Of a stretch of 64,000 nt of DNA, positions 1 through 64,000 are shown piece by piece (the stretch's first letter is position 1; every line of letters begins with the position of its first letter). The notes below the pieces were generated by a model. It was given only the letters and a program-made list of their open reading frames with translations. It had not been told where the DNA came from and did no database searches. The stretch lies in assembly GCA_001662655.1 (NCBI GenBank), contig KV460214.1. The stretch is one strand, 5' to 3'. Origin of the DNA: Pseudogymnoascus verrucosus (Eukaryota). The position numbers and the translations under genes were made by a program.

Positions 1-3000
1 ACATCCTTTCTCACCTTCTCCTCCCTCTTCTCCAGGCTTTCGAAATCCAGAAACTCCTGCTTATCATACACCTTAACTCCATGTTCCTCATCCAGCCTGT
101 CCATTTCCTTTCTATACTCCTTTCCCATGCTCACATTATCCTGTATGTCCCCGCCATATCTTTGACTCATGTACGACGAAACATGGGATTTACCCAGCGA
201 CTCCTTCCTACGCTTTACGCTCGATGCGTACAACGTCTCGATATTGCCAGTCATCTCTTCAAGGCAGTACTTCACCTCCCAGTCGTCGGTAGCTTTCAGC
301 TTGTCGGGACGAACCACCTGGTGACCGTTGACAAAGTTGCGGATGTTCAATTTGAATACTGCTAGACGGCCAACGGAGCCCTCAACGTCGCCCTCGCTTG
401 AGGTATTACAGTTCCGCGCCTCATCCGCCGCTGCTGTATCCGCATTTTCACCTGAAGATTCCGCAACAACCTCGTTGACATCACGGGCCATGGTCTCTGG
501 ATCTTCCCTTTCAGCACGGGCAACCATGAGATCCAGCATCTTGTTCATAGCCGCCTCAACCGGTGTGCCCTTTTCGACTTTGCCAAATGCATTGCGGATA
601 GTCTCTACGGACGCTGACTGGTCGAGATGGTTGAAGGCGTCCTCGAAGATTTCATTTTGATCGTCGGCGTTTACGGCTTCTGCGGCGTCTCTAATTGCGG
701 CGCGAAGGACCGCTTCTTGCCCGTCTGCATCCAGGCCAATTACTCGCCTCTCATATTCTTGGATTTGCTCGATATTGGTCTCCTGGATACCTTGAATGTC
801 CTCCTCGGCGACGGGGCGGGCGAAAATATACATGAAACAGTCGCCGTCAGAAGCACTCTTCGGCCTTGTTTCGAATTGTAGCTCCAAAGACTCTCCTGGA
901 AATTTCTCGGTTGCGCGGTCCAGCACTTTGTTCAAGAGCTCCAGGCTGACTTTAAATTCGGAGTCTCCCAGTGTAGTATCGTTAGACCCATGAAGAGACT
1001 GGTCCATATCCGGCAGGGGAAGATACTGGAAGCCAAATATCCTCTCCGTGTTATGGAACGCAACGAAAATGCCGTCCATGCGGCCCATCCGGACTTGAAG
1101 GGAGTATTTCAAGAAAGCAGAGCGGGACATGTCGTAGAACTCACGTTCGTACGAGTCATATTCACCGTACCGAGATGTGATCTCGTAACCCAGCCCTTTC
1201 TCATAATCTGTAGCGTCTCTGCGAATAGAGATGACAGCGCGAGTCTTAAGATCGTACATGCCTGTCCCAGGTAAACGAGGATCATGGGCATCAAGCTGCG
1301 AGCGCATAAGAAAGTCGCCAAAGGTTGTATAGTGATATGATTCGGGGCTGTTTTTGTCATCATCCGTAAGAGCGTGCGAATTTTCCTTTCGGTACTTTAT
1401 ATATTCTTCCTTGTCCGAAGTTAAGAACTTCTCCATTGATTTCCCAAGCCATTGGAGGACGTTGGATGTGTCAAATCCTTTGTTCGCATCAATAGCGTAA
1501 ACACCATCTCTGCGTCGAAGGAATATAGAAGCAGGCGCTCGTTGAATGGCAGTGAACGAGCTTAAAGGTCTTGGGAAGCCTCGTGATAGTTGATCATGGT
1601 TGACAGGCCGCCATTTTGATAGAAGGTAGTGGAAGTGTGCCAAAGCCGAGGTCATGCTAGATGTTGACCCAGTGTACTTGCTGCCCTCGGCAACTGCTGT
1701 ATCAATCAATGTTTTGTCTCGCGAAGAAGTGATGTATTCTTTCAGCGCGTTGTAGTCGAATTCTTTCACTGGTGTTATGGATTCCAAATAGGGGTCAAAA
1801 TTGTAGACGCGGGTATGGGGGTCCCGAAGTCGATAAACTCCCTGATTGAAGAGCACTCTTTCAAGGCCGCAAACAAGGCCAGGCACAGGTGGCTGAGGTT
1901 TCTCAACTGGAACCAACTTTAGCGCCTGTGCATGGACGCTTCCAGAACTGTAACCTTCCCCTTCCTTTAGTGGTTTAAACACAGCATCTATAGCTTCTGG
2001 CGTTGAATTTTTCAGGGCCGATTCTAGGTTTTCGTACGTTTTGAGCAAAGTCATAGATAGAGTCCTATCTGCCTTTTCAAGCTGCTCACGAGCAGCATCT
2101 TTAAATATGTCCTCACCCCCTTGTGCTAGCTCGAGGCCGCGCTTATTCAGCAATTTCTTTTCCTTCAAGACTTTCATAAGCACTGTCTTCGCAACCCGGT
2201 TGGCGGAGGAGCTAGTAATGGAATAAAGATAGGTTAAAAGTTGTCCTCTTTTCCTGCCCTGAACCCTTTTAATGAGCGGGGTGCCAGAGGGACGTATTAT
2301 CACCGTGTTTAGAACCCGCCGTGCGACAGGGTGTGATGATTGGGTCGGGGAGTTTCTGACTGTTGTCGACGACCGACCCCGAGGGGCCTTCACCACTGTG
2401 TACCGAACAAGTTGTCCTACTGATTTGGCCCCCTTTGTTCTTGAAGAACCAGTATCCGAAGACGGAGTGACAGATATATCATATAAGGCCTGCAATTTCT
2501 TCTGCCTATTTTTATTTGTTCTCCGCTTCTTGCTAGAACTTGGCGGGGGTTTCCCATCTGTTCCAGGGACACCCTCGTTGGAGTTCTGTAAGGGCTTTGC
2601 TGTTTGGTCTTGAGGATTTACCTGGACTCCCTTGGGCCGTTTCTTCGTTATGGTTTTCGATCCCTTGCCAGAGTTTGATGGCTCTAACGTAACTGCTGTT
2701 TCGCGGGCCTTGTCTCCTGGAGATGATTTGGATCGCCGCTTCGTTATCGGCTTCAGGGGTGCCGCTATTTTGTCGCTCTGGTCTGCTTGAGCTGATCCGA
2801 GGTGTTTCTTCGCGGCTTTCTGCAGCCAAGAATCCAAGGAACGTGCGCCTGTTGGCTCGGCTTTTGGAGATTCATTTTCGGCATTGTGGGTGGCTGCTGC
2901 TACATTGCTGCTCTGTCGCAACAAACGGGGTGAAGCGTTTTCACCCCTCCGGATTGTAGCATTCAGACATGATGTACACACGTACTGGCACCGTGATCCC

Positions 3001-3023
3001 ACTCGTGGTGCAATTGTGTACAT
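1..3023 (-). CDS. PET127: Mitochondrial 5'-3' exoribonuclease Pet127 (3' end runs off the window)
   Basis: Manual minus-strand translation from ATG 3023 (MYTIAPRVGSRCQYVCTSCL..., presequence-like). Contains PPVPGLVCGLERVLFNQGVYRLRDPHTRVYNFDPYLE..KEFDYNALKEYITSSRD..KYTGSTSSMT, typical of Pet127. Probably absent from the ORF track because no stop lies in the window. Confidence 0.9.
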   Translation of the reverse strand, partial: MYTIAPRVGSRCQYVCTSCLNATIRRGENASPRLLRQSSNVAAATHNAENESPKAEPTGARSLDSWLQKAAKKHLGSAQADQSDKIAAPLKPITKRRSKSSPGDKARETAVTLEPSNSGKGSKTITKKRPKGVQVNPQDQTAKPLQNSNEGVPGTDGKPPPSSSKKRRTNKNRQKKLQALYDISVTPSSDTGSSRTKGAKSVGQLVRYTVVKAPRGRSSTTVRNSPTQSSHPVARRVLNTVIIRPSGTPLIKRVQGRKRGQLLTYLYSITSSSANRVAKTVLMKVLKEKKLLNKRGLELAQGGEDIFKDAAREQLEKADRTLSMTLLKTYENLESALKNSTPEAIDAVFKPLKEGEGYSSGSVHAQALKLVPVEKPQPPVPGLVCGLERVLFNQGVYRLRDPHTRVYNFDPYLESITPVKEFDYNALKEYITSSRDKTLIDTAVAEGSKYTGSTSSMTSALAHFHYLLSKWRPVNHDQLSRGFPRPLSSFTAIQRAPASIFLRRRDGVYAIDANKGFDTSNVLQWLGKSMEKFLTSDKEEYIKYRKENSHALTDDDKNSPESYHYTTFGDFLMRSQLDAHDPRLPGTGMYDLKTRAVISIRRDATDYEKGLGYEITSRYGEYDSYEREFYDMSRSAFLKYSLQVRMGRMDGIFVAFHNTERIFGFQYLPLPDMDQSLHGSNDTTLGDSEFKVSLELLNKVLDRATEKFPGESLELQFETRPKSASDGDCFMYIFARPVAEEDIQGIQETNIEQIQEYERRVIGLDADGQEAVLRAAIRDAAEAVNADDQNEIFEDAFNHLDQSASVETIRNAFGKVEKGTPVEAAMNKMLDLMVARAEREDPETMARDVNEVVAESSGENADTAAADEARNCNTSSEGDVEGSVGRLAVFKLNIRNFVNGHQVVRPDKLKATDDWEVKYCLEEMTGNIETLYASSVKRRKESLGKSHVSSYMSQRYGGDIQDNVSMGKEYRKEMDRLDEEHGVKVYDKQEFLDFESLEKREEKVRKD

Positions 3024-3306
3024 GGCCTTAAGTCCCTAAGAATTGGGCGTGGATTTGAACTTGAGCAACATCGGCGAATGTGCTTGAAGGTTGTTCTTGG
3101 GAATTATTTTTCTTGACGTCCGCAGGCGCGCGCCACGCGCTGTTAGGCGCGTCAACCAGAAATTTAACCCGCAAGGTAAAAAAAACCAACGAATAGGAAC
3201 AGTCCAATCATGAGTCCCTTTTAAGGAAAATAATTATTACCACCACGACCCCATCAAACCAACAACCCCAACCGCCATATGGTGCGCCAGGATACTTTTT
3301 AACACT

Positions 3307-5477
3307 ATGAGCTGCAAGCTGCTGCGGCGGCCCTACCGAGCATTTTCCTTGCAGCGGGGCCTGAGAGTTCCGCCATTAAATCGAAGGGTTATTTGTACGA
3401 GGGGGTTTGCCTCTCTGTCGCCACATCCCAAGTCAGTAAATTAAACGCCCACAATCGATTGCGATATTAACTTTAATCCAGTGCGAATCCATACGATGTA
3501 ATTGTCATCGGCGGAGGCCATGCAGGATCAGAGGCATGCGCAGCCGCTGCGAGGTCTGGTGCGCGCACTGCCTTGATCACACCGAAGCTGGACAACATTG
3601 GCGTATGTTCATGTAATCCGAGTTTCGGCGGCATTGGGAAGGGTACTATGATAAGAGAGATTGATGCTCTGGATGGTGTGGCAGGGAGAATTATTGATAA
3701 GGCTGCTGTGCAATTCAGAGTGTTGAATCGGAAAAAGGGCCCAGCTGTTTGGGTAAGTGAATCTCTTTTCTTGTTGCGTTTCAAGAAGGTGTTCTAATGA
3801 TCATTTTATTAGGGCCCGCGAGCACAAATCGACCGAGATTTATACAAAAAACACATGCTGGATGAGTTACAAGGATACCCGAACCTTTCAATAGTCCCCG
3901 GGAGCGTTGCGGATATTATCGTCTCGAAGGAAACTCTGGACGGCCAACCCTCCTCGAAAATTACTGGAGTAAGACTTGAATCTGGCGAGATTATCCCTAC
4001 CAACCAAGTCATCATAACAACAGGAACGTTTTTGGGCGGTGAAATTCACATTGGCCTAGAATGTTTTCCATCTGGGCGCATAGGCGAAGCGGCGACATTT
4101 GGACTCAGCAAGTCACTGAAAGATGCTGGGTTTAAACTTGGGAGACTGAAGACCGGAACCCCTCCGAGACTGTCAAGGAGGACCATCGACTTCAGCACAT
4201 TAGAGCAGCAGCCCGGGGATGATCCCCCGATGCCGTTCAGCTACCTCAACGACGAGGTGACAGTCAAGGAGCAGATGTTCTGTTACTCAACATACACCAA
4301 TGAGAAGGCCCACGATATTATCAGAGACAACCTTGACAAGTCTATTCATATCCGGGAGTCTGTCAAGGGCCCTCGATATTGTCCATCGCTAGAGTCGAAA
4401 ATAATTAAGTTTTCGGACAAAAAGAGCCATATAATCTGGCTTGAGCCGGAAGGATTTGACAGCGATGTCATCTATCCCAATGGGATTTCTATGACCGTTC
4501 CAGCCGAGGCACAGGAGCAAATGCTTAAGACTATACGCGGGTTGGAAAACGCCACAATGTTGCAGCCTGGTTACGGAGTTGAATATGATTATGTCGACCC
4601 AAGGAACTTGAAGTCGACTCTCGAAACGAAATCTATAGCCGGGTTGTTCCTGGCTGGCCAGATCAACGGAACTACAGGGTATGAAGAGGCTGCTGCGCAA
4701 GGAATAGTCGCTGGGATCAACGCCGGTTTAGTTTCCCAGGGCCGGGAGCCGATGATTTTGTCAAGAAGTGACGGCTACATAGGCATAATGATTGATGACC
4801 TGATAACGAAGGGCGTATCTGAGCCATACCGGATGTTCACATCACGAAGTGAATATAGGATGAGCGCTCGCGCGGACAATGCGGATTTGAGGCTCACTCC
4901 TAAAGGGCGTGCGGCTGGAGTCGTGAGTGATGCGCGGTGGTCCAGTTTCCAGGATATATCCAGCCAAATGAATGAGCTGGAACAGATTCTTCGAGCTGAT
5001 ATACGCTCTGGCCCAGCCTGGATCGACGACGGATTCGAAGTTACAAAAGATACAACTAAAAGAAGCGCATTTGACATTTTGCGTCGTGCCGGGATGAGCA
5101 TAGACAGGCTGTCGAACAAAATACCAGAGGTGCTGAAGTACAGCAAAGCGATACAGGATCGGGTTGGAATCGAAGCGGTGTATGCACCATACATTGCCCA
5201 ACAGACTGCTTCAATGAAGGTCTTTCAGATAGATGAACAACTGCATCTTCCAGTTGATTTGGACTACGGCAAGGTCCATGGCATATCCATGCACGAGAGG
5301 TTTCTTTTAGAAGCCACAAGACCTGAGTCTGTCGGCCAAGCTCGGAGGATTGAGGGCATGACTCCGACGGGTTGCTTGAGGCTCCTAGCTCACGTACAGA
5401 ACACTCGCAAACGTGAAGCCAGGGCTATTTTATATGAAGAGAACACGGCCAATAAGAGGAGGGTCGCCGGCTTGTAA
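3307..5477 (+). CDS. MTO1: Mitochondrial tRNA U34 modification flavoenzyme (MnmG/GidA family), 2 introns
   Basis: [15 protein letters not shown] motif, [61 protein letters not shown]. Arg-rich presequence; introns near 3432-3481 and 3753-3812. Confidence 0.96.
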
Positions 5478-5866
5478 GATATATGAATGTATGATAAGAT
5501 TGTATATTAGACAGATCCGGACAGCAGCAGCTTTGGGGACGTTATTATCGTTGGATAGTTACCACTAAGGAGATTCAACCATGCTTCAACATATCTCTTG
5601 TGGAGGCTATGTTGCCTTGCCCGTCGTACTTTCCGAAATACCCTACTTTAGGTTTAACAAGCTCCATTTGCTCCTTCCAGAGTTCACAGGACGGTACAGT
5701 AAGTTTGTTGGTCAATCCTTAATGTCCGCGTTCCATCTGGTTTTGTCCTGTCTATTAATTTAACTTATTCACATTTCAATTTTTGCTATCGGCCTATGCA
5801 GCCTTGATAGGTTATATACCAGCTTCCCACCGCATTCTTACATTCGGAAAGACAATACTGTCCAAA

Positions 5867-7591
5867 ATGGATGGTAGTAACTCGACAGGTGTCCATACAC
5901 TTAGTGGCGTCGCTGGACGTCATGTCCTGCCCAGCGATATGGGGTCCCAGACTGCGCCAGTCGTCAAATTTCCGTCTCCAATCCAATACCCAGTCCCTAG
6001 AGCACTTTGCGATGAAGCTCAGGTCCAATATGCTTTTAGCCAGACACATTCACACAGCAACTTTGGATATCGCGACACAGTCTATTATTCGAGTTTCCTC
6101 AGTGGCATGCGTGTGTATGCGCAGGCAGGGCCTCAATTGTCAGCTCCCTATCGACGGTCACTCAGCAACCAATATATTGAAAGCAACTTGGCCCAGCCCC
6201 ACGCCCATCAAAATACAGATTCAGGAACTAGTGCTACACTTCACCGGGAAGAACAATTGCACGTGGCATCCAAACCGATTCCATTATTCTCACAACCTGC
6301 CCCAGATGTTCTGGAAAGTGCACGAAGTTGGCAGGCAATGGAGACTACCAGCGCATTTGCCCATACACCAAACTTCCAGGTCACTATCGGGAATGTCGAT
6401 TCTCAGCAGAGAATCACGAGGTATGTTGGAGATCATGCGCACACCTCGACCAAAGTCACACTGTCCTATAGTGCTAGCGCAAATTCCCGTTCTTTGAATG
6501 CAGATGCTTTCCGCATTCACCCCTTGAATTGCTATACCGGGGACCTCAAGAGAAAATTATCTACCTCTTCCTCTTCAAGAAATCCAATCGGCTTCGCGAG
6601 AGCTTTAAGAAGCACTACCACGCCTACCGTGCCGACTCCCAGCTCCAAAACATCGTCGTCTTCACCTATTGACGAGCGGGGTTCCATGATAACTCCACCT
6701 GAGAGCATCAGCAACGAACTACAACCGGAGCGATATGACGAGTGGATGCAACAGGCTAAGAACGTGCAACTTGAAGATTTACCAGGGCTGGAAAGCTTTG
6801 AAAGCATGTCTCAAGTTTCCCAAGAAAGGATTCAGGGTCTAAGAGCCGACCCAAGCGGAAAATGGGCTGGACTAAGCGAAGAGACGATTCGCCGTATGGT
6901 GATAAAAACAAGGCTTAAGAAAAGAGCAAAGCGGAAATATGATCTGTTCTTGCGACTGCAGAAGCGGGCGCCTTCAGACAGTACAACGAATCCTCGGTTT
7001 TCACTGAGGGGGGTGCAAATGATTCAGGCCCAGGCTCGAAAGTATGGCATTGGAACGGAACCTGTCGAGGCGAGAGAAACAGTTGCTCAATTGGCTTTTT
7101 GGGATCATGAAAAGGCCGAATTTGCTAAGTTTGAGCGAGATCTGCTGTTAACACGAGGTAACACCTCTGAAGTTCTTCAGAAACAGAAAACCAAGAGGCC
7201 ATCTCAACATAAAAGGGAGTGTGAACAGTTCTCGGAAACTTTTATGCCTCAAAACGAAGATGAAAGGGAAATAAGCCCTGGCAGCACTCAGTCGAATGCT
7301 ACAGAAGTAATTAATCTCCTGGGTACCCGCTCCACCGCTAATTCCCCAGAAAGGGGAGATATGGAGCAGGAGAAAACCCCCGATTCTAAGTTCCAGATTC
7401 CGACCACCTTGGCTTTATCAAGAGGGTTTGGAGGTGCAACTTTATCTCAAATGATGGGTATTGGTGACGATGAACGGCTCATGAAGCGGCTAGTTTCTTT
7501 GGGTCCTGGAGATGCTATTTTTGACAGACAGCCTGAGTTTGCACCAGGAGAAACTACGTCGGAAACTTTGAACAATATGCCCCTGGATTAG
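5867..7591 (+). CDS. Hypothetical low-complexity (Ser/Thr/Pro-rich) protein with a basic patch, ~574 aa
   Basis: Long uninterrupted ORF (5783-7591, first ATG 5867) with a KTRLKKRAKRK NLS-like stretch; no recognisable domain. Confidence 0.65.
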   Translation: MDGSNSTGVHTLSGVAGRHVLPSDMGSQTAPVVKFPSPIQYPVPRALCDEAQVQYAFSQTHSHSNFGYRDTVYYSSFLSGMRVYAQAGPQLSAPYRRSLSNQYIESNLAQPHAHQNTDSGTSATLHREEQLHVASKPIPLFSQPAPDVLESARSWQAMETTSAFAHTPNFQVTIGNVDSQQRITRYVGDHAHTSTKVTLSYSASANSRSLNADAFRIHPLNCYTGDLKRKLSTSSSSRNPIGFARALRSTTTPTVPTPSSKTSSSSPIDERGSMITPPESISNELQPERYDEWMQQAKNVQLEDLPGLESFESMSQVSQERIQGLRADPSGKWAGLSEETIRRMVIKTRLKKRAKRKYDLFLRLQKRAPSDSTTNPRFSLRGVQMIQAQARKYGIGTEPVEARETVAQLAFWDHEKAEFAKFERDLLLTRGNTSEVLQKQKTKRPSQHKRECEQFSETFMPQNEDEREISPGSTQSNATEVINLLGTRSTANSPERGDMEQEKTPDSKFQIPTTLALSRGFGGATLSQMMGIGDDERLMKRLVSLGPGDAIFDRQPEFAPGETTSETLNNMPLD

Positions 7592-8045
7592 CGCACTTGA
7601 TAAGCATGGTTGCAAGGGCAACGAACCATTATCGATATCGCAGTTTTGGAAATGAAGTTTTGGAAATGAAGTTTTGGTTAGAGGTGGAGTTAGCAGTTAT
7701 TTGTTTTTAAACGGCACTGTTATGGTATGGGTACGTCTTATTATTTTGAGATTGCAATTGGGCATTCCATAGGACAAACATACACCACAATTCCCGTGTG
7801 GTAACTTAAACATCAGTAGCTCTTTTGATTGTTTTAACTCTCGTCGTTCCTCCATTTCTGTAGTCATCATTTCTTATGCAGTGCGTATATTACTATTTTT
7901 GAACTGTTGGTGATAAATTATATGGAGAAATTTATTTATATTCTTTTAGAAATAGCAGAATATTAACTATATATACGACCTATGCATGTACTATAGCTCC
8001 AAATGTTCTGCCTGGCCTTGTGAGCAATCATCGCCAGGGCTTCAG

Positions 8046-9339
8046 CTATGCCGCCTCTACTTTAACGTCATCATCGGCCTCCTCATCCCTTTCCGGATCC
8101 TCCTTCTCGTCCTTGTCATCGCCAGCACCAGTGCTTTCCTCGCTTGGCCAATTCAACTCTCTCCAGTCTTCTCCCTCCTCAATCACACACCTGAGCCTGT
8201 CTCTAATACTCTCGACCGCAAAGCTCCCCAAAAGTAGCCTCAGTGGTGGAAAACTGCAATGTCCCAGCTGCCACACCAGCTCTGCGCTCTTCACCACACT
8301 CGTTGGCTGCCTGTCTCCCAACCATTGCACCATGCGCTTATAATGCTGCGCAGGGCTACTGGGGCTGCTGTACGGTTCGCTCGCCGGCTTGATAAGGAAG
8401 TGACCATATAATGGGAGACCTGTGCCGACAATCTTCTCTCTCTCGGGCTGGTCTGGGTCGTCTCTTCGCACCAACCCGGGCTCCACAAGAGTAGCCTTGA
8501 TATTAAACGCATCGACTTCATAAAGCAGAGCCTCTATAAGCCCCTCCACCGCATACTTACTCGCGCAATACGGTCCCAAGCCTGGCACACCCAACGCGCC
8601 CGTTGTCGAGCTAAAAATCAAGTAGCGCCCATGCGCCTGCTCGCGGAAAATCGGCAAGCTGAGCTGCAAAATATTCAGCGTGCCCATGAAATTCGTCTCG
8701 ATCTGGTTGCGGATCTCGTGCTCGTCCTGGTCCTCGCATGCGCCGATGATGGCCGTACCACTGCAGTTCGCAATCAGGTCGATGCGTCCGAAGTGCGCGA
8801 TGGCTTTGTTCATCACGGCTTCGACGGTGGCGCGCGAGCGCACGTCACAGAGGGTGCCGAGACAGTTGGGATGCCAGTTTTGCATGGAGGCGGGAGGGTT
8901 GAGGTGGGTTTGGCCGACGGCGACGACGAGGTCGTTGTGCCGCAGGGCGCAGCTGGTGAGGGAGCGGCCGATGTGGCCTGTTGCACCGAAGATCTGAGAT
9001 GGGTTAGATATGTATAAATTGGCACTTGAGATATTCAATTCCTTCTCCAGCCGCTGTTACTAGAAGATGCCTCTGGTCATGTGCCATGAAATAGACACCG
9101 CTCACCACCTTGACAACTGTGAAGAAGCAAAATTGTTGACTTACAATCCATACGAGCTGCTTCGGCGGATTATTCGGACCTGGAGGATCACAACTAGATG
9201 GGAGCTCGACTTTCAATTCTTGTCTTGCTCTATCAGGAGACGTGTGCTCAGGTTGCTTTGCGCTGCCATCAGTCCCGTTGGGAGCCACGTCCCCGGCGAC
9301 TCCATGGTAGCCTAAGTCTTCGGCTTTGAAGGCATCCAT
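8046..9339 (-). CDS. Short-chain dehydrogenase/reductase (SDR), 1 intron
   Basis: Exon 1 ends ...KQLVWI and exon 2 starts IFGATGHIG (Rossmann fold). Also FGRIDLIANCSG and catalytic YCASK (YxxxK). Confidence 0.88.
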
Positions 9340-9676
9340 CCTCTCAACGCCTCACAAGATAAAGCCAAATCCCATGAGCGCTCAAAGACCAAAAGGCATT
9401 GGCTGATTGGCTGAGACGTGGTGAGTTATTAGAGGAAGCGGGCCATAAAGCTACGCCATGCGGAGTTGGTTTTGGTGGGGTGAACTGTGCGGGGGTTGAA
9501 TTTGGGTTCATAGTGGACGGAGCTATGGTATAAAATGCTACGTACTTTTTGCAACTTGCAGTAAAAAATAAATTTCTAGGGACATTCTACGGTTTTAAAA
9601 ATGGGTATTCATCAATCTAAATATTGCTAATCATTGCAATACTAGCTCATATCTACTATGTACTTGCTTTCCTCGT

Positions 9677-10308
9677 CTAAACCTTCAGTGTCTTGTCGAC
9701 ATATTCCTGCCTGTACGGGTTGATATCGACATCTGGCCCGCGGTTCAGCGGTGTCCACTTTGGCTCCTCCTTGAACAATCTCATTGCAACAATGAACTTT
9801 GTTTTCGCGTTAGTTTCTAGGTTCGAGCTCAATTGGATATTCGTGGGTATGCTCACATTGCTCGCGTCGGTCGTAAACCTGTGATAGATGCCCGCCGGGA
9901 GAATAATCAAGTCGTCCTTCTCCAGCAAAATCCTCACCCACTCATCACCCTCGTTCCTGACATCAAAGTATCCCTTTCCGTCGCGGATATATCTGATCTC
10001 CTCATCCTCGTGCATGTGCTCTGCGAAGAACGACTTGACCTTCGTCTCGTAGACCTCCCCCATTGCGCTCGGCGACACGGTGATCACATCGCGGTTCTTG
10101 TATGAGCGCTCCGACGCCAGAGCATCAACTTGTTCGAGCTCGGAGTAGTTGTAGTAGAGGACGCCCACGCGCGAGAGCTGGTCGACGGAGACCTCGCGTC
10201 CGGAGTCGTGGGGTTCGCGCTGGTCGCCCTGGGGAGCCGTTAGTTGAAATGCGACATGGCGAAGACGGGAGAACTCACGGGCAAGTTGTCGTACCAGTAG
10301 GCTTTCAT
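9677..10308 (-). CDS. ADI1: Acireductone dioxygenase (methionine salvage), 2 introns
   Basis: [18 protein letters not shown] start; cupin metal motif [40 protein letters not shown]. Confidence 0.96.
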
Positions 10309-10974
10309 GTTGGCGTGTGTAGGGTATAGTATATTCTGGGAAGACGAAGGATCAAAGAGGTACGGGTTGATTTATAGTTATTTCGTTGGAGAGAAGCTTG
10401 ATTTGTGATGGTTTACCCCTCGTATTGATGACGGGCGATCGGTGACCCCACCAGTGCTGACCAGCGGGGTTGCACCATTTCACATGATTTTAGCCAATTA
10501 CTATAACGGTATATTCATATTTACAACCACAGTTCATACTGATCAACATAATTCGTATTGATCATCTCGTCATATTTTCTTGAAGAATTCTAGTAAGGTC
10601 TATGAATGTGAACCTTTATGGGGCTTGATTCGTGGTTTAATTCCACGTGGGATAGTCTCATCTCAAGCTTCATCCCTGAGGTGGAACCAAGGGGCCTGGA
10701 GAGTTATAGCGATTGGTAAAATTGATATTTGGCTCGATCTTTTCACCGCCACTTCTTCTTCCCCTGTCGCAATGTGTCGAAGGGGCACGGCAGAGTATGC
10801 CTCTTCCTGATACTTGGCTACGCCAACGAGCCGAGAGCCGAGAGAGTTACGGGCGTAGCATACTCAGGTCTTCTACTGGCCTGGTAGATGTATGCTGGTG
10901 TGCTGTGGTAGCCAAGGGGCAAACTCACTGCGGCAAAGTCCCTGAAACTTTGACCAAAGCCTAGATAAAGCCTC

Positions 10975-11653
10975 TCAATCCCAGTCATCATTATCGCTGT
11001 CTTCCTTCACAGCCTTCTTGACGCCGAATCTAACACCACCATCGCCCTGCGTCTTCGCTCTTTGGACCACACCAGAGCCAAGTAGACGCGCTTCAAGATC
11101 GGCAGTAGTGAAGTTATCCGCGGTGTATGACAACCCCTCGAAGCCTACGATCCTATCGACGCTAATTCCACCAACGAAACAGATAACGCAGGGCAGGACC
11201 TGGACCCTTAGCTTCGTAACAAGAAACGGGGCGTTATCGACGTTCATCTTGAGGAACCTGGTATCGAAATGCTTCTTGGCCAGTGACTATTGGACGCAAC
11301 AGTCAGAACAACACTCCAAAATATAGTTCAACGGGCAAGCAAACCTCAAGGTGGCTGTCCATAACCCTGCAACGTTGGAAGTCCTCCTTTGAAAAGTGTA
11401 CCACGGCATGCTTTGAGGACGTAGTCAAGTCCATCAATGCCTTCTCATCCTTGATTTCGGTGTAGTCGCCAAACCCCTGGTTCTTCTGCGTCTTTGCCCG
11501 TGTAAACTCGGCGTGAAGCTGCTGTATACGCTGCTCTCTGAACGCGTCGAGAGCTGGGGAATCTTCCAGAGACTCAATGAGCGCATCTTCGTCGTCCGAG
11601 TTATACTCGGTCTTATCCACCAGAGCTGCCACTTGGGCGTCGATTTTAGCCAT
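10975..11653 (-). CDS. PLP1: Phosducin-like thioredoxin-fold protein (PhLP3/TXNDC9 type), 1 intron
   Basis: FREQRIQQL, VVHFSKEDFQRCRVMDSHL, NAPFLVTKLRVQVLPC, DRIVGFEGL, acidic DDWD C-terminus. Confidence 0.85.
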
Positions 11654-12060
11654 TATTGCTGATAGGATGCCCTCACAAGTAACCCCGCGAGTCAATTCTT
11701 GAATCGCTAGATAATTGCGATAGGCGACCAAGGACCGGAATGGGGCCCGTGCATGAGTTTTGTGGTCCAAATATGCTTATGTAAGCGTAATCTTGCCTCC
11801 TGGTTGTGGTCTAATTTGGGAAGACCAGAAAGGTGGGCAAGACCAGTTCTCGAAAACCAAAGGAAAACTCGCTCCTGTTCGATTCCGAAGCAATAGTCAT
11901 TCGTTACCTGATGCTTATATAGTACGGCCAGCGACAACGCGACAGATTTCAGACCTCACCGTTTGACCTGCTCAACGGGCCTCGTATTTCCCCTTTCGCC
12001 TTGTAACCCAAGCGCATCGCATTTCAGCTCAGGAGACAGCGAGTCTTCCCAACCGCAACC

Positions 12061-13405
12061 ATGGACGGCAAGAAAAGAGATGATGATTATTCCATTGAGA
12101 TCCCTACGAAGGCGTCCCGCTCTTCGCCAGCACTCAACAGGCCGTCGCCCAGCATGGGGATGCCTTTGGCGCCTTCGAGCATTGTGAACAACCCAGGGCT
12201 TTCTGTGCTTGCATACTGTTTGGCCTCCATCAGTATGACTGTCATCAACAAGTTCTGCGTTTCAGGAGATAAATGGAATATGAGCTTCTTCTTCCTGGGA
12301 TTCCAGGTATGTCAACATCCTCCTCTGGCAGTAGAGAATTTGTCTGACAAAACTACAGTCAATCGTTTGCATTATTGCGATTCAGGCTTGCAAATCCATG
12401 GGCCTCATCAAAGACCTAGCGAAGTTTGACAATGAGAAGGCAAAGAGATGTATGTTTAGCACGAATATCCCACTATCTGACATATGCTGACCATGGTGTT
12501 ACCAGGGTTCCCAATCTCCCTTCTTCTCGTTGGAATGATCTACACAAGCACCAAGGCCCTCCAATTCCTCTCTGTACCAGTGTATACCATTTTCAAGAAC
12601 TTGACTATCATCGTTATTGCATACGGAGAAGTCCTTTGGTTCGGAGGAAGCGTCTCTCCTTCGTCCCTTTTCGCATTCGGACTCATGGTTCTCAGCTCCG
12701 TCATTGCTGCATGGGCAGATGTTCAGCACGCTCTAGCAGCCAGTGCTGGCACCTCGACCCTTTCTGGCCAAAACATCGAGGCAGCTGCCCAGCTTTCTAC
12801 CTTGAACGCTGGCTATGCTTGGATGGGACTTAATGTTTTCTTCACGGCCTCCTACGTCTTGGGCATGCGCAAGACTATCAAGAAGATGAACTTCAAGGAC
12901 TGGGACAGTGAGTTATTATCCCGAACAAGATGTTGACCAACGTACTGACCCATTCACAGCCATGTTCTATAACAATCTCCTTACCATCCCAGTGTTGATC
13001 GTCCTCTCCATCCTCATCGAAGACTGGTCATCCGTAAACTTCAACGCCAACTTCCCCGTCGAGTCTCGCAACAGCCAAATTCTGGCAATGATTTACTCTG
13101 GCCTGGCCACCATTTTCATCTCCTACGCCTCAGCATGGTGCATCCGTGTTACCTCATCGACCACATATTCCATGGTTGGAGCTCTCAACAAGCTGCCCAT
13201 TGCCGTTAGCGGTCTTGTCTTCTTCGATGCCCCTATCACCTTTGGTAGCGTGTCAGCTATTCTGTTGGGTTTCGTCAGTGGAATGGTCTACGCATGGGCA
13301 AAGGTCAGACAGGCTGCTGCATCAAAGATGAGCCTGCCAACCACCAACATTCCGATGAGCGCCAGCAGCCAAAGCGCGCGTGATGCTAACGCATCTAAAT
13401 TCTGA
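12061..13405 (+). CDS. VRG4: Golgi GDP-mannose transporter, 3 introns
   Basis: [35 protein letters not shown], and the GALNK nucleotide-sugar motif ([13 protein letters not shown]). Confidence 0.96.
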
Positions 13406-14301
13406 GATCGCAACAATCGCTCAGACTATTCTTAAAGAAGGCTCTTGTCAAAAGAGCCTCTAAGGTTTAATACAGGCCTGTTCTTGGAATTCAAAGCCTC
13501 CGGGACACGCGGATAGAGAGATGTTTGGCTTATGAGGTTGGGGGGGGGGGGAGGGACGTTAAGACGAAAGTGGCGAGATGCAGGCACCGACCTACGCCGA
13601 TTTGTTGGTTTTATTGTATTATATACTTGTTCTCTAGCATAGACTGCTTGTTTGTGCGACGGAGGCTGTTGGTCTGCCGCATACACGGTTTCTGTATTTT
13701 CTTGTGGGTGGGCTATAAAAAGGGGGGATTAGGCGCATGTTCCACAGCAGCTATTTTTATAGTACGATTAATGCGATACCAGAGAGACGCGTTCTAAGTG
13801 AAACTGCTACGTGCTCGATTACAGTCTATCCCTGTTTAATATTCATATGTTGTGGATGTTTACATTTCCATGCTCTTGTTTTGCTGCCTGTATTTCGTGG
13901 TCTACCACCTCTTCACTCTAAATTGCCAAAAACCCATTGGATTGTACCGAGACTGGCTTGCAAATTGGGCTGAATAGTGTATATTAAATTGATTTCAGGA
14001 GATCAAATCAATCTGACGATGTGGTGCATTTTGTCTTGGCTCTTTCAATTGTTATCATGCCTGTACTGTCCAGTATCCGAGAACTTGGTCGACTCCTAGC
14101 CTTGCGGCAAGGCTGAGTGATCGCCCGAAATTCTTTGGTGGGATGGGACGCCACCATTCCACTTCTAGCGTCACCGCCCGGGGCAGAACGAGAAATATAT
14201 AAAGTCTCCGAACCCCATTTGCCCAATGAGGATGTCTTGCACACCAGCTTCTCCCCTTCAAATTGGCTAAAACTGTGGCTTTGGGCCCCGGGAATCCTCC
14301 A

Positions 14302-16917
14302 ATGCCTGCCAAAACCGAATGCCAGAGGCCGTCTATCCTCTTCGTCGACGCCTATGACTCTTTTACGAATAATATCATATCGCTCCTCACAACAACTTTG
14401 AACTGCTCCGTGAGAGTCGTTCGAATCGATACACCGCTCTTTCCTACCGATGCCTCTCTCGCCGAGGAGCTGCGACAGTACGATGCCGTTGTCCTGGGAC
14501 CTGGGCCCGGGCACCCGGAGAATGAAGCAGACGTCGGGTTGATGCGGAGAATATGGGTAGCATCGGCCTATGCCAATGAGGAAGGTGGGCGCGACATCGA
14601 CACCAGGGTTGATATCCCCATACTGGGAATATGTCTGGGATTCCAAAGCTTGGGGTTGCAAGGCGGTGGAGCCATTCGGAGGCTGACCGGGGGCGGCATG
14701 CACGGTGTTGTCAGGCGCGTCACCCATTGCGGTGGTGGAATATATCAAGGAGTCGGAGAGGTTGATACGACGCTTTACCAGAGCCTTTGTGTCGATCTTG
14801 GGCAAAATGAAGTTTCAGATGAGATATGGGAGTCCGAAAAGTGGACTGCTAAGTGGAAATACACTGGGGTCGAAGGACAGGGCACAATCGAACCTTTGGC
14901 CTGGGTGGAGCAACAAGTTGAAGGAAGAGATAAGAGAATCTTGGTTGCATCGAAGCACTCTCAGAGGCCATGGTGGGGTTTACAGTACCACCCCGAGAGC
15001 ATATGCACGAACGAGGAAAGCAAAAAGGTCATCTTGAATTGGATGGACGAGGTAAACAATCACAACGCGCAAACTGGAAGGAAGATTGTACGAGGAGGGA
15101 AGGCAAAGGCAGGAATGCCGGTGCGACCTAGCCTGCTGGCACAAACGGAAGCCAAGAAGTTGGAAATGAACGGCTCGCGAGCAGAGTATGACTTCGAACA
15201 CGAGGACTTGAATTATGGATACGCGTCTAAGGTCGTCGATTTAGGCAGCAACTTGGACGTGCCAGACGTCATTGCGCGCATGGAAGCTGCTGGTCGAGAC
15301 CTAATTGTCTTGGAGAGCACAAATAACAACATTAGGGGCATTGGCTCCGAAATGGTCCGGGGGCGCTACACCACCATTGCTCTCCATGTGGATAATGCCT
15401 TGCGTGTAGAGTACTCGGTCGGGAACGCGTTTGCAAGCGTGTTGCCCGCGTCGAAGACGTCCGCTGCGCGAAGCAACCCCCAGAAAGTATTCATGGGAGG
15501 GTATGGTGGAATATGGCCATTCCTTGCAAGCTATCTCGATAAGAGGAAGATCAACGACGGGAACGTGGACGTACCATTTTGGGGCGGCTTTATGGGTTAT
15601 ACGACGTACGAGCTTGGATTAGAGGGCATCGACGTTGCGCCGCATTCTCCAGTTCCAGCTGATGGTACCGATCGACCGGATCTCAACTTCGCGTGGGTTA
15701 CTGATAGCATTGTCATCGATCACCAAGAAAATAAGGTGCATCTACAGCAACTTACGAAATCGTCCATAAACCAGGATGCTGAGCCCCTTTGGTGGGTTGA
15801 CGGGCGGGGCCAAGAACTCGTTGATTTCCTTAGCGGTGCATCCTCTGCTCTGGCAAAGACCCCTTCTGTTTCCACAGAATTCACAGCTCCGTCAAAAGTG
15901 GGGGCAAAGGCACGCACGCCAGAGTCAAGCGCATACGAGGCCTCTGTTCGGACCTGTCAATCGTATATCTCCGCTGGAGAATCTTACGAGCTGTGCCTCA
16001 CATCTCTCTCAACCTTGAGCGTCCCTACCGTTCCGGCCTCATCTTCAACGCCTCTCTCATCCAAGGATGCTCCTGCCCTATCAAGCCCAGCCTGGTCACT
16101 CTATCGCTCTCTCCGAGCGGCACAGCCCTCACCCTTCTCCTCTTTCATCCGCCTTGGTCCTGCGACTTTCATCTCTTGCTCCCCTGAGCGTTTCCTCTCA
16201 TGGACCTCCTCGGGGCGCTGCGAGCTGAGGCCAATGAAGGGCACGGTCAAGAAAAGCCTGGCGCCTACTCGTGCGGAAGCTGAGGCGTTGCTAGACGTCG
16301 AGAAGGAGCGCGCGGAGAATCTAATGATTGTCGACCTCGTCAGACACGACCTTTATGGTGTCTGTGGCGCTGGTAATGTGGCTGTGACTAGGCTCATGGG
16401 AGTTGAAGAGTACGAGAGCGTGTGGCAGATGGTGACTGTAGTCGTTGGCAACATACCTGGAGGAGACGACAATTCAGGGAGCCAAGAAAATCTCAACATG
16501 AAAGGTGTTCCCCAGGAGACCTCTGTCAGCGGCTTGGAACAAGGGCCTCGGTACTCCGGTATCGATGTCCTTGCCGCATCACTACCTCCGGGGTCGATGA
16601 CCGGTGCGCCAAAGAAGAGAAGCTGCGAGCTGTTGAACGAGATCGAACATGGACGAAGGAGCCTTTACAGCGGTGTCGTGGGATACATGGATGTTGGGGG
16701 CCGCGGTGACTTTAGCGTTAATATCCGCTGCGCATTCAAGTGGGACGATGAGTCTCAGAGCGATGACCAGGATACCTGGTACGTGGGGGCCGGCGGAGCT
16801 GTTACAGCACTCAGCGAGGATCGGGCCGAGAGGGAGGAGATGGAAACTAAGCTATTCAATACGCTGAATGGCTTCGGCTTAGGACTCAACTTGGGTAGGC
16901 CGCCAAAACCAACCTGA
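14302..16917 (+). CDS. ABZ1: Aminodeoxychorismate (PABA) synthase, fused GATase + chorismate-binding domains
   Basis: DAYDSFTNN, GPGPGHP, GICLG and QYHPES (class I GATase); GESYELCL, SPERFL, PMKGT, ENLMIVDLVRHDL and PPGSMTGAPK (MST family). Confidence 0.95.
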   Translation: MPAKTECQRPSILFVDAYDSFTNNIISLLTTTLNCSVRVVRIDTPLFPTDASLAEELRQYDAVVLGPGPGHPENEADVGLMRRIWVASAYANEEGGRDIDTRVDIPILGICLGFQSLGLQGGGAIRRLTGGGMHGVVRRVTHCGGGIYQGVGEVDTTLYQSLCVDLGQNEVSDEIWESEKWTAKWKYTGVEGQGTIEPLAWVEQQVEGRDKRILVASKHSQRPWWGLQYHPESICTNEESKKVILNWMDEVNNHNAQTGRKIVRGGKAKAGMPVRPSLLAQTEAKKLEMNGSRAEYDFEHEDLNYGYASKVVDLGSNLDVPDVIARMEAAGRDLIVLESTNNNIRGIGSEMVRGRYTTIALHVDNALRVEYSVGNAFASVLPASKTSAARSNPQKVFMGGYGGIWPFLASYLDKRKINDGNVDVPFWGGFMGYTTYELGLEGIDVAPHSPVPADGTDRPDLNFAWVTDSIVIDHQENKVHLQQLTKSSINQDAEPLWWVDGRGQELVDFLSGASSALAKTPSVSTEFTAPSKVGAKARTPESSAYEASVRTCQSYISAGESYELCLTSLSTLSVPTVPASSSTPLSSKDAPALSSPAWSLYRSLRAAQPSPFSSFIRLGPATFISCSPERFLSWTSSGRCELRPMKGTVKKSLAPTRAEAEALLDVEKERAENLMIVDLVRHDLYGVCGAGNVAVTRLMGVEEYESVWQMVTVVVGNIPGGDDNSGSQENLNMKGVPQETSVSGLEQGPRYSGIDVLAASLPPGSMTGAPKKRSCELLNEIEHGRRSLYSGVVGYMDVGGRGDFSVNIRCAFKWDDESQSDDQDTWYVGAGGAVTALSEDRAEREEMETKLFNTLNGFGLGLNLGRPPKPT

Positions 16918-17575
16918 AGATCTGGGGTGTATTACTATGGGAGGGTGGCTTGGATTTTTGCTTTCTGGCGTACAACGCACAGCGTCGCACAGCATTATTG
17001 GCTAGGTGTGGCATGACTCAACGTATTATGGGATTGGATTTTTGGAGCTTTGGAAACATCTGGGTATTTGCGGGCGTATACACCACTCAACGTGGAATAG
17101 AGTTACTGCGCGTAAGCTATGGAGTTAGTTTTACTGTAAATTATTAGATTTATACAGGGCGGAAATCTCAACTTGGTTAAGAACTGTTTGCTTTTGCAAT
17201 ACATATAATTACTTCTATACTACATTCTTACTCTGCTGGTATATGTGCAGTTTTACGGGCGAATGTTTTCTAGACTGGCATGAGGATCGAAAGCATAATG
17301 GTCACAAAATGTGGCCTTTGCTAACTTCATTATCCATGCTATTAGGTTTTGACAATCCAGGATCATAAACTGGGCATAAGAGTACGGAATTGACAAGACG
17401 CCTTGCAAATTATCTTTCATAATGGTACTGTACATAGACGCCAATTTCATGTTAAGCGCCAAGGTCGTCTATGCTTCCCTACGGATTCACGAGCCCTTTG
17501 TGCCCTTCCATCTTTGCCCAGCGGCGTAACGGCTAGTGGTATGAGCATCATAGCCAACCCAATTCAACCCACACC

Positions 17576-18493
17576 TTATGCGTCGTCAACATCCATCGTC
17601 TCCGTCGGGGCCTCGGCCTCAGCCTCATCATCCTTCCCCTCCGCAACAGCCTCAATCCACACCTTAACCTCCTGCCCATCATACAGCTTGAACGGCTCAA
17701 TATCTTGGCTTCCCTTTGGTGCAATGCCAACGATACCAATACTAGTATTCTCCACCGTCAAATCCTTATCCTGCGCTAAACTCTCTTTCAACGCCTTCAG
17801 CCCATGCGAGACCAGTTCCTCCCTGCTCGCATCAGCAAACTCATCTGCGTTCCTCTCCAAGTACGTCCTCGCCATCTGACTCCTCGCACCAATCGCACAC
17901 GCCACCATCTCCTGCGTCAGACCGCTAGGCTGGAACTCAAACAGGTGTGGCCCCGTCTCGTCAACGCCCACGACGATCAGTCCAACACCGTATGGGCGCT
18001 TGCCGTAGTGCTGGGTGTTGGTCTGGGCGCGGTCGCCGATGGCGGAGACGGCGCGCTCGATGGGGAGCGCGCGCCCGTATGTCAGGCGCGAGGAGAGCGA
18101 TTGCGACTTGAGGAAGTTGGAGAGGACGCGGGCGTCGGAGGCGAGGCCGGCGAGACCCAGACCGAAGTGCGAGTCGATCGCGATGACCTTCTTTTGGTAG
18201 GAGGAGAGCTCTTCTGCATTGCGCTGGGGATGGTCAGTGAGGTTGTTCGAGGAATCTGGGGGGTAGGGCGAGGGTGAGACGTACCTTGAGAGCTACGAGG
18301 ACGGCGTGTGTTTTGCTGACAAGACCGACAACGACGGAACCTTGCTTCACGGCCTCACTGGCATATTCGACCTGGAAGATTCGTCCCTGTGGAGAGCTTC
18401 AGGACTGTTAGCTACACCAAAGCAAGTTGAATACGTGGTGAAGTTGTAAGCTTACAAAGTGACCGAATCGTTGTCATAGTTGTTTCTGAACAT
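17576..18493 (-). CDS. PRE5: 20S proteasome alpha-6 subunit, 2 introns
   Basis: [60 protein letters not shown]. Confidence 0.96.
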
Positions 18494-19029
18494 CTTGGAT
18501 GGTTCGCAGCTTCGGCCGCTGGGTATCGACGATTAATTCCTGTGTATTCCTTCTCCTCTAGCTTTTATTTATCTCGTAGTTTGAGAGGCGTAGCGTGCGT
18601 ATGAGGAATGATGTGACTTCGAGGTGGGAATTGAAGCTGGCTGGTTATTGTCTTGTTGCTGGCTTGACAGCTCTCGTCCCAGGCAGGACAGGGCAACGCA
18701 GCACCTCAAGCTCCAAACGCGGTTAAGCGCGCTCGCCCATGTGTAGGTGATTGTGGAGCCTTATACACAAGGCTGCAATCAGTGTAGAGGTTGCTCAAGC
18801 TAACCGCATCGGGTGTGCACGTCAGCTCTCGCGAGCCGCCGAGAGGCTGCGCAATCGACATACAACAGACGTCAGTCACGATCCAGCATACTCTGTAGCC
18901 GCCGCGCTCTAATACGATTAAAACGATAGAGGACAGAGATAAACGTCCAACTCTATCGCCTCGAGGAAACGACGAAATAGACACATAGCAGGTCCCCACT
19001 TAACAACCGCCAAGGTGCCTACCTTCAGA

Positions 19030-19660
19030 ATGGCTGCTGGTCTCAAGACCATCATAGCGCTCTCCTTCGTACGTCCGCCCCGAACTCAACGATCCTCGTC
19101 TACCCCGCCTACTCCCCACGCCGAACTCCCCACTAACTGATTCCAACAGGTCCTCGCCGTAGGCTTCCTCCTCGTCATCCTCTCATGCGCCCTGTGGCAT
19201 GCATACTACCCGCTTCTCGTCGTCGCCACCTACGTTGTCGCACCTCTCCCGAACTGGATATGTTCGCGGTGCGCAAATCCTGATGACTTCGGCGCAGAGG
19301 GCGGCGGCAATGCGATTTTGGACTTTGGGAAGTTCGTTACGGGTGGGCTGGTTGTTATGGGTATTGGTGAGTTTGGATCTCTCTTTTATGGACTGAGGGT
19401 GGAATGTTGTGTTGGTTGGGGATGAGAGGAGGGGTTCTGGGCGGGGAGAAAGTGGCCATGCGGAGGAATGGCAGGATGCGTTTACAGAGTGAGAAGAGAG
19501 GAAGATTTGCTAACTGCCATCTACAGCACTTCCCGCAGTTCTCGCACACTCCGCAATTATCACCATTCCAGCCATGATAATGTCCATCATCGGCGGCCTC
19601 CTCATCTACGGAACCATCGTTACCTTCGGAATGTTCTTCCAAGAGGAGCAGGAGTTCTAA
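19030..19660 (+). CDS. VPS55: Vacuolar protein sorting 55, 2 introns
   Basis: Manual splicing gives MAAGLKTIIALSF/VLAVGFLLVILSCALW..APLPNWIC..DFGKFVTG../ALPAVLAHS..FFQEEQEF*. Confidence 0.93.
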
Positions 19661-19828
19661 GTCATAGGCACGCTTCGTGGAGGTAGACGGAAAGTAAGGA
19701 TCTCAATTACGGATGGGACGGAGGGATGTGGATATCAGAGGCACCATGGACTTGGTACGGTGTATCATTAGCATCATGTCACCTAAAGCGATCAGTTTGC
19801 GAATTTAATAAATTGAAACCCATCCTCC

Positions 19829-20250
19829 GAGGAAGCTGCGACTGGTAAATCGTTCTTTCCATATATCAGGGTTGAGAGTTGCGAGGAGGCTGCAACTGAG
19901 CCTTTGCTTTGAAATCATTCTTTCCATATAGGGATTGAAACCTCTGAGGAAGCTACGACTGAGCTTGCTTGGTAATCGTTCTTGCCATATATAAGGCTAG
20001 AGATCTAAAGGAAGCTGCGACGGAGTCTTCTTCATAATCGTTCTTCCCTTATGTAAGGCTGAAGCCCTCCAAGGAAGCTGCGATTGAGTTTGCTCGGTAA
20101 TCGTTCTTGCCATGTATAAGGTTGAAAAGCTTGAGGAAGTTGCGACTGAGTTTGCTTGGTAATCGTTCCTTCCATATATGTATATTGCTGAAGATCTCGA
20201 GGAAGCTGCGACTGAGTCTGATTAGAAATCGTTCTTTCCATGTATAGGGC
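19829..20250. repeat. Degenerate tandem array of 7 units, ~62 bp each
   Basis: GAGGAAGCTGCGACTGAG..(GG)TAATCGTTCTT(T/G)CCAT(A/G)TAT core starts at ~19829, 19883, 19946, 20008, 20071, 20133 and 20199. Confidence 0.9.
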
Positions 20251-20623
20251 TTTAGAGTTCCAAGGGCAGACAGGTTGGTTATCATGAAGACAGTGAGCAT
20301 GCATGGATTCACTCTCACAGGTTGTCTACTTTCATTCCTACGGTTATTACAATGGTCAGGATGTATGTTTTTATAAAATTTATTCTATTTATTTGCATCC
20401 AAAAGCTAGCATATACGCCAGTAGGTGTATCTAAAGCGTGGCAAATGGGCACACTGTTGGTCTAGTAAAATCGTAAGCCGACTCCTAAGACCCCCAAAAA
20501 CCCGCTATATATGCAGCAAATCCAGCTACATAGTGATCCCCAAACTCCGTGCTATGCATAGCGACGTCAAATCATGATAAAAGTACTGAAATCGCTGGAG
20601 ATAAAAAAAGAGGATATCGCCGC

Positions 20624-21463
20624 TTATAGCGTCTTCCAAGCAAGCTTGAAGCGCCCATCGGCCGGCTTGTAGTCGGAGAGGAACTCAACAGCTTCTTGGG
20701 CTGTCTTGGCTGGAACGATGATGCTGCGGTTGGATTCGCGAACAAAGCCAGAGCTGATCGAGTTGTCGACCCAGCTGAGGAGACCATCCCAGTATCCTTC
20801 GATGTTTAGGACGATTGTGCCGCGGCCGTGGATACCAAGCTGGTTCCACGTGACAACCTCCATAAGCTCCTCCAGCGTACCATATCCTCCTGGGAGGGCA
20901 ATGAACCCAGAGCCCGGTCCTCCCTTCATGACAGCCTGAGCCATCATCTGCTTTCTTGTGTGCATGTCGTCGACGATGGTAGTCGTTCCGTAGGTGGCCT
21001 CATCAGGGACGCCGTGCTTCCCTCCGTTCTTCGAAGGAGCCTTGCTATCTGGACCCTGCTCGAAGACGACGAGCGGTTCTGGAATAATCCCATGCACGGC
21101 GCTTGGTCCGGACAGACTGACGAGGGTACGAGCGATCTCGCCCATCAGTCCTACGGTTCCGCCACCGTACACGAGCTTAATGTTGTGCTTGTGGAATTCC
21201 CGCGCGAGGTCACGAGCCGCTTGCATGAATGCTGGGGAATTGCCCGAGGAAGCTCCGCAGAAAACACAAATAGTTCTTGGTGGTACATCCTCGGTGGGTG
21301 CGCTCTTCAGGTCGAGGGTGATCTCCTCGGTCTGTGGCGCCACGATGTCCACAGCGATCTTCTCGTTGAATGCGAGATCGGTTTGTAGCTGGGCATCGAA
21401 TGAGTTCTTGTTGTCGAACATGTCGAGGGTCTCAACGGGACCCATGTTAGATGGTGGCGACAT
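20624..21463 (-). CDS. LOG1: LOG-family nucleotide 5'-monophosphate phosphoribohydrolase (cytokinin-activating-like)
   Basis: ICVFCGASSG, LVYGGGTVGLMG, DMHTRK, and the LOG signature PGGYGTLEE. Confidence 0.92.
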   Translation of the reverse strand: MSPPSNMGPVETLDMFDNKNSFDAQLQTDLAFNEKIAVDIVAPQTEEITLDLKSAPTEDVPPRTICVFCGASSGNSPAFMQAARDLAREFHKHNIKLVYGGGTVGLMGEIARTLVSLSGPSAVHGIIPEPLVVFEQGPDSKAPSKNGGKHGVPDEATYGTTTIVDDMHTRKQMMAQAVMKGGPGSGFIALPGGYGTLEELMEVVTWNQLGIHGRGTIVLNIEGYWDGLLSWVDNSISSGFVRESNRSIIVPAKTAQEAVEFLSDYKPADGRFKLAWKTL

Positions 21464-22421
21464 AACTGAAGTCAGGGTTAGTCAGTGAGGTCTTGGGAGT
21501 AAGCGGGGTCGGGGAGATCTATCTTACCTGTGATCGGAATAAAGCCTTGGTCTTATAGATGTGTAAAATGATGAGAGTTCAACAGTGTTGACTGGTCGGT
21601 TTTGTGTCCTTCGTGGCGCGAGGTACAAAGGTGTCACTGGGTGTATTCTGGTGGATGAGGACCAGATGGCGGGCTGATCTAGTGTGAAACTCGCCGGAAA
21701 AGGAAAACCGAGGCGTTCCAAGTGTGTCTGTATGTGTAGAAACTCGAAGGTGGTAAATTTGTAGTATAATAGTAGTAAGGACCGTATAAATCCGTATATA
21801 TCCCTTTGATAATTCGTTTGTCTTGTGAGAGAAGATGAGTAGAGTATCGTTGGGGGCGACTCGGTGACTCTTATAGTGGCAGGGAAGCGGCGGGCGGCCG
21901 TAGACCAAGTGACCCAGAGTGACCCAAACTGACGTAGGACAGGCCGCGGGCAGCAGCGGCATAACGGTGTTTGACCAATAGAAATCGAGGGAATGGAACG
22001 TTAGTGTGAACCCTACGAGGCTATGCAAGGGGCCGCGTCCATCTCCCTTGTTTATCGCCACGTGACGCCTTGATAAGCTATTGGCGCTCGGCCTTCGCCA
22101 CGCCGAGGGTGTAGCGAACCACGGAAAGCGACGAGAATACACGATAATAGCTGTCTAAAGATGCTGAGCTCAAGGAAATTATAATGCTTATATATTAAAT
22201 AGCTGTTATAGTTCTAATAAATGCAGTAAATAAAATTATATTTGAGAAAATTGTTTACTGCTACTGTTTCTAATTCCAATCCCAGGCTAGCGAGGATGAT
22301 GTTGTGATGCATCCACTATTATCGACTACAGTACCAAGCGACGATCTCTGACGTCTCTTCAAGAGCCTCATCAACGACAGTACTGTACATACGAAGCTTC
22401 ATCCTTCAAACGCTTTTGAAG

Positions 22422-24493
22422 ATGGCTCCTCCAGCAGCTCCAGCTGCTGCCACAGCCGGTAGTACGAGCCGCGTGAGCGTAAGTACCTTAACCAGCCTCA
22501 ATTTAGTGGGGTTTCGTTGCTGACACCTTGCAAGCCATTCATCCAGTCTGCGGTTCAGGGAATCGCGATCTTTGTCGCCATTCAATTCGTCCTGGGGAAG
22601 TTATCGGGACAAAAGCCTGCGACGACCAAAGATGCTGCAGGAAACGTGATACCGGGCAACACCGGCGTCATTCCTCCGTATACTGCGCGACCAGACAAGC
22701 TTGCGGAAGGGGCTTCATACAATCCGATTCCGCAGCAGATCGCGCCGATATGGGAAGATAATGTCGCGGTGGACCTCGTTATTGTGGTATCCCCGACATT
22801 TGTGCATGAGCCACTCTCCAGAGTACCGAAGGAGCGGGTGATTGCAGATGAGACCGCGTTCAAAATTGGCGACTCCAGTGATAAGAGGGTTATTGACGCT
22901 GAGTTTGATGTACCGAAGGAGGTTCAAAACAATGGAACACTCTGGGGCCATTATTACATTGGAAAGACCGGAAGCACGCTCGACCCCTCAGTCGCCGGCT
23001 ATGATCCAGGAAACGCCTACCACTTCATCCGTCCTCTCACACAATATATCGCCAAGAAGAAGACCAAGAAGACCAAGAACCTTTTGACTGCGGCGGATGA
23101 AACGGAAGAGATTGATGAGGAAGACACTATCCAAGGTCCAATCATCAAATCTTTCTATCATCCAAACTTTACCATGTCGTTCGTCCCAAGCACAGGGGTT
23201 ATGTCGTACCCAAACATGCATCCTGCAGCTCGCCAGTTCACACACATCGAGTCAACTGGAGCCCGCGACGCGACTGGACAGAACGGCTGGTATTACCCTG
23301 TCTTCTTCGTCAACACATTCTGGCAACTCCGTGCCCACATGGAAGAGCTAAACTCGACCGTCACTCGTCTGCCAATCCACATTGACCTGAACAACCAGGC
23401 AAACTGGCTTTATAGCATCATTGCAAGCGTCGATGAAGGCCAGAAGGCGACTGCTAGGGCTGCTGCCATGGGAGGGCCATTGCCCCCTGGAGGAGGTGAT
23501 GGCTCCGAGTTCGAGATGATTAAGGAGGTTCTACTTGATACCAACATTTACCTGCTCGCCACGACTGTGATAGTCAGCATCTTCCACATGCTATTTGAAA
23601 TGCTCGCTTTCAAGAGCGATATTGTAAGTTTTCTCGTCGCAGATTATGTGGGTAGTTGCTAACTAGTCTAGTCGCATTTCCGCAACAAGAAGGATAACGT
23701 CGGTATTTCCGTCCGCGCCATCCTCGGAAACGTGTTTATGCAAGCTGTTATCTTCTTGTACCTCCTCGATAACAACGAGAACACCAGTTGGATGATTCTA
23801 GCTAGTCAAGGCATGGGGATCCTGCTTGAATTCTGGAAGGTAACCAAGATGGTCAACGTGCGCATTCGCCCGAACCCAAATTCCATCATCCCTTACCGCA
23901 TTGCTTTCGAAGACAAGCACAAGCTGTCCGAGACGGAAGAGAAGACAAAGGAATACGATGCCGTGGCATTCAAGTATCTCTATGCCATCGCGGTCCCGCT
24001 TCTCATCGCCTATGCTGCCTACTCTCTCATCTACGAGACGCACAAGTCGTGGTACTCCTTCATCATCGCGACTCTCGTCGGTTCCGTCTACGCCTACGGC
24101 TTCCTGATGATGGTGCCCTCGCTGTACATCAACTACCGCCTCAAGTCCGTCGCGCATATGCCAGCAAGGGCTATGACGTACAAGTTCCTCAACACGTTCA
24201 TCGACGACCTTTTCGCGTTCACGATTAAGATGCCGATGCTGCACCGCTTGGCGACGCTGCGTGACGATGTTATCTTCTTCGTGTACTTGTACCAGAGCTA
24301 TAAGTACAAGATTGATTACAAGCGCGTGAACGAGTTTGGACAAGGTGGTGATGATGAGGAGGTCGAGGAGAAGATTGCCAACAAGCCGCTGACTACTCCT
24401 GCCGGCGGGGATGCGAGTGTCAAGGTGGGAAATGCCGGTGAGGTGAAGGCATCGGGGAGCTCGAAGAAGGGAGGAGCAGCGAAGAGGAAGTAG
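22422..24493 (+). CDS. CLPTM1: CLPTM1-family ER membrane protein (lipid scramblase-like), 2 introns
   Basis: YYPVFFVNTFWQLR, LLDTNIYLL, FEMLAFKSDI, YINYRLKSVAHMP, YKFLNTFIDDLFAF, RVNEFGQ. Confidence 0.93.
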
Positions 24494-24920
24494 TGAAATT
24501 CTTCTAGTGAGTGGGATCGAGTGGCAGGGTGTAAAATTCCTAGATGCATACATAATGTCTATATACAGGAAGCGGCAGTATTTTATTGGAAGGTATGTTT
24601 CATATGGTATATTATTAATGCTGTTATAGCTACGCGATGAGGGAAATGCTAGCTCAGGTAGACAGAAAATACATAAATCAATACTCGGCCAAACCTGCAA
24701 CTTTCTTGAGGCTTTTCCGGCGAAGATCATACCACGGTGCACCTCACAAGTATAACCTTTTTAACCCCTGATATTTTAAGACAAGAAACGAAGAATACAA
24801 CAACCAGGCACAACCATCCCATATCCTCCACACCAACACCCCAAAGTCCACCACACCACCCGAACTAGCGAATAGAAACATCAACATGCCAGCGCGCACG
24901 TCCAGCGCAAGAGAAGACGC

Positions 24921-26129
24921 TTATAAGTTCTTTGTGGGCTTGGTGACGCCATCAATGACCTCGTATACCACACCCTTTGCAGCGGACGCGACATCGAGGC
25001 GCTTCTCTGCTCCGGCCATGGGTGGGACCTGAGTCCCATCCGGGAATTTGAAGTCCGCGGGCACCTTCCCATCCTTGAGAGCTCCACCGCCGAGGACTTG
25101 GGCGAGCTGCATCAGGGGGCCGGCTAATGGCACGGAGTTTATGGCGTCTGTAGTCTCGTCGCGCTTGCTTGAACCTGGGGGTTTCAACCCGCCGCCGAGG
25201 CCACCGGTAAGCATTCCCAGTAGGCCACCTAGAACATCGGCTCGGCGCTGGAGAGCTTGAGATGGGGTTTCAAGACCGCTTGGCTTGAAGTCCTTGCTGT
25301 TCTCAATGGCGTTGGTGACCTGGTCCAGTACAGCGGCTACTGTCCCTGTGCCGTCAATGCCGCCGCGCTTCTCGGATGGGGTCTTTGTGTTATCTTGGGT
25401 CTTATAGTTCTCTGCGTAGTCCTTGCTGTTTTTCAGGGCATCGTTGAAAGGGCTGAGTAACTCCCCGACTGTCTTCGTGACGTCAATGCCGTCGTTGCGC
25501 TTGCCAACTGGCTTCTTGAGGCCACCTGGGGTAAAGTCTTTGCTATAGTCCTTCTTGAGGGCTTCGTTGACAGGGTCGAAAATTTCACCTAATGCCTTCG
25601 TGACATCAATGCTGTCGCGCTTGCCAAGTAGTTGTTTGGGGTTTACTTCGTTGCCCTGGCCGAGGACAACGTCCACGGCACTCTTCAGTGTTCCCGCGAC
25701 ATCAGGGGCCTGGCGCTTGCCGCCTGGGAGCTTTGTGAGGCCGCCGGTGAGGCTCTCGACTGTGCTGGTCAACGTGTTGGTGATATCGGCGGGCGCCTCG
25801 CGCTTGCCACCAGTTGGGAGTTTTGTGATGTCACCACCCGTGATCTGGTTCAGTGCGTCGGTCAACGTCTTCGCGACATCAGGAACCTGGCGCTTGCCGC
25901 CTGGGAGCTTTGTGAGGCCGCCGGTGAGACCTCCCAATGTGGTGGTCAATGTCTCTGCGATATCGGCACGCTTTCCACCTGGGAGCTTTGTGAGGCCGCC
26001 GGTGAGCTGACCAAGTGCGCCAGTTACTGCATCCGTAACATCGACGGGCTCGCGTTGGTCGATTTTTGGGGTGGGGGCGGCGGTGAGGAGGGGGATGAGG
26101 ATGAGAACCGTGGCGAGGTGGAAATGCAT
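24921..26129 (-). CDS. Secreted Kex2-processed repeat protein (KEP), a multi-peptide precursor
   Basis: Hydrophobic signal peptide, ten dibasic KR/RR sites spaced 26-54 aa apart, repeated LTGGLTKLPGGKR units; intronless; TATA-like element at ~26290. Confidence 0.88.
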   Translation of the reverse strand: MHFHLATVLILIPLLTAAPTPKIDQREPVDVTDAVTGALGQLTGGLTKLPGGKRADIAETLTTTLGGLTGGLTKLPGGKRQVPDVAKTLTDALNQITGGDITKLPTGGKREAPADITNTLTSTVESLTGGLTKLPGGKRQAPDVAGTLKSAVDVVLGQGNEVNPKQLLGKRDSIDVTKALGEIFDPVNEALKKDYSKDFTPGGLKKPVGKRNDGIDVTKTVGELLSPFNDALKNSKDYAENYKTQDNTKTPSEKRGGIDGTGTVAAVLDQVTNAIENSKDFKPSGLETPSQALQRRADVLGGLLGMLTGGLGGGLKPPGSSKRDETTDAINSVPLAGPLMQLAQVLGGGALKDGKVPADFKFPDGTQVPPMAGAEKRLDVASAAKGVVYEVIDGVTKPTKNL

Positions 26130-27622
26130 TTTCTAGACGCGTGTTAGAATGTTATTCGACGCGACAGGGAGGGGGATGCTTACGCTGGTAGTCGAGGGGT
26201 GTCGGTGGTAGACTCGTGGGTGTGGATTGTATCCTGTCGATTGTCGTTGTTGAACAGGAAATGAGATATGGAAGGAGAATCCGTAGTCTTATATGATTTA
26301 TTTGGAGCCCCCTTTCGCCAATATGTCTCCCGAACCTGCACCGAAGTCAAGTAACGCAGGCAATTTCCTCGCGTCAGACATGTTTTGGAGTCGGGTGACT
26401 GAGGATGGATTGCTGCAGTTGATGATAACGCGTGTGAGACGTTTGTGTGAGACGGCTTCCCAGGCATCGTTCCGAGTGAGTGGGGTGCAGGCGACCCCTT
26501 GCATCCCCAACGGGGCCGAATACATTTGTTCACTGCTCTGGAGTATAATTACAGGCGAAATACATGACTCCAAGTAAAAATAACATGTTAAGATATTTAT
26601 TTGCGGCCTTAATGTATTACGTTCAGCAGTTTGTTGCCGTGAGTCCAGTACAGAGAGCAATTGGATTTCGGCGATCTTGGGGGTATTCAGATCCTGAAAA
26701 CAGGTGCAAGAGATGAGACCGCAGTAAGGAGTAAACTAGTGGTAAAGACCTTACGTCTATGAAAAGACTTGTTTCTATGGGATTATAACGAGGCTAATGT
26801 GTTTTGGATATGGAAACTGGGTGCTAAAAGCAGCATATCACTGCAGAAAGGGGGGTAGTTATCGTCGTTCTCTATTTAAATTATACTGTGCGGTATTACA
26901 AACTTTGGGCACACAGTGATTGCATTGGCATGTGCCGAAATAATTGAATACAGCAGTTGGATCAAGATGCCCGACGAGAACTTGATCGTTTCGAATTGTG
27001 AGACTTTTGAGGCATTTGGGATGAGGCGAATGGGAAAGCCGTGTGGCCATCACGTCGTACGGTGCTTGGCCCACCCCAGAGCAAGTTTCTCAGTTGGGAA
27101 TGATCCCGGTGTGGTAGTAGAGTAACACTTCACGAATCAAGTTTAAGCGTATTACTGATCTGCAGGTACAAATTTCCAAGCCGCATTAGTCGTCATGCAG
27201 GGGATTATAACGTATGTGACCATCACTTATGGTAGATGGCTTTTTGTGACCCAAGCCGCAATTGTTAGGAGCCAATAAAAATCAGTCGGTGAGCAGTCGT
27301 AGTTAATTACCTTGGAATTATGTATATTATTTTCTCTACTGAGCATAGTTACAAGTTGGTGAAGCTTTACGCTGTGAAAATACGCCCGTGGCTCCGTTAG
27401 TTTGACTACATTTCTCATTTTTATCATCAAGGCCAGATGCATTTACAAGCTTAGAATACAACGTAATAAACATTATGTGATTTTAAAATACTGGTAACTA
27501 ATCAACAATAGATGAACTGGCCCTTATTCCTCGATTGCAACCAAATGACAAATGATGCATTCTCTGGTAGGCATGCTTGGACGTCTCCATCCTTCAACCC
27601 CGAACACAAAAAGGGCGTCTAT

Positions 27623-27826
27623 TTAAGCGGGGGTCGGAGCTGCTGGGGCTCCAGGAACAGGAATAGCAGGAATAGCCCCCAATAGCGCACCAAGTCCGGC
27701 AATAGCCGAATTTATTGGCTGGGTGAGACTGATGGTAGTATGTGGTGGGTTGCCGTTGTTTTTACCACCCAGTCCAGCAAGTGCGAGAGGCGCGAGGAGG
27801 AAGACGACTGCGACTTGGAATTTCAT
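27623..27826 (-). CDS. Small secreted peptide, 67 aa
   Basis: MKFQVAVVFLLAPLALA signal peptide, then a hydrophobic Gly/Ala helix and a Pro-rich tail. CTAAC..TAG just before the ATG suggests a 5'-UTR intron; TATAAA at ~27970-27975. Confidence 0.7.
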   Translation of the reverse strand: MKFQVAVVFLLAPLALAGLGGKNNGNPPHTTISLTQPINSAIAGLGALLGAIPAIPVPGAPAAPTPA

Positions 27827-29057
27827 GTTCTATAAAATAGTTAGACTGGATAGCTGGAAATGGGGATGGAGAGCACTTGCGTTGGTGGCGAGGGACGTTT
27901 GTGGAAGCTTTCCGGTGAATTTTTTTGGGGTTTTAGGTTCGAGGGACAGAGGGTAGAGGGTGTGTTGGGTTTATATTGAACGCTGGGGGCTGGATCGGGC
28001 GATCAGAGATTCTAATATAGCTGGCTGTCTTGGCCTCTCAACAGGTCTCAGCGAACATCCACAGTTCAAAACGGGGTTATCCAATGGGCCCTGATGACTA
28101 CAGCAGAGAAGCAACATCGTGAGACCTCCTGTCTGACGATAATTCCACCGCTGTACAACAATGCGACAATGGCCATTTTCACTACCAGCCTGCTGTGAAA
28201 AGGGGTATCGGGTATCAAGCATTTATTGATACATCGTCATACGCGACACGAGAAACGGCTGCATCAACACGACGACAAACTCGAGTATGTTATTTGACCC
28301 CATAATAATGTCTGATAGAAGAGTTGATGTTTGGCCATTGTTGGAACAAGTGTGTTTACCATGTAATTTCATTGCTCTTTTGGAGAGCTCTACCTCGCAG
28401 TAGTAAGTAATATGAGAAACATTCACCATCACAGTGCAGATGCAGAGTGTTGTGGTCTCACGTCGCGACGCAGTAATTTCCAGATTCGCGCGACGTGTCG
28501 TAAAACCGAACTTCTACCTCTCTGTCTTGGGCGCGTAGAGCATGCAGATCTCCGTTCCTTACCCCGCGATCGCGGAGCTCTTGAATCACCAGCCGTGTGT
28601 GGTAGCATCTGCTTTGATGCAGCGCGGACCGATTACATTCAGGACTCGATCTTTATGAACTGTTGTGATTAACTTTTTCATAATTTCGTTGGTCGAAACG
28701 CGTCGAGATCTCAGGAAGTGAAGCATAACACCAATCCTCAAGAGGCCAATGGCCCGGGTCAGCCGCCAGCAATTTGCAAGCTCAAACCTAGACACATTTA
28801 ACGTGAAGGTATTGGTCTGATCCGACGGGAAGAACCTTCTTCATATTGCTTAGCTCTATATGACGCGTGACATGGAAGCACAACGCGAAACTCGCGTCTG
28901 TCTCTCATATTACATTTCCTCCTGTTTCTCTGTCCCTTGCCGTTCTCCTCGCGCCCAGATTACTACAGTCCCACTTGCTTTGGCATTTCTCAGCCATTCA
29001 CTGGTGGTCCATTCTCTCCTCCACGGTTGTGCTGCCATATCACCGCTACGCAGCGCC

Positions 29058-29885
29058 TCAGAAAAACCTCCACCACAAAAACACAATGATGAACAGCACC
29101 AATCCACCTATCGGCCCGTACTGCTTCATAAGCAGCTCCCAATTAATCCTTACAGCCGCCCTCTTATACTTCTTACTATCATCCCTGAGCCTCGAGCTCA
29201 TCTCCCCCATCCTCTCCAGGCTGTCTCCTCGGTATAGCAGATCCTCGATATTCTTCGTCATCACCTTCGTCACGTCCTGCAGCTCCGAGTTCAACTTGTC
29301 CAGGTTCTGCGTCGCGCGCGTATCCGAGTACGTCGCCTTCGTGCGCTGGATGAAGGTGTCAAACTCCATGAAGGCATATGGCCGGAGCGAAGGTGCGGTG
29401 AGTTGCGCCTGTGTGTATGTTGAGCTGAACTCAGAGGAGAGGTCGGAGAGGTAGGTGAAAGCGAGCTTGCGGGGATATGAGCGCTCGCATATGGCGATGT
29501 AAACTATGCTGTTGGCGATGAGGTAACTAGGGATCGTGTATCAGCTTTGTTATTCTTTGTAATTACAGTGCCAAGGTAGGTTTCTGCTCACTGTAATGTG
29601 TAGGCCCCGCTTTCAATACTGGCTTGTGGTTCTGAGTTGCGGTTTAACCGCCTCAAGACCATCTTAACGTGTGATTTGATTTCCGTGAGGGCATTCTCAG
29701 TCTGTCGGATCTAGTCAGTACCGTTTCGCATGGTTCGGGGAGTGGTGCACAAACAGCCTCATCATCGATCGATGCGCACAGCATGAGGCCTAAAGAAACA
29801 CGTTAGCATAGGTTCGATTGCGACTTAAATTTGGAAATTGGCGGTGCCTACCATCTAACCTCGCGATCTGCGTTGACTTGATCAT
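29058..29885 (-). CDS. SEC22: R-SNARE Sec22 (longin + synaptobrevin + TM), 3 introns
   Basis: MIKSTQIARLD/GLMLCASIDDE.., YPRKLAFTYL, RPYAFMEFDTFIQ, NIEDLLYRGDSL, C-terminal TM segment. Confidence 0.96.
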
Positions 29886-30774
29886 GTCTGCGGTCGTTTG
29901 CCGTTGCTCGTATTTTATGAAATATTAAAGGGTGACGACTTAATAAAGGCGAAAGTAGCAGAGCTATAATAAAGAGCTCTTTCAAGATGTGCAATTTCAA
30001 CTCAGGAAATGCAGTGGCTTTGGTCTACTGATTGGCCTCCCCAAGCTTCAGGACAGATAATTTGGAGATAAGTCGCATGCGCCAAGTCCTACGGGCCGGC
30101 GAGCCTGGACCTGGGTGGTTATTGGCACGTGACACATATATATTCCTCACCCAACGGCTGCCTACCACGTTTACCAGAGTTAACACGGGGTAATTGGATT
30201 CCGCATAGGCGGCGTTCACTTCATTTTATGACCAGTGTTAATACCTTTGTTGACTTCACTTGAACAGCGCATCCCAATAAGCGCAGGAGTAGAAACAAGC
30301 TTCAACAGTGACAGATCCGCTGGAGGAGCATAAAGAGACTCTCCATACTACACGTACGAATAACACCGCCTCCAGATATTCTTCTCATGCTGATGTCCTC
30401 AGCATTATCTTTGAGTCTGGCGACGTTGATATTCTACACGCGCGCTTATGAGTGTCCATCCTACGCTCCTTCGCGACAAACGCACAGAGGCCCGTGCACT
30501 ATCCGAATATGACCAGGATGTCGGGGAATGTCAAAGTGAGTTCCTCAGAATCCATGCGTTTACTCTTGTGACTTCATTTCATGCATACTGTCCCTCAAAA
30601 ATAAAAAACCTCTGTCAATTTAAATTAAAGCCCTGTTTATACTACCAGAGTGTTGTTATTCTACTCCGAAGAGCCAATTATCCCGTCAACCAATGGGCTC
30701 CTGGCTGCTCCATTGATATTTCCTACCATTTCATGTGTCTGGAGATTATGGCTACGCCGTAATAGCGGTCGAAA

Positions 30775-31996
30775 ATGGAAGGAGAATCGATCAAATCCAA
30801 CATTGAGTCCGATTCAATGTCTGTTACAGGCGAAATGTATGCGTCCAATGATGGCTCGGAGATACCTCACTCCAGTCACGGGGATGAAGCTCTCGCAAAC
30901 TTAATGGACAGCATGGAACAATTCGTTGCTGAAGACAGCACTGACAATCACGATACTAACGATGTAACAACTGATCAGAACCATGAAACGCCTGGTTCAC
31001 GTCGCTCACAGCGCACCAGTGCCACTGAAGAGCCATCAGATACTGGGCCGCTCTCCGCCGAAACTTCTGCTGTTACCCCTGCAAAGCGTCCTCAAAAGAA
31101 CCAAGCAACCTCGCAGCCTGCTAAGAAGGCCAAGAATGGCAGAAAGGGCATTTGGAGCGTGGAAAATGTTCTCCAGAACCCCAAGTCTCCGTTGGTCAAT
31201 GCAAACTTAAAGGTCAGTATGGCTCATGACACCACTGGAGATGTGTGCTGACCAAACGCAACAGGGACTATTTTCAAACCCGGAAGCTTGGAATATCCTT
31301 GACAAGGAAACCAAGGCTAAACTTATTAGCATGCTGCCGGAAAATTCGCATGTTATTGATGAAGTTGATGGCGAACTCCGCATTAGTGAGAATTTCTTGA
31401 AGTTTGACCAAAACTGGGCTCACTACCTGGGTCGTGCCCAAGAGGACATCGCCGAAGGCCGCAACGATCCCGGATGGCTTGAGGAGGCCGCGGCGGCATC
31501 TGAACAGCGTGCAGAGGGAGAGTTTGACGACTGGAAAGATAACGAATACGAGATGTTCTGGGGAGTAAAGCAGAAGCTCCAAAGCAACGTTTTGACAGGG
31601 CTTTCTGGCTCCATAAAGTTCGATGACCTCGTCAGCCGTGAGCTTATCAAACCGGGTGATATATTCCTATTCCAGAGGACCATTGGCAAGGTTTTCATCG
31701 AGAAAGAAATCAAGTTTATCGAAGCCCAAGGTTCGGGAAACAAAAGAGTCCTACGATGCTCCTTACCACCAGGCGCCTCGAAGTTTTCAAAGGGCGACGA
31801 CGACATAATCACCGAAATCAACGGGCCTGAGCGCATATGCAAAGCTGCCGTAGAGGCCGATGGCCGTGTGAAGGGAAAGCTACCGAATGGCAACTCTTGG
31901 AAGACCGTCCGCGTCTTACGCAACAACCAAGATCTCGGTACTCTTTGGGATATTCGCCAGGCTCTACACTTTTCACTTCAAGGAGATGATGACTGA
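30775..31996 (+). CDS. ASX-homology (DEUBAD) domain protein with a C-terminal RAMA-like domain; start uncertain, at least 1 intron
   Basis: QNPKSPLVNANL/GLFSNPEAWNIL..LISMLP..FLKFDQNW..QEDIAEGRNDPGWLEEAAAASEQRAEGEFDDWKDNEYEMFWG fits the fungal ASXH pattern. Confidence 0.8.
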
Positions 31997-32209
31997 GAAA
32001 TAATAGAGTCCATACAGGAACATACGCAAGTACAACTAACTCTTGGTCTTTGCCAGTTGTATTGTTCTCTAGTTACTGGTCGTCACGAATGCATCACTCT
32101 ATAAACTCTTGAAGCTATTTTCAGAGGCTGTACAACACCGAACTTTTCACAGTAGCTATCATACAAACCGGAGGACCTAGGCCCACTCGATTGCCTAACT
32201 TCTGGCTTC

Positions 32210-34855
32210 TCACAATTCGTCGTGGCTCTCGTCGCCACCGGCTTTCCCGGCTTCCAGCTCCGGCATCGCCATAATCTTAACCACAAGGCTGGTCCATCCG
32301 GTGAAATGCTGGGTTCGCTGCCCGTGTCCATCTTCGGGGTTATACTGCTCCCATGCGAATCCAGTCTCCTTCCAAGACTTGTACACGTTCGAGACGAGGT
32401 TGTGGCGGAGACGGCTGTAGATGCTGCCGGCTTGCTTGGCATGAGGGGAGGATGACTGCGCGATTTTCTGTGCGAGAGTTAGAGTGGCACGGGGCGAGAA
32501 GCCGGGAGGGAGGGGTTGTGGGACGGTTTGGGGGAGGTGTGGGGTCAGGGCAAATAGAACTTACGAGTAGCTCTCGCACAGCGAGGTAGTTCATATTCAT
32601 CCAAATAGGACCTCTCCAATAATTCTCATCTGTGCCGTAAAACTCGTTTGACTTGCTCAAACTGCGGATTCCAAAATCAGTCCATAGCTCCTCTGGGTCC
32701 TCGATCAAATCAAGAATTGCGCCTAAACGCGGGCTATCTGGCTCAATCAGTCCAGTCAAGAACGGGAAGATAGAAATGTATCCCTTGTGGCACACCAAGA
32801 CGTTCTCCTCAAACTCGTCAATAGTAGCATCGCAGAACGTCTTCTCCTTCTCACTCCAGTGCAGATCATCGATGTTGCGCAAGATACCGTTAGCGTTACG
32901 CGTGAACTCGGCCACATCTTGGGTCTCGCCGAGGTAGGTGGCAATGTTCTTGAGAGACTTCGCCATCACACCCATCCAAGAGATGAGGTCGACGTGGAGC
33001 TCTCCAGGGTGGGGAGGCTGTGGACGAGGATAATCGTCAAGGCCAGAGGTGAGGACATGTTGCACAGTGCGGCCGCGCCAGCGGTAGGCCTCCTTGGAGG
33101 AGAACGCCTCTCTGTCATACGTCGCGAGGTCGCCAGATTGGGTGCGGCGGAACCAATGGTACTGTTTCTTCAACAGCGGGTAAATTGCTTGGAGATACTG
33201 GTTCGCGACTTCAGGGTTGTCGGTGTGGGCGCTGTTGAGGCCCGCCTGGCGCAGCCCGGGAGATCCCTCCACAGGGATTGCAGACTCGTTTGGCTTCGAG
33301 AGACGTTCAACGAAAGCGTCGAGAATGAAAAATAGGGTTGGGGGGTTAGCGTAATGCGGGTACTGGACTTGGAACTCGGGAGGGACCTTGCTTCGCGCCT
33401 CGTCGCCGAGGATTTGCTCGCGACCAATCCAGCCGTCACTGTCCATCAGATTGAACCAGCTCTTGACAATTTCGAGGGCGATATCCATGTCCCAGTCAGC
33501 GATAGGCAGGAGGTGGAAGCCCTCGTCCCAAAGGAATCCACGGGGGAAGAATGGTCGGGAGGGGACGCTTGTGTAGAGCTCAAATGGGCCCTCGAGCTGC
33601 TCTCTCTTCTTAGCGCGTGCTTCGGCGGCCTCCTCCCAGAAACCCTCATTCTCCTCGTCGTATTCTGGCGCGTAAGAGCGGTCGACAACTTCGTCGCCCT
33701 GGAAGTACCCAATGCCTCCGAAGAGGTTGGAGAACATGCTCTTGGCAAACTGGGCGTATTTAGGTCCGTTGTATGGTGCCTTCAAGTCAAATACATCGCC
33801 GAATTTCTCCACGAAAGACTTGCTCGCCGATTCAATCCCTTCTGTAAGATCTTCGCTGGTAACCTCCTTCGTAGCTGAGCCACTGGAGAACATGATATCG
33901 AACTCGAATGGTCCCTCGAATACTTTCTGGACCATCTGTATATTTCCAGCTCCCGGATCGTTGGGGAGTGTATAGACCTGCCATGGCGGCGGCATGGCCT
34001 CAACTGTGTATTTTTCCACATATGCTTCGATCTGGCCCTTCAACTCTTGGTAAAAGAGCGGCTTGATCTGCCATAGGTTTTCCTCTGCAGCGGCCATCGA
34101 ACGCACCATTGTCCGGTCCAGCGGCTTCTCCTTGTATGAATCGTGAGTCTCCGTTGGATGGCGACCCTCTCCTTTCGTAACGAGTAACTTGTATTCTCCA
34201 AGTCCAGCAGAGTTTCCCTTCAGCGTTACGTCGCCTTCGTATCCCAATTCGTCGCGCTTGTTCTCGACTTCCAAGCTCCCAAGCCCTTCCAATGTAGCAT
34301 AAAATACCACGGTCGTCATCAACATAGCTGGTGCGTCTTCTCGAGGCGTCCCCTTTACCCGCACTCCCCAGCTGCCGCCATGCTTTCCACCTGGAATCTT
34401 CACGAAGGAGGTTGTGATATCGATCTTGTTTCCCGCGTCATGGACGGTCTGCTGGCCGCCATTGCGAACATCATATTCATCCCAGCCATATCCCGCCATC
34501 CCTTCATTTTGCTCGCATGTATGTCTAAAATCTATACATATCACAATCAGCAATCAACCAGGGTCCATATTCTAAGCCACAGGCATTGAAGCATGCTGAC
34601 TCTGCTCCAGAACATACTGTGCTGCACATCTTGAAAGTTATCCACCTTCGCCCACATAAGCCCCGCCGAGAGACTCTTCGGTATCTTCGGTCTCACTCCA
34701 AAATATAGATTGGGTTTGTACGGGCCCCATAGCAAGCTCTCGTTTGAAGCTCGTCCAACCTCCCCAAGTAGAATTGACGGGTCATCTTGTGCGGCCACGT
34801 GCGGTGTTAAGGAAAGGCTGAGTATAGCTGCAGCCGCTAATGTTATGCGCACCAT
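32210..34855 (-). CDS. CWH41: Mannosyl-oligosaccharide glucosidase I (GH63), 2 introns, C-terminal HDEL
   Basis: SLLWGPYKPNLYFG, PSRPFFPRGFLWDEGFH, SGLDDYPR, YWRGPIWMNMNY. Last exon read manually: WEQYNPEDGHGQRTQHFTGWTSLV..ESHDEL*. Confidence 0.95.
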
Positions 34856-35163
34856 CTTGAAACACAATTATAAAGAATTGATGTTCCCCGAAAGCTGCTG
34901 TCGTCGTCTTTGGACCGCCTTGGTCGTGTTGACACGTTTGGCGAAGCCCCTCTCAGCCTTGCCCAGAGCCTCGCCGAAACGTCACCAGGGGAGCTTCCAA
35001 CAAGTAACCGTGAGCACCAATCTTCAAGGCACGTTCAAAGTATAACATTCAATTCTGTAATTCATGAAACTTGAGGTGTCAAATAATCTCATTGTAAATT
35101 CTTTGGTTATCTTGAAAAGATACGCTGCACGCTATGCATTCGAAGCATCAAATCGTCCTCTCT

Positions 35164-36084
35164 TTACGTCTCCCTGCTGGGACTGAGCGGCCTATTGAAT
35201 CCTCCAACTCTGTTCATATACTGCCTGTACTCCGTCTTCTTCTCTTTCCTGATCCCACCAATATCATTCCCCAATACTTTCTTCTGTTTTGTAGTTCCGA
35301 ATCCTCCAAAGCCCATCATTGCCTGCATGGCTGCCATTGCATCATCCTCAACCACAATATCGTCCTCCTCGCCTTCTTCAACATCCATATCGTCGGCGCC
35401 AATAAAATCGGCTGCTTTGGGCTTATTCTTGTGGCTTGCACTCGCGCTGGTAGCAGCTGCCTCCGGTTGTGCTGGGCTCTGTCCGCCGGGATCTCTTGAG
35501 CCTGCTCGGCTGTCTGGTCGGCCAACTTTGAATGCAACGGGGGGTGTAGCGTGTCGGCTCCCTTGTTTGCTTCCTTGTCGTAGTGGCATCTCTTGCTCGA
35601 CTATACGAGTCATATTGGGGTGCGCGGCATCCGCAGATGGTTCTCTTTCCCGGGAACGTTCTCCACGCGGGCTTCTGCTTCGGCGCTTCGAGTCGCCTTC
35701 TCCGTCTCTCCTTCTGTCGCGTTGACCTCGGTCACCGTCTCGAGGGCCTCGATCATCTCTGTATTGCCTCCGATCTCCATCCCTGTCCATATCCCGGGGG
35801 CCATGTCTGCCTCTGTCATCTCTGCGCGGTTCGTCTCTCCGTCCGCCGTCGCGATCTCTGCGATCATCTCGTCGTCCACCACCACGGTCATAGCGCTGGT
35901 TGTCGCGATCATGGTCACGGTCGCGTGGGCGCTCGGGTGTTCTTGATCTGTACGATCTATTTCGGTCGTTGCCACGGTCCAGGTCTTGCCTTCCACCGCG
36001 CCTGTCGCGAGGGTTCCGAGAGTCAACGGGAGGGCGATCGGAGTCGAAGTCTCGCCTTGACCGTTTATATGGTGGTTCTGCCAT
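35164..36084 (-). CDS. SNRNP27: U4/U6.U5 tri-snRNP 27 kDa protein
   Basis: RD/RS-rich N-terminus; C-terminal MMGFGGFGTTKQKKV..KKTEYRQYMNRVGGFNRPLSP. Confidence 0.93.
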   Translation of the reverse strand: MAEPPYKRSRRDFDSDRPPVDSRNPRDRRGGRQDLDRGNDRNRSYRSRTPERPRDRDHDRDNQRYDRGGGRRDDRRDRDGGRRDEPRRDDRGRHGPRDMDRDGDRRQYRDDRGPRDGDRGQRDRRRDGEGDSKRRSRSPRGERSREREPSADAAHPNMTRIVEQEMPLRQGSKQGSRHATPPVAFKVGRPDSRAGSRDPGGQSPAQPEAAATSASASHKNKPKAADFIGADDMDVEEGEEDDIVVEDDAMAAMQAMMGFGGFGTTKQKKVLGNDIGGIRKEKKTEYRQYMNRVGGFNRPLSPSRET

Positions 36085-36355
36085 ATTCGGTTCAGTTTGG
36101 AGTGTGAATGGAAGTGGTATGTTGTTTGCGGAGGTAATGATGGTCCTCTGAGAAATAACATAAGTGAGGCTGCGAGGCTGTCGCCCAGTGTCTTGGCACA
36201 AATATTCACGGTTGCACGTGACCCTAATTCACTTTATTGCACTTTAGGACCAACGTGAAATATAACTAACGATATCAAAAAAACTAGACGTAAAAAGTAG
36301 CATTTTTATTCTGCGGGCTTTGTTTCCTCTAATGCTAGTAGTTTGCCTATAAATT

Positions 36356-37637
36356 CTAGATCTCATCCTCCTCAGGGTCCCAATCATCTTCCCTCCCCAT
36401 CTCATACAAAATCCTCCCCCCATCCCCTCCACCGCTCTGTGCATCAAAGTATGGTAGCACAACTCCCTCCCTGTCCTTCTTCTGTTTTTCGGTCAACCCC
36501 AGGCTAAAGGTCGATTCCGGCTCCTCGTCCTCGTCATCCATTGCTCCCTGACCATCACCAACTTCCGGTGCTGCATAAAGAGGGTGATCATCCAACAAAC
36601 AGATTTTGCTTCCCGCAGCACCAGGACCAACTCTCATCTTGCCTCCTGCCTCCAGTGAGGACGGCAGTGATGCTGATGACGGAGCCAAAACCAGAACTTC
36701 CCTCACTCCACGTCCACTCTTGCGTCGAATCTCCATTTCAACGACAACACCCTGTACTTGGTCGCCGAGGCTCTTCCGCCCGATAATAACGCCATCCCTC
36801 CCCTCGTGCAAACCAAAGGTTGGTTCTGGTAAACTGCGATCACGTGCGCGCTTTTCTTGCACGGCGTGATCGAGCGAGGAGATGCGGAGGATAGACGTTG
36901 CCAAGTAGGAGAGAGTAGTTAGTGGGCTTGGGGCGTATGGGTTTAGCGATTTCTGCGTGGTGAGAGGGATATCGAGGTGGTATGTGGCGACGAGGGAGAT
37001 GCCGGGGAACAGGAATGATGAGAGGAACCCTGGTAGAGAGAACGACGCCGAAGCGGCCAAGGAATAGAGCGTATCAATAATGACAATAGCTTCTATTATA
37101 TCGTTAGTTTTCCGCCTGATGGCTGGGCAACTTGGGACTCACTGGCACTTGGCGTTGGCGCTGCAGCACTGGGTGGCGGAGGCAGGTGCGTCAAAATCTC
37201 CTGCTTGAGAGCTGCCAGTGGCTTGCCATGTGCTCTGATGACCACGTCGACCTGTGAAGGCGACTTCAAGGTCTGGAATGATACAAATATGACTTTTGAT
37301 TTGGCAATCTGTATGGTGGTCAGTAAATATGCCACAAGAAACAAGGCGAAGAACAGGCTCCCAAGACATCTGCAACAGCACAATACTCGTACTTGGAGTA
37401 CATCCCCCAAAAAAATCATCCAGTAAGGTTTTGACAGTTACACAGAAAGAATGAAACAGGTTGTGTTCTTTGACTCACCTTTGCCCTTGTTATGAACTCG
37501 CGAACGACCGGCCGTGATGACTGCTCTAACGTATCCAACAGCAGCGTGAATGGACTCGCCCCATCACGCAGGTTCAGTAGCTTTTGGAACAGTAGTAAAT
37601 TATGTGTTCTCCTCTGTGCGATCGCTGATGGGGCCAT
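36356..37637 (-). CDS. ELP5: Elongator complex subunit 5 (Iki1), at least 2 introns
   Basis: RRTHNLLLFQKLLNLRDGASPFTLLLDTLEQS; SLVATYHLD; STFSLGLTEKQKKDREGVVLPYFDAQ..GGRILYEMGREDDWDPEEDEI. Confidence 0.88.
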
Positions 37638-38416
37638 TTTGGTGATAATATGGTTCTTGAGTGACCTGTTGGGTACGGAGAGCTAAGATTTTCGAAATAT
37701 ATTCCGATTTTCGACGATTGCCCGATTTTATTATTTAGCTTCAACAAATAATATGACACCCAAAAAGTCCAAGACTTTCGACAATAAAAATAAATAAATA
37801 TTAGCTATTATATATCTCAGATGTGACCGTAGTAAGATACGAATTTAGGACCTCTAATTTATGGAAAACAATTTAGGTCTTGCTTGAACCTTATCGCGAG
37901 TGGCTGGGTAACACGACGTAACGGACAAAAGCAACCTTCAACGTTTGCTGTTGAATAACAACCTTTAACTATACCATGACATATATTTTGAACTATGATA
38001 ATAACAAGCTATTTAGAGACCTGGCAATTTCGCCTTTACGGCCGTGAAACATTGAAATCAGTATATTTCACTCGATGCTAATAACTGAGGCTGATCCAGT
38101 AGATTGTGTCTTCAAGTGGAGGCGCCGAAGCTCTTATTATATCCACAAAACTGCCCTACTACCTAGTATGCTTTCATAAATAGTGTTGGGAAATTTAAGT
38201 CATGTAGATATATCGAGATAAAAATTTACTGTAGAAGTGCTTGGAGAAGAGACGAGCAGTTTAGTTTGCTTGAGCATCTAAAATGGCTGTTTATTCCGCC
38301 CCATGGCCGTCTATTCTGCCGCACAGCTAGACTTAAGCATGTTGCTCCCAGGTGCCACCAACGCCTTGCTCAAAGTATTCATAAAAACGTCATCTCGCCC
38401 CGCATGAGGCATACAT

Positions 38417-39256
38417 TCATCTGTACCCCCTCGGATTGCTGGGCAAGCCTTGCCGCCTTGGATCCTGTCCTTGTCCCTGTCTACCATTACCATACTGATC
38501 GCCTCCGCCACCATTTTGTGACCAAGGCGAGTTCGCAGATACGCCTGGACTCTCATTCGATCTGCCGCTGTTATAACTCTCCTGCCTTTCGTAGCCACCC
38601 CTCTGTGGTGGTGGTTGTGGGTTCCTTCCCGGGCTCATCCCAGGGCTCCTCCCTTGTGGTTGGTCCAGTGAACTTTGTGACGAGCTGTTGCTCTTAGCGC
38701 CGCCCCATAATCTCTGCTTCAGTCGATCCTGTGCCGAACCCGCACTGATCGTGGGCTGTAAGGCTAGCGAATTCTGGTATGACCCATCCCTCTGGCTCGG
38801 CAGCGGCCGCGCAGCCACGTATTCTTGTTGTTGTTGTTGCTGCTGCCCTCGTTGCATCCCGCCACCGGCTCGTAGCGCTGGAGATCCACCTGGTCTCCCC
38901 TGTCTCAAGCTTTGATTAACTGGCGTCGGTGCGGGGGACCCCGAGGAAGCTTTGTTGTCCCATAGGCTCGTTAGCTTGTTGCCGCTGCTCCCTGCATTTG
39001 CAAGATTGCCATATCCAGCTCCGACAGGTGCGCCGTAGTTTTGTTGTTGAACCTGTGGGGGTGGAGCGGCTTTTGGGTCGGGTGGCAGCCAAGGTGGAAA
39101 GGCTCTGCCCTTCTCGGTGTAGTATGCGCGTAGGACCCTGCAGATGTGTGTGTCGTCTGGGGTATCGCCATCAGCTTCTCCGGTCGGGAGGAGGTTGCGA
39201 AGAGAAGCGTAGCGGGTGGATGTCGTGGTGAGGAGGTTGGAAAGGTAGGATGACAT
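38417..39256 (-). CDS. MSO1: Mso1-like Sec1-binding exocytosis protein
   Basis: N-terminal EADGDTPDDTHICRVLRAYYTEKGRAFPPWL (Sec1-binding region), then a low-complexity tail. Confidence 0.85.
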   Translation of the reverse strand: MSSYLSNLLTTTSTRYASLRNLLPTGEADGDTPDDTHICRVLRAYYTEKGRAFPPWLPPDPKAAPPPQVQQQNYGAPVGAGYGNLANAGSSGNKLTSLWDNKASSGSPAPTPVNQSLRQGRPGGSPALRAGGGMQRGQQQQQQQEYVAARPLPSQRDGSYQNSLALQPTISAGSAQDRLKQRLWGGAKSNSSSQSSLDQPQGRSPGMSPGRNPQPPPQRGGYERQESYNSGRSNESPGVSANSPWSQNGGGGDQYGNGRQGQGQDPRRQGLPSNPRGYR

Positions 39257-39739
39257 GATTGCGTGTTGCCTATGTTGCTGTGCCCATGCAAGTGGTCGTT
39301 GTTGCGTTCAGTAGTTCGAGAGGTGACTTCTGTTAAGAAGTAAAGCTTTGGAGGCAATGAAGGTGCTCTGACTTCTGATCGCCGTGTTGAAGGAGGTGGT
39401 TGTGAATGAGGAGGGGATCGGTGTCTCAAGTGCTTCACCGAGGTGGGTAGACTCGTACAGAGTTGGGAGGTGGGGTTACGTAGCGGCTGTTACCGGTGGA
39501 TTAAGGTTTCACATCCAAGCGCTCCACCCAGATTTAAGGCCTGGCGCGCCAAGGCCACATTAATGGGATGCATATACTAAAGATTCATGGAGAACAGCAA
39601 AAGTTGGAGGAGTTCATTACTCAGTGGATTGTCTTGAATTATCTTTGCACTCTCGCGATTGCATATAATTGTTTTATGGTATCAACGTATGCTCCTATCA
39701 AACTATTTACAATCCCATGACACTCCCCAGCGACATATC

Positions 39740-40755
39740 TCATGTAGTAGTTGCGCGTGTCTCACCCTCAACCTCATACTCGACCTCCATCTTGGCGGTC
39801 TTCCTTGGCTTGCCCTTTGGCGCTGCTGGGCGCTTCCTCTTGGACCCGCTAAGCTTCTTTGCAATATCCTCCTCGTCGCTGTTGCTATCACTGTCCTCAT
39901 CATCATCCTCATCTTCATCAGTGCCCTCCTCAGCATCGCTTCCTAGCCAGTCCTCGAGATCGCCTAGATCTTCCTCATCTTCGCCCAAGTCGCTGACGTA
40001 CTCAACCATGCCGACACCCTCCTCCTCCTCCTCCATCTCTTCATCCTCCTCCTCTTCGATGCCCTCGTCCATATCCTCGTCTCTGGTACCCTCTCCCTGT
40101 CGCTCAAGGCCCTTGAGTACCTTCTTCCAGATAGACTCGCTGACGTTCAATGGCTGGTCGCCGTATGCGCCACTCCTCAATCGCTCAATCAGCTCCCTCT
40201 CAATGGCTCTCTCAACCTTCGCAGCAGCAAGCGCCTTTCTCTCTCTCGTCTCTTCTCTTCTCCTGACCTTGGGAGCAAGCTTTGGAACAACCCTCTCGCC
40301 TAACCTCTCATCCTCCTTTGCCAGTCTCCTCATCCTGATGCCGACTTGTGTCAACCTCGTAAGCCTTTGCTTGCACTTGTGCACCAAGAACTTTGGCCAG
40401 TATATTAATCTCTCATCGACTTGCTCGAGCGCTTTGACGTAGTTCTGCGACAGCTTTATCCTCTCCCACAGCTTTGATGGCATGTGAGCACGTTCGATTG
40501 TCTTCATGTAGAGGTAGAGGGTGCCCGTATCGGGATTGGAGCGGACGGTGGCATATCGGGAGTTGGCCAGAGGGCATGATTGTCTGTTGCAAAGACCAGT
40601 GACATTGTATTCGTTACGACAGAAGTTCTTCTCTTTCGTAGTTCTGGAAAATGTTAGTTTTGATTTATCACGAGACTCGGAGGTTCGCCATACTTGAGTT
40701 TGAACGAGCAAAACTGCTGGTTGATAACCTGCCAGACGATTTCGTCTGAAGACAT
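39740..40755 (-). CDS. MAK16: 60S ribosome biogenesis protein Mak16, 1 intron
   Basis: [21 protein letters not shown]/..[26 protein letters not shown]; acidic tail; VEYEVE. Confidence 0.97.
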
Positions 40756-41089
40756 TTTTGAAACGGTGAACCTATTCGAAGGTTCTGAAAACCGATTTTA
40801 GAAGTTTGCACAGTAGCCTCCGACTTTTTCGTTGCGATGCTTTGAGGCCGTGGAAAAAGGTTGTAGATTTCCTCGCTGATAAGAAATATTTCGTCTGGGG
40901 AACTTTTTTCGGATCAATTCACAATTCCAGGCAGCAACAAATCCCCGCCAGGCCGCCAGCCTTACCTAGCTTTAGGTACGTACCAACTACCAGCCAAATC
41001 CATCCCTGGCGCATCGCAAAGCCTCAGCCTTGCCAATCCAATCTTCAAACACCGATATTTACAGCGATTTTGTATGATATGTTGCGTCA

Positions 41090-42937
41090 ATGAAGCGAAA
41101 TGTTACTCTTATAGCACGGCGCGGTGCGCAAGCGGCTCTACTCAGTTATCTACGCAATGCGTCAAGGGCCAGCTCAAGGATCGGGCTGGATTTCTTGAGT
41201 CCATCACATATACCTTCCGGGCGCCGCCGGTTTCACAGCACAATACAGGCACAACAAAATGGAGAAAGCGTTGGTCGTGGCATTGTTTCGTTCTTTGATG
41301 ATACCATTTATGCAGTTTCGACGGCTCCGGGCAGGGCAGGGATTGCCATAATTCGAGTTTCTGGGACAGGATCCTTGGATGTGAGTGAACCAATGCCCCC
41401 TCCCCCTTCGCCGTTCTAACTGGCATAGGTATATCGTGCATTATGCCCCTCGAAAGCAATTCCTAAACCCCGATACGCCACTCTACGTACTCTCTACGAA
41501 CCAAACCCCACCAACAGCTCCAAACCGAGCGTCCTCGACTCAGATGCGCTCGTCCTCCACTTCCCTTCGCCGAAGACCGTCACCGGCGAGGAAATGCTAG
41601 AGCTGCACATCCACGGCGGCCCCGCAACAGTTAAGGCCGTTTTGGCAGCAATTTCACGGTGCAAATCTGCATCTACGATCCGCTATGCCGAGCCTGGAGA
41701 ATTCACAAGACGAGCATTCCAGAACAACAGACTTGACCTGGCGCAGGTGGAGGCGCTGAGTGATACCTTGTCTGCGGAGACGGAGCAGCAGCGCAGAGCA
41801 GCTGTGAGGGGAAACTCTGGCGCTCTGGGAAGGGCTTATGAAGGCTGGAGACAGCAGCTTCTTGAGGCGCGGGGAGAGTTAGAGGCGCTGATTGACTTCT
41901 CTGAGGATCATGACTTTGAAGATTCTGATCCGGATTTGTTGAAGAATGTGGGGGCTGTTGTTGAAAATATCCGGGCTTCTATCAAAGCACATGAGGAAGG
42001 GAGTCGGCGCGGAGAGATGCTGCGGAAGGGTATCAGAATATCCATGCTTGGACCTCCCAATGCTGGGAAGAGCTCGCTGTTGAATCGAATTGTTGGCAGA
42101 GAGGCTTCGATTGTCAGTACCGAGGCGGGGACGACGAGAGATATAGTCGAAGTCGGCCTTGATATTGAGGGGTATCTGTGCACTTTCGCTGATACGGCGG
42201 GGTTGAGATCGCCCTCGTCTGGAGTTGACAGGGAGCCCGCCACGATAAGAGACCGCATTGGAGAGGTGGAAGAAGAGGGGATCAGAAGAGCCAAAGCGAA
42301 AGCTGCGGAGTCTGATCTAATTATTGTGATGGCTTCAGTGGAACTTTCAAATGGGAAGGAGGGGTGGGAAATACGCTATGATACGGAGGCTCTCGACATT
42401 GCTACCAAAGCAGAGGAATACGTAGTGGTCGTCAACAAAACCGACATTATTCCCGAGACTATCTTCGCTCGGATCCTCCACAGCTTCAAGTCCTCGCTGC
42501 CTTCAGTCCCAGAGAACAAGATCATCCCCATTTCATGCAAATCGGATCTTGTATCGACACCCTCAGCTCAAGATGCGGGCAACATCTCATTCCTAATTTC
42601 TCACCTCACGTCCTCCTTCCAGTCCCTCACTACCCTTGGCGATGAAGACCTGTATGGAGTTACAGAGCGCCAGCGTCAACTTCTCTCAAGATGCGATGAA
42701 TACCTATCCCTGTACGAGAGCGAGACTCAAGAAGCCGATATGTCGCTGGATTTCGATATTGTGGTGGCGGCGGAGCATCTGAGAACCGCGGCGAATAATC
42801 TTAGTAAACTTACGGGCCGAGGGGAGGGTGGGGATGTGGAGGAGGTATTAGGGGTAGTGTTTGAGAAGTAAGATTTTCTGTCACCCCGTCAAATGATACA
42901 ATGCTAACAATCAAGCAGATTTTGTGTGGGGAAATAG
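41090..42937 (+). CDS. MSS1: Mitochondrial tRNA modification GTPase (MnmE/TrmE), 2 introns
   Basis: DTIYAVSTAPGRAGIAIIRVSG, ELHIHGG, PGEFTRRAF, GPPNAGKSS, AGTTRD, DTAGLR, NKTD; last exon FCVGK*. Confidence 0.96.
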
Positions 42938-43504
42938 ACAAAGACTTTGTGTATGAGAAGTGAGACTATCTATTGATGCAATCAATGCAAATACATATTC
43001 TAAAACAAAAACTACCCGCGATCCCATGAAAATATCCAATGCCAGTGAAAATCAAATGCGTAACTCCATCCCAATGCCCGTCCCTATGCATCTATTGATG
43101 CCAATGCGATGCCAATATCCGATACCAATGCTGACGCTAAACTGATGCTGATGCCCCAAGATAATGCCAGCCAACGCTCCAAGCCCTCAAAAACGGAAGA
43201 AAAGAAGCAGTCTAATTGCGATGCGATGCGAGAACGACGGCGCTAGTACGCCATACTGAAATGCGATGAAAATGCGAAGAATGACGATGGTGATTTGTTG
43301 AGTGACTCCATGATTTCAGCTCTATCCAGAACGCCGAGAATGCAGGTAGTAGTAATATAGCGTAAAGATGAAAAATTAATTTCGAATGAAGTAGAGTTGA
43401 GGACGCCAGAGAGAATGCCGTGAGGAGAGGTGAGATCTTATTTTTGTAACGCCAAGTTGAACCAAGATAGGTGATTGAAAGCTGCGTGACAAAGTAGGAG
43501 ATGC

Positions 43505-43672
43505 TTAGTTGTAACCTCCGCGTCCGTCCTCGGGCTCATCATCGTCGTCGGGTCCGCGGTTGTAGCCGCCGCGGCCTTGGTTCGTCATCTGCCCGGTGGT
43601 TGAAGCAGATGACCTGTCCAGGAGGGCACAGCCAAAGGTGGCCGAGGAGATGGTTGATGAGGTGAAAGACAT
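43505..43672 (-). CDS. 55-aa microprotein with two GRGGYN motifs (not in the ORF track)
   Basis: Manual translation: MSFTSSTISSATFGCALLDRSSASTTGQMTNQGRGGYNRGPDDDDEPEDGRGGYN*. Strong CACAATG start context, C/A-rich leader, TATATA at ~43867-43872. Confidence 0.75.
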   Translation of the reverse strand: MSFTSSTISSATFGCALLDRSSASTTGQMTNQGRGGYNRGPDDDDEPEDGRGGYN

Positions 43673-45371
43673 TGTGATGGGATAGTTGAGTGGTTTTGGA
43701 GGTGTGTATAAGTCTGATATGGTTGGAAGAAGTTGGAGATGTGTAGTTGAAGAGTGTGTTTGAGGTGAGAAGCGGTTGATGATAGTGTGAATGTGAGAAG
43801 TGTAATGAAGATGCTGATGCTGATGTAGAAAAAAAAAGAAGATTCAAGGAGAAGGTCTACGAGCCATATATACTTTTCTTGCCCATTGAGGCCCAGGCAA
43901 CAGTTCCCCTGCGGAACCCCGGATCTGGTGAGGAACTCGCGGCATTTCGTCACACACTCAGCCCTATGCCCACGCCGACGTAAACATGGCAACCCTGCAG
44001 GCACTTGCCCTCCAATTACAGAGCGATGCGGCGTCCTTTCCAGAAGTTGGTATTGCGCGGGATCTAGTCAGCGCAGCACAAGCAGGCATTAGGAACGTGG
44101 CTGGGCGGGATGGGATCTCAGGGAGTCTATTTCGGCACCGGTATTGTGGTCGTAAGGGCCACATGGTCGCACTCGTAATCTCACTCTGTGTCATGTACGA
44201 GTACCAACTTAGGCAGCCGGGGCCTGCAGGTACGATAACTTAGACCCAAATTCGGAGTTGTGGATCTGCGATGTAGTAGCTCTAATGTGGCAGTGTATGG
44301 GTGAAAGGCGCATAACACGATAACACGAGTCTTCTTTTCCATGATTCCGTAAGCCACCGAAACGCCAAAGTAACACGATTAGCATTTTCTGCGTTGCTGC
44401 GCTCTATTTTAGCGATGACAAGGCACAGGGCCATGACGGGAAGTACGTAGTGGAGTATTTAGCGGCGCATGATGCTAAAACGAGGTCTGGGACGGTTTGG
44501 GACGCCGGGGGAGCGAATCAGACGCAGCCAAGCGTCAGCAGAACAACAACCTGGGTTCTGGAAAGTCGAGATTCCGGAGGGGATTGGTCAACATACGCGT
44601 CGGATGGGGTCCATAAGACGGCTGAGGCGATTGGTGCGGCCCTTCTCTCGAGCCGACGGGACGCTCGGTATGGCAGGTCATTGGCGGCAGACCCCTGGAG
44701 AAGGAAGAAGCGCTATGCGCAAGCGCATTGCGCTTAATAATTTCGGCTAGCTTGCAAGGGGACCATTTCTATTTTTGGGCCCCAGCCTCAAATACTGTCA
44801 GCAAGTTGATGACAGTGCTTTTACAGTATCACTGCAGCGTTTTACGCCAGCAGGATGACTAACCTGATGACCGGTGGCTGGTGCGGTGGCAAATACGAAG
44901 ATTTGACTGTGTTGCTGTAGTAAGTGTAGTCACAGGTGTTTCAACTCGGGCCGTTAAGGCTTCAGCTGTGTCAAATGTCCCGTATTTCCTGCAGTTATCA
45001 TTAAGGTAGAAACATTTTCATTCTCCAGTAATCACAAAACAAGGGCCAAGATTCGAATCCTATATGCATTCGCCTGACTCCAAATTGTTACATACTTGAT
45101 TTGGAAGTGCTGCCTTGGGGTGACTCCTTTGCACAGTTTTCTGTTGATGTACCGGGACAATGTTGTATTTCTTCTGTAATTCCGTCCACCGAGAAGGATG
45201 AAGCATGACTATGTCTTATGTAAATGGCAAGGCGTACTGGTTTGCCTTGCCAGAGATCCTTCGGAGTAAACCCAAGGCGCGGCTCCGATGATTCTCAAGG
45301 ATCGCCGAGAGAGACAGATGCCAAGGCTTGGACAACAGTGGAGTAGTCCAAGAGGACCTTGTTACTTGAAC

Positions 45372-45411
45372 GTCTGATAACTAGTTATCAGATCAAATAG
45401 TTATCAGATCA
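45372..45411. promoter_or_regulatory. Clustered GATA elements: 20-bp perfect palindrome plus a direct repeat (ATCTGATAA-type)
   Basis: TCTGATAACTAGTTATCAGA at 45373-45392; TTATCAGAT at 45385 and 45401. Confidence 0.55.
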
Positions 45412-46162
45412 GACTAATAAAATATGTTTCCATGAATGGCTGCTCTCGAGCTGTGTGAATTCGTTTCAGGTTCCCATAAGGCGGGCATGGTGTGGCATAT
45501 GATAAGATTGTTGATATTGTAGAAACCATCAGAAAGCAGCATTGCAAGTTCGTTGCTCGGGGTGATACCAACAAGGAGACTATTGCTATGAAGTTTAAAA
45601 GATTTGGAGTATTGCAGTTAGTTGTGGGTCGTGGCGCGTGGAGCGATTGTGATGCTATCAACAGAAGGAGTCTCCTTTTCGTCAAAAGGTGCCCGAATAA
45701 AGCCAGGTCGTTGTAAACCCCACCCACCCACGACCAACAAATGAGAACAAAATTTCTTCATTCTGCTTGATTGTAATGATCTGAACTCTTAGAATATAGT
45801 TATAATAGTATACTTTCCCTCTCGCAAGTCTGTTGAAGCCCCGTGATTTGCTTTGGGGATTTAGAAGAGATGTGTACGATGAACGCAGTGTCTCCGTGGA
45901 AACAGTTTTCAATAGCAGAAACATAGCAGAGAAACAGCTAGATGGAGGGGATAGTAATTTACTACCAAAAGTGAACTGCTAGTGCGCTGCGTGCCAACTT
46001 GTGAAGCTTGTAGTAACATTTCAACTTCACCTCCTTTCGCTCAACACTACCACCACCACCACCAAGATACTTTTTTCCCAACCAAACTCACATCATAACC
46101 TTTAATTACTTCCTGCAAAGACTGTGCTATACATTAAACGTATCTTCATTCTCACCTACATA

Positions 46163-46916
46163 ATGGCAGATAAAATACCCAAGACGATAGCCCTCGGGTT
46201 GACGAAAAAGGCCGCTGATGGACGGATTATATCTATCAACCATCCTAATCCCACGGGAAAGGTTCTCAATAAGAAACAATACCGGTCCTTAAAGAATGAT
46301 CGTGTCATGCTTCTTCCACAAAACTACCAAGCACGCGACTCTAACGCTCAAAATGGTGAATGGCAATGCCCGGTGGACGGATGTGATACGGTCTTCACGC
46401 GGAAGGCCGGGCTGTTGATGCATATGGAAAGGGTAAGTTATATCTAAATATTAAGAAGCAATTACTTACAGTGAATAGCCAACTGGCCACAAAGATGACT
46501 TGCTGCGGGACACTGGGAGCGGAACATTTGAAAAGATTCGTAAGTAGCCATCGGAACTGCTCAGAAAGACTACTAACTAGGAGCAAGATCCAGCTCTCAT
46601 TGATAATGGGGCCGCAGACTTCATCAACAACCAGGCGGACGACTTCATCAACAACAAGGCAGACGACTCCATCAACAACATGGCCGAAAGGGTTAACGGT
46701 ATCGATGGAGAAGACTTCCGCGAGGACAAACAGATCGAGGCCCCAGCCTCCGACGGAGGAGAGTCACCTCAGCGTCAGACTGCTGACATCCAGTTTGAGT
46801 ACTGGATGATAAGAGAAAAGGATTATGACAATGAATTTATTGAAGACTTTGAGTGGGTGATGTCGATCCACGAAGGAAGGTTTGATAACCTATACGGTGA
46901 CGTGCACAGGAAATGA
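46163..46916 (+). CDS. Orphan protein with one C2H2-like zinc finger, 2 probable introns
   Basis: WQCPVDGCDTVFTRKAGLLMHMER followed by a GTAAGT donor at 46433; second GTAAGT...CTAACTAG intron at ~46540-46580; three (D)DF/SINN repeats; stop at 46916. Confidence 0.55.
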
Positions 46917-47049
46917 AAAGGGACAAGAGCTGAACAAGAGATAATCGAAAGATATCTTATTCAGATCTTCTTCCTTTTCATTTCCTATGCAGGTCACCGT
47001 ACAGGTTATCAAACCTTCCTTGGTAGGTCGACATCACCTACTCGAAGTT
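46845..47049. repeat. Long ungapped inverted repeat (98-bp arms, 9-nt loop)
   Basis: 46845-46942 matches the reverse complement of 46952-47049 at 84/98 positions by manual alignment. Confidence 0.93.
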
Positions 47050-47489
47050 TAGCGATGGAGCAGGAGGGCTTGTTTCTTTCGTTTCGTTTTTATATATATA
47101 CCCATGGGCATTGTGTTTCGAGGATTGGTCGTTACTGCGTTTTGGGAGGTTACTGCGTTTTAGGAGGTTTTTGGTCGTTGCTGTGTTTTTGGGGAGGCGT
47201 TTGGTCGTTATTGAGTCGTGATAGACTGTGGAGGGACATTATGGTCGTTACCTAAGTTCAGATAGTCCGTGGTGGGATATTTGGCAGCAGCGAGGTGCTA
47301 CGGACGAAAGCATAACCAGAGCAAGAACACTGAACAGTTGTATTAACATTTGAGTTTCACTATATTAACGGAACAACTCTCCTATGTGCTGAATCACCGC
47401 GTGATTGCTCTGAACATTCTTAACCAAAGTCTGGGTTCCGAATCCGTTCAATTTAACTGTCCCCCTCACTCCCCATCCCGACCCCTCCT

Positions 47490-48392
47490 TTATCTCGGTC
47501 TGGTATCCGGGCTTCGCTCTCTCCTCTTCCTTTCCCTGCTGTGTCCCCTGTCCCGACTGCGATCCCTCTGTCGATTATCCGGACTCCTCTCACGTCGTCT
47601 CCGTTCTCTGCTGTGACCCCTCTCCCTGCTGCTTCTCCTTTCCCGACTCGATTTCCGAACTCTCTGGGACTCTCTATCTCCATCGCCCCGCCTGTCTGGA
47701 CTCCTGCTCCTGTCCCCCGTATCCCGATGCCGATACCTGTCACTCCGCTCGTGCCGATAGCCCCTCGAACTTGAACGTGGCCTATCCCTCCGACTGTGGT
47801 GATGGCGATGCCTGTGCCTAGCCCTTCTGTCCTCATCATCGTCACCCCTTCGCCTGTGGCCCCTATCATCGTCACGCCTAGATTTCCGTTCATCCGCCAC
47901 AGCCAAGCCGCCTGGTCCGGCACCTTCCAAACCATCATCCAACACGAGTTTCTGATCATTATCACCGACCGCACCAACAAATCCCCCAAATCTCCCCTGT
48001 CCCTCCGTCTCCTGGTCCCCAGGCTCAACATCCTGCACCGCCTTCCTTATTTCCCGTTGCCCCACAGGCGTAGCATTCGCATCGCTAACCCTCTCCTTCA
48101 CCGGCAATCCCAGAGCGCGAGCAAGGGCATCCTCCTCAGCCTCCTTAATCGCCTTGATCTCCTCCTTCCTCAGCCTCTGTTTCTTCTCCTCCTCCGTCTC
48201 TCCTTCGCCCGCCGGCGTGTCGTCCGCCTTGGCGTACCAGTTCAAATCGCGGTTCTTCTGCCACCGACCGACGGGGGCCATGAGCGAGTGGCCGAGGTAG
48301 TTTTCGCGGCGGGTCGAGGACTCGACGTCGGACCATTTGAAGTCGACTCCACCACGGGAGCCTTCTTTGCGGATGGACGAGACGAGATCCAT
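47490..48392 (-). CDS. MMtag-domain (C1orf35/MMTAG2-like) protein with an RS/RD-rich tail
   Basis: [41 protein letters not shown]. Confidence 0.88.
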
Positions 48393-48866
48393 GGTCGGAC
48401 TGGGTCCGGAGGGTGTATGGGTTTGTTAGGTGTTGCTCAGTAGTAAGATGAGACTCAATTACACGCCGAGAATGGCTTTCTTCTGCTGATTTAGGGCTTC
48501 GATTCGTTCAGTATGGGGTTGATAGATTTATGACGACAGTACTCGGAGCGCGGTCGAACTATTTACCGGTCGAGTACACAAGTGGGTTGCTGCGGCTGGC
48601 GCTTAATGTTTATTTTTGGGGGTCTCCACTGGGCTGGGGTCCTCCGCCCATGTCCCCCACGAAGAATTTCAAAGTCTATTTTCATTATACAGAAGGGGTG
48701 AAGCTATATCGCACATTGTAACAGCCTATTATTGCTTGTATAGATTTACCTGCCTCCCTTGCCATATTCTCTGGCCGCTATAAAGCTAAGTACAACTCAG
48801 TGCTCATTAAAACACACAAAATCAAGTAACACCTTTCCGCCCATGCTATGCCCCTACTCGTGTCAT

Positions 48867-51562
48867 CTATGTTGAACCTTCCACCGTGTCCTTCCCCTTC
48901 AGACCTTCTCCCTTCTTTCTCACGATCTTCCTCGGTAGTACCTCTACCTTCCTGGACAACAGGAACCTCAGTTCGGGACTAACGATTTTTCGCTGCTGAA
49001 TAGCGCTTGATTCCGGGCCCGTAGTTTTATCCTTGCCCTTGGGACTCGTGGCGTTAGCTTCCACTGCTGTGCTGGTGTCGGTACCGCTCGTTGTCCCAAC
49101 CGGAACATTGGATGGAGACGAGCTCGATCGTGGATTAAGGGCTGGTCTCTGGCGTAATCGAGGAGTCGGGAAGTTTGACTTCTTGTCTATGGACTCAAGA
49201 GTGCGCTCGAAGCGGCGGAAGAGTGCTTCGGCACGGATGAGAATAGCCTCCAGGTCGAGGGTGTTGGAGAGTTCGTTGACTGAGGGAGAGTTAGTAACTG
49301 ATCTTTCATATTTTGGCGAGGGAAATATCATACCATATTTCAATACCTCATCGAATTGCTTGAGGTGATCCATAATAACGCTCCGGTGCTTGTCAAGAAT
49401 AGCTAGGGCAACAAAGAGATGGAAATTGCTCGAGAGATAATCCGTCCACAACACTTCCCATAGATGAAGGATATCAAGCCAAGGAAACTCGCGCTTATAC
49501 CAGACAAGGAGCATGCGGAAGAAGAAGAAAAAGTTGGTGCTGTCGGCGGATTGAAGGTGAAGATAGAGTTTCGGATCCATGAGCTGAACAAGGTGGTCGA
49601 GAGCAAGGAGCTGTGCACGCATGCCTGACTGGTCGCGAAGGAAATTTCGCTCCATCCGGTCCATGAACTTCGTGAATGCCCAAAACGCAACAGCATCGTC
49701 CTGCATAACAGCGTAGATGGGAGCGAGCAGATCGGACATTCCTTGGACGTATCCAAGGTCCTGATTATACTCATTGTAAGTGAGCAACATGTCCTTCAAC
49801 TGTTCAAGATGGACATTCGTGCCAGCTTCAGAAAATGGAGAATTTGGGTCTGGATGGGGAGTGTCTTCGCCAGCGAAGATTGGCACATTTCGGTCAGTGC
49901 GATGAACATCCTTCTCGATGCGGTTGCGTTGCTCCCGCCACCATTCCCCAACTTCACCAGATCCACCAAGATTTTCAAGCTTCTCCCACCAAGCACCCTT
50001 GAGCCTGACATATTCGTCACGTAAGCTTGCTATTTCTGCCTTTCGGTCATCCGCAGAGCTGTCCCAGCGATGGACACCCAAGAGAAACAACCATGCTTCT
50101 TTTCGGACTCCGTCTTCTGCGTCGAGGCCGCCGTGGAAGATACGCTCTTTAACCTCATCGACAGTAACACTTAGTTTTCCAGTTGCTTTATCGAAAAATC
50201 CTTTCCATTCTTCCAGTGTGACAGGCTTCCTCTTCTGCTTCATGCTCAAGCCTGTCATCTCCGTATCGAGCAGTTCAAATTCTCCAACACCTGTCTCCTC
50301 CATTTCAAGAACATCTCTAGCTGTCCATATCCGCTGGTCCCTGTCTCTTTCACTTTGTTCTTGTATTCCCATTGCCCACCGAGCAAGATATACCCTGGCG
50401 CCATCAAATTCCTCTTGAATCGTCTGAACTTCGGGGTTCCGTAAGAGCCTCCTCATCTGCGGCGGGATTCTGTTATCTTCAACCACATTCTCGGCAGTTC
50501 TTCTGGCAAACGTCGTAACCTTGCTGAACTGATTCATTATGTTCCACCCTGTCTCTTTCAACAATTTGGTGACTGGATCCATGCCGCCATCATCTCGTGA
50601 CGACGAAGATCTTTCACGGCTGCCAAATCCAGTACCTCCCGCACCACCGATGCGCATACCCGAGCCCGCAGAGGTAGACGTCCTCCGTACTGTGTTATCT
50701 GTCACAGGATTCTCACCAAACGCCTCTTTGTCCTCCTTACTAGGCTCGATAAGGTAAATATTAGGTTCAGCACCGCTTCGTTCAACCTTCACATATCTCT
50801 TGATCCACCGGAGGACTTCGTCGCCGCCCCAGAACATCTCACCATTCGCACCGAATGGGTCAAAGCTTTCCCGTGTCCTCCGCTTCTTCTGAAGTATAGT
50901 AGACTGGCATTCGCTATCGTGGAAGAATAGAGCGGGAAAACTGTCGCCTGCTCGGCTGTTGATTATAACACTTCCAAACCACCATCCTAGACTTGGGGGG
51001 CGGACAAGCAAAGAATAAATCTCGCTGACGGGAATGGCAAACGCATACGGCCCGACCGTAGGCCCGTGTGAAGTAGTAGTTGGCGGAGGAGGGACTAGGT
51101 ATGACTGCTTCGGCGGAGAGTCACCCTCTGAGAGGTCAACCTTGACGTATATGTCTCGCGAATCGCCGAGGGAGCTTTCGGGAAGCCATGCGAGCAAGAG
51201 GGACGGAGCAACGGTGCTCTTTTTGGAGGCCGAAGAGGATGACGACGTCGGACGCTCTAGCTGGGGCGTCTTCTGTTGTAGTAGAGCGATGTACCCAGGG
51301 ATATTATCTTTTGCTGATGGGGTCGGGTGAATGTAAACCTGTTGCGGGTGTCAGTATGGTCTGAGGGCCAAACGGGCGGAGATGTACGGATTGGACGAGA
51401 ACTGGAATATAGGGCACGAACCTTGCTTTTTGAGTAAAGAAGCTTTACACCCCGTCCAGAGCTTGTATGTGTTATCGTATTATAGTCCCCTTCCTCATCG
51501 TCGCTGAGGGCGTAGAACGAGGCTGACGGGGATGGCGGGGAGGCTTCGCTGCGCGACGTCAT
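48867..51562 (-). CDS. GYP7: Rab GTPase-activating protein (TBC domain), 2 introns
   Basis: VKLLYSKSK/VYIHPTPSAKDNIPG; IEKDVHRTDR (Arg finger); GYVQGMSDL (Gln finger); FFFFRMLLVWYKREF. Confidence 0.94.
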
Positions 51563-52170
51563 TGCGCCTTGGCTTAAAAGCTATAGAGCTCTGCTGTATT
51601 CAGATGAGGTTGGCGGCTTCGAATGTTTTAATGAGGTTATACACTTTCAGTCTGCTCATGTTCATATGACAGCTTCTTTGGACCCTGTTTGAGTTTATAT
51701 TCGGAGGGTGCTGCGTGATGTTGGTTCAAGCACGAGGATAAACCATGGCAGGGGTGGGTTGGTGGCGGGGCAGTCGTCAGCTGCCGGCCCCCACAATGAC
51801 AGGTCTTGCAGCAAGAGACGTTGGGGCTTGCGCGTCTAATGCCCGGGACGTAATGTCCACGTCCCTATTTTCTTTCGTATAAATCCTGAAAGGGTTACCT
51901 ACGAATGAATCAAGATTGTTGGATATATTAATTATTTAACCTTGGTCACGGAGAACGTGATCCTGGTGAAATCATTGGTGTTGCAGCTGTCTTTAGACAC
52001 CCAAGTTCACACGAACAGATAATCATAGCCTCTATCAAATAGTTAAAATGCATATCAATTCATTCACCACAAACTATCTGGTCTAATATTGATAGGGTAT
52101 CATCCCGCCAAGAACGCCTTCACACCAGCCCAATGGTTGCAACAAAAAGAAAGAACTGTGATGGCCGGAA

Positions 52171-53276
52171 TTAAACCGGTGTAACACCACCGGCAGAAAG
52201 CACCTTGCTCTTCTTTCGTTTCGGCTTTGGTATTCCCGGAGTCCTCGGGGCCTTATCAGCCGCCTTACTGCCCTTTCTTGTTGGTGGAATGTCGGATGGT
52301 TTCTCGTCCACAAGTGAAACTCCAATTTTAGATGCATCTTGAAGGCCAGCCTTCTGTGCTGCGGCTCCTAAAGCGTCTTTGGTTTTGCGGCCAGTACTCG
52401 TGAGATTAAATGCGCCTGGGTGACCAGTAATAGGATTTTCGTCCATGTATTCGTCGCCATAGCGCATGGAAAGCTGAAAAGACTCGTCGAGCAGGCGCGC
52501 ATCCATGTATGTGCTAGTTGTGCCAGAAACCTGCTTTCTGGAACCCCCTGCAGAATCAGACAGCGGAGAGCTTTGCCGGCTTGTTTGGGTAGCTAGCTGC
52601 GAATCGGTTGCCTTCGGGCGTGCTGCTACCGGCGGCAGATACGTATGCCCTGACAAAGGCGTGAAATTGGGGAGGGCGTTTGCGGCTGAAACGAACTTAT
52701 CGAGAGAGGTAAAAATGGACAGCTATTCAAGTTAGACTGGTAGTGGAATAGAGTGTGGGGAATCTGGAGAGCCTTACCATACGGCTGCCGACCACATCGA
52801 GGAAGGCTGGGGCCATGTAGATATTTTCGCCCATCACGAAATACGTGGAGTGGATCGTGATGTCATCTTCCTGGCCTTGCCTCTTCCTCCTTGTCTGCTT
52901 CCTGATAACCCAGACTCCAGTGCCAGTCCCAGGCGCCGTCTCCGCGGGTTCTTGCGCCACAACGTATTCCAATCCAGACATCGTCTTCAGGCGGCCCTCG
53001 AACGCTTCGCGAGTCGCGACAATGTTCACCATGTTTTGGTTGTACATTGCTTGGTTTTCGAGGACCGCATTATTTGAAGTCGGATCGAAAAATGGCGATT
53101 TCGCAAAATATGGAAGCACTGAGGTATACTGTCAGAATGCGATAGTTCGGTCGAGGAGGACACAGGGCTTGCTGTAAATTACCTGAATTTGAGTGAATGC
53201 CCATCATTTGCTGCGCCCATGCTGGAGAGCGCCATTGTATTTCGTCCAAAGGCGGATCCAAAGCCCGTGTCGCCAT
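52171..53276 (-). CDS. MED6: Mediator subunit 6, 2 introns
   Basis: DPPLDEIQWRSP, VLPYFAKSPFFDPTSNN, GLEYVVA, WVIRKQTR, ENIYMAP. Confidence 0.93.
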
Positions 53277-53789
53277 AACGTATTCTTGAAATGCACCCAC
53301 GCTGTTCACGCTGTGCTGTGTGATGGTTGGCGCAATTCAGAGATAGACAGACAGACAGCCTTGGTGGATCTTTGGTACATGCAACATGCACGCGATCGAC
53401 GGGGCCTCGGGAAATCTAATTAAGGTTTCGGTGTCGGAATAATAATGACCCCACTAACCGTTCCAGTCAGCCCACGGGTTTTAGTTGAGCCACTCGGGTC
53501 ACAGACGATTTATGTGCCCTGAAATTCAGCCTGGCCAAATAGATTGGGCAGATTCACTGGGCTGACACCACTGGCTTCCAAAGGCAACAGCCTTACGACC
53601 CTCGAACGATCTCTCTTTATCAGTCATTCTGCTGGTCAGTCAGAGCTAAAGAAGCCTCGCCACTTCCAAAGCCTTGCTGGCCTCTCTTTCTTTGTAACAC
53701 ATAAATACCTCCTATTACGGCGCACAACGATGTTGTGAGTTTGACAGGCCGACGCAACCGCTACATTTTTAAGCTAGGATACATCTAAT

Positions 53790-56700
53790 ATGGATTTCAC
53801 GAAGCTCCGAGCTCAAGCGCTGAGCTTCGGAGAGGATGAGGAAGCTGTCACAGTCAATACCCGGGCTTTAATCGACAAGGTCTTGGCGAGGTATTCTGGA
53901 GAATGGACGACACTTCGAGAGTTAATTCAGAATGCCGCCGATGCACAGGCTGATACCGTGAAGATTAAATTCGAAACCACGCCTTCGACGACAGTACCAC
54001 TTCCCAGTAATGCAACACCATCCGACCTCCTCAAACATACGCTACTACATGCCACGCTTCGGCGACTACTCGTCTCAAACGATGGTCTGCCATTTGGAGA
54101 TAATGACTGGGCAAGGTTGAAGCGTATTGCCGAGGGGAACCCAAACGAAGACAAGATTGGTGCATTTGGAGTTGGATTCTATTCAGTCTTTGCAGATTGC
54201 GAGGAACCATTTGTCAGTTCTGGGAAAAAGGCCATGGCATTCTATTGGAAAAAAGACAGCCTCTTCACGAGGCAGATCCAAGTGCCAGAGGGGACACGAG
54301 ATACTAGCTTCGTACTTGATTATCGCAACAACACAACTCCGGTACCCAGTCTTATTTCTATCTGCCAATTTTTGGCTACTAGCATGACATTCGTCGCCCT
54401 GAAGAACGTCGAATTGTGGCTAGATGACTGGAAAATTGTCTCCATCCAGAAAAAGGCCTCGCCAAGTAGTGGTGTGGCGATTCCCAAAGATATTGAAACC
54501 ACCACGAAAGAACGGCTTATGAAGGTAGAAAGTCTGAGCAGAGAAAGCGTCCAGATGACTGCTACATTCATGCATGTGGTTGGATGGCGCCCATCAGCTT
54601 CAAGCTCTGTTCCCAAGTCGAGTGCCTTCGGCGAAACGACATATGGACGCCATGCATCAGAGACCCCATCCATTCGCTCATTCTTTTCTCGCCTTACTTC
54701 TTCAAGTAGCCAGCAAGCCATAAAATCGAAGGTGGCACAGGAAGCGCAAGCATTCCAAGAAATAATACTTGAAGATCTTACGAAAGAGACGACGGCAAAT
54801 GTATTCCTCTCAGTGACAACGGCTTCCATCCGCACCTCCGTGACATCAACATTTGCCACAGAACTCGAGCGTGCCACGAAGAAACCGCCTCCAAAATCCA
54901 CCAGGCTTGCGCTTTTGTCATCTTCATATGACGAGGCTACGGCCTCCAAGGAGGGCAATAATGGTAGCAAAGTAGCCAACGGCGTCGACATTTTTGCTTC
55001 AGTCTTGCCTGGGAAGAAAAACGGGGGAAGAATATTTATTGGGTTCCCCACGAACCAGACTACTGGTGCAGGCGTACATCTCTCTGCTCCATCGTTAATT
55101 CCGACCGTCGAACGCGAAGCCGTCGACTTGAACGCACGGTGGGTTCGCACTTGGAATATGGAAATGTTACGAGTTGCTGGCATAATTAGCCGTGTTGCAT
55201 ATGGAAATGAGATGTCCGATTTGGGAAACAGGCTCCAGCGTTGGACCCAATCGCAAGGGCGCCCTGGGAAGATAGTTAAAGAGGACGTGGAGAAGTTTAT
55301 GCCCGCAGCTTTACATATCCTGACATCGTTTACATTCGAGGAGTCTACCCCCAGCGCGCAAATCTCACAAATTATCGAGGAATCGTTCTGGACATCATTT
55401 CAAAAGGCTTCGGTGGATATTTACAGCACAAGGGGCGTTCTACCAACTACCACTGTTAGGTTGGCAATTGAAGACCTTAGCGGGTTTGTGGAAGGTATTC
55501 CTACCCTCCCGAAACAACTCGTTGAAACCAAGATGGTAAAGAAGCTCCGAGATTATGGGCTCATCTCCGATATTACTATTTCCGACGTTAAAAAGGAGCT
55601 TGGATCAAAAGCACTGACTACGCCGCAACTCATCGCATTTATTGGCTGGATTGCTCGGAAAGCACTGGCATCAAACATTGATGTATCGGCTATGAGAAGC
55701 CTTCTTGAAACTACTGTTGCGACTGTTGGGCAAAGTGAGAGCCAGGGAGGGATTATTTCTCTTTCGAGTATCAAATACTTCATACAGCCGTCAAAAGTCC
55801 CACCAGAGTTTCCCATTCCGCAAAATACTCTCCCATACAACATTACACAAACCACTACAAATGCCGAGCTTCAAGCCTTAGGCTGGGCGCCTCTAGAAGC
55901 TTCAACATGGATTGGGTTTCTTACCGAGTCTACTAAAGGGCGTAACGGGTTGTCGAGCGAACAAGATATCACTTGGTCACCAAAATTCTCCTCTCAAGTA
56001 TTGGCTGTTTTGTCAAAGCAATGGGATGGGTTGCCTGTGGAATCAAAAGCGATCATAATTAAGCTTTTGGCTCCATTGACAGTAATACCAACCAAACTTG
56101 GCATGAGTAAGCCGAGTGATTCTTACTTCGCAAGCGTCAAGTTATTTGATGATTTACCAACTATTGCTGGTTGCCCTGGTGTCAAAGAAAAATTTCTTAG
56201 CGCTCTTGGTGTAAGGAAAACGGTTGACTTGGACACAATCTTTCAGCGACTTTTGAGTCCTGTTGAATCTGGTGCCCAAGGAGGACCGAGCATTGCAACT
56301 CCAAGGTGGAACCATGTCGACTTGATAGTGTATCTAGCAGGAGTGAAAGATGATATCCCCATTGGAGACATGAAGAAATTGCGGGAAACGCCAATATGTG
56401 CCGCTGAAGCAGGACCGATAGGTCAAGAAGCCAGCATACCATCTGCGAAGCGCTACAAGATATCGGAACTATTCGAACCCAAGGCTGATCTAAGACACCT
56501 GCAGGTACCCATTATCCAATGGACTGGCAAGTTTGGGTACCGTCCAGGCAGTCCAGAGGCAAACTTCTTGGTCTCCCTTGGGCTGAGGTCTAATCCCACA
56601 GTACACGAATTGGTTGTAATGATGGCTTCGACGGACCCGACTTTGAGAACCAAATCAATGGCGTACTTCATCGCAAATTATGAGACCAACCAATATAGTG

Positions 56701-59165
56701 CGTATAGTTTGGCGAAGGCTTCTAGACCCTTCCTTCCTGTCGAAGGGAAAGAAAAGGGTTTGGCGGTTCCTTCGGCATTATTCACCAACGCAAATGCGTC
56801 TATGTTCGGATTCAATGTCCTGCGAAAGGATTTAATACCTCATGCTTCGGTATGTTTCCCCCCACTATCTAACCGGTGTTGGCTAATGTGCTTCCACAGA
56901 AATTTGGAGTTGCTGAGAACCCTCCCATGGAGGAAGTAGTGCAACGGCTTATTGCAAATCCACCGAAGACCCAGACCGAGGCGCGGGTTCTTTTTGTGTA
57001 CCTTTCAACCAGAATTGGAGAAGCAGATTTCACCCGCCATTCTGCCAAGCTCGGAGACGCCCAGATTGTTCCAGCTGTACCAAAGTCCATAGGGAGCAGC
57101 CCATTTCCAGAGAAACGCGCTGCAGGGCCCAAGCATCTTGCACCCCGAATGTGCTTCATTGGGCAATCAGAAACATATGGCGACATTTTCGACTTCGTTG
57201 ACTTTGGCAGCGAGGCAAACAGGTTCCTCCTTGCTTGCGGCTCAAGCAACGAGCCTTCCAGAAGACACATTGCAACAATGCTTGCTTCAGAGCCGGCTCG
57301 TGTACTTGGCATTGTTCAGAGTCCAGAAAAATATCTGTCTCTATTGAGGTTGCTTGCCATGTCGCGAGTGGATTTGAAGAGGGACAAGTTGTTATGGTCT
57401 CAAATGAGAATATCACCATTCCTCCTAGCGACAAAGGAGATATCTGCCAATAACGAACCCAAAAATAGAAGCTCAAAGAATCCCGTGGATCTGTTTGACG
57501 ACGACGATGATACCAGTGCTGGCATCAAGCAGTGGGTTTTGCAGCCTGCGGCCAGGATTGTGATAGTTGACGATTACACAACATACCAGTTGTTTAAAGG
57601 AGACCTCCTTGCGGCGCCATTGGAAGACGTCCTTGAAGAATTCTACCTTGATCTTGGTTCGGTGGCCGTAGGCCAACTCGTCGAACAAAAGATTTCTGTT
57701 GGTGACCCCCTCATCGACCAGAGTGCGAGCATGCAGATCCAGAAGAAAATTCTTGAGAGATCGAAAGTATTTTTGCATTCTTATCCATCAGACCAGCTGA
57801 AGCAGCCAAAGGGATGGCTCGAGAAGAATCTCGTGGTGGACTATGTTACCCATATATCTATCAAGATATCATTACGGGGATATAAGATGTCCTACAATTC
57901 AAAGCAGACCGCAGTTTTGAAAAATGATTCGCGCTCCAAGAAAATAGCCTTACATATTACATACGGAGTGGATTATTACGATATCAGCCAGGCTCTAGTC
58001 AGGAATTTGTTAAAACGACCAAATAACGAGGCCGCAACACTCTTTGAATCACTCCTTACGTCAGACCTACAAGGATTGAAGCGAAGGGGGTTCAATGTCG
58101 ACCGTATTCTCAGAGCTCAAGCAGCCCAAGCTCGCATCGCCGAAGATGAGAGACAGAAGCAACTCCGACTTGAAGAGCAACAAATTAAGGAGAAGGGTGG
58201 GACAGTGAAGCCTAACCAGATCGAAGAAGATTACTCTGGATATCGTGACTCGGATGAAGTTGATATGCCTGGAGCGTTTGGCAACAACTCACCCTCCCCC
58301 GCTTCCCAGAAGAAGAGCCGAAACTTATTCTCGAGCTTCACACGCAAACTTGGCTTTGGTGATGGAGAAGCTCAACAACAGCTCCAGAGCTTTCTAGGTG
58401 GTCATGGGGGCCACTCTCGGTCGAACTCTGATTCGAAGTCTAATCGCGGGCATTCGTCTTCTGGCGACCCGGTCCCCACCCCGCGCAAGCCTGGCGAGAT
58501 CGAAAAAGTGAGTTCGCCTGCTGCTGTTCAGCAGAACCTTGTCAACGCAGTCCAATCCTCTCGAGCACACAACTCGTCCTCTGTATTCTCGCCACCCAGC
58601 GTCAACCAGGTCAAGGAACAATCGACATATTGTGACAGCACATCCGAGAAGAATATTGCCCACATTGGAGACGCGTCAAACGGGATGCGTATCTATGTCT
58701 CCAGAGACATGTCCGTCATGAACGAGGTCTTCCTCGCACAGAACGTTGAGCAAATACAAGCATTTTCAAAGATGCTGCATGACGTCGGTGGCATCTACAA
58801 TATTCCGAGGAATGCTCTCAATATCTTTTACGACGAAGTAGGCAACACTATCGCGTTTAACCTTAACGGAAGCTTGTTTTGCAACCTGAGGTTCTTCTTG
58901 CAGCTACATTGGAACGAATATAAGAACCCTGCCGGGATTTCGGGGGCAGAAAGTTGGTGGTGGGTTGTCCTCGCACACGAGTTGGCCCATAATCTTGTGA
59001 AAGAGCACAGCTCTAATCACAGCTACTATACGTAAGTCTTTCCCCTCCATGGTCTGATATATTAGAGTGCAACGATGAGCTAACTGTCCCCGCAGCGAGA
59101 TGTTCATTGCTCAATATTTTGAAAAGATGGCCGAAAGGAGACATTCACGCATGTTACAGAATTAG
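53790..59165 (+). CDS. Large sacsin-like GHKL ATPase protein with a C-terminal HExxH metallopeptidase-like motif (DUF3684-type), 2 introns
   Basis: RELIQNAADA, NDG, KIGAFGVGFYSVF (Bergerat-fold boxes); C-terminal TIAFNLNGSLFCNLRFF..VLAHELAHNLVKEHSSNHSYY/EMF. Confidence 0.85.
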
Positions 59166-59608
59166 GAATAGAATCGGCGCCGATGGCGAGCCGGACTATG
59201 ACGACACTATATTATTTAGACTTGTGGGGGTTTGGACTTCATTCTTTTCATGGAGGCAGCATTAACGGCGAATGGAGTTAAGACGGAACTTGTATGATCA
59301 TAGTTTTGGATTTATGCTGTAGAGTGGCATCGGCATAGTAGAACCTTGGATTAGTTTATTCATCTTGGCTATAGAACCATATAATATATTAACTGAACAA
59401 GTCTTGATTTAGTAGCCATCACTCTGGTGCTTCACAAACGTGACTGAACTGACTGTGCAGCAAACTGCCCCTGAACGGTATGATATAGTAGCATGTGCCA
59501 TTTACGTTTGTGTTCCTTTCTAGCTATAGCGTGTCGTCCGAGCATTTTATAATCCCTGTAGTTTATCCTCTTCTATACTGCCCTTTTATTTTTCATACGC
59601 CGATGTGC

Positions 59609-60865
59609 TCACTCGTCAGCGCTATCATCACTGTCATCAACTGCCTCTCCCCTCCCCAACTTCTCCCACCTCTCCATAATAACTCTCCACGCCTCCCCTC
59701 CCTCTTCACCAGCGTCTACGACCTCCTTCGGAAGCTTATGCGCACTGTATGGCGCAGTTCCGAAGTTATAAGCTTCTGGATCATCCTTCTTCACTACCCT
59801 AAACTCTGCCTTGAAAGGCAACTCCTCAACGCCTTCGTCTTCCGTGTCAGTCGCTTCTTCTTCGGCACTCCTTTCCGGCAGAGCCGGGCTCTCTGAAGTA
59901 TCTCCTTGTCCCAGAAGTGGCTTGGGCAATGATATGGTAAGTAATTCGAGCCACGAGAACAGCAATGGGTCCGTCCGTTGGGCCCAGGGGTTGATGTCAA
60001 TGAGTCTGACCTTATCATGAGGCTCGGGCAAATATACATCAAAAGCAAAACTCGGATCCGGGAGCGAGTCCTTCAGTTTGCTCTCGTAGAAGTCTTCAAT
60101 CTCGGTTTGTATTTTGTTGAGGAGTTCCGGGCTGTAATCGACATGCTTCAGCTCACGCTGACAAATCCCCACAATAGTGCGGTCGCGCACAAATACTCGG
60201 AACTCGAATGAGGTGTTGATTTTGAAATACGGTCGGAGTACGAGGGTGTATTCGATATCTCTTATAAACGGCGGATGCTCGGGATTCGCACAATCATCGA
60301 ACGCATGCTCCAGATCATGAGTCACGAAGATAGAGCTCTTAAGCAACAGGTATATATCCTGAGGCGTCTGACACGCAATCGAGTTCTTCGACAGCGCCAT
60401 GTGCAGAGCATCCTTGGGCGCTGACCAGTTCAACTTGGGTACGACGGAGCCGCCGAGCTCTGCGATGGTGGATTTAATCACACTGTGTACGTCTGCGAAT
60501 GCTGATGCGTCGTTTGGTTGCGCTTGGGCTTCGAACTCGGGGTCTGCGGGTTTGTCGGCGTTTGCCGCTGACCACTCGGTTTCTTCGTAGGGTTGGTCAT
60601 CGTCGTCTGGGAGCCAGAGGCCGTCTTCGCGCAGGTAGTCGAGGAAGGCGGCTGTGAGTGGGATGAGGCGACTGCGGAGGGTTGAGGTGCGGTATCTGGG
60701 TTTTGTTAGATGGGAATCGATTCAGTTACTGCGGTTAACAAACTTTGGGTACCATGAGGAATAGGAACAGTTTAATATATGCTGCTTTGTAACCGGTGGG
60801 AAGGGAAGCCTTTCTAAAGGCCCTTCGTCCTCTGGCGCGGTCATGGCGGGGTCGACGCCGGGCAT
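59609..60865 (-). CDS. CDC123: Cdc123/D123 ATP-grasp eIF2 assembly factor, 1 intron
   Basis: HILNCSYSSWYPK/YR; PKLNWSAPKDA; YLLLKSS; EFRVFV; LIDINPWAQRTDPLLFSW. Confidence 0.95.
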
Positions 60866-61189
60866 TTTGGTGGTGTTTGTGTTGTGGTAAACTTGGAGGA
60901 TCTTTTCTTACTGAGTTGGAGCAAGCAGTAAATTCTTAAATGATCAAAAAAGCGAAACAGGATTATATATGAGTATAATGGGCAATGGTCTGGGATGAAT
61001 AAGATTACTGGAATTGAGTCACCCCCCCAATAAGTTCACAAAATAATTCTGCCACCTTTAGCCTTGTCCCACTACCTCACCGCCTCACCGCCTCAGCCTC
61101 GTCCATGGTGGGCAAGCCGCCAGCATCATTACTACGAACACCTGCTCATTTAACTGGATATCACTCTCAAGCATCCAAGTACAGCTGCG

Positions 61190-61755
61190 ATGTCTTCCAA
61201 CGTTGGCCTCACGACTCCTCGAGGCAGTGGTACCTCGGGCTACGTCCAGCGCAATCTTGCGCATCTCAAACCCCGAGAACAGTTCAAGCCATACCCTACC
61301 GACGGCGACCTGAAGCACCGCCAACGCCAGCCCGACAAGGAAATCCTCGAACATGACCGGAAGCGCGATGTTGAGGTGAAAGTTTTTGAACTTCAAGACA
61401 AGTTAGAAGATGAAGGGTGCGTTGCTCGTTCCAGTCATGTCCCCAACCACGGCCATGCTAACGTTCCCGAAGTGTCGACGAGGAGGAGATTGAAAAACAG
61501 ACCGAGGCACTACGACAAAAGTTACTGGGAGAAATGAAGAAGGGAACCGATAGGCGAGATGCGAAAGGACTCAAGTCCCATCAAGTACACGAGCTGGCGG
61601 AGGCGAAGATCAGAGAGAGCGATCGGTTCAGGAACGCCTTGGGAATCAGCAAGAACTACGAAGAGGGGTCTCATTGGAGGAAACAGGAGGAAAGGATGCG
61701 GGAAAGCCTTGAGAAGAGCGGAAATGACGATAAGGAACGAAAGAGCGCTGCTTAA
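61190..61755 (+). CDS. CWC21: Pre-mRNA splicing factor Cwc21, 1 intron
   Basis: MSSNVGLTTPRGSGTSGYVQRN; EILEHDRKRDVEVKV; KSHQVHELAEAK. Confidence 0.95.
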
Positions 61756-61920
61756 CCCCTTCGTTGGTTTATGGGATTGCGGGTTACATGCATAATGCGG
61801 CGTTCATGGTCATGGGTAGATTGTGGGACTGGTGTTGGTGGTAATGGCACCGTATTTTGGGAATTATGGCATAAAACGGCTTCTAGGGAATACAAAGGCA
61901 CTGCATAAAGCAATGCGCAT

Positions 61921-62824
61921 CTATAACTTATGTCTCTTCTCTCCACTTGCGAGCTTCCTGAACTCCGCCTGTGGAATCCCAGAAACGAATCTCTCCAGGC
62001 CACCGAAAACCTCAGCCACTCCCTGCGCGTCCAGCCTATCCCTCATCGGCTTCTGGATGAGCGCCTTGATCTTAGTCAAGCTGGAACCGACAAGGTGGTC
62101 ACCCATGCTATCGTCGATCTCGGCCAGAACGGCCTCGAGGAACTTGGGGTCACCCTTCTTGAAATCAAACACCTTGTTGACGTACCCGGTGGAAACCAAG
62201 TCATCGATGCCGATTCTCTTGCTCAGAATGAGGGCCTCATTGGCCTTACTGATACCGAGGCGCTGCACAAACCCAATAGAGCTACCACCCTCGGCGACTA
62301 AGCCGATAGATGAGAATGGCGTGAGGAGGAAGGTGTTTGGGGTTGCGTAGATGAAATCCGCGAATCCGGTCAGGGCGGCGGAGAGGCCAATGGCGGGGCC
62401 ATTGAGGGCGACGACGAGGAGTTTTGGGTGAGAGTAGAAGGCGTGGGTGATGTTGAGGTTGTTGGAGACGAAACCGCTCAGAGTACTGCGGTAGAGATCG
62501 GTTCCTGGAGGGAGTTCACGACCAATTGTGACGTCCGCGCCGCTGCGAGCATGTTAGTGACTTTGCTTCTCAAGCATCTAGGCCATTCGCAAGTTTGATC
62601 TTGAGGCATGGTTGAGTTGGAGGAGCTCACGCAGAGAAGAATCCTCCGGTTCCTGTTAACACTGTGATGATAACCTCGTCATGTGTTGCTACCTCACGCA
62701 TATACTTGGCTAGCAGGTAATATCCATCGCCGTCCAATGCACCCAGCTTCTTCTTGTTATCGATAGTGATAATTGCAATGCGTCCCTTGTACTCCACTCT
62801 CACAGTGTCATTTGCTCCTGCCAT
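61921..62824 (-). CDS. ECI1: Peroxisomal delta3,delta2-enoyl-CoA isomerase (crotonase fold), 1 intron
   Basis: GTGGFFSA/GADV, ALNGPAIGLSAAL, PFSSIGLVAEGGSS; C-terminal HKL (PTS1-like). Confidence 0.92.
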
Positions 62825-63291
62825 TGTGACTGTTTATGGTATGGTATTCGAGTAGAGTTTAACAAAAAGATTACAGTTTGGTACAGAAATACAAGTCGTT
62901 GGAGAAAAATAATGTATGAAAGAAGAAAACGCTTATATGATTACATTCAGCGACTCTTATATTCCAGCCGCCCAAGCCCATGGATGATCACCCACAGACT
63001 AAGTTCCATAGATCGTGTGGGGTAGCTTTGGTACAGCCGGGCGAAAGCCGAGGCATGATTTCGTAAACTGACAGTAAGCTGACAGGCGGCTATCTTAGTT
63101 ACATCACGTGCTTATTATAACGTGATCTGCTACACGTGACTGATAACTACTTCTCCGAAATGGATCGGCAAGTACCGTTCTATCGAGACGACATTATTCA
63201 ATCACCATACAACGAGCGCAGCAACCCCCCTCATTACCCTGAGAAATTGATAGCAAGGCTTCACGCCAGTCACCCCCTCATACTGCCAGCC

Positions 63292-63634
63292 ATGGCTGGT
63301 CCAAATTTGGAAGTTTTCAAGGTCAGTTTCACTCTCTAATTCACTGGGGCGGTGGTCCTCGAACCCGCCATCTCCGCCCGCCAGCTTTTACTTACTATTA
63401 CCCCAGTTCGGCATGTACATCATGTTCCCAATCGGAATCATGTTCTACTACGGCCACAACCTCGACAGGCGCTTCCAAGTCCCTGACTTCTGGCCGAAAC
63501 CCGAACAGACACATAAGATTCCCTTCGAGCGCGATGAGATCAAGAGCGAGTTAGATCGACTACGGGCGAAGAGGTTATATCTCAGAGAGCAGAGGTTGAA
63601 GAGAGAGCAGGCTCTCAACCAGAACCAGGAGTGA
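63292..63634 (+). CDS. PET100: Cytochrome c oxidase assembly factor Pet100, 1 intron
   Basis: MAGPNLEVFK/FGMYIMFPIGIMFYYG..FQVPDFWP..IPFERDEIKSEL. Confidence 0.92.
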
Positions 63635-64000
63635 TGGATGTCTGAGTAAGAGTGTGATGAGGGGAGGGAACTTCGAACCCGGGCGAGGCGGATGGGATGG
63701 GAAACATTGTATATCACAGGAAGAGAACGGGCTGCATAACGGATTTGATCGTCAGAATGCATTGCATGGGTGTTGGAGTTTATGGACAAGGAATCGCCTC
63801 ACAGAGCTCGCAAAATGGAGATTGTAGTAACGGAATGATGTATGAAGTAGGCTGTCACAAATATAATCTTCAGAGAAACGATATTACCAGACTTCCTGTA
63901 TAATGTGCAATAAACCACTAACGAACCGGCTGGAGTATGTATGGCATGTCTTGGGGACAATTGGGTGTTTTGGCTACCCCCATTTTATCTCTCTATTGAA

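Follow-up and report, generated by a model that had tools for sequence, protein, structure and literature searches.

A predicted Kex2-processed precursor of mostly acidic, amphipathic peptides in Pseudogymnoascus and its possible role as a surface coat

Secreted fungal precursors in which Kex2 sites separate repeated peptides (KEPs) have a common layout, 7,878 of them having been counted in 1,461 fungal genomes, and very few of the linear peptides that they encode have a known function. Rep1 from Ustilago maydis gives rise to ten amphipathic peptides of 35-53 aa that form surface-active fibrils (PMC4617103; PMC3133707). In the candidalysin precursor Ece1, likewise a polyprotein, KR separates units that are not identical to each other and have the character of amphipathic helices (PMC12153327), and the Thr/Gly/Val-rich, aromatic-poor helix of perilipin 4 coats oil (PMC5889406). 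In the KEP catalogue of Umemura 2020 (PMC7329392, Table S2), type 140 consists of eight rows, all of them from Pseudogymnoascus, of which 0/8 are marked DUF3328 and which carry in this table neither a pheromone mark nor an HMM profile.

A 64,000-nucleotide stretch of contig KV460214.1 from Pseudogymnoascus verrucosus (the window) contains on its minus strand a gene of this kind, with the following features.

24921..26129, minus strand: precursor ORF P0001, 402 aa, a single coding exon that reads open without internal stop
26079..26129, minus strand: predicted signal peptide, residues 1-17; the first 21 residues are identical to the P. destructans orthologue
26052..26078, minus strand: short pro-segment ending in IDQR, with an aliphatic residue at P4 and Arg at P1 in the sequence
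25713..26051, minus strand: units 1-4, type A, of 26, 24, 28 and 27 aa when trimmed, with charges of -2, -1, -1 and -2 and GG-KR ends
25617..25712, minus strand: unit 5, divergent type A, 30 aa, with a Gln start and a G-KR end
25365..25616, minus strand: units 6 and 7, type B, 38 and 42 aa, with charges of -1 and -3
25242..25364, minus strand: unit 8, distant type B, 39 aa, charge -3, with an RR end
25161..25241, minus strand: unit 9, Gly/Leu-rich, 25 aa, neutral, the most hydrophobic unit (GRAVY 0.57)
24999..25160, minus strand: unit 10, 52 aa, charge -4
24924..24998, minus strand: unit 11, 25 aa, neutral, with a free C-terminus

Ten dibasic sites (9 KR and 1 RR) split the 402-aa protein, as the first-pass annotation had described, and 10,000 composition-preserving shuffles contained 1.44 such sites on average and 6 at most, so that 0/10,000 reached ten. 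All Arg residues (12/12) fall within KR, RR/QRR or the first QR, and the composition bears out the claimed lack of Cys (Cys = 0), Trp being likewise 0 and Tyr 1.1%. Kex2 is reported to have a P4 preference and an LxxR motif, and the aliphatic P4 residue backs IDQR (PMC8528282), which is likely a non-canonical Kex2 site. Cuts there and at the ten dibasic sites would give 11 units with net charges from -4 to 0, none of them cationic and only units 9 and 11 neutral. For the P. destructans orthologue a SignalP score of 0.83, with position 18 marked, has been tabulated (PMC5810475 supplement).

Six units end in G-KR and 9/11 carry D-[VI] near their start, both as previously described. Type A had been said to occur four times plus a variant, and in agreement with this units 1-4 show pairwise identities of 55-76% and unit 5 is 38-44% identical to them. 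In the case of type B, of which three copies had been claimed, units 6 and 7 fit the pattern (52% identity) but unit 8 is just 36-37% identical to either; units 9 and 10 share 51%. At the DNA level a 96-nt repeat occurs in three copies within type A and a 66-nt repeat links units 6, 7 and 8, which confirms tandem duplication of units. The gene is single copy in its own genome, as judged with two different queries. Read contigs from run X22 span 30/30 bins of the ORF, and among 10 listed variant positions inside the ORF from other sequencing runs, 6 are synonymous, 4 change a residue and 0 introduce a stop. The frames at 25609-26010 (plus strand) and 23798-24730 (minus strand) were rejected as genes, being antisense by-products (shadow ORFs).

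A word-indexed protein search gave 8 matches among 7,999 scored candidates, all of them from named Pseudogymnoascus, and when 1.84 billion representatives were searched with a profile, 12 matched, 9 of them new (6 from Pseudogymnoascus and 3 without an organism label). There were no named matches outside Pseudogymnoascus in these database searches, and hence no Rep1; no Candida protein was among the matches of the precursor either. The family occurs in many strains besides the pathogen P. destructans. Its signal region is nearly constant, whereas the units turn over: complete precursors hold 6-14 units, close orthologues match unit by unit with median identities of 80-100%, and units of distant members are 34-45% like those of the close clade, except in the fragment P0014 (69%). 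Some distant members hold identical internal copies of a unit.

Close relatives of P0001 are already catalogued as KEP type 140, for which the table gives a number alone (PMC7329392). Seven of the eight rows correspond to OAF63140.1/ELR08764.1, OBT88483.1, OBT78838.1, KFY71438.1, KFZ14528.1 and OBT48351.1; two type 140 proteins share the 90% cluster of P0001, and KFZ14528.1 is 96% identical to P0001 at 100% query cover (phmmer E 7e-242). The high similarity over >70% of the length to a listed member that defines the type was thus found, with phmmer in place of the reciprocal BLASTP of that paper, and the 11 units of 24-52 aa agree with the definition of a KEP as at least three tandem repeats of 8-100 aa between Kex2 sites. 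The divergent members P0008, P0009 and P0013-P0021 are absent from the eight rows. The genus Pseudogymnoascus does not appear in four text supplements of Le Marquer 2019 (PMC6339444), the locus tag VC83_00331 of the P. destructans orthologue was not found in main texts of the open literature, and a search of this open literature turned up no description or test of the family. The family had been called uncharacterised, which holds for its function but not for its existence, as it is already catalogued.

No Pfam match over cut-off was obtained for P0001 (2 weak matches), P0023, P0025, P0017, P0018 or P0008 (3 weak), and a PDB sequence search with the precursor returned 3 matches with a best E of 0.22. 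In the Atlas the best feature score was 0.79, below the usable level, and residues 27-171 had no named match. A search for proteins of 30-63 aa matched 0/133 candidates, and a metagenome scan with the family alignment confirmed 0/100 stretches. The precursor gene is a real gene of a known, common kind whose relatives are already numbered, and because the layout is common and the family catalogued, it is no surprise as such.

For family statistics 15 proteins were used, leaving out the near-duplicates P0002, P0003, P0010-P0012 and P0022 and the fragment P0021; P0003 was added for the comparison of unit turnover. Among 101 distinct internal units, 83 are acidic, 16 neutral and 2 net positive. 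The hydrophobic moment of the units peaks at 100 degrees (z 11.8), whereas at 160-180 degrees, the range of beta periodicity, it falls below that of shuffles (z -3.5 to -5.0). Because the units are related, such z values make them look more independent than they are; a reduced set of 54 units with <60% identity still gave a moment z of 8.8 and 26% Thr on the flanks vs 10% (z 9.0). A Pro-free 14-mer is present in 103/109 units, and the best 14-mer has a core with 78% Leu/Val/Ile/Phe/Met (null 45%), flanks with 30% Thr (null 10%) and a polar face with 31% Asp/Glu and 19% Gly. The first-pass annotation had proposed amphipathic units, which is strongly borne out for the family as a whole but individually for only 6/11 units of the precursor: the helical moment exceeded shuffles (p<0.05) in all but units 1, 2, 5, 9 and 10, unit 1 having been scored one residue short. 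In chemical terms only, the design resembles that of perilipin 4, with Thr, Gly and Val enriched and aromatics scarce (PMC5889406). Perilipin 4, however, is one very long cytosolic helix, whereas the family helices are short, richer in Leu/Ile, acidic, and likely secreted and cut, and no homology is claimed.

Across the 15 family proteins, KR/RR holds 120 of 161 Arg residues. An acidic residue stands at P1', P2' or P4' in 88/105 distinct sites vs 83/206 lone Lys, and in 10/10 sites of the precursor, which agrees with the reported preference of Kex2 for acidic residues at these positions (PMC2515848); this signal overlaps the D-[VI] motif at the start of the units and is not independent of it. 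The genome also contains a proprotein-convertase P-domain gene. The precursor is very probably processed by Kex2 and Kex1 into peptides, and the claim of a secreted, lineage-specific polyprotein of the Kex2 type is supported by the dibasic excess, the cut-site context, the SignalP call for the orthologue and the distribution of relatives.

The same data bear on whether the precursor might stay uncut, as a repeat protein of wall or matrix in which KR is a by-product of the repeats. Some sites in relatives have drifted to ER, SR, QR or KH, as this would predict. However, the drifted sites mostly keep the P1 Arg, KR persists at unit borders where the remaining sequence has diverged, N-glycosylation sequons number 2 where 16.1 are expected, and the precursor sequence has no hydrophobic C-terminal anchor tail, so that an uncut protein appears improbable.

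RNA from the P. destructans orthologue (VC83_00331, P0006) ranges from 49 to 1,491 CPM over 10 samples and is present both in culture and on bats (PMC5810475). The difference between culture and bats is not significant (log2 change -1.14, FDR 0.33; PMC5810475), the trend being probably toward bats. The two neighbouring genes vary far less (SEC22 29-68 CPM, CLPTM1 90-335 CPM), the spread between samples being about 30-fold for VC83_00331 and 2- to 4-fold for SEC22 and CLPTM1 (PMC5810475). In a second study, VC83_00331 RNA on European Myotis myotis exceeded that on either of the North American bats E. fuscus and M. lucifugus by a factor of 10-12 (adjusted p 4e-4 to 1.1e-3). With the threshold chosen by the authors this difference counts as a 'no', and isolate of the fungus and setting are confounded with the bat species (PMC7549942). 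The protein was weakly detected in a washed-cell proteome at an abundance rank of about 4,175-4,293, where two columns without a label contain the values 2 and 1, which are probably numbers of peptides (PMC13208438). KR is a cleavage site of trypsin as well, so that detection is no proof of processing. Together the data establish that the gene is real and regulated, and no disease role follows from them.

The reading that we favour, tentatively and with slightly less than even confidence, is a surface-coating role like that of Rep1. The protein would enter the ER, Kex2 would cut after each site and Kex1 would trim the ends, so that 11 linear peptides leave the cell. These mostly acidic peptides of 24-52 residues are predicted to form amphipathic helices at hydrophobic surfaces and may jointly cover hyphae, spores or nearby lipid and air-water interfaces with a surface-active layer. 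Each unit would begin with an acidic cap (D-[VI]) and continue as a helix of some 14 residues, with Leu/Val/Ile in the core, Thr on the flanks and a face of Asp/Gly/Lys; a Pro/Gly tail, by which KR likely stays accessible, would follow. In some units the N-terminal Gln would cyclise to pyroglutamate. The sites, their context, the unit design and the variation in unit number come from sequence, and the signal peptide, transcription and detection from data on the orthologue; from these we infer cleavage, Kex1 trimming, Gln cyclisation, helix formation and the coating role.

A coat is favoured over receptor binding or lysis because the design is conserved under fast turnover, the units are acidic, aromatics are scarce and sequons are depleted; a design that is kept while the sequence turns over is what a bulk surface property would be expected to show. 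The dibasic excess, the retention of Arg mainly for cuts and the convertase P-domain gene also speak for it. On the other side, the low rank of the orthologue in the washed-cell proteome is unlike that of an abundant coat, although small or SDS-insoluble peptides could be missed there, the RNA of the orthologue is moderate, little more than half of the precursor units are individually amphipathic, and knockouts of six kep genes in Coprinopsis gave no phenotype (PMC9769878). A replacement for hydrophobin is also not needed, because the genome has one class I hydrophobin-like gene (L003:1441-1837, plus strand, contig C5, with two apparent introns); a class II hydrophobin search of the genome, run without positive control, was empty.

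Like Rep1, the precursor has a predicted signal peptide and Kex2 sites that divide roughly twelve imperfect repeats of amphipathic character, which would give 11 products, and it lacks a Ste13 signature. The precursor units are mostly shorter (24-52 vs 35-53 aa) and there is no 228-aa terminal product; moreover, amyloid-like fibrils and a role at the hyphal surface have been shown for Rep1, whereas a surface role of the precursor peptides is a prediction. It may thus work like Rep1, and membership in the Rep1 family is not claimed.

A candidalysin-like, membrane-active role had also been suggested for these peptides. In the form closest to Ece1, unit 9 or the conserved unit 11 would be membrane-active and the acidic units would escort it, so that it stays soluble and does no harm while it is being secreted. 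Units of both precursors are heterogeneous (PMC12153327), units 9 and 11 are the only neutral ones, and unit 11 is kept at 88-96% identity in four close orthologues. Net-positive units, of which the family has two among 101, occur in P0006 alone, the P. destructans protein whose RNA was increased on M. myotis (PMC7549942). However, the precursor has 10 sites vs 7 in Ece1 and no cationic unit, 99/101 distinct family units are neutral or acidic, unit 11 is just 20-68% identical in distant members, and the family is found in many strains besides the pathogen. The difference between culture and bats is not significant (PMC5810475), and the bat comparison is confounded and below the authors' threshold (PMC7549942). 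The predominance of neutral and acidic units disfavours a lytic role, and we regard the Ece1-like reading as clearly unlikely.

A similarly small probability is given to signalling, in which the units would be secreted hormones or self/non-self cues that are read by receptors and protected by pyroglutamate. Gln occupies P1' in 37/105 distinct family sites (background 3%) and Gly occupies P3 in 47/105 (background 13%). The resulting Q...G-KR outline recalls animal pGlu...amide peptides. Fast lineage-specific turnover of units and the wide RNA spread of the orthologue (PMC5810475) would also suit signalling, and the N-terminal Gln of other KEP peptides has been observed to cyclise (PMC9769878). 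We rejected amidation at the G-KR ends, as PAM, the enzyme that amidates peptides, is reported to be lacking from fungi as a whole (PMC6529398) and a search of the genome for the PHM domain (PF01082), without positive control, gave no match; the Gly before KR is better read as part of the flexible tail. Ste13-type dipeptides, which the first-pass annotation had pointed out, do not hold up as a family feature: X-Ala or X-Pro follows the cut at 19/105 distinct sites (18%) vs an Ala plus Pro background of 17.5%, and Ste13 trimming, the mark used for hormone candidates in PMC6339444, was rejected. A DPPIV_N gene is present in the genome. In addition, type 140 carries no pheromone mark while Pseudogymnoascus is also listed under another, pheromone-rich KEP type (PMC7329392), and what the units have in common is their physical design, with no recognition motif that stays fixed.

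The genus Pseudogymnoascus is known for cold habitats. The family is confined to it, P. destructans is listed as psychrophilic and Thr is concentrated on the helix flanks, so that acidic helices might bind membranes or ice outside the wall and protect against cold or desiccation; for species that are osmo- and xerotolerant, it has been speculated that KEP peptides have a structural role (PMC6339444). However, Thr in the non-polar face also marks oil-coating helices (PMC5889406) and no ice-binding family matched in the Pfam search, which makes protection of this kind very unlikely, if marginally less so than an uncut protein. Least probable is the dikaritin-type RiPP precursor to which the protein had been likened, its cores cyclised by a DUF3328/UstYa enzyme: it shares the signal peptide and Kex2 repeats and the genome has 12 UstYa matches, but 0/12 lie on contig C9, which carries the precursor, 0/8 type 140 rows are marked DUF3328 (PMC7329392), the neighbours are housekeeping genes, Tyr and Trp are scarce or absent and the units are long and heterogeneous.

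Should the peptides prove surface-active, an ascomycete would have a Rep1-like system, from which small biosurfactants adapted to the cold could be obtained. Going beyond the coating role, Pseudogymnoascus might have evolved a genus-wide secreted peptide-surfactant kit, independent of the smut repellents: short, acidic helices with Thr on their flanks and a chemistry like that of lipid-droplet coats, which a single polyprotein would release and which would wet, emulsify or cover lipid and air-water interfaces at low temperature. A hydrophobic companion peptide encoded by a sister gene would belong to this kit. This extension by analogy is speculative and rather unlikely; if true, Rep1 would have an equivalent among ascomycetes, and the kit might explain how these fungi, among them the bat pathogen, establish themselves on greasy skin, keratin and cave surfaces. 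Since very few linear KEP peptides have a known function, any firm result on the precursor peptides would count, and what is added here to the catalogue number is a testable peptide design across the genus, a single-copy gene, conserved neighbours, expression data for the white-nose orthologue and a companion gene.

The precursor had been placed between housekeeping genes, and the CLPTM1-SEC22 interval is confirmed for the window and for P. destructans, both of which show the order ASXH (VC83_00329), SEC22 (00330), precursor (00331), CLPTM1 (00332) and LOG (00333). A gene model of another strain (P0009) fuses SEC22 to the precursor. Among 79 metagenome loci around CLPTM1, most of which are too short or rearranged to tell, none contained the precursor family or the companion gene, and in 7/79 SEC22 lay no more than 3-4 kb downstream, two of these loci having the same coordinates and one being inverted. 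In 6/7 such loci inspected, a different frame lies between the two genes.

L012:6909-7800, L018:10389-11280, L019:10557-11580, L046:10599-11612, L054:5425-7010 and L056:3271-3925, plus strand: conserved frame between CLPTM1 and SEC22 in other fungi

One of these frames was scanned and gave no Pfam match, and one query with its protein found nothing in the P. verrucosus genome. As other fungi carry a different frame there, the CLPTM1-SEC22 block appears to be old and the precursor a lineage-specific occupant. An origin of the interval by RIP or from a transposon was rejected, the indices being unremarkable. At L010:9700-15200, CLPTM1 is followed by genes that by eye resemble those at 9.7-18.3 kb of the window (proteasome subunit, dioxygenase-like, thioredoxin-like, sugar-nucleotide transporter), which hints at local rearrangement. 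The window also contains a 610-aa stop-free frame at 5759-7591 (plus strand), without Pfam match at E 0.01.

Upstream of the precursor ORF the following features were recognised.

26133..26183, minus strand: predicted 5' UTR intron of the precursor gene, 51 nt, with GT donor, CTAAC branch point and AG acceptor 3 nt before the ATG
26288..26294, minus strand: TATA-like element of the precursor gene, from sequence
26338-26381, minus strand: upstream ATG and exon of several public gene models, adding 26-51 residues before the signal peptide
27623..27826, minus strand: companion small gene P0023, 67 aa, with a signal-like N-terminus, a hydrophobic Gly/Ala/Leu/Pro-rich body, 0 KR and 0 Cys
27830..27880, minus strand: predicted 51-nt 5' UTR intron of the companion gene, suggested by its motifs (GC donor, CTAAC, AG 3 nt before the ATG)

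The TATA-like element and the position of the predicted 51-nt intron point to MHFHL as the true start of the precursor. The N-terminal extension in public models is likely an artefact, because the TATA-like element lies downstream of the ATG at 26381, and the upstream-extended gene models, with a promoter-like element inside the extension, were rejected. Such an extension could hide the signal peptide of the precursor. Read contigs from runs X11 (RNA on record), X5 and X1 (the kind of both being guessed) cover the ORF in part and contain no joint at the predicted intron.

The companion gene lies upstream of the precursor on the same strand and had been missed in the first-pass annotation. Alignment of the 5' regions of the two genes scored 104 vs a shuffle mean of 73 (2/1,000 shuffles reach it) and a best score of 89 among 944 control stretches of the window. 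The signal-peptide profile of the family ranks the companion gene 2nd of 1,305 frames (E 0.0027), while with the unit profile it was not among the top 8 listed, so that the two genes likely share the ancestry of a 5' module, a claim limited to this module and not extended to the body of the protein. The annotation of P. destructans has no numbered gene between SEC22 and the precursor, and the companion gene is therefore absent or unannotated there. A search for relatives of the companion matched 2/19 candidates, and in one strain the companion is annotated (V501_03226) beside the precursor (V501_03227).

Follow-up and report, generated by a model that had tools for sequence, protein, structure and literature searches.

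A conserved 55-residue microprotein of filamentous ascomycetes with repeated GRGGYN motifs, possibly a carrier of docking motifs

Microproteins under annotation cut-offs are routinely missed. The precursors of ustiloxin, phomopsin, asperipin and victorin (dikaritin-type RiPPs), as well as Kex2-processed repeat proteins, have a signal peptide and KR or RR at each core, and the dikaritins have clustered UstYa and tyrosinase genes. MSDIN (amatoxin/cycloamanide) precursors are cytosolic proteins of ~35 aa, with no signal peptide and a conserved Met-Ser start. Their single hypervariable core lies between invariant Pro residues and is cut by prolyl oligopeptidase. In borosin precursors, the core is fused to an N-methyltransferase domain. 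Hydrophilins are small stress proteins, such as yeast Sip18, Stf2 and Hsp12, and LEA-like proteins, with Gly >6% and a mean hydrophilicity index >1 as criteria. The PY-NLS follows the rule C-terminal [RKH]-X(2-5)-P-Y.

A further point of comparison is Par32/Amu1 of Saccharomyces cerevisiae, which carries four GRGGAGN motifs. In one report, exchange of Arg for Ala in all four led to loss of Mep1 binding and inhibition, and the search pattern for the family was G-R-G-G-X-[AG]-N, with 30-110 residues between copies (PMC4501750). A second report describes the motifs as also required for nuclear enrichment and for TORC1 reactivation via an unidentified interactor (PMC6249832).

The window analysed here is a stretch of 64,000 nucleotides from Pseudogymnoascus verrucosus (contig KV460214.1). 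Its minus strand carries a 55-aa ORF at 43672-43505, with ATG at 43672 and TAA at 43507-43505, whose translation is MSFTSSTISSATFGCALLDRSSASTTGQMTNQGRGGYNRGPDDDDEPEDGRGGYN. An earlier note, made from the letters alone, had pointed out this ORF and two GRGGYN copies with different codons, and both were recovered, the codon strings matching exactly. Copy 1 (residues 33-38, 43576-43559) reads GGC CGC GGC GGC TAC AAC, and copy 2 (residues 50-55, 43525-43508), which forms the C-terminus, reads GGA CGC GGA GGT TAC AAC. The 11 residues between these two intact copies make up the acidic spacer RGPDDDDEPED (residues 39-49, 43558-43526), which is among the commonest last spacers of the family described below. 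The protein, of 5.7 kDa, has no Lys and three scattered Asn. GC was 0.60 and GC3 0.71 in the ORF, compared with a GC of 0.39-0.42 in the flanks. A repeated hexapeptide of any kind appeared in 156 of 1,000,000 composition-preserving shuffles of the microprotein. The many homologues are a stronger argument for the ORF than this shuffle test.

A word-index search with the microprotein retrieved 17 small homologues. An all-against-profile search gave 100 cluster representatives at E<=1e-3, 29 of these at <=1e-10, and a search with profile A2 gave 318 clusters at E<=1e-3. All named matches were "hypothetical" or "uncharacterized" proteins from Leotiomycetes or Sordariomycetes, and the carriers include Glarea, Hymenoscyphus, Bisporella, Hyphodiscus, Neurospora crassa, Fusarium, Colletotrichum and Xylariales. 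Orthologs are, for example, FOXG_19552 of Fusarium oxysporum, GLRG_05052 of Colletotrichum graminicola, GLAREA_00997 of Glarea lozoyensis and a GE21DRAFT_8140-type gene of Neurospora crassa. In this window, the microprotein represents, as the ortholog, a family of intrinsically disordered, acidic proteins rich in glycine that is widespread in Pezizomycotina; these names were all that was found for the family, and no published description. A literature search of article text with the motif strings matched only NLS, condensate or delivery papers, and a search by the locus tags of six named orthologs returned no papers. Pfam gave no family for the window microprotein at E<=10. A PDB sequence search with profile A2 returned only two phage portal proteins (E 0.11-0.18), taken as chance matches. 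The ESM Atlas contained one Ascomycota cluster (score 0.86), which is a lead only, and gave no match to P0118.

Family members are 41-150 aa long, with 2-6 copies of (F)GR[GS]GYN and acidic spacers between them. The conserved unit is G-R-[GS]-G-Y-N, usually with Phe before and Lys or Arg after it, and the invariant columns of an 18-sequence alignment are G-R-G-G-Y-N, the position of copy 1, and D-G-R-x-G-Y-N. GYN was the exact C-terminal end in 77 of 106 members, in keeping with the earlier description of a core as the C-terminus. The spacing between motifs is 5-38 residues, and the spacers were net negative in 211 of 236 cases. The N-terminal part is short, with a weakly conserved M-[SA]-x-F-[ST], and is otherwise variable. 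Within it, FGCALLDR (residues 13-20, 43636-43613, with an invariant G14) faces the first FGRGGYN core in 15 of 17 aligned relatives, the exceptions being the two closest, P0001 (FGCALLN) and P0002 (GVASYY). Because it is aligned to the first FGRGGYN(K) core of relatives, this segment was read as a decayed first repeat. In the syntenic relative L001, FGRDGYNK is still found at this position. A conserved leader with a variable number of cores had been proposed as a check; the number does vary, but the FGCA leader is not conserved, being a decayed repeat.

Over 19 conserved codons in six genes, the mean pS was 0.58 and the mean pN 0.037 (pN/pS 0.06), with four codons in use for Arg and three for Gly. 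Within each gene, the motif copies differ in synonymous codons. The acidic spacer, DDDE.ED, was strongly constrained. Nucleotide similarity to eight related loci within 42872-46160 was found at 43603-43486 only, and the ~3.3 kb outside the ORF could not be aligned to them. The neighbouring MnmE protein is only 62-77% identical across the same loci. Judged by these substitution patterns, selection acts on the peptide, as had been proposed earlier. At a length of only 55 codons, one could suspect an ORF arisen by chance, or a DNA or RNA element conserved without coding for protein. With hundreds of homologous ORFs, variation mostly at third codon positions of the frame, and a conserved start, stop, TATA box and leader next to flanks that cannot be aligned, this is extremely improbable. 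As judged from sequence comparison, 43672-43505 is almost certainly a real, conserved protein-coding gene.

For the function of the protein we tentatively favour, as a plausible reading by analogy, that it stays intact and disordered and offers its GR[GS]GYN copies as docking sites to which a conserved partner binds. Located in the nucleus or cytosol, it would be a small protein made multivalent by several short linear docking motifs. With each GR[GS]GYN, it would insert an Arg, a Tyr and an Asn (in the last copy, the free C-terminal residue) into the conserved partner, and the acidic spacers would maintain solubility and tune binding. In the lineage of the window, the first of three ancestral motifs has been lost and the two C-terminal ones are retained. 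The invariance of six residues and of the C-terminal end across classes indicates a specific contact. GRGGYN is also repeated in ~300-aa S/P-rich proteins (8-9 copies), in a His/Glu-rich protein (11 copies) and in the C-terminal tail of P0051, an MBOAT-family protein. Such recurrence in unrelated disordered contexts is as expected of a portable binding motif.

The mode of action would be like that of Par32/Amu1, whose GRGGAGN Arg serves binding and inhibition of the Mep ammonium transporters. As described in the two reports, Par32/Amu1 is likewise found only in fungi, intrinsically disordered, and marked by a short repeated Gly-Arg-Gly-Gly-x-(x)-Asn motif, and its last residue (295 of 295) is Asn, as in the microprotein. 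The two differ in the motif, since G-R-[GS]-G-Y-N has an invariant Tyr and is one residue shorter than the Par32 pattern, and in its spacing (11 residues, 5-38 in the family, vs 30-110). They also differ in length (55 vs ~295 aa) and in their spacers, which are acidic in the microprotein and S/P-, Asn- and Lys-rich in Par32. Because the motif is one residue shorter and the spacing far shorter, the analogy is a resemblance alone. Membership in the Par32/Amu1 family, as that family is defined in these reports, was rejected for a Lys-free protein of this length whose closely spaced copies read G-R-G-G-Y-N-R and G-R-G-G-Y-N-end.

According to another report, the heptapeptide GRGGYNR lies inside the PY-NLS of yeast Hrp1, in a Gly/Arg-rich disordered segment (PMC8140498). 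Together with G-R-G-G as a classical RGG context, this counts for an RGG-box protein. It would serve Hmt1/PRMT1 as a methylation substrate or decoy, or else take part in Kap104/transportin import as RG-type cargo or as a competitor. Such a role is improbable. Of 342 motif instances, 142 had Ser at position 3, 10 had Arg and 7 had Asp; RGG itself is therefore not the conserved unit, and the conserved residues are Tyr and Asn. This count also weakens the methylation-substrate alternative raised in the earlier note. Just two RGG occur in the microprotein, at a distance of 14 residues. Its net character is acidic, whereas the Hrp1 segment is basic with P-Y at its end, and the motif of many family members is GRSGYN. 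The microprotein falls outside the PY-NLS rule because it contains no P-Y dipeptide. Assignment to the RGG/RG-motif proteins was rejected, as closely spaced RGG/RG repeats are not the conserved element.

The start codon context is CATCACAATG, which bears out the CACAATG reported earlier. A TATATA box was located at 43872-43867 on the minus strand, at -200 relative to the ATG (~195 nt in the earlier note). The stretch between the two (43866-43673), the predicted core promoter and 5' leader, is C/A/T-rich with 4.6% G, close to the C/A-rich leader described before, and contains no ATG. TATA[AT]A was found at -167 to -229 in 7/7 loci compared, and in none of 200 shuffles was the 6-mer present in all seven promoters. 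The G-poor leader is common to the same seven loci, and its last 145 nt are without ATG in each. The predicted promoter architecture, a TATA box plus a G-poor leader, is conserved across these loci. Besides TATATA, a k-mer search for elements common to the seven promoters gave AGGGCTGA in five of them, at scattered positions, and CT-repeats in the leader; neither is claimed as a regulatory site. Farther upstream, no stop-to-stop ORF of at least 150 aa was present in 44067-47453, and up to ~46160 there were small ORFs only, in agreement with the gene-free space of ~2.5 kb that had been noted. L001 and L003 likewise lack a large ORF upstream, over ~6 kb and, in DNA of normal GC, ~4.9 kb, respectively. 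Between 42800 and 47500, nothing exceeded the thresholds of the Rfam and tRNA scans.

The near-uniform codon use of the motifs (AAC 19/19, TAC 16/19), the strong TATA box and a leader rich in CT and free of AUG fit a highly expressed, regulated gene. They, and the long upstream stretches, are consistent with a non-specific hydrophilin-type protectant or condensate former, abundant and induced by stress or development. Having no dedicated partner, it would shield macromolecules, or use its Arg/Tyr stickers and acidic blocks to drive phase separation. The composition points the same way: the microprotein is small, net acidic (pI 4.2) and rich in Gly (16%), and the family is very hydrophilic (median GRAVY -1.38, below -1 in 113/124 small members; median pI 4.5). 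The GRAVY of the window protein, -0.98, is borderline for a hydrophilin. AlphaFold2 predicted disorder (pLDDT 57, pTM 0.11, no secondary structure). However, protectants and low-complexity stickers tolerate substitution, whereas here, between Leotiomycetes and Sordariomycetes, six residues in a row do not vary except for G/S at position 3, nor does the exact C-terminal end. Composition is what defines hydrophilins; this family is marked by a hexapeptide that is invariant and a C-terminus that is fixed. We regard a purely protective role as unlikely.

The same invariance bears on a multi-core precursor, which would be cut to release GRGGYN peptides, either as a new leaderless cytosolic RiPP or as an unconventionally exported signal, possibly modified on Tyr, Arg or Asn. 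The core is invariant across fungal classes and kept by peptide-level selection, the spacers and N-terminal part vary more, there are 2-6 cores, and the final one closes the protein in most members. P0067, a profile match, has a signal-peptide-like N-terminus, and nearly every GRGGYN in it is followed by KR or RR. This is the layout of a Kex2-processed repeat protein, with predicted peptides ending ...GRGGYN, and P0046 and P0074 are further such forms. Against a precursor, the window protein has no N-terminal hydrophobic run (GRAVY of residues 1-32, -0.02), in line with the absence of a signal peptide stated in the earlier note; a crude signal-peptide test (hydrophobic run of at least 8 residues within the first 30) flagged 2 of 106 family members. 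A dibasic site follows 7 of 265 internal cores in the family, the internal core of the window protein is followed by R-G, and neither Pro nor another known cleavage signature lies beside the cores. The constraint on the acidic spacer itself, and an invariance so extreme across classes, which is unusual for secreted signals, also argue against it. Pfam searches of 15 ORFs over 32-61 kb of the window and of 24 ORFs of at least 170 aa in L001-L004, L006 and L008 revealed housekeeping genes as the conserved neighbours. Genes for UstYa/DUF3328, tyrosinase, prolyl oligopeptidase or methyltransferase were found neither within ~12 kb of the gene in the window nor among these 24 ORFs, so the gene-neighbourhood search for a modifying enzyme suggested in the earlier note came out negative. 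The P450 matches, confined to L002 and L008, are not common to the loci. On balance, a precursor is rather doubtful.

The known precursor classes were compared one by one. Dikaritin and Kex2-repeat precursors are similarly small, with several copies of a short invariant core, spacers and a species-variable copy number, but the window protein lacks a signal peptide (crude test), KR/RR sites and a tailoring cluster. MSDIN precursors share the small size, the cytosolic location with no signal peptide and the Met-Ser N-terminus; here, the core is invariant, repeated and without Pro flanks, and there is no MSDIN leader. A borosin precursor was rejected for a 55-aa protein with no Pfam domain. Of the RiPP-like layout proposed earlier, the repeated invariant cores and their variable number stand, while the conserved leader and the defining features of known fungal RiPP classes are missing. 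The Kex2-type layout is seen in rare family-like proteins only, P0067 being an example. Taken by themselves, the invariance of the core, its varying number and its place at the very C-terminus fit a multi-core precursor as well as docking motifs.

Returning to docking, a broader proposal, possible though doubtful, is that fungi have in GR[GS]GYN a short linear motif that has so far escaped notice, with the microprotein as its minimal carrier. It has two bold versions. In the first, drawn by analogy, the microprotein would be a 55-residue Par32-like 'plug' or decoy that inserts the Arg and Tyr of its motif into a conserved partner in the membrane or nucleus (for example Mep/Amt channels or the Par32 interactor) and thereby regulates it. 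In the second, it would be the founding member of a new class of leaderless multi-core cytosolic fungal precursors with a product ending ...GYN, a peptide that secreted Kex2-type cousins such as P0067 would also make, but along the classical route. The motif is near letter-perfect across at least two classes of filamentous ascomycetes, which include major plant pathogens (Fusarium, Colletotrichum) as well as Neurospora, a model fungus. That the hexapeptide does not vary and the C-terminal end is fixed implies a specific and conserved factor, either a partner that binds the motif or an enzyme that processes it. Should the partner, like that of Par32, belong to TORC1 signalling or nutrient transport, or should the cores be set free as peptides, this would amount to a new class of regulators or of natural products.

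Three raw RNA-seq runs (X21, X22 and X24; ~2-6% of each sampled), labelled as the species of a close relative, gave 0 reads on 42600-44400, a stretch that includes the 3' end of MnmE. This count is uninformative on the microprotein gene because the neighbouring MnmE exon also received 0 reads. In X2, whose RNA label was guessed, one Logan contig of 331 nt covered 43445-43775 (depth 10.2, 1 mismatch) and another of 494 nt covered 42980-43473 (depth 3.8, 15 mismatches), with none over 43776-44400. The X2 contigs are suggestive of a short transcript over the ORF, although with a guessed label they are no proof of one.

Downstream of the microprotein gene, the window carries a convergent gene for MnmE/MSS1, a TrmE-type GTPase identified by Pfam (41429-42871, plus strand), which serves as a synteny anchor and not as a functional part. 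The two genes stood tail to tail in five of the six metagenome loci whose downstream flank was 2 kb or longer (L001, L003, L004, L006 and L008), as in the window. Mak16 and Mso1 come next in L001 and L006, again as in the window. The upstream side is not syntenic, since a tblastx comparison of 43673-48500 with the loci matched only 46292-46444, to 15587-15742 of L001. The copy of the gene in L002 is non-syntenic and may be a paralog or a relocated gene.

The 55-residue ORF claimed at 43505..43672 was present at those coordinates on the minus strand (ATG at 43672, TAA at 43507-43505), and its protein reads MSFTSSTISSATFGCALLDRSSASTTGQMTNQGRGGYNRGPDDDDEPEDGRGGYN. The two GRGGYN copies read from it (43576-43559 and 43525-43508, both minus strand) are identical as peptides, and their DNA differs by synonymous changes in the third base of three Gly codons, in line with the different codon usage reported earlier. 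A repeated hexapeptide of any kind was found in only 156 of 1,000,000 composition-preserving shuffles of the protein. GC content of the ORF was 0.60 (GC3 0.71), versus 0.39-0.42 in the flanks. With a pI of 4.2 the protein is acidic; it is also hydrophilic, and a Pfam search matched it to no model. AlphaFold2, run with the family alignment, gave a pLDDT of 57.2, a pTM of 0.11 and no secondary structure.

A word-index search with the window protein retrieved 17 proteins of 41-75 aa. Each contains (F)GRGGYN two to four times and shares the C-terminal block GRGGYN[RK]G(P)DDD(D)E.EDGRGGYN. The invariant columns of the 18-sequence alignment were both motifs, G14 and the acidic run, and nothing else. 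Searched against 1.84 billion cluster representatives, a profile of these sequences gave 100 matches at E<=1e-3, of which 29 reached <=1e-10 and none <=1e-30; a broader profile from 39 sequences (A2) matched 318 clusters at E<=1e-3, with 8000 candidates scored. Among the matches listed (120 of 318), every source name was "hypothetical" or "uncharacterized". GRGGYN-type members among these listed matches were Leotiomycetes (Glarea lozoyensis, Hymenoscyphus albidus, Bisporella, Hyphodiscus), and GRSGYN-type members were Sordariomycetes (Neurospora crassa, Fusarium, Colletotrichum), including many from Xylariales, e.g. Hypoxylon, Daldinia and Xylaria.

Family anatomy was counted on 114 proteins (P0001-P0114, with P0024 being the window ORF itself, called with extra sequence upstream); of these, 106 had at most 200 aa and at least two motifs. 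The eight left out were P0032, a GRGAYN/GRGSYN variant, the long proteins P0033, P0051, P0056, P0062 and P0099, and the unrelated repeat proteins P0054 and P0105. Two motif copies were found in 16 proteins, three in 54, four in 33, five in 2 and six in 1, which puts the window protein at the low end of the range. Both conservation in other fungi and a variable core number, proposed earlier as checks on the ORF, were thus borne out, with the family in at least two classes and 2-6 copies per member. GR.GYN was the exact protein end in 77 of the 106; many of the other 29 were GRSGYN-type proteins that continue into a short acidic tail, and the remaining ones seem to be read-through or wrongly called models. 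The motif was preceded by F (148), D (66) or Y (26) and followed by K (134), R (56), G (30) or A (27), and its third residue was G (183), S (142), R (10) or D (7). Inter-motif spacers had a median of 12 residues (range 5-38) and a negative net charge in 211 of 236 cases, and no more than 7 of 265 internal motifs were followed by two basic residues. The N-termini of 124 small members mostly began with MA (71) or MS (32), with MAAF, MSFT and MSFS frequent.

The segment "FGCALLDR" of the window protein had been taken for part of a conserved leader. Of the 17 relatives aligned, 15 have their first FGRGGYN(K) core at this position; the exceptions are P0001 (FGCALLN) and P0002 (GVASYY). L001, the closest syntenic relative, retains FGRDGYNK there. 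By these alignments the segment is a decayed first core and not a leader motif.

Selection was assessed on eight related metagenome-contig loci (L001-L008), each with one family gene. Six genes were compared (window, L001, L002, L003, L006, L008); L004 and L005 were omitted as duplicates, at the protein level, of L003 and L006, and L007 as a gene truncated by the contig end. Across 19 gap-free conserved codons (GRGGYN and DDDE.EDGR.GYN), mean pS was 0.58 and mean pN 0.037; the resulting pN/pS of 0.064 is biased downward, as the codons were picked for being conserved. Arg was encoded there by CGA, CGC, CGG and CGT, and Gly by GGA, GGC and GGT. The motif copies within every gene differed in synonymous codons, with Asn as AAC in 19 of 19 copies and Tyr as TAC in 16 of 19. 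In blastn of 42872-46160 against the eight loci, the sole match was 43603-43486, the 3' half of the ORF. The neighbouring MnmE proteins are 77% (L001), 63% (L006) and 62% (L008) identical to that of the window, so the fungi compared are well diverged. Since synonymous divergence is near-saturated, the comparison shows conservation of the peptide rather than of the DNA, as the earlier note had suspected from the codons. That the ORF is not a gene is extremely improbable.

In the window, Mso1 (38417-39307, minus strand), Mak16 (39740-40771, minus strand) and MnmE/MSS1 (41429-42871, plus strand) precede the micro-gene, which is convergent with MnmE. A convergent MnmE lay 437-747 nt beyond the stop codon in L001, L003, L004, L006 and L008, that is, in five of the six loci whose downstream flank reaches 2 kb or more, followed by Mak16 and Mso1 in L001 and L006. 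The exception, L002, had no MnmE downstream, but a Zn-cluster gene and a P450 at 5.7-9 kb. The upstream side was not conserved among loci. No stop-to-stop frame of at least 150 aa occurs in window 44067-47453, and the ~2.5 kb of upstream space noted earlier is indeed free of large ORFs; this stretch measures ~6 kb in L001 and, in L003, ~4.9 kb of normal-GC DNA followed by a block of 3-25% GC. Such extremely AT-rich blocks border the gene region of L003 on both sides (1-5000 and 19001-20090) and look like an AT-isochore or RIP-degraded repeats.

Other features lie further upstream in the window. A small ORF at 46163-46447 (plus strand) encodes a C2H2-like CPVDGC...H..H segment and has no Pfam match; it is probably a real gene of unconserved position, because its weak tblastx match in L001 (15587-15742) lies on the opposite side of the micro-gene. 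A long inverted repeat at 46846-47048 (97-nt arms 46846-46942 and 46952-47048, 87% complementary, 9-nt loop) overlaps the end of a small ORF at 46680-46916 (plus strand) and gave sub-threshold miRNA-precursor-like Rfam matches on both strands (best 34 bits, gathering score 96). At 47125-47222, directly beyond the 3' end of an MMtag-domain gene (47490-48425, minus strand), a T/G-rich unit of 22 nt (TTGGTCGTTACTGCGTTTTGGG-like) is repeated four times in loose tandem.

The start codon has the context CATCACAATG, and a TATATA box lies at -200 from the ATG (43872-43867, minus strand). The 194 nt between them hold no ATG and 4.6% G, so that the CACAATG context, TATA box and C/A-rich leader described before were all recovered; the plus-strand GC skew of +0.40 to +0.48 across 43500-43950 is the same asymmetry. 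All seven loci with upstream flank had TATA[AT]A at -167 to -229, often inside AAGTATATA, and leaders with 4-11% G over the last 200 nt and no ATG in the last 145 nt. TATATA occurred in all seven promoters in 0 of 200 shuffles. This architecture suggests that the micro-gene is probably TATA-driven, regulated and well expressed, and that the family ATG is probably the first AUG of the transcript. Three raw RNA-seq runs gave 0 reads across all of 42600-44400, flanks included, and are hence uninformative on the micro-gene; contigs of run X2, whose RNA label is a guess, were deeper over 43445-43775 than in the flank. The window (43958-43965, minus strand) and L001 promoters share CATA[GA]GGCTGA...GAATGCCG, some 90 nt further upstream than the TATA box. 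The exact 8-mer AGGGCTGA, a possible promoter element, is found at scattered positions in L003, L006, L007 and L008 as well.

Because six invariant residues and a fixed free C-terminus are held in a variable disordered chain, we tentatively favour a short-linear-motif reading: GR[GS]GYN would be read by a conserved partner, and the protein would act intact as a multivalent docking-motif microprotein. A non-specific hydrophilin or condensate role for such a chain is unlikely. An invariant core, variable copy number and terminal core are also expected of the multi-core RiPP or signalling-peptide precursor proposed earlier. Kex2-processed repeat proteins carry KR or RR after each repeat unit, and this layout is seen in the profile match P0067, where KR or RR follows almost all GRGGYN copies and the N-terminus resembles a signal peptide. 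However, the features of known fungal precursors were absent. No tailoring enzyme was common to the loci among the 15 window ORFs and 24 ORFs of related loci (P450 matches were confined to L002 and L008). The window protein had no signal peptide by a crude test, as the earlier note had also concluded, and no dibasic sites at its cores, and Pro flanked no core in it or its aligned relatives. It thus lacks the features that define dikaritin/Kex2-repeat, MSDIN and borosin precursors, and a precursor role is doubtful.

The suggested RGG-methylation substrate, or any RGG-type role, is less probable still: all through the Sordariomycete branch the second Gly is exchanged for Ser, so RGG is not the conserved unit. 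The window protein shares the heptapeptide GRGGYNR with the Hrp1 PY-NLS (PMC8140498); it has no P-Y and is therefore not a PY-NLS. The Par32/Amu1 pattern given in PMC4501750 is G-R-G-G-X-[AG]-N-X(30,110)-G-R-G-G-X-[AG]-N, and the window protein falls outside it, with a motif one residue shorter and a spacing of 11 residues versus 30-110. Par32/Amu1 is the nearest functional precedent for the docking-motif reading: the Arg of its four GRGGAGN(I) motifs is needed to bind and inhibit Mep1/Mep3 (PMC4501750), and the motifs are also needed for nuclear enrichment and for TORC1 reactivation via an unknown interactor (PMC6249832).

As a kind, disordered proteins based on repeats of a Gly-Arg motif are already known from fungi. 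The full-text literature, searched by motif strings and ortholog locus tags, yielded no published description of the GRGGYN family, whose genes stand in the databases as hypothetical proteins; neither the family nor its motif and micro size seems to have been described before. New are the MnmE-side positional orthology, the promoter architecture conserved among the loci, the decay of the first repeat in the window lineage, the split between a GRGGYN type (Leotiomycetes) and a GRSGYN type (Sordariomycetes), and the synonymous versus non-synonymous counts.

Beyond the microprotein family, GRGGYN is repeated in unrelated disordered settings. P0062 is a His/Glu-rich protein with 11 copies, and P0051 an MBOAT-family protein with repeats in its tail. 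A separate S/P-rich family of 274-357 aa (P0033, P0099, P0115-P0118), unnamed by its sources, has eight to nine copies; its architecture is like that of Par32, but it does not fit the Par32 pattern as published. The profile matches P0046, P0067 and P0074 combine a signal-peptide-like N-terminus with repeated (D/E)GR[GS]GYN and end in ...GYN.
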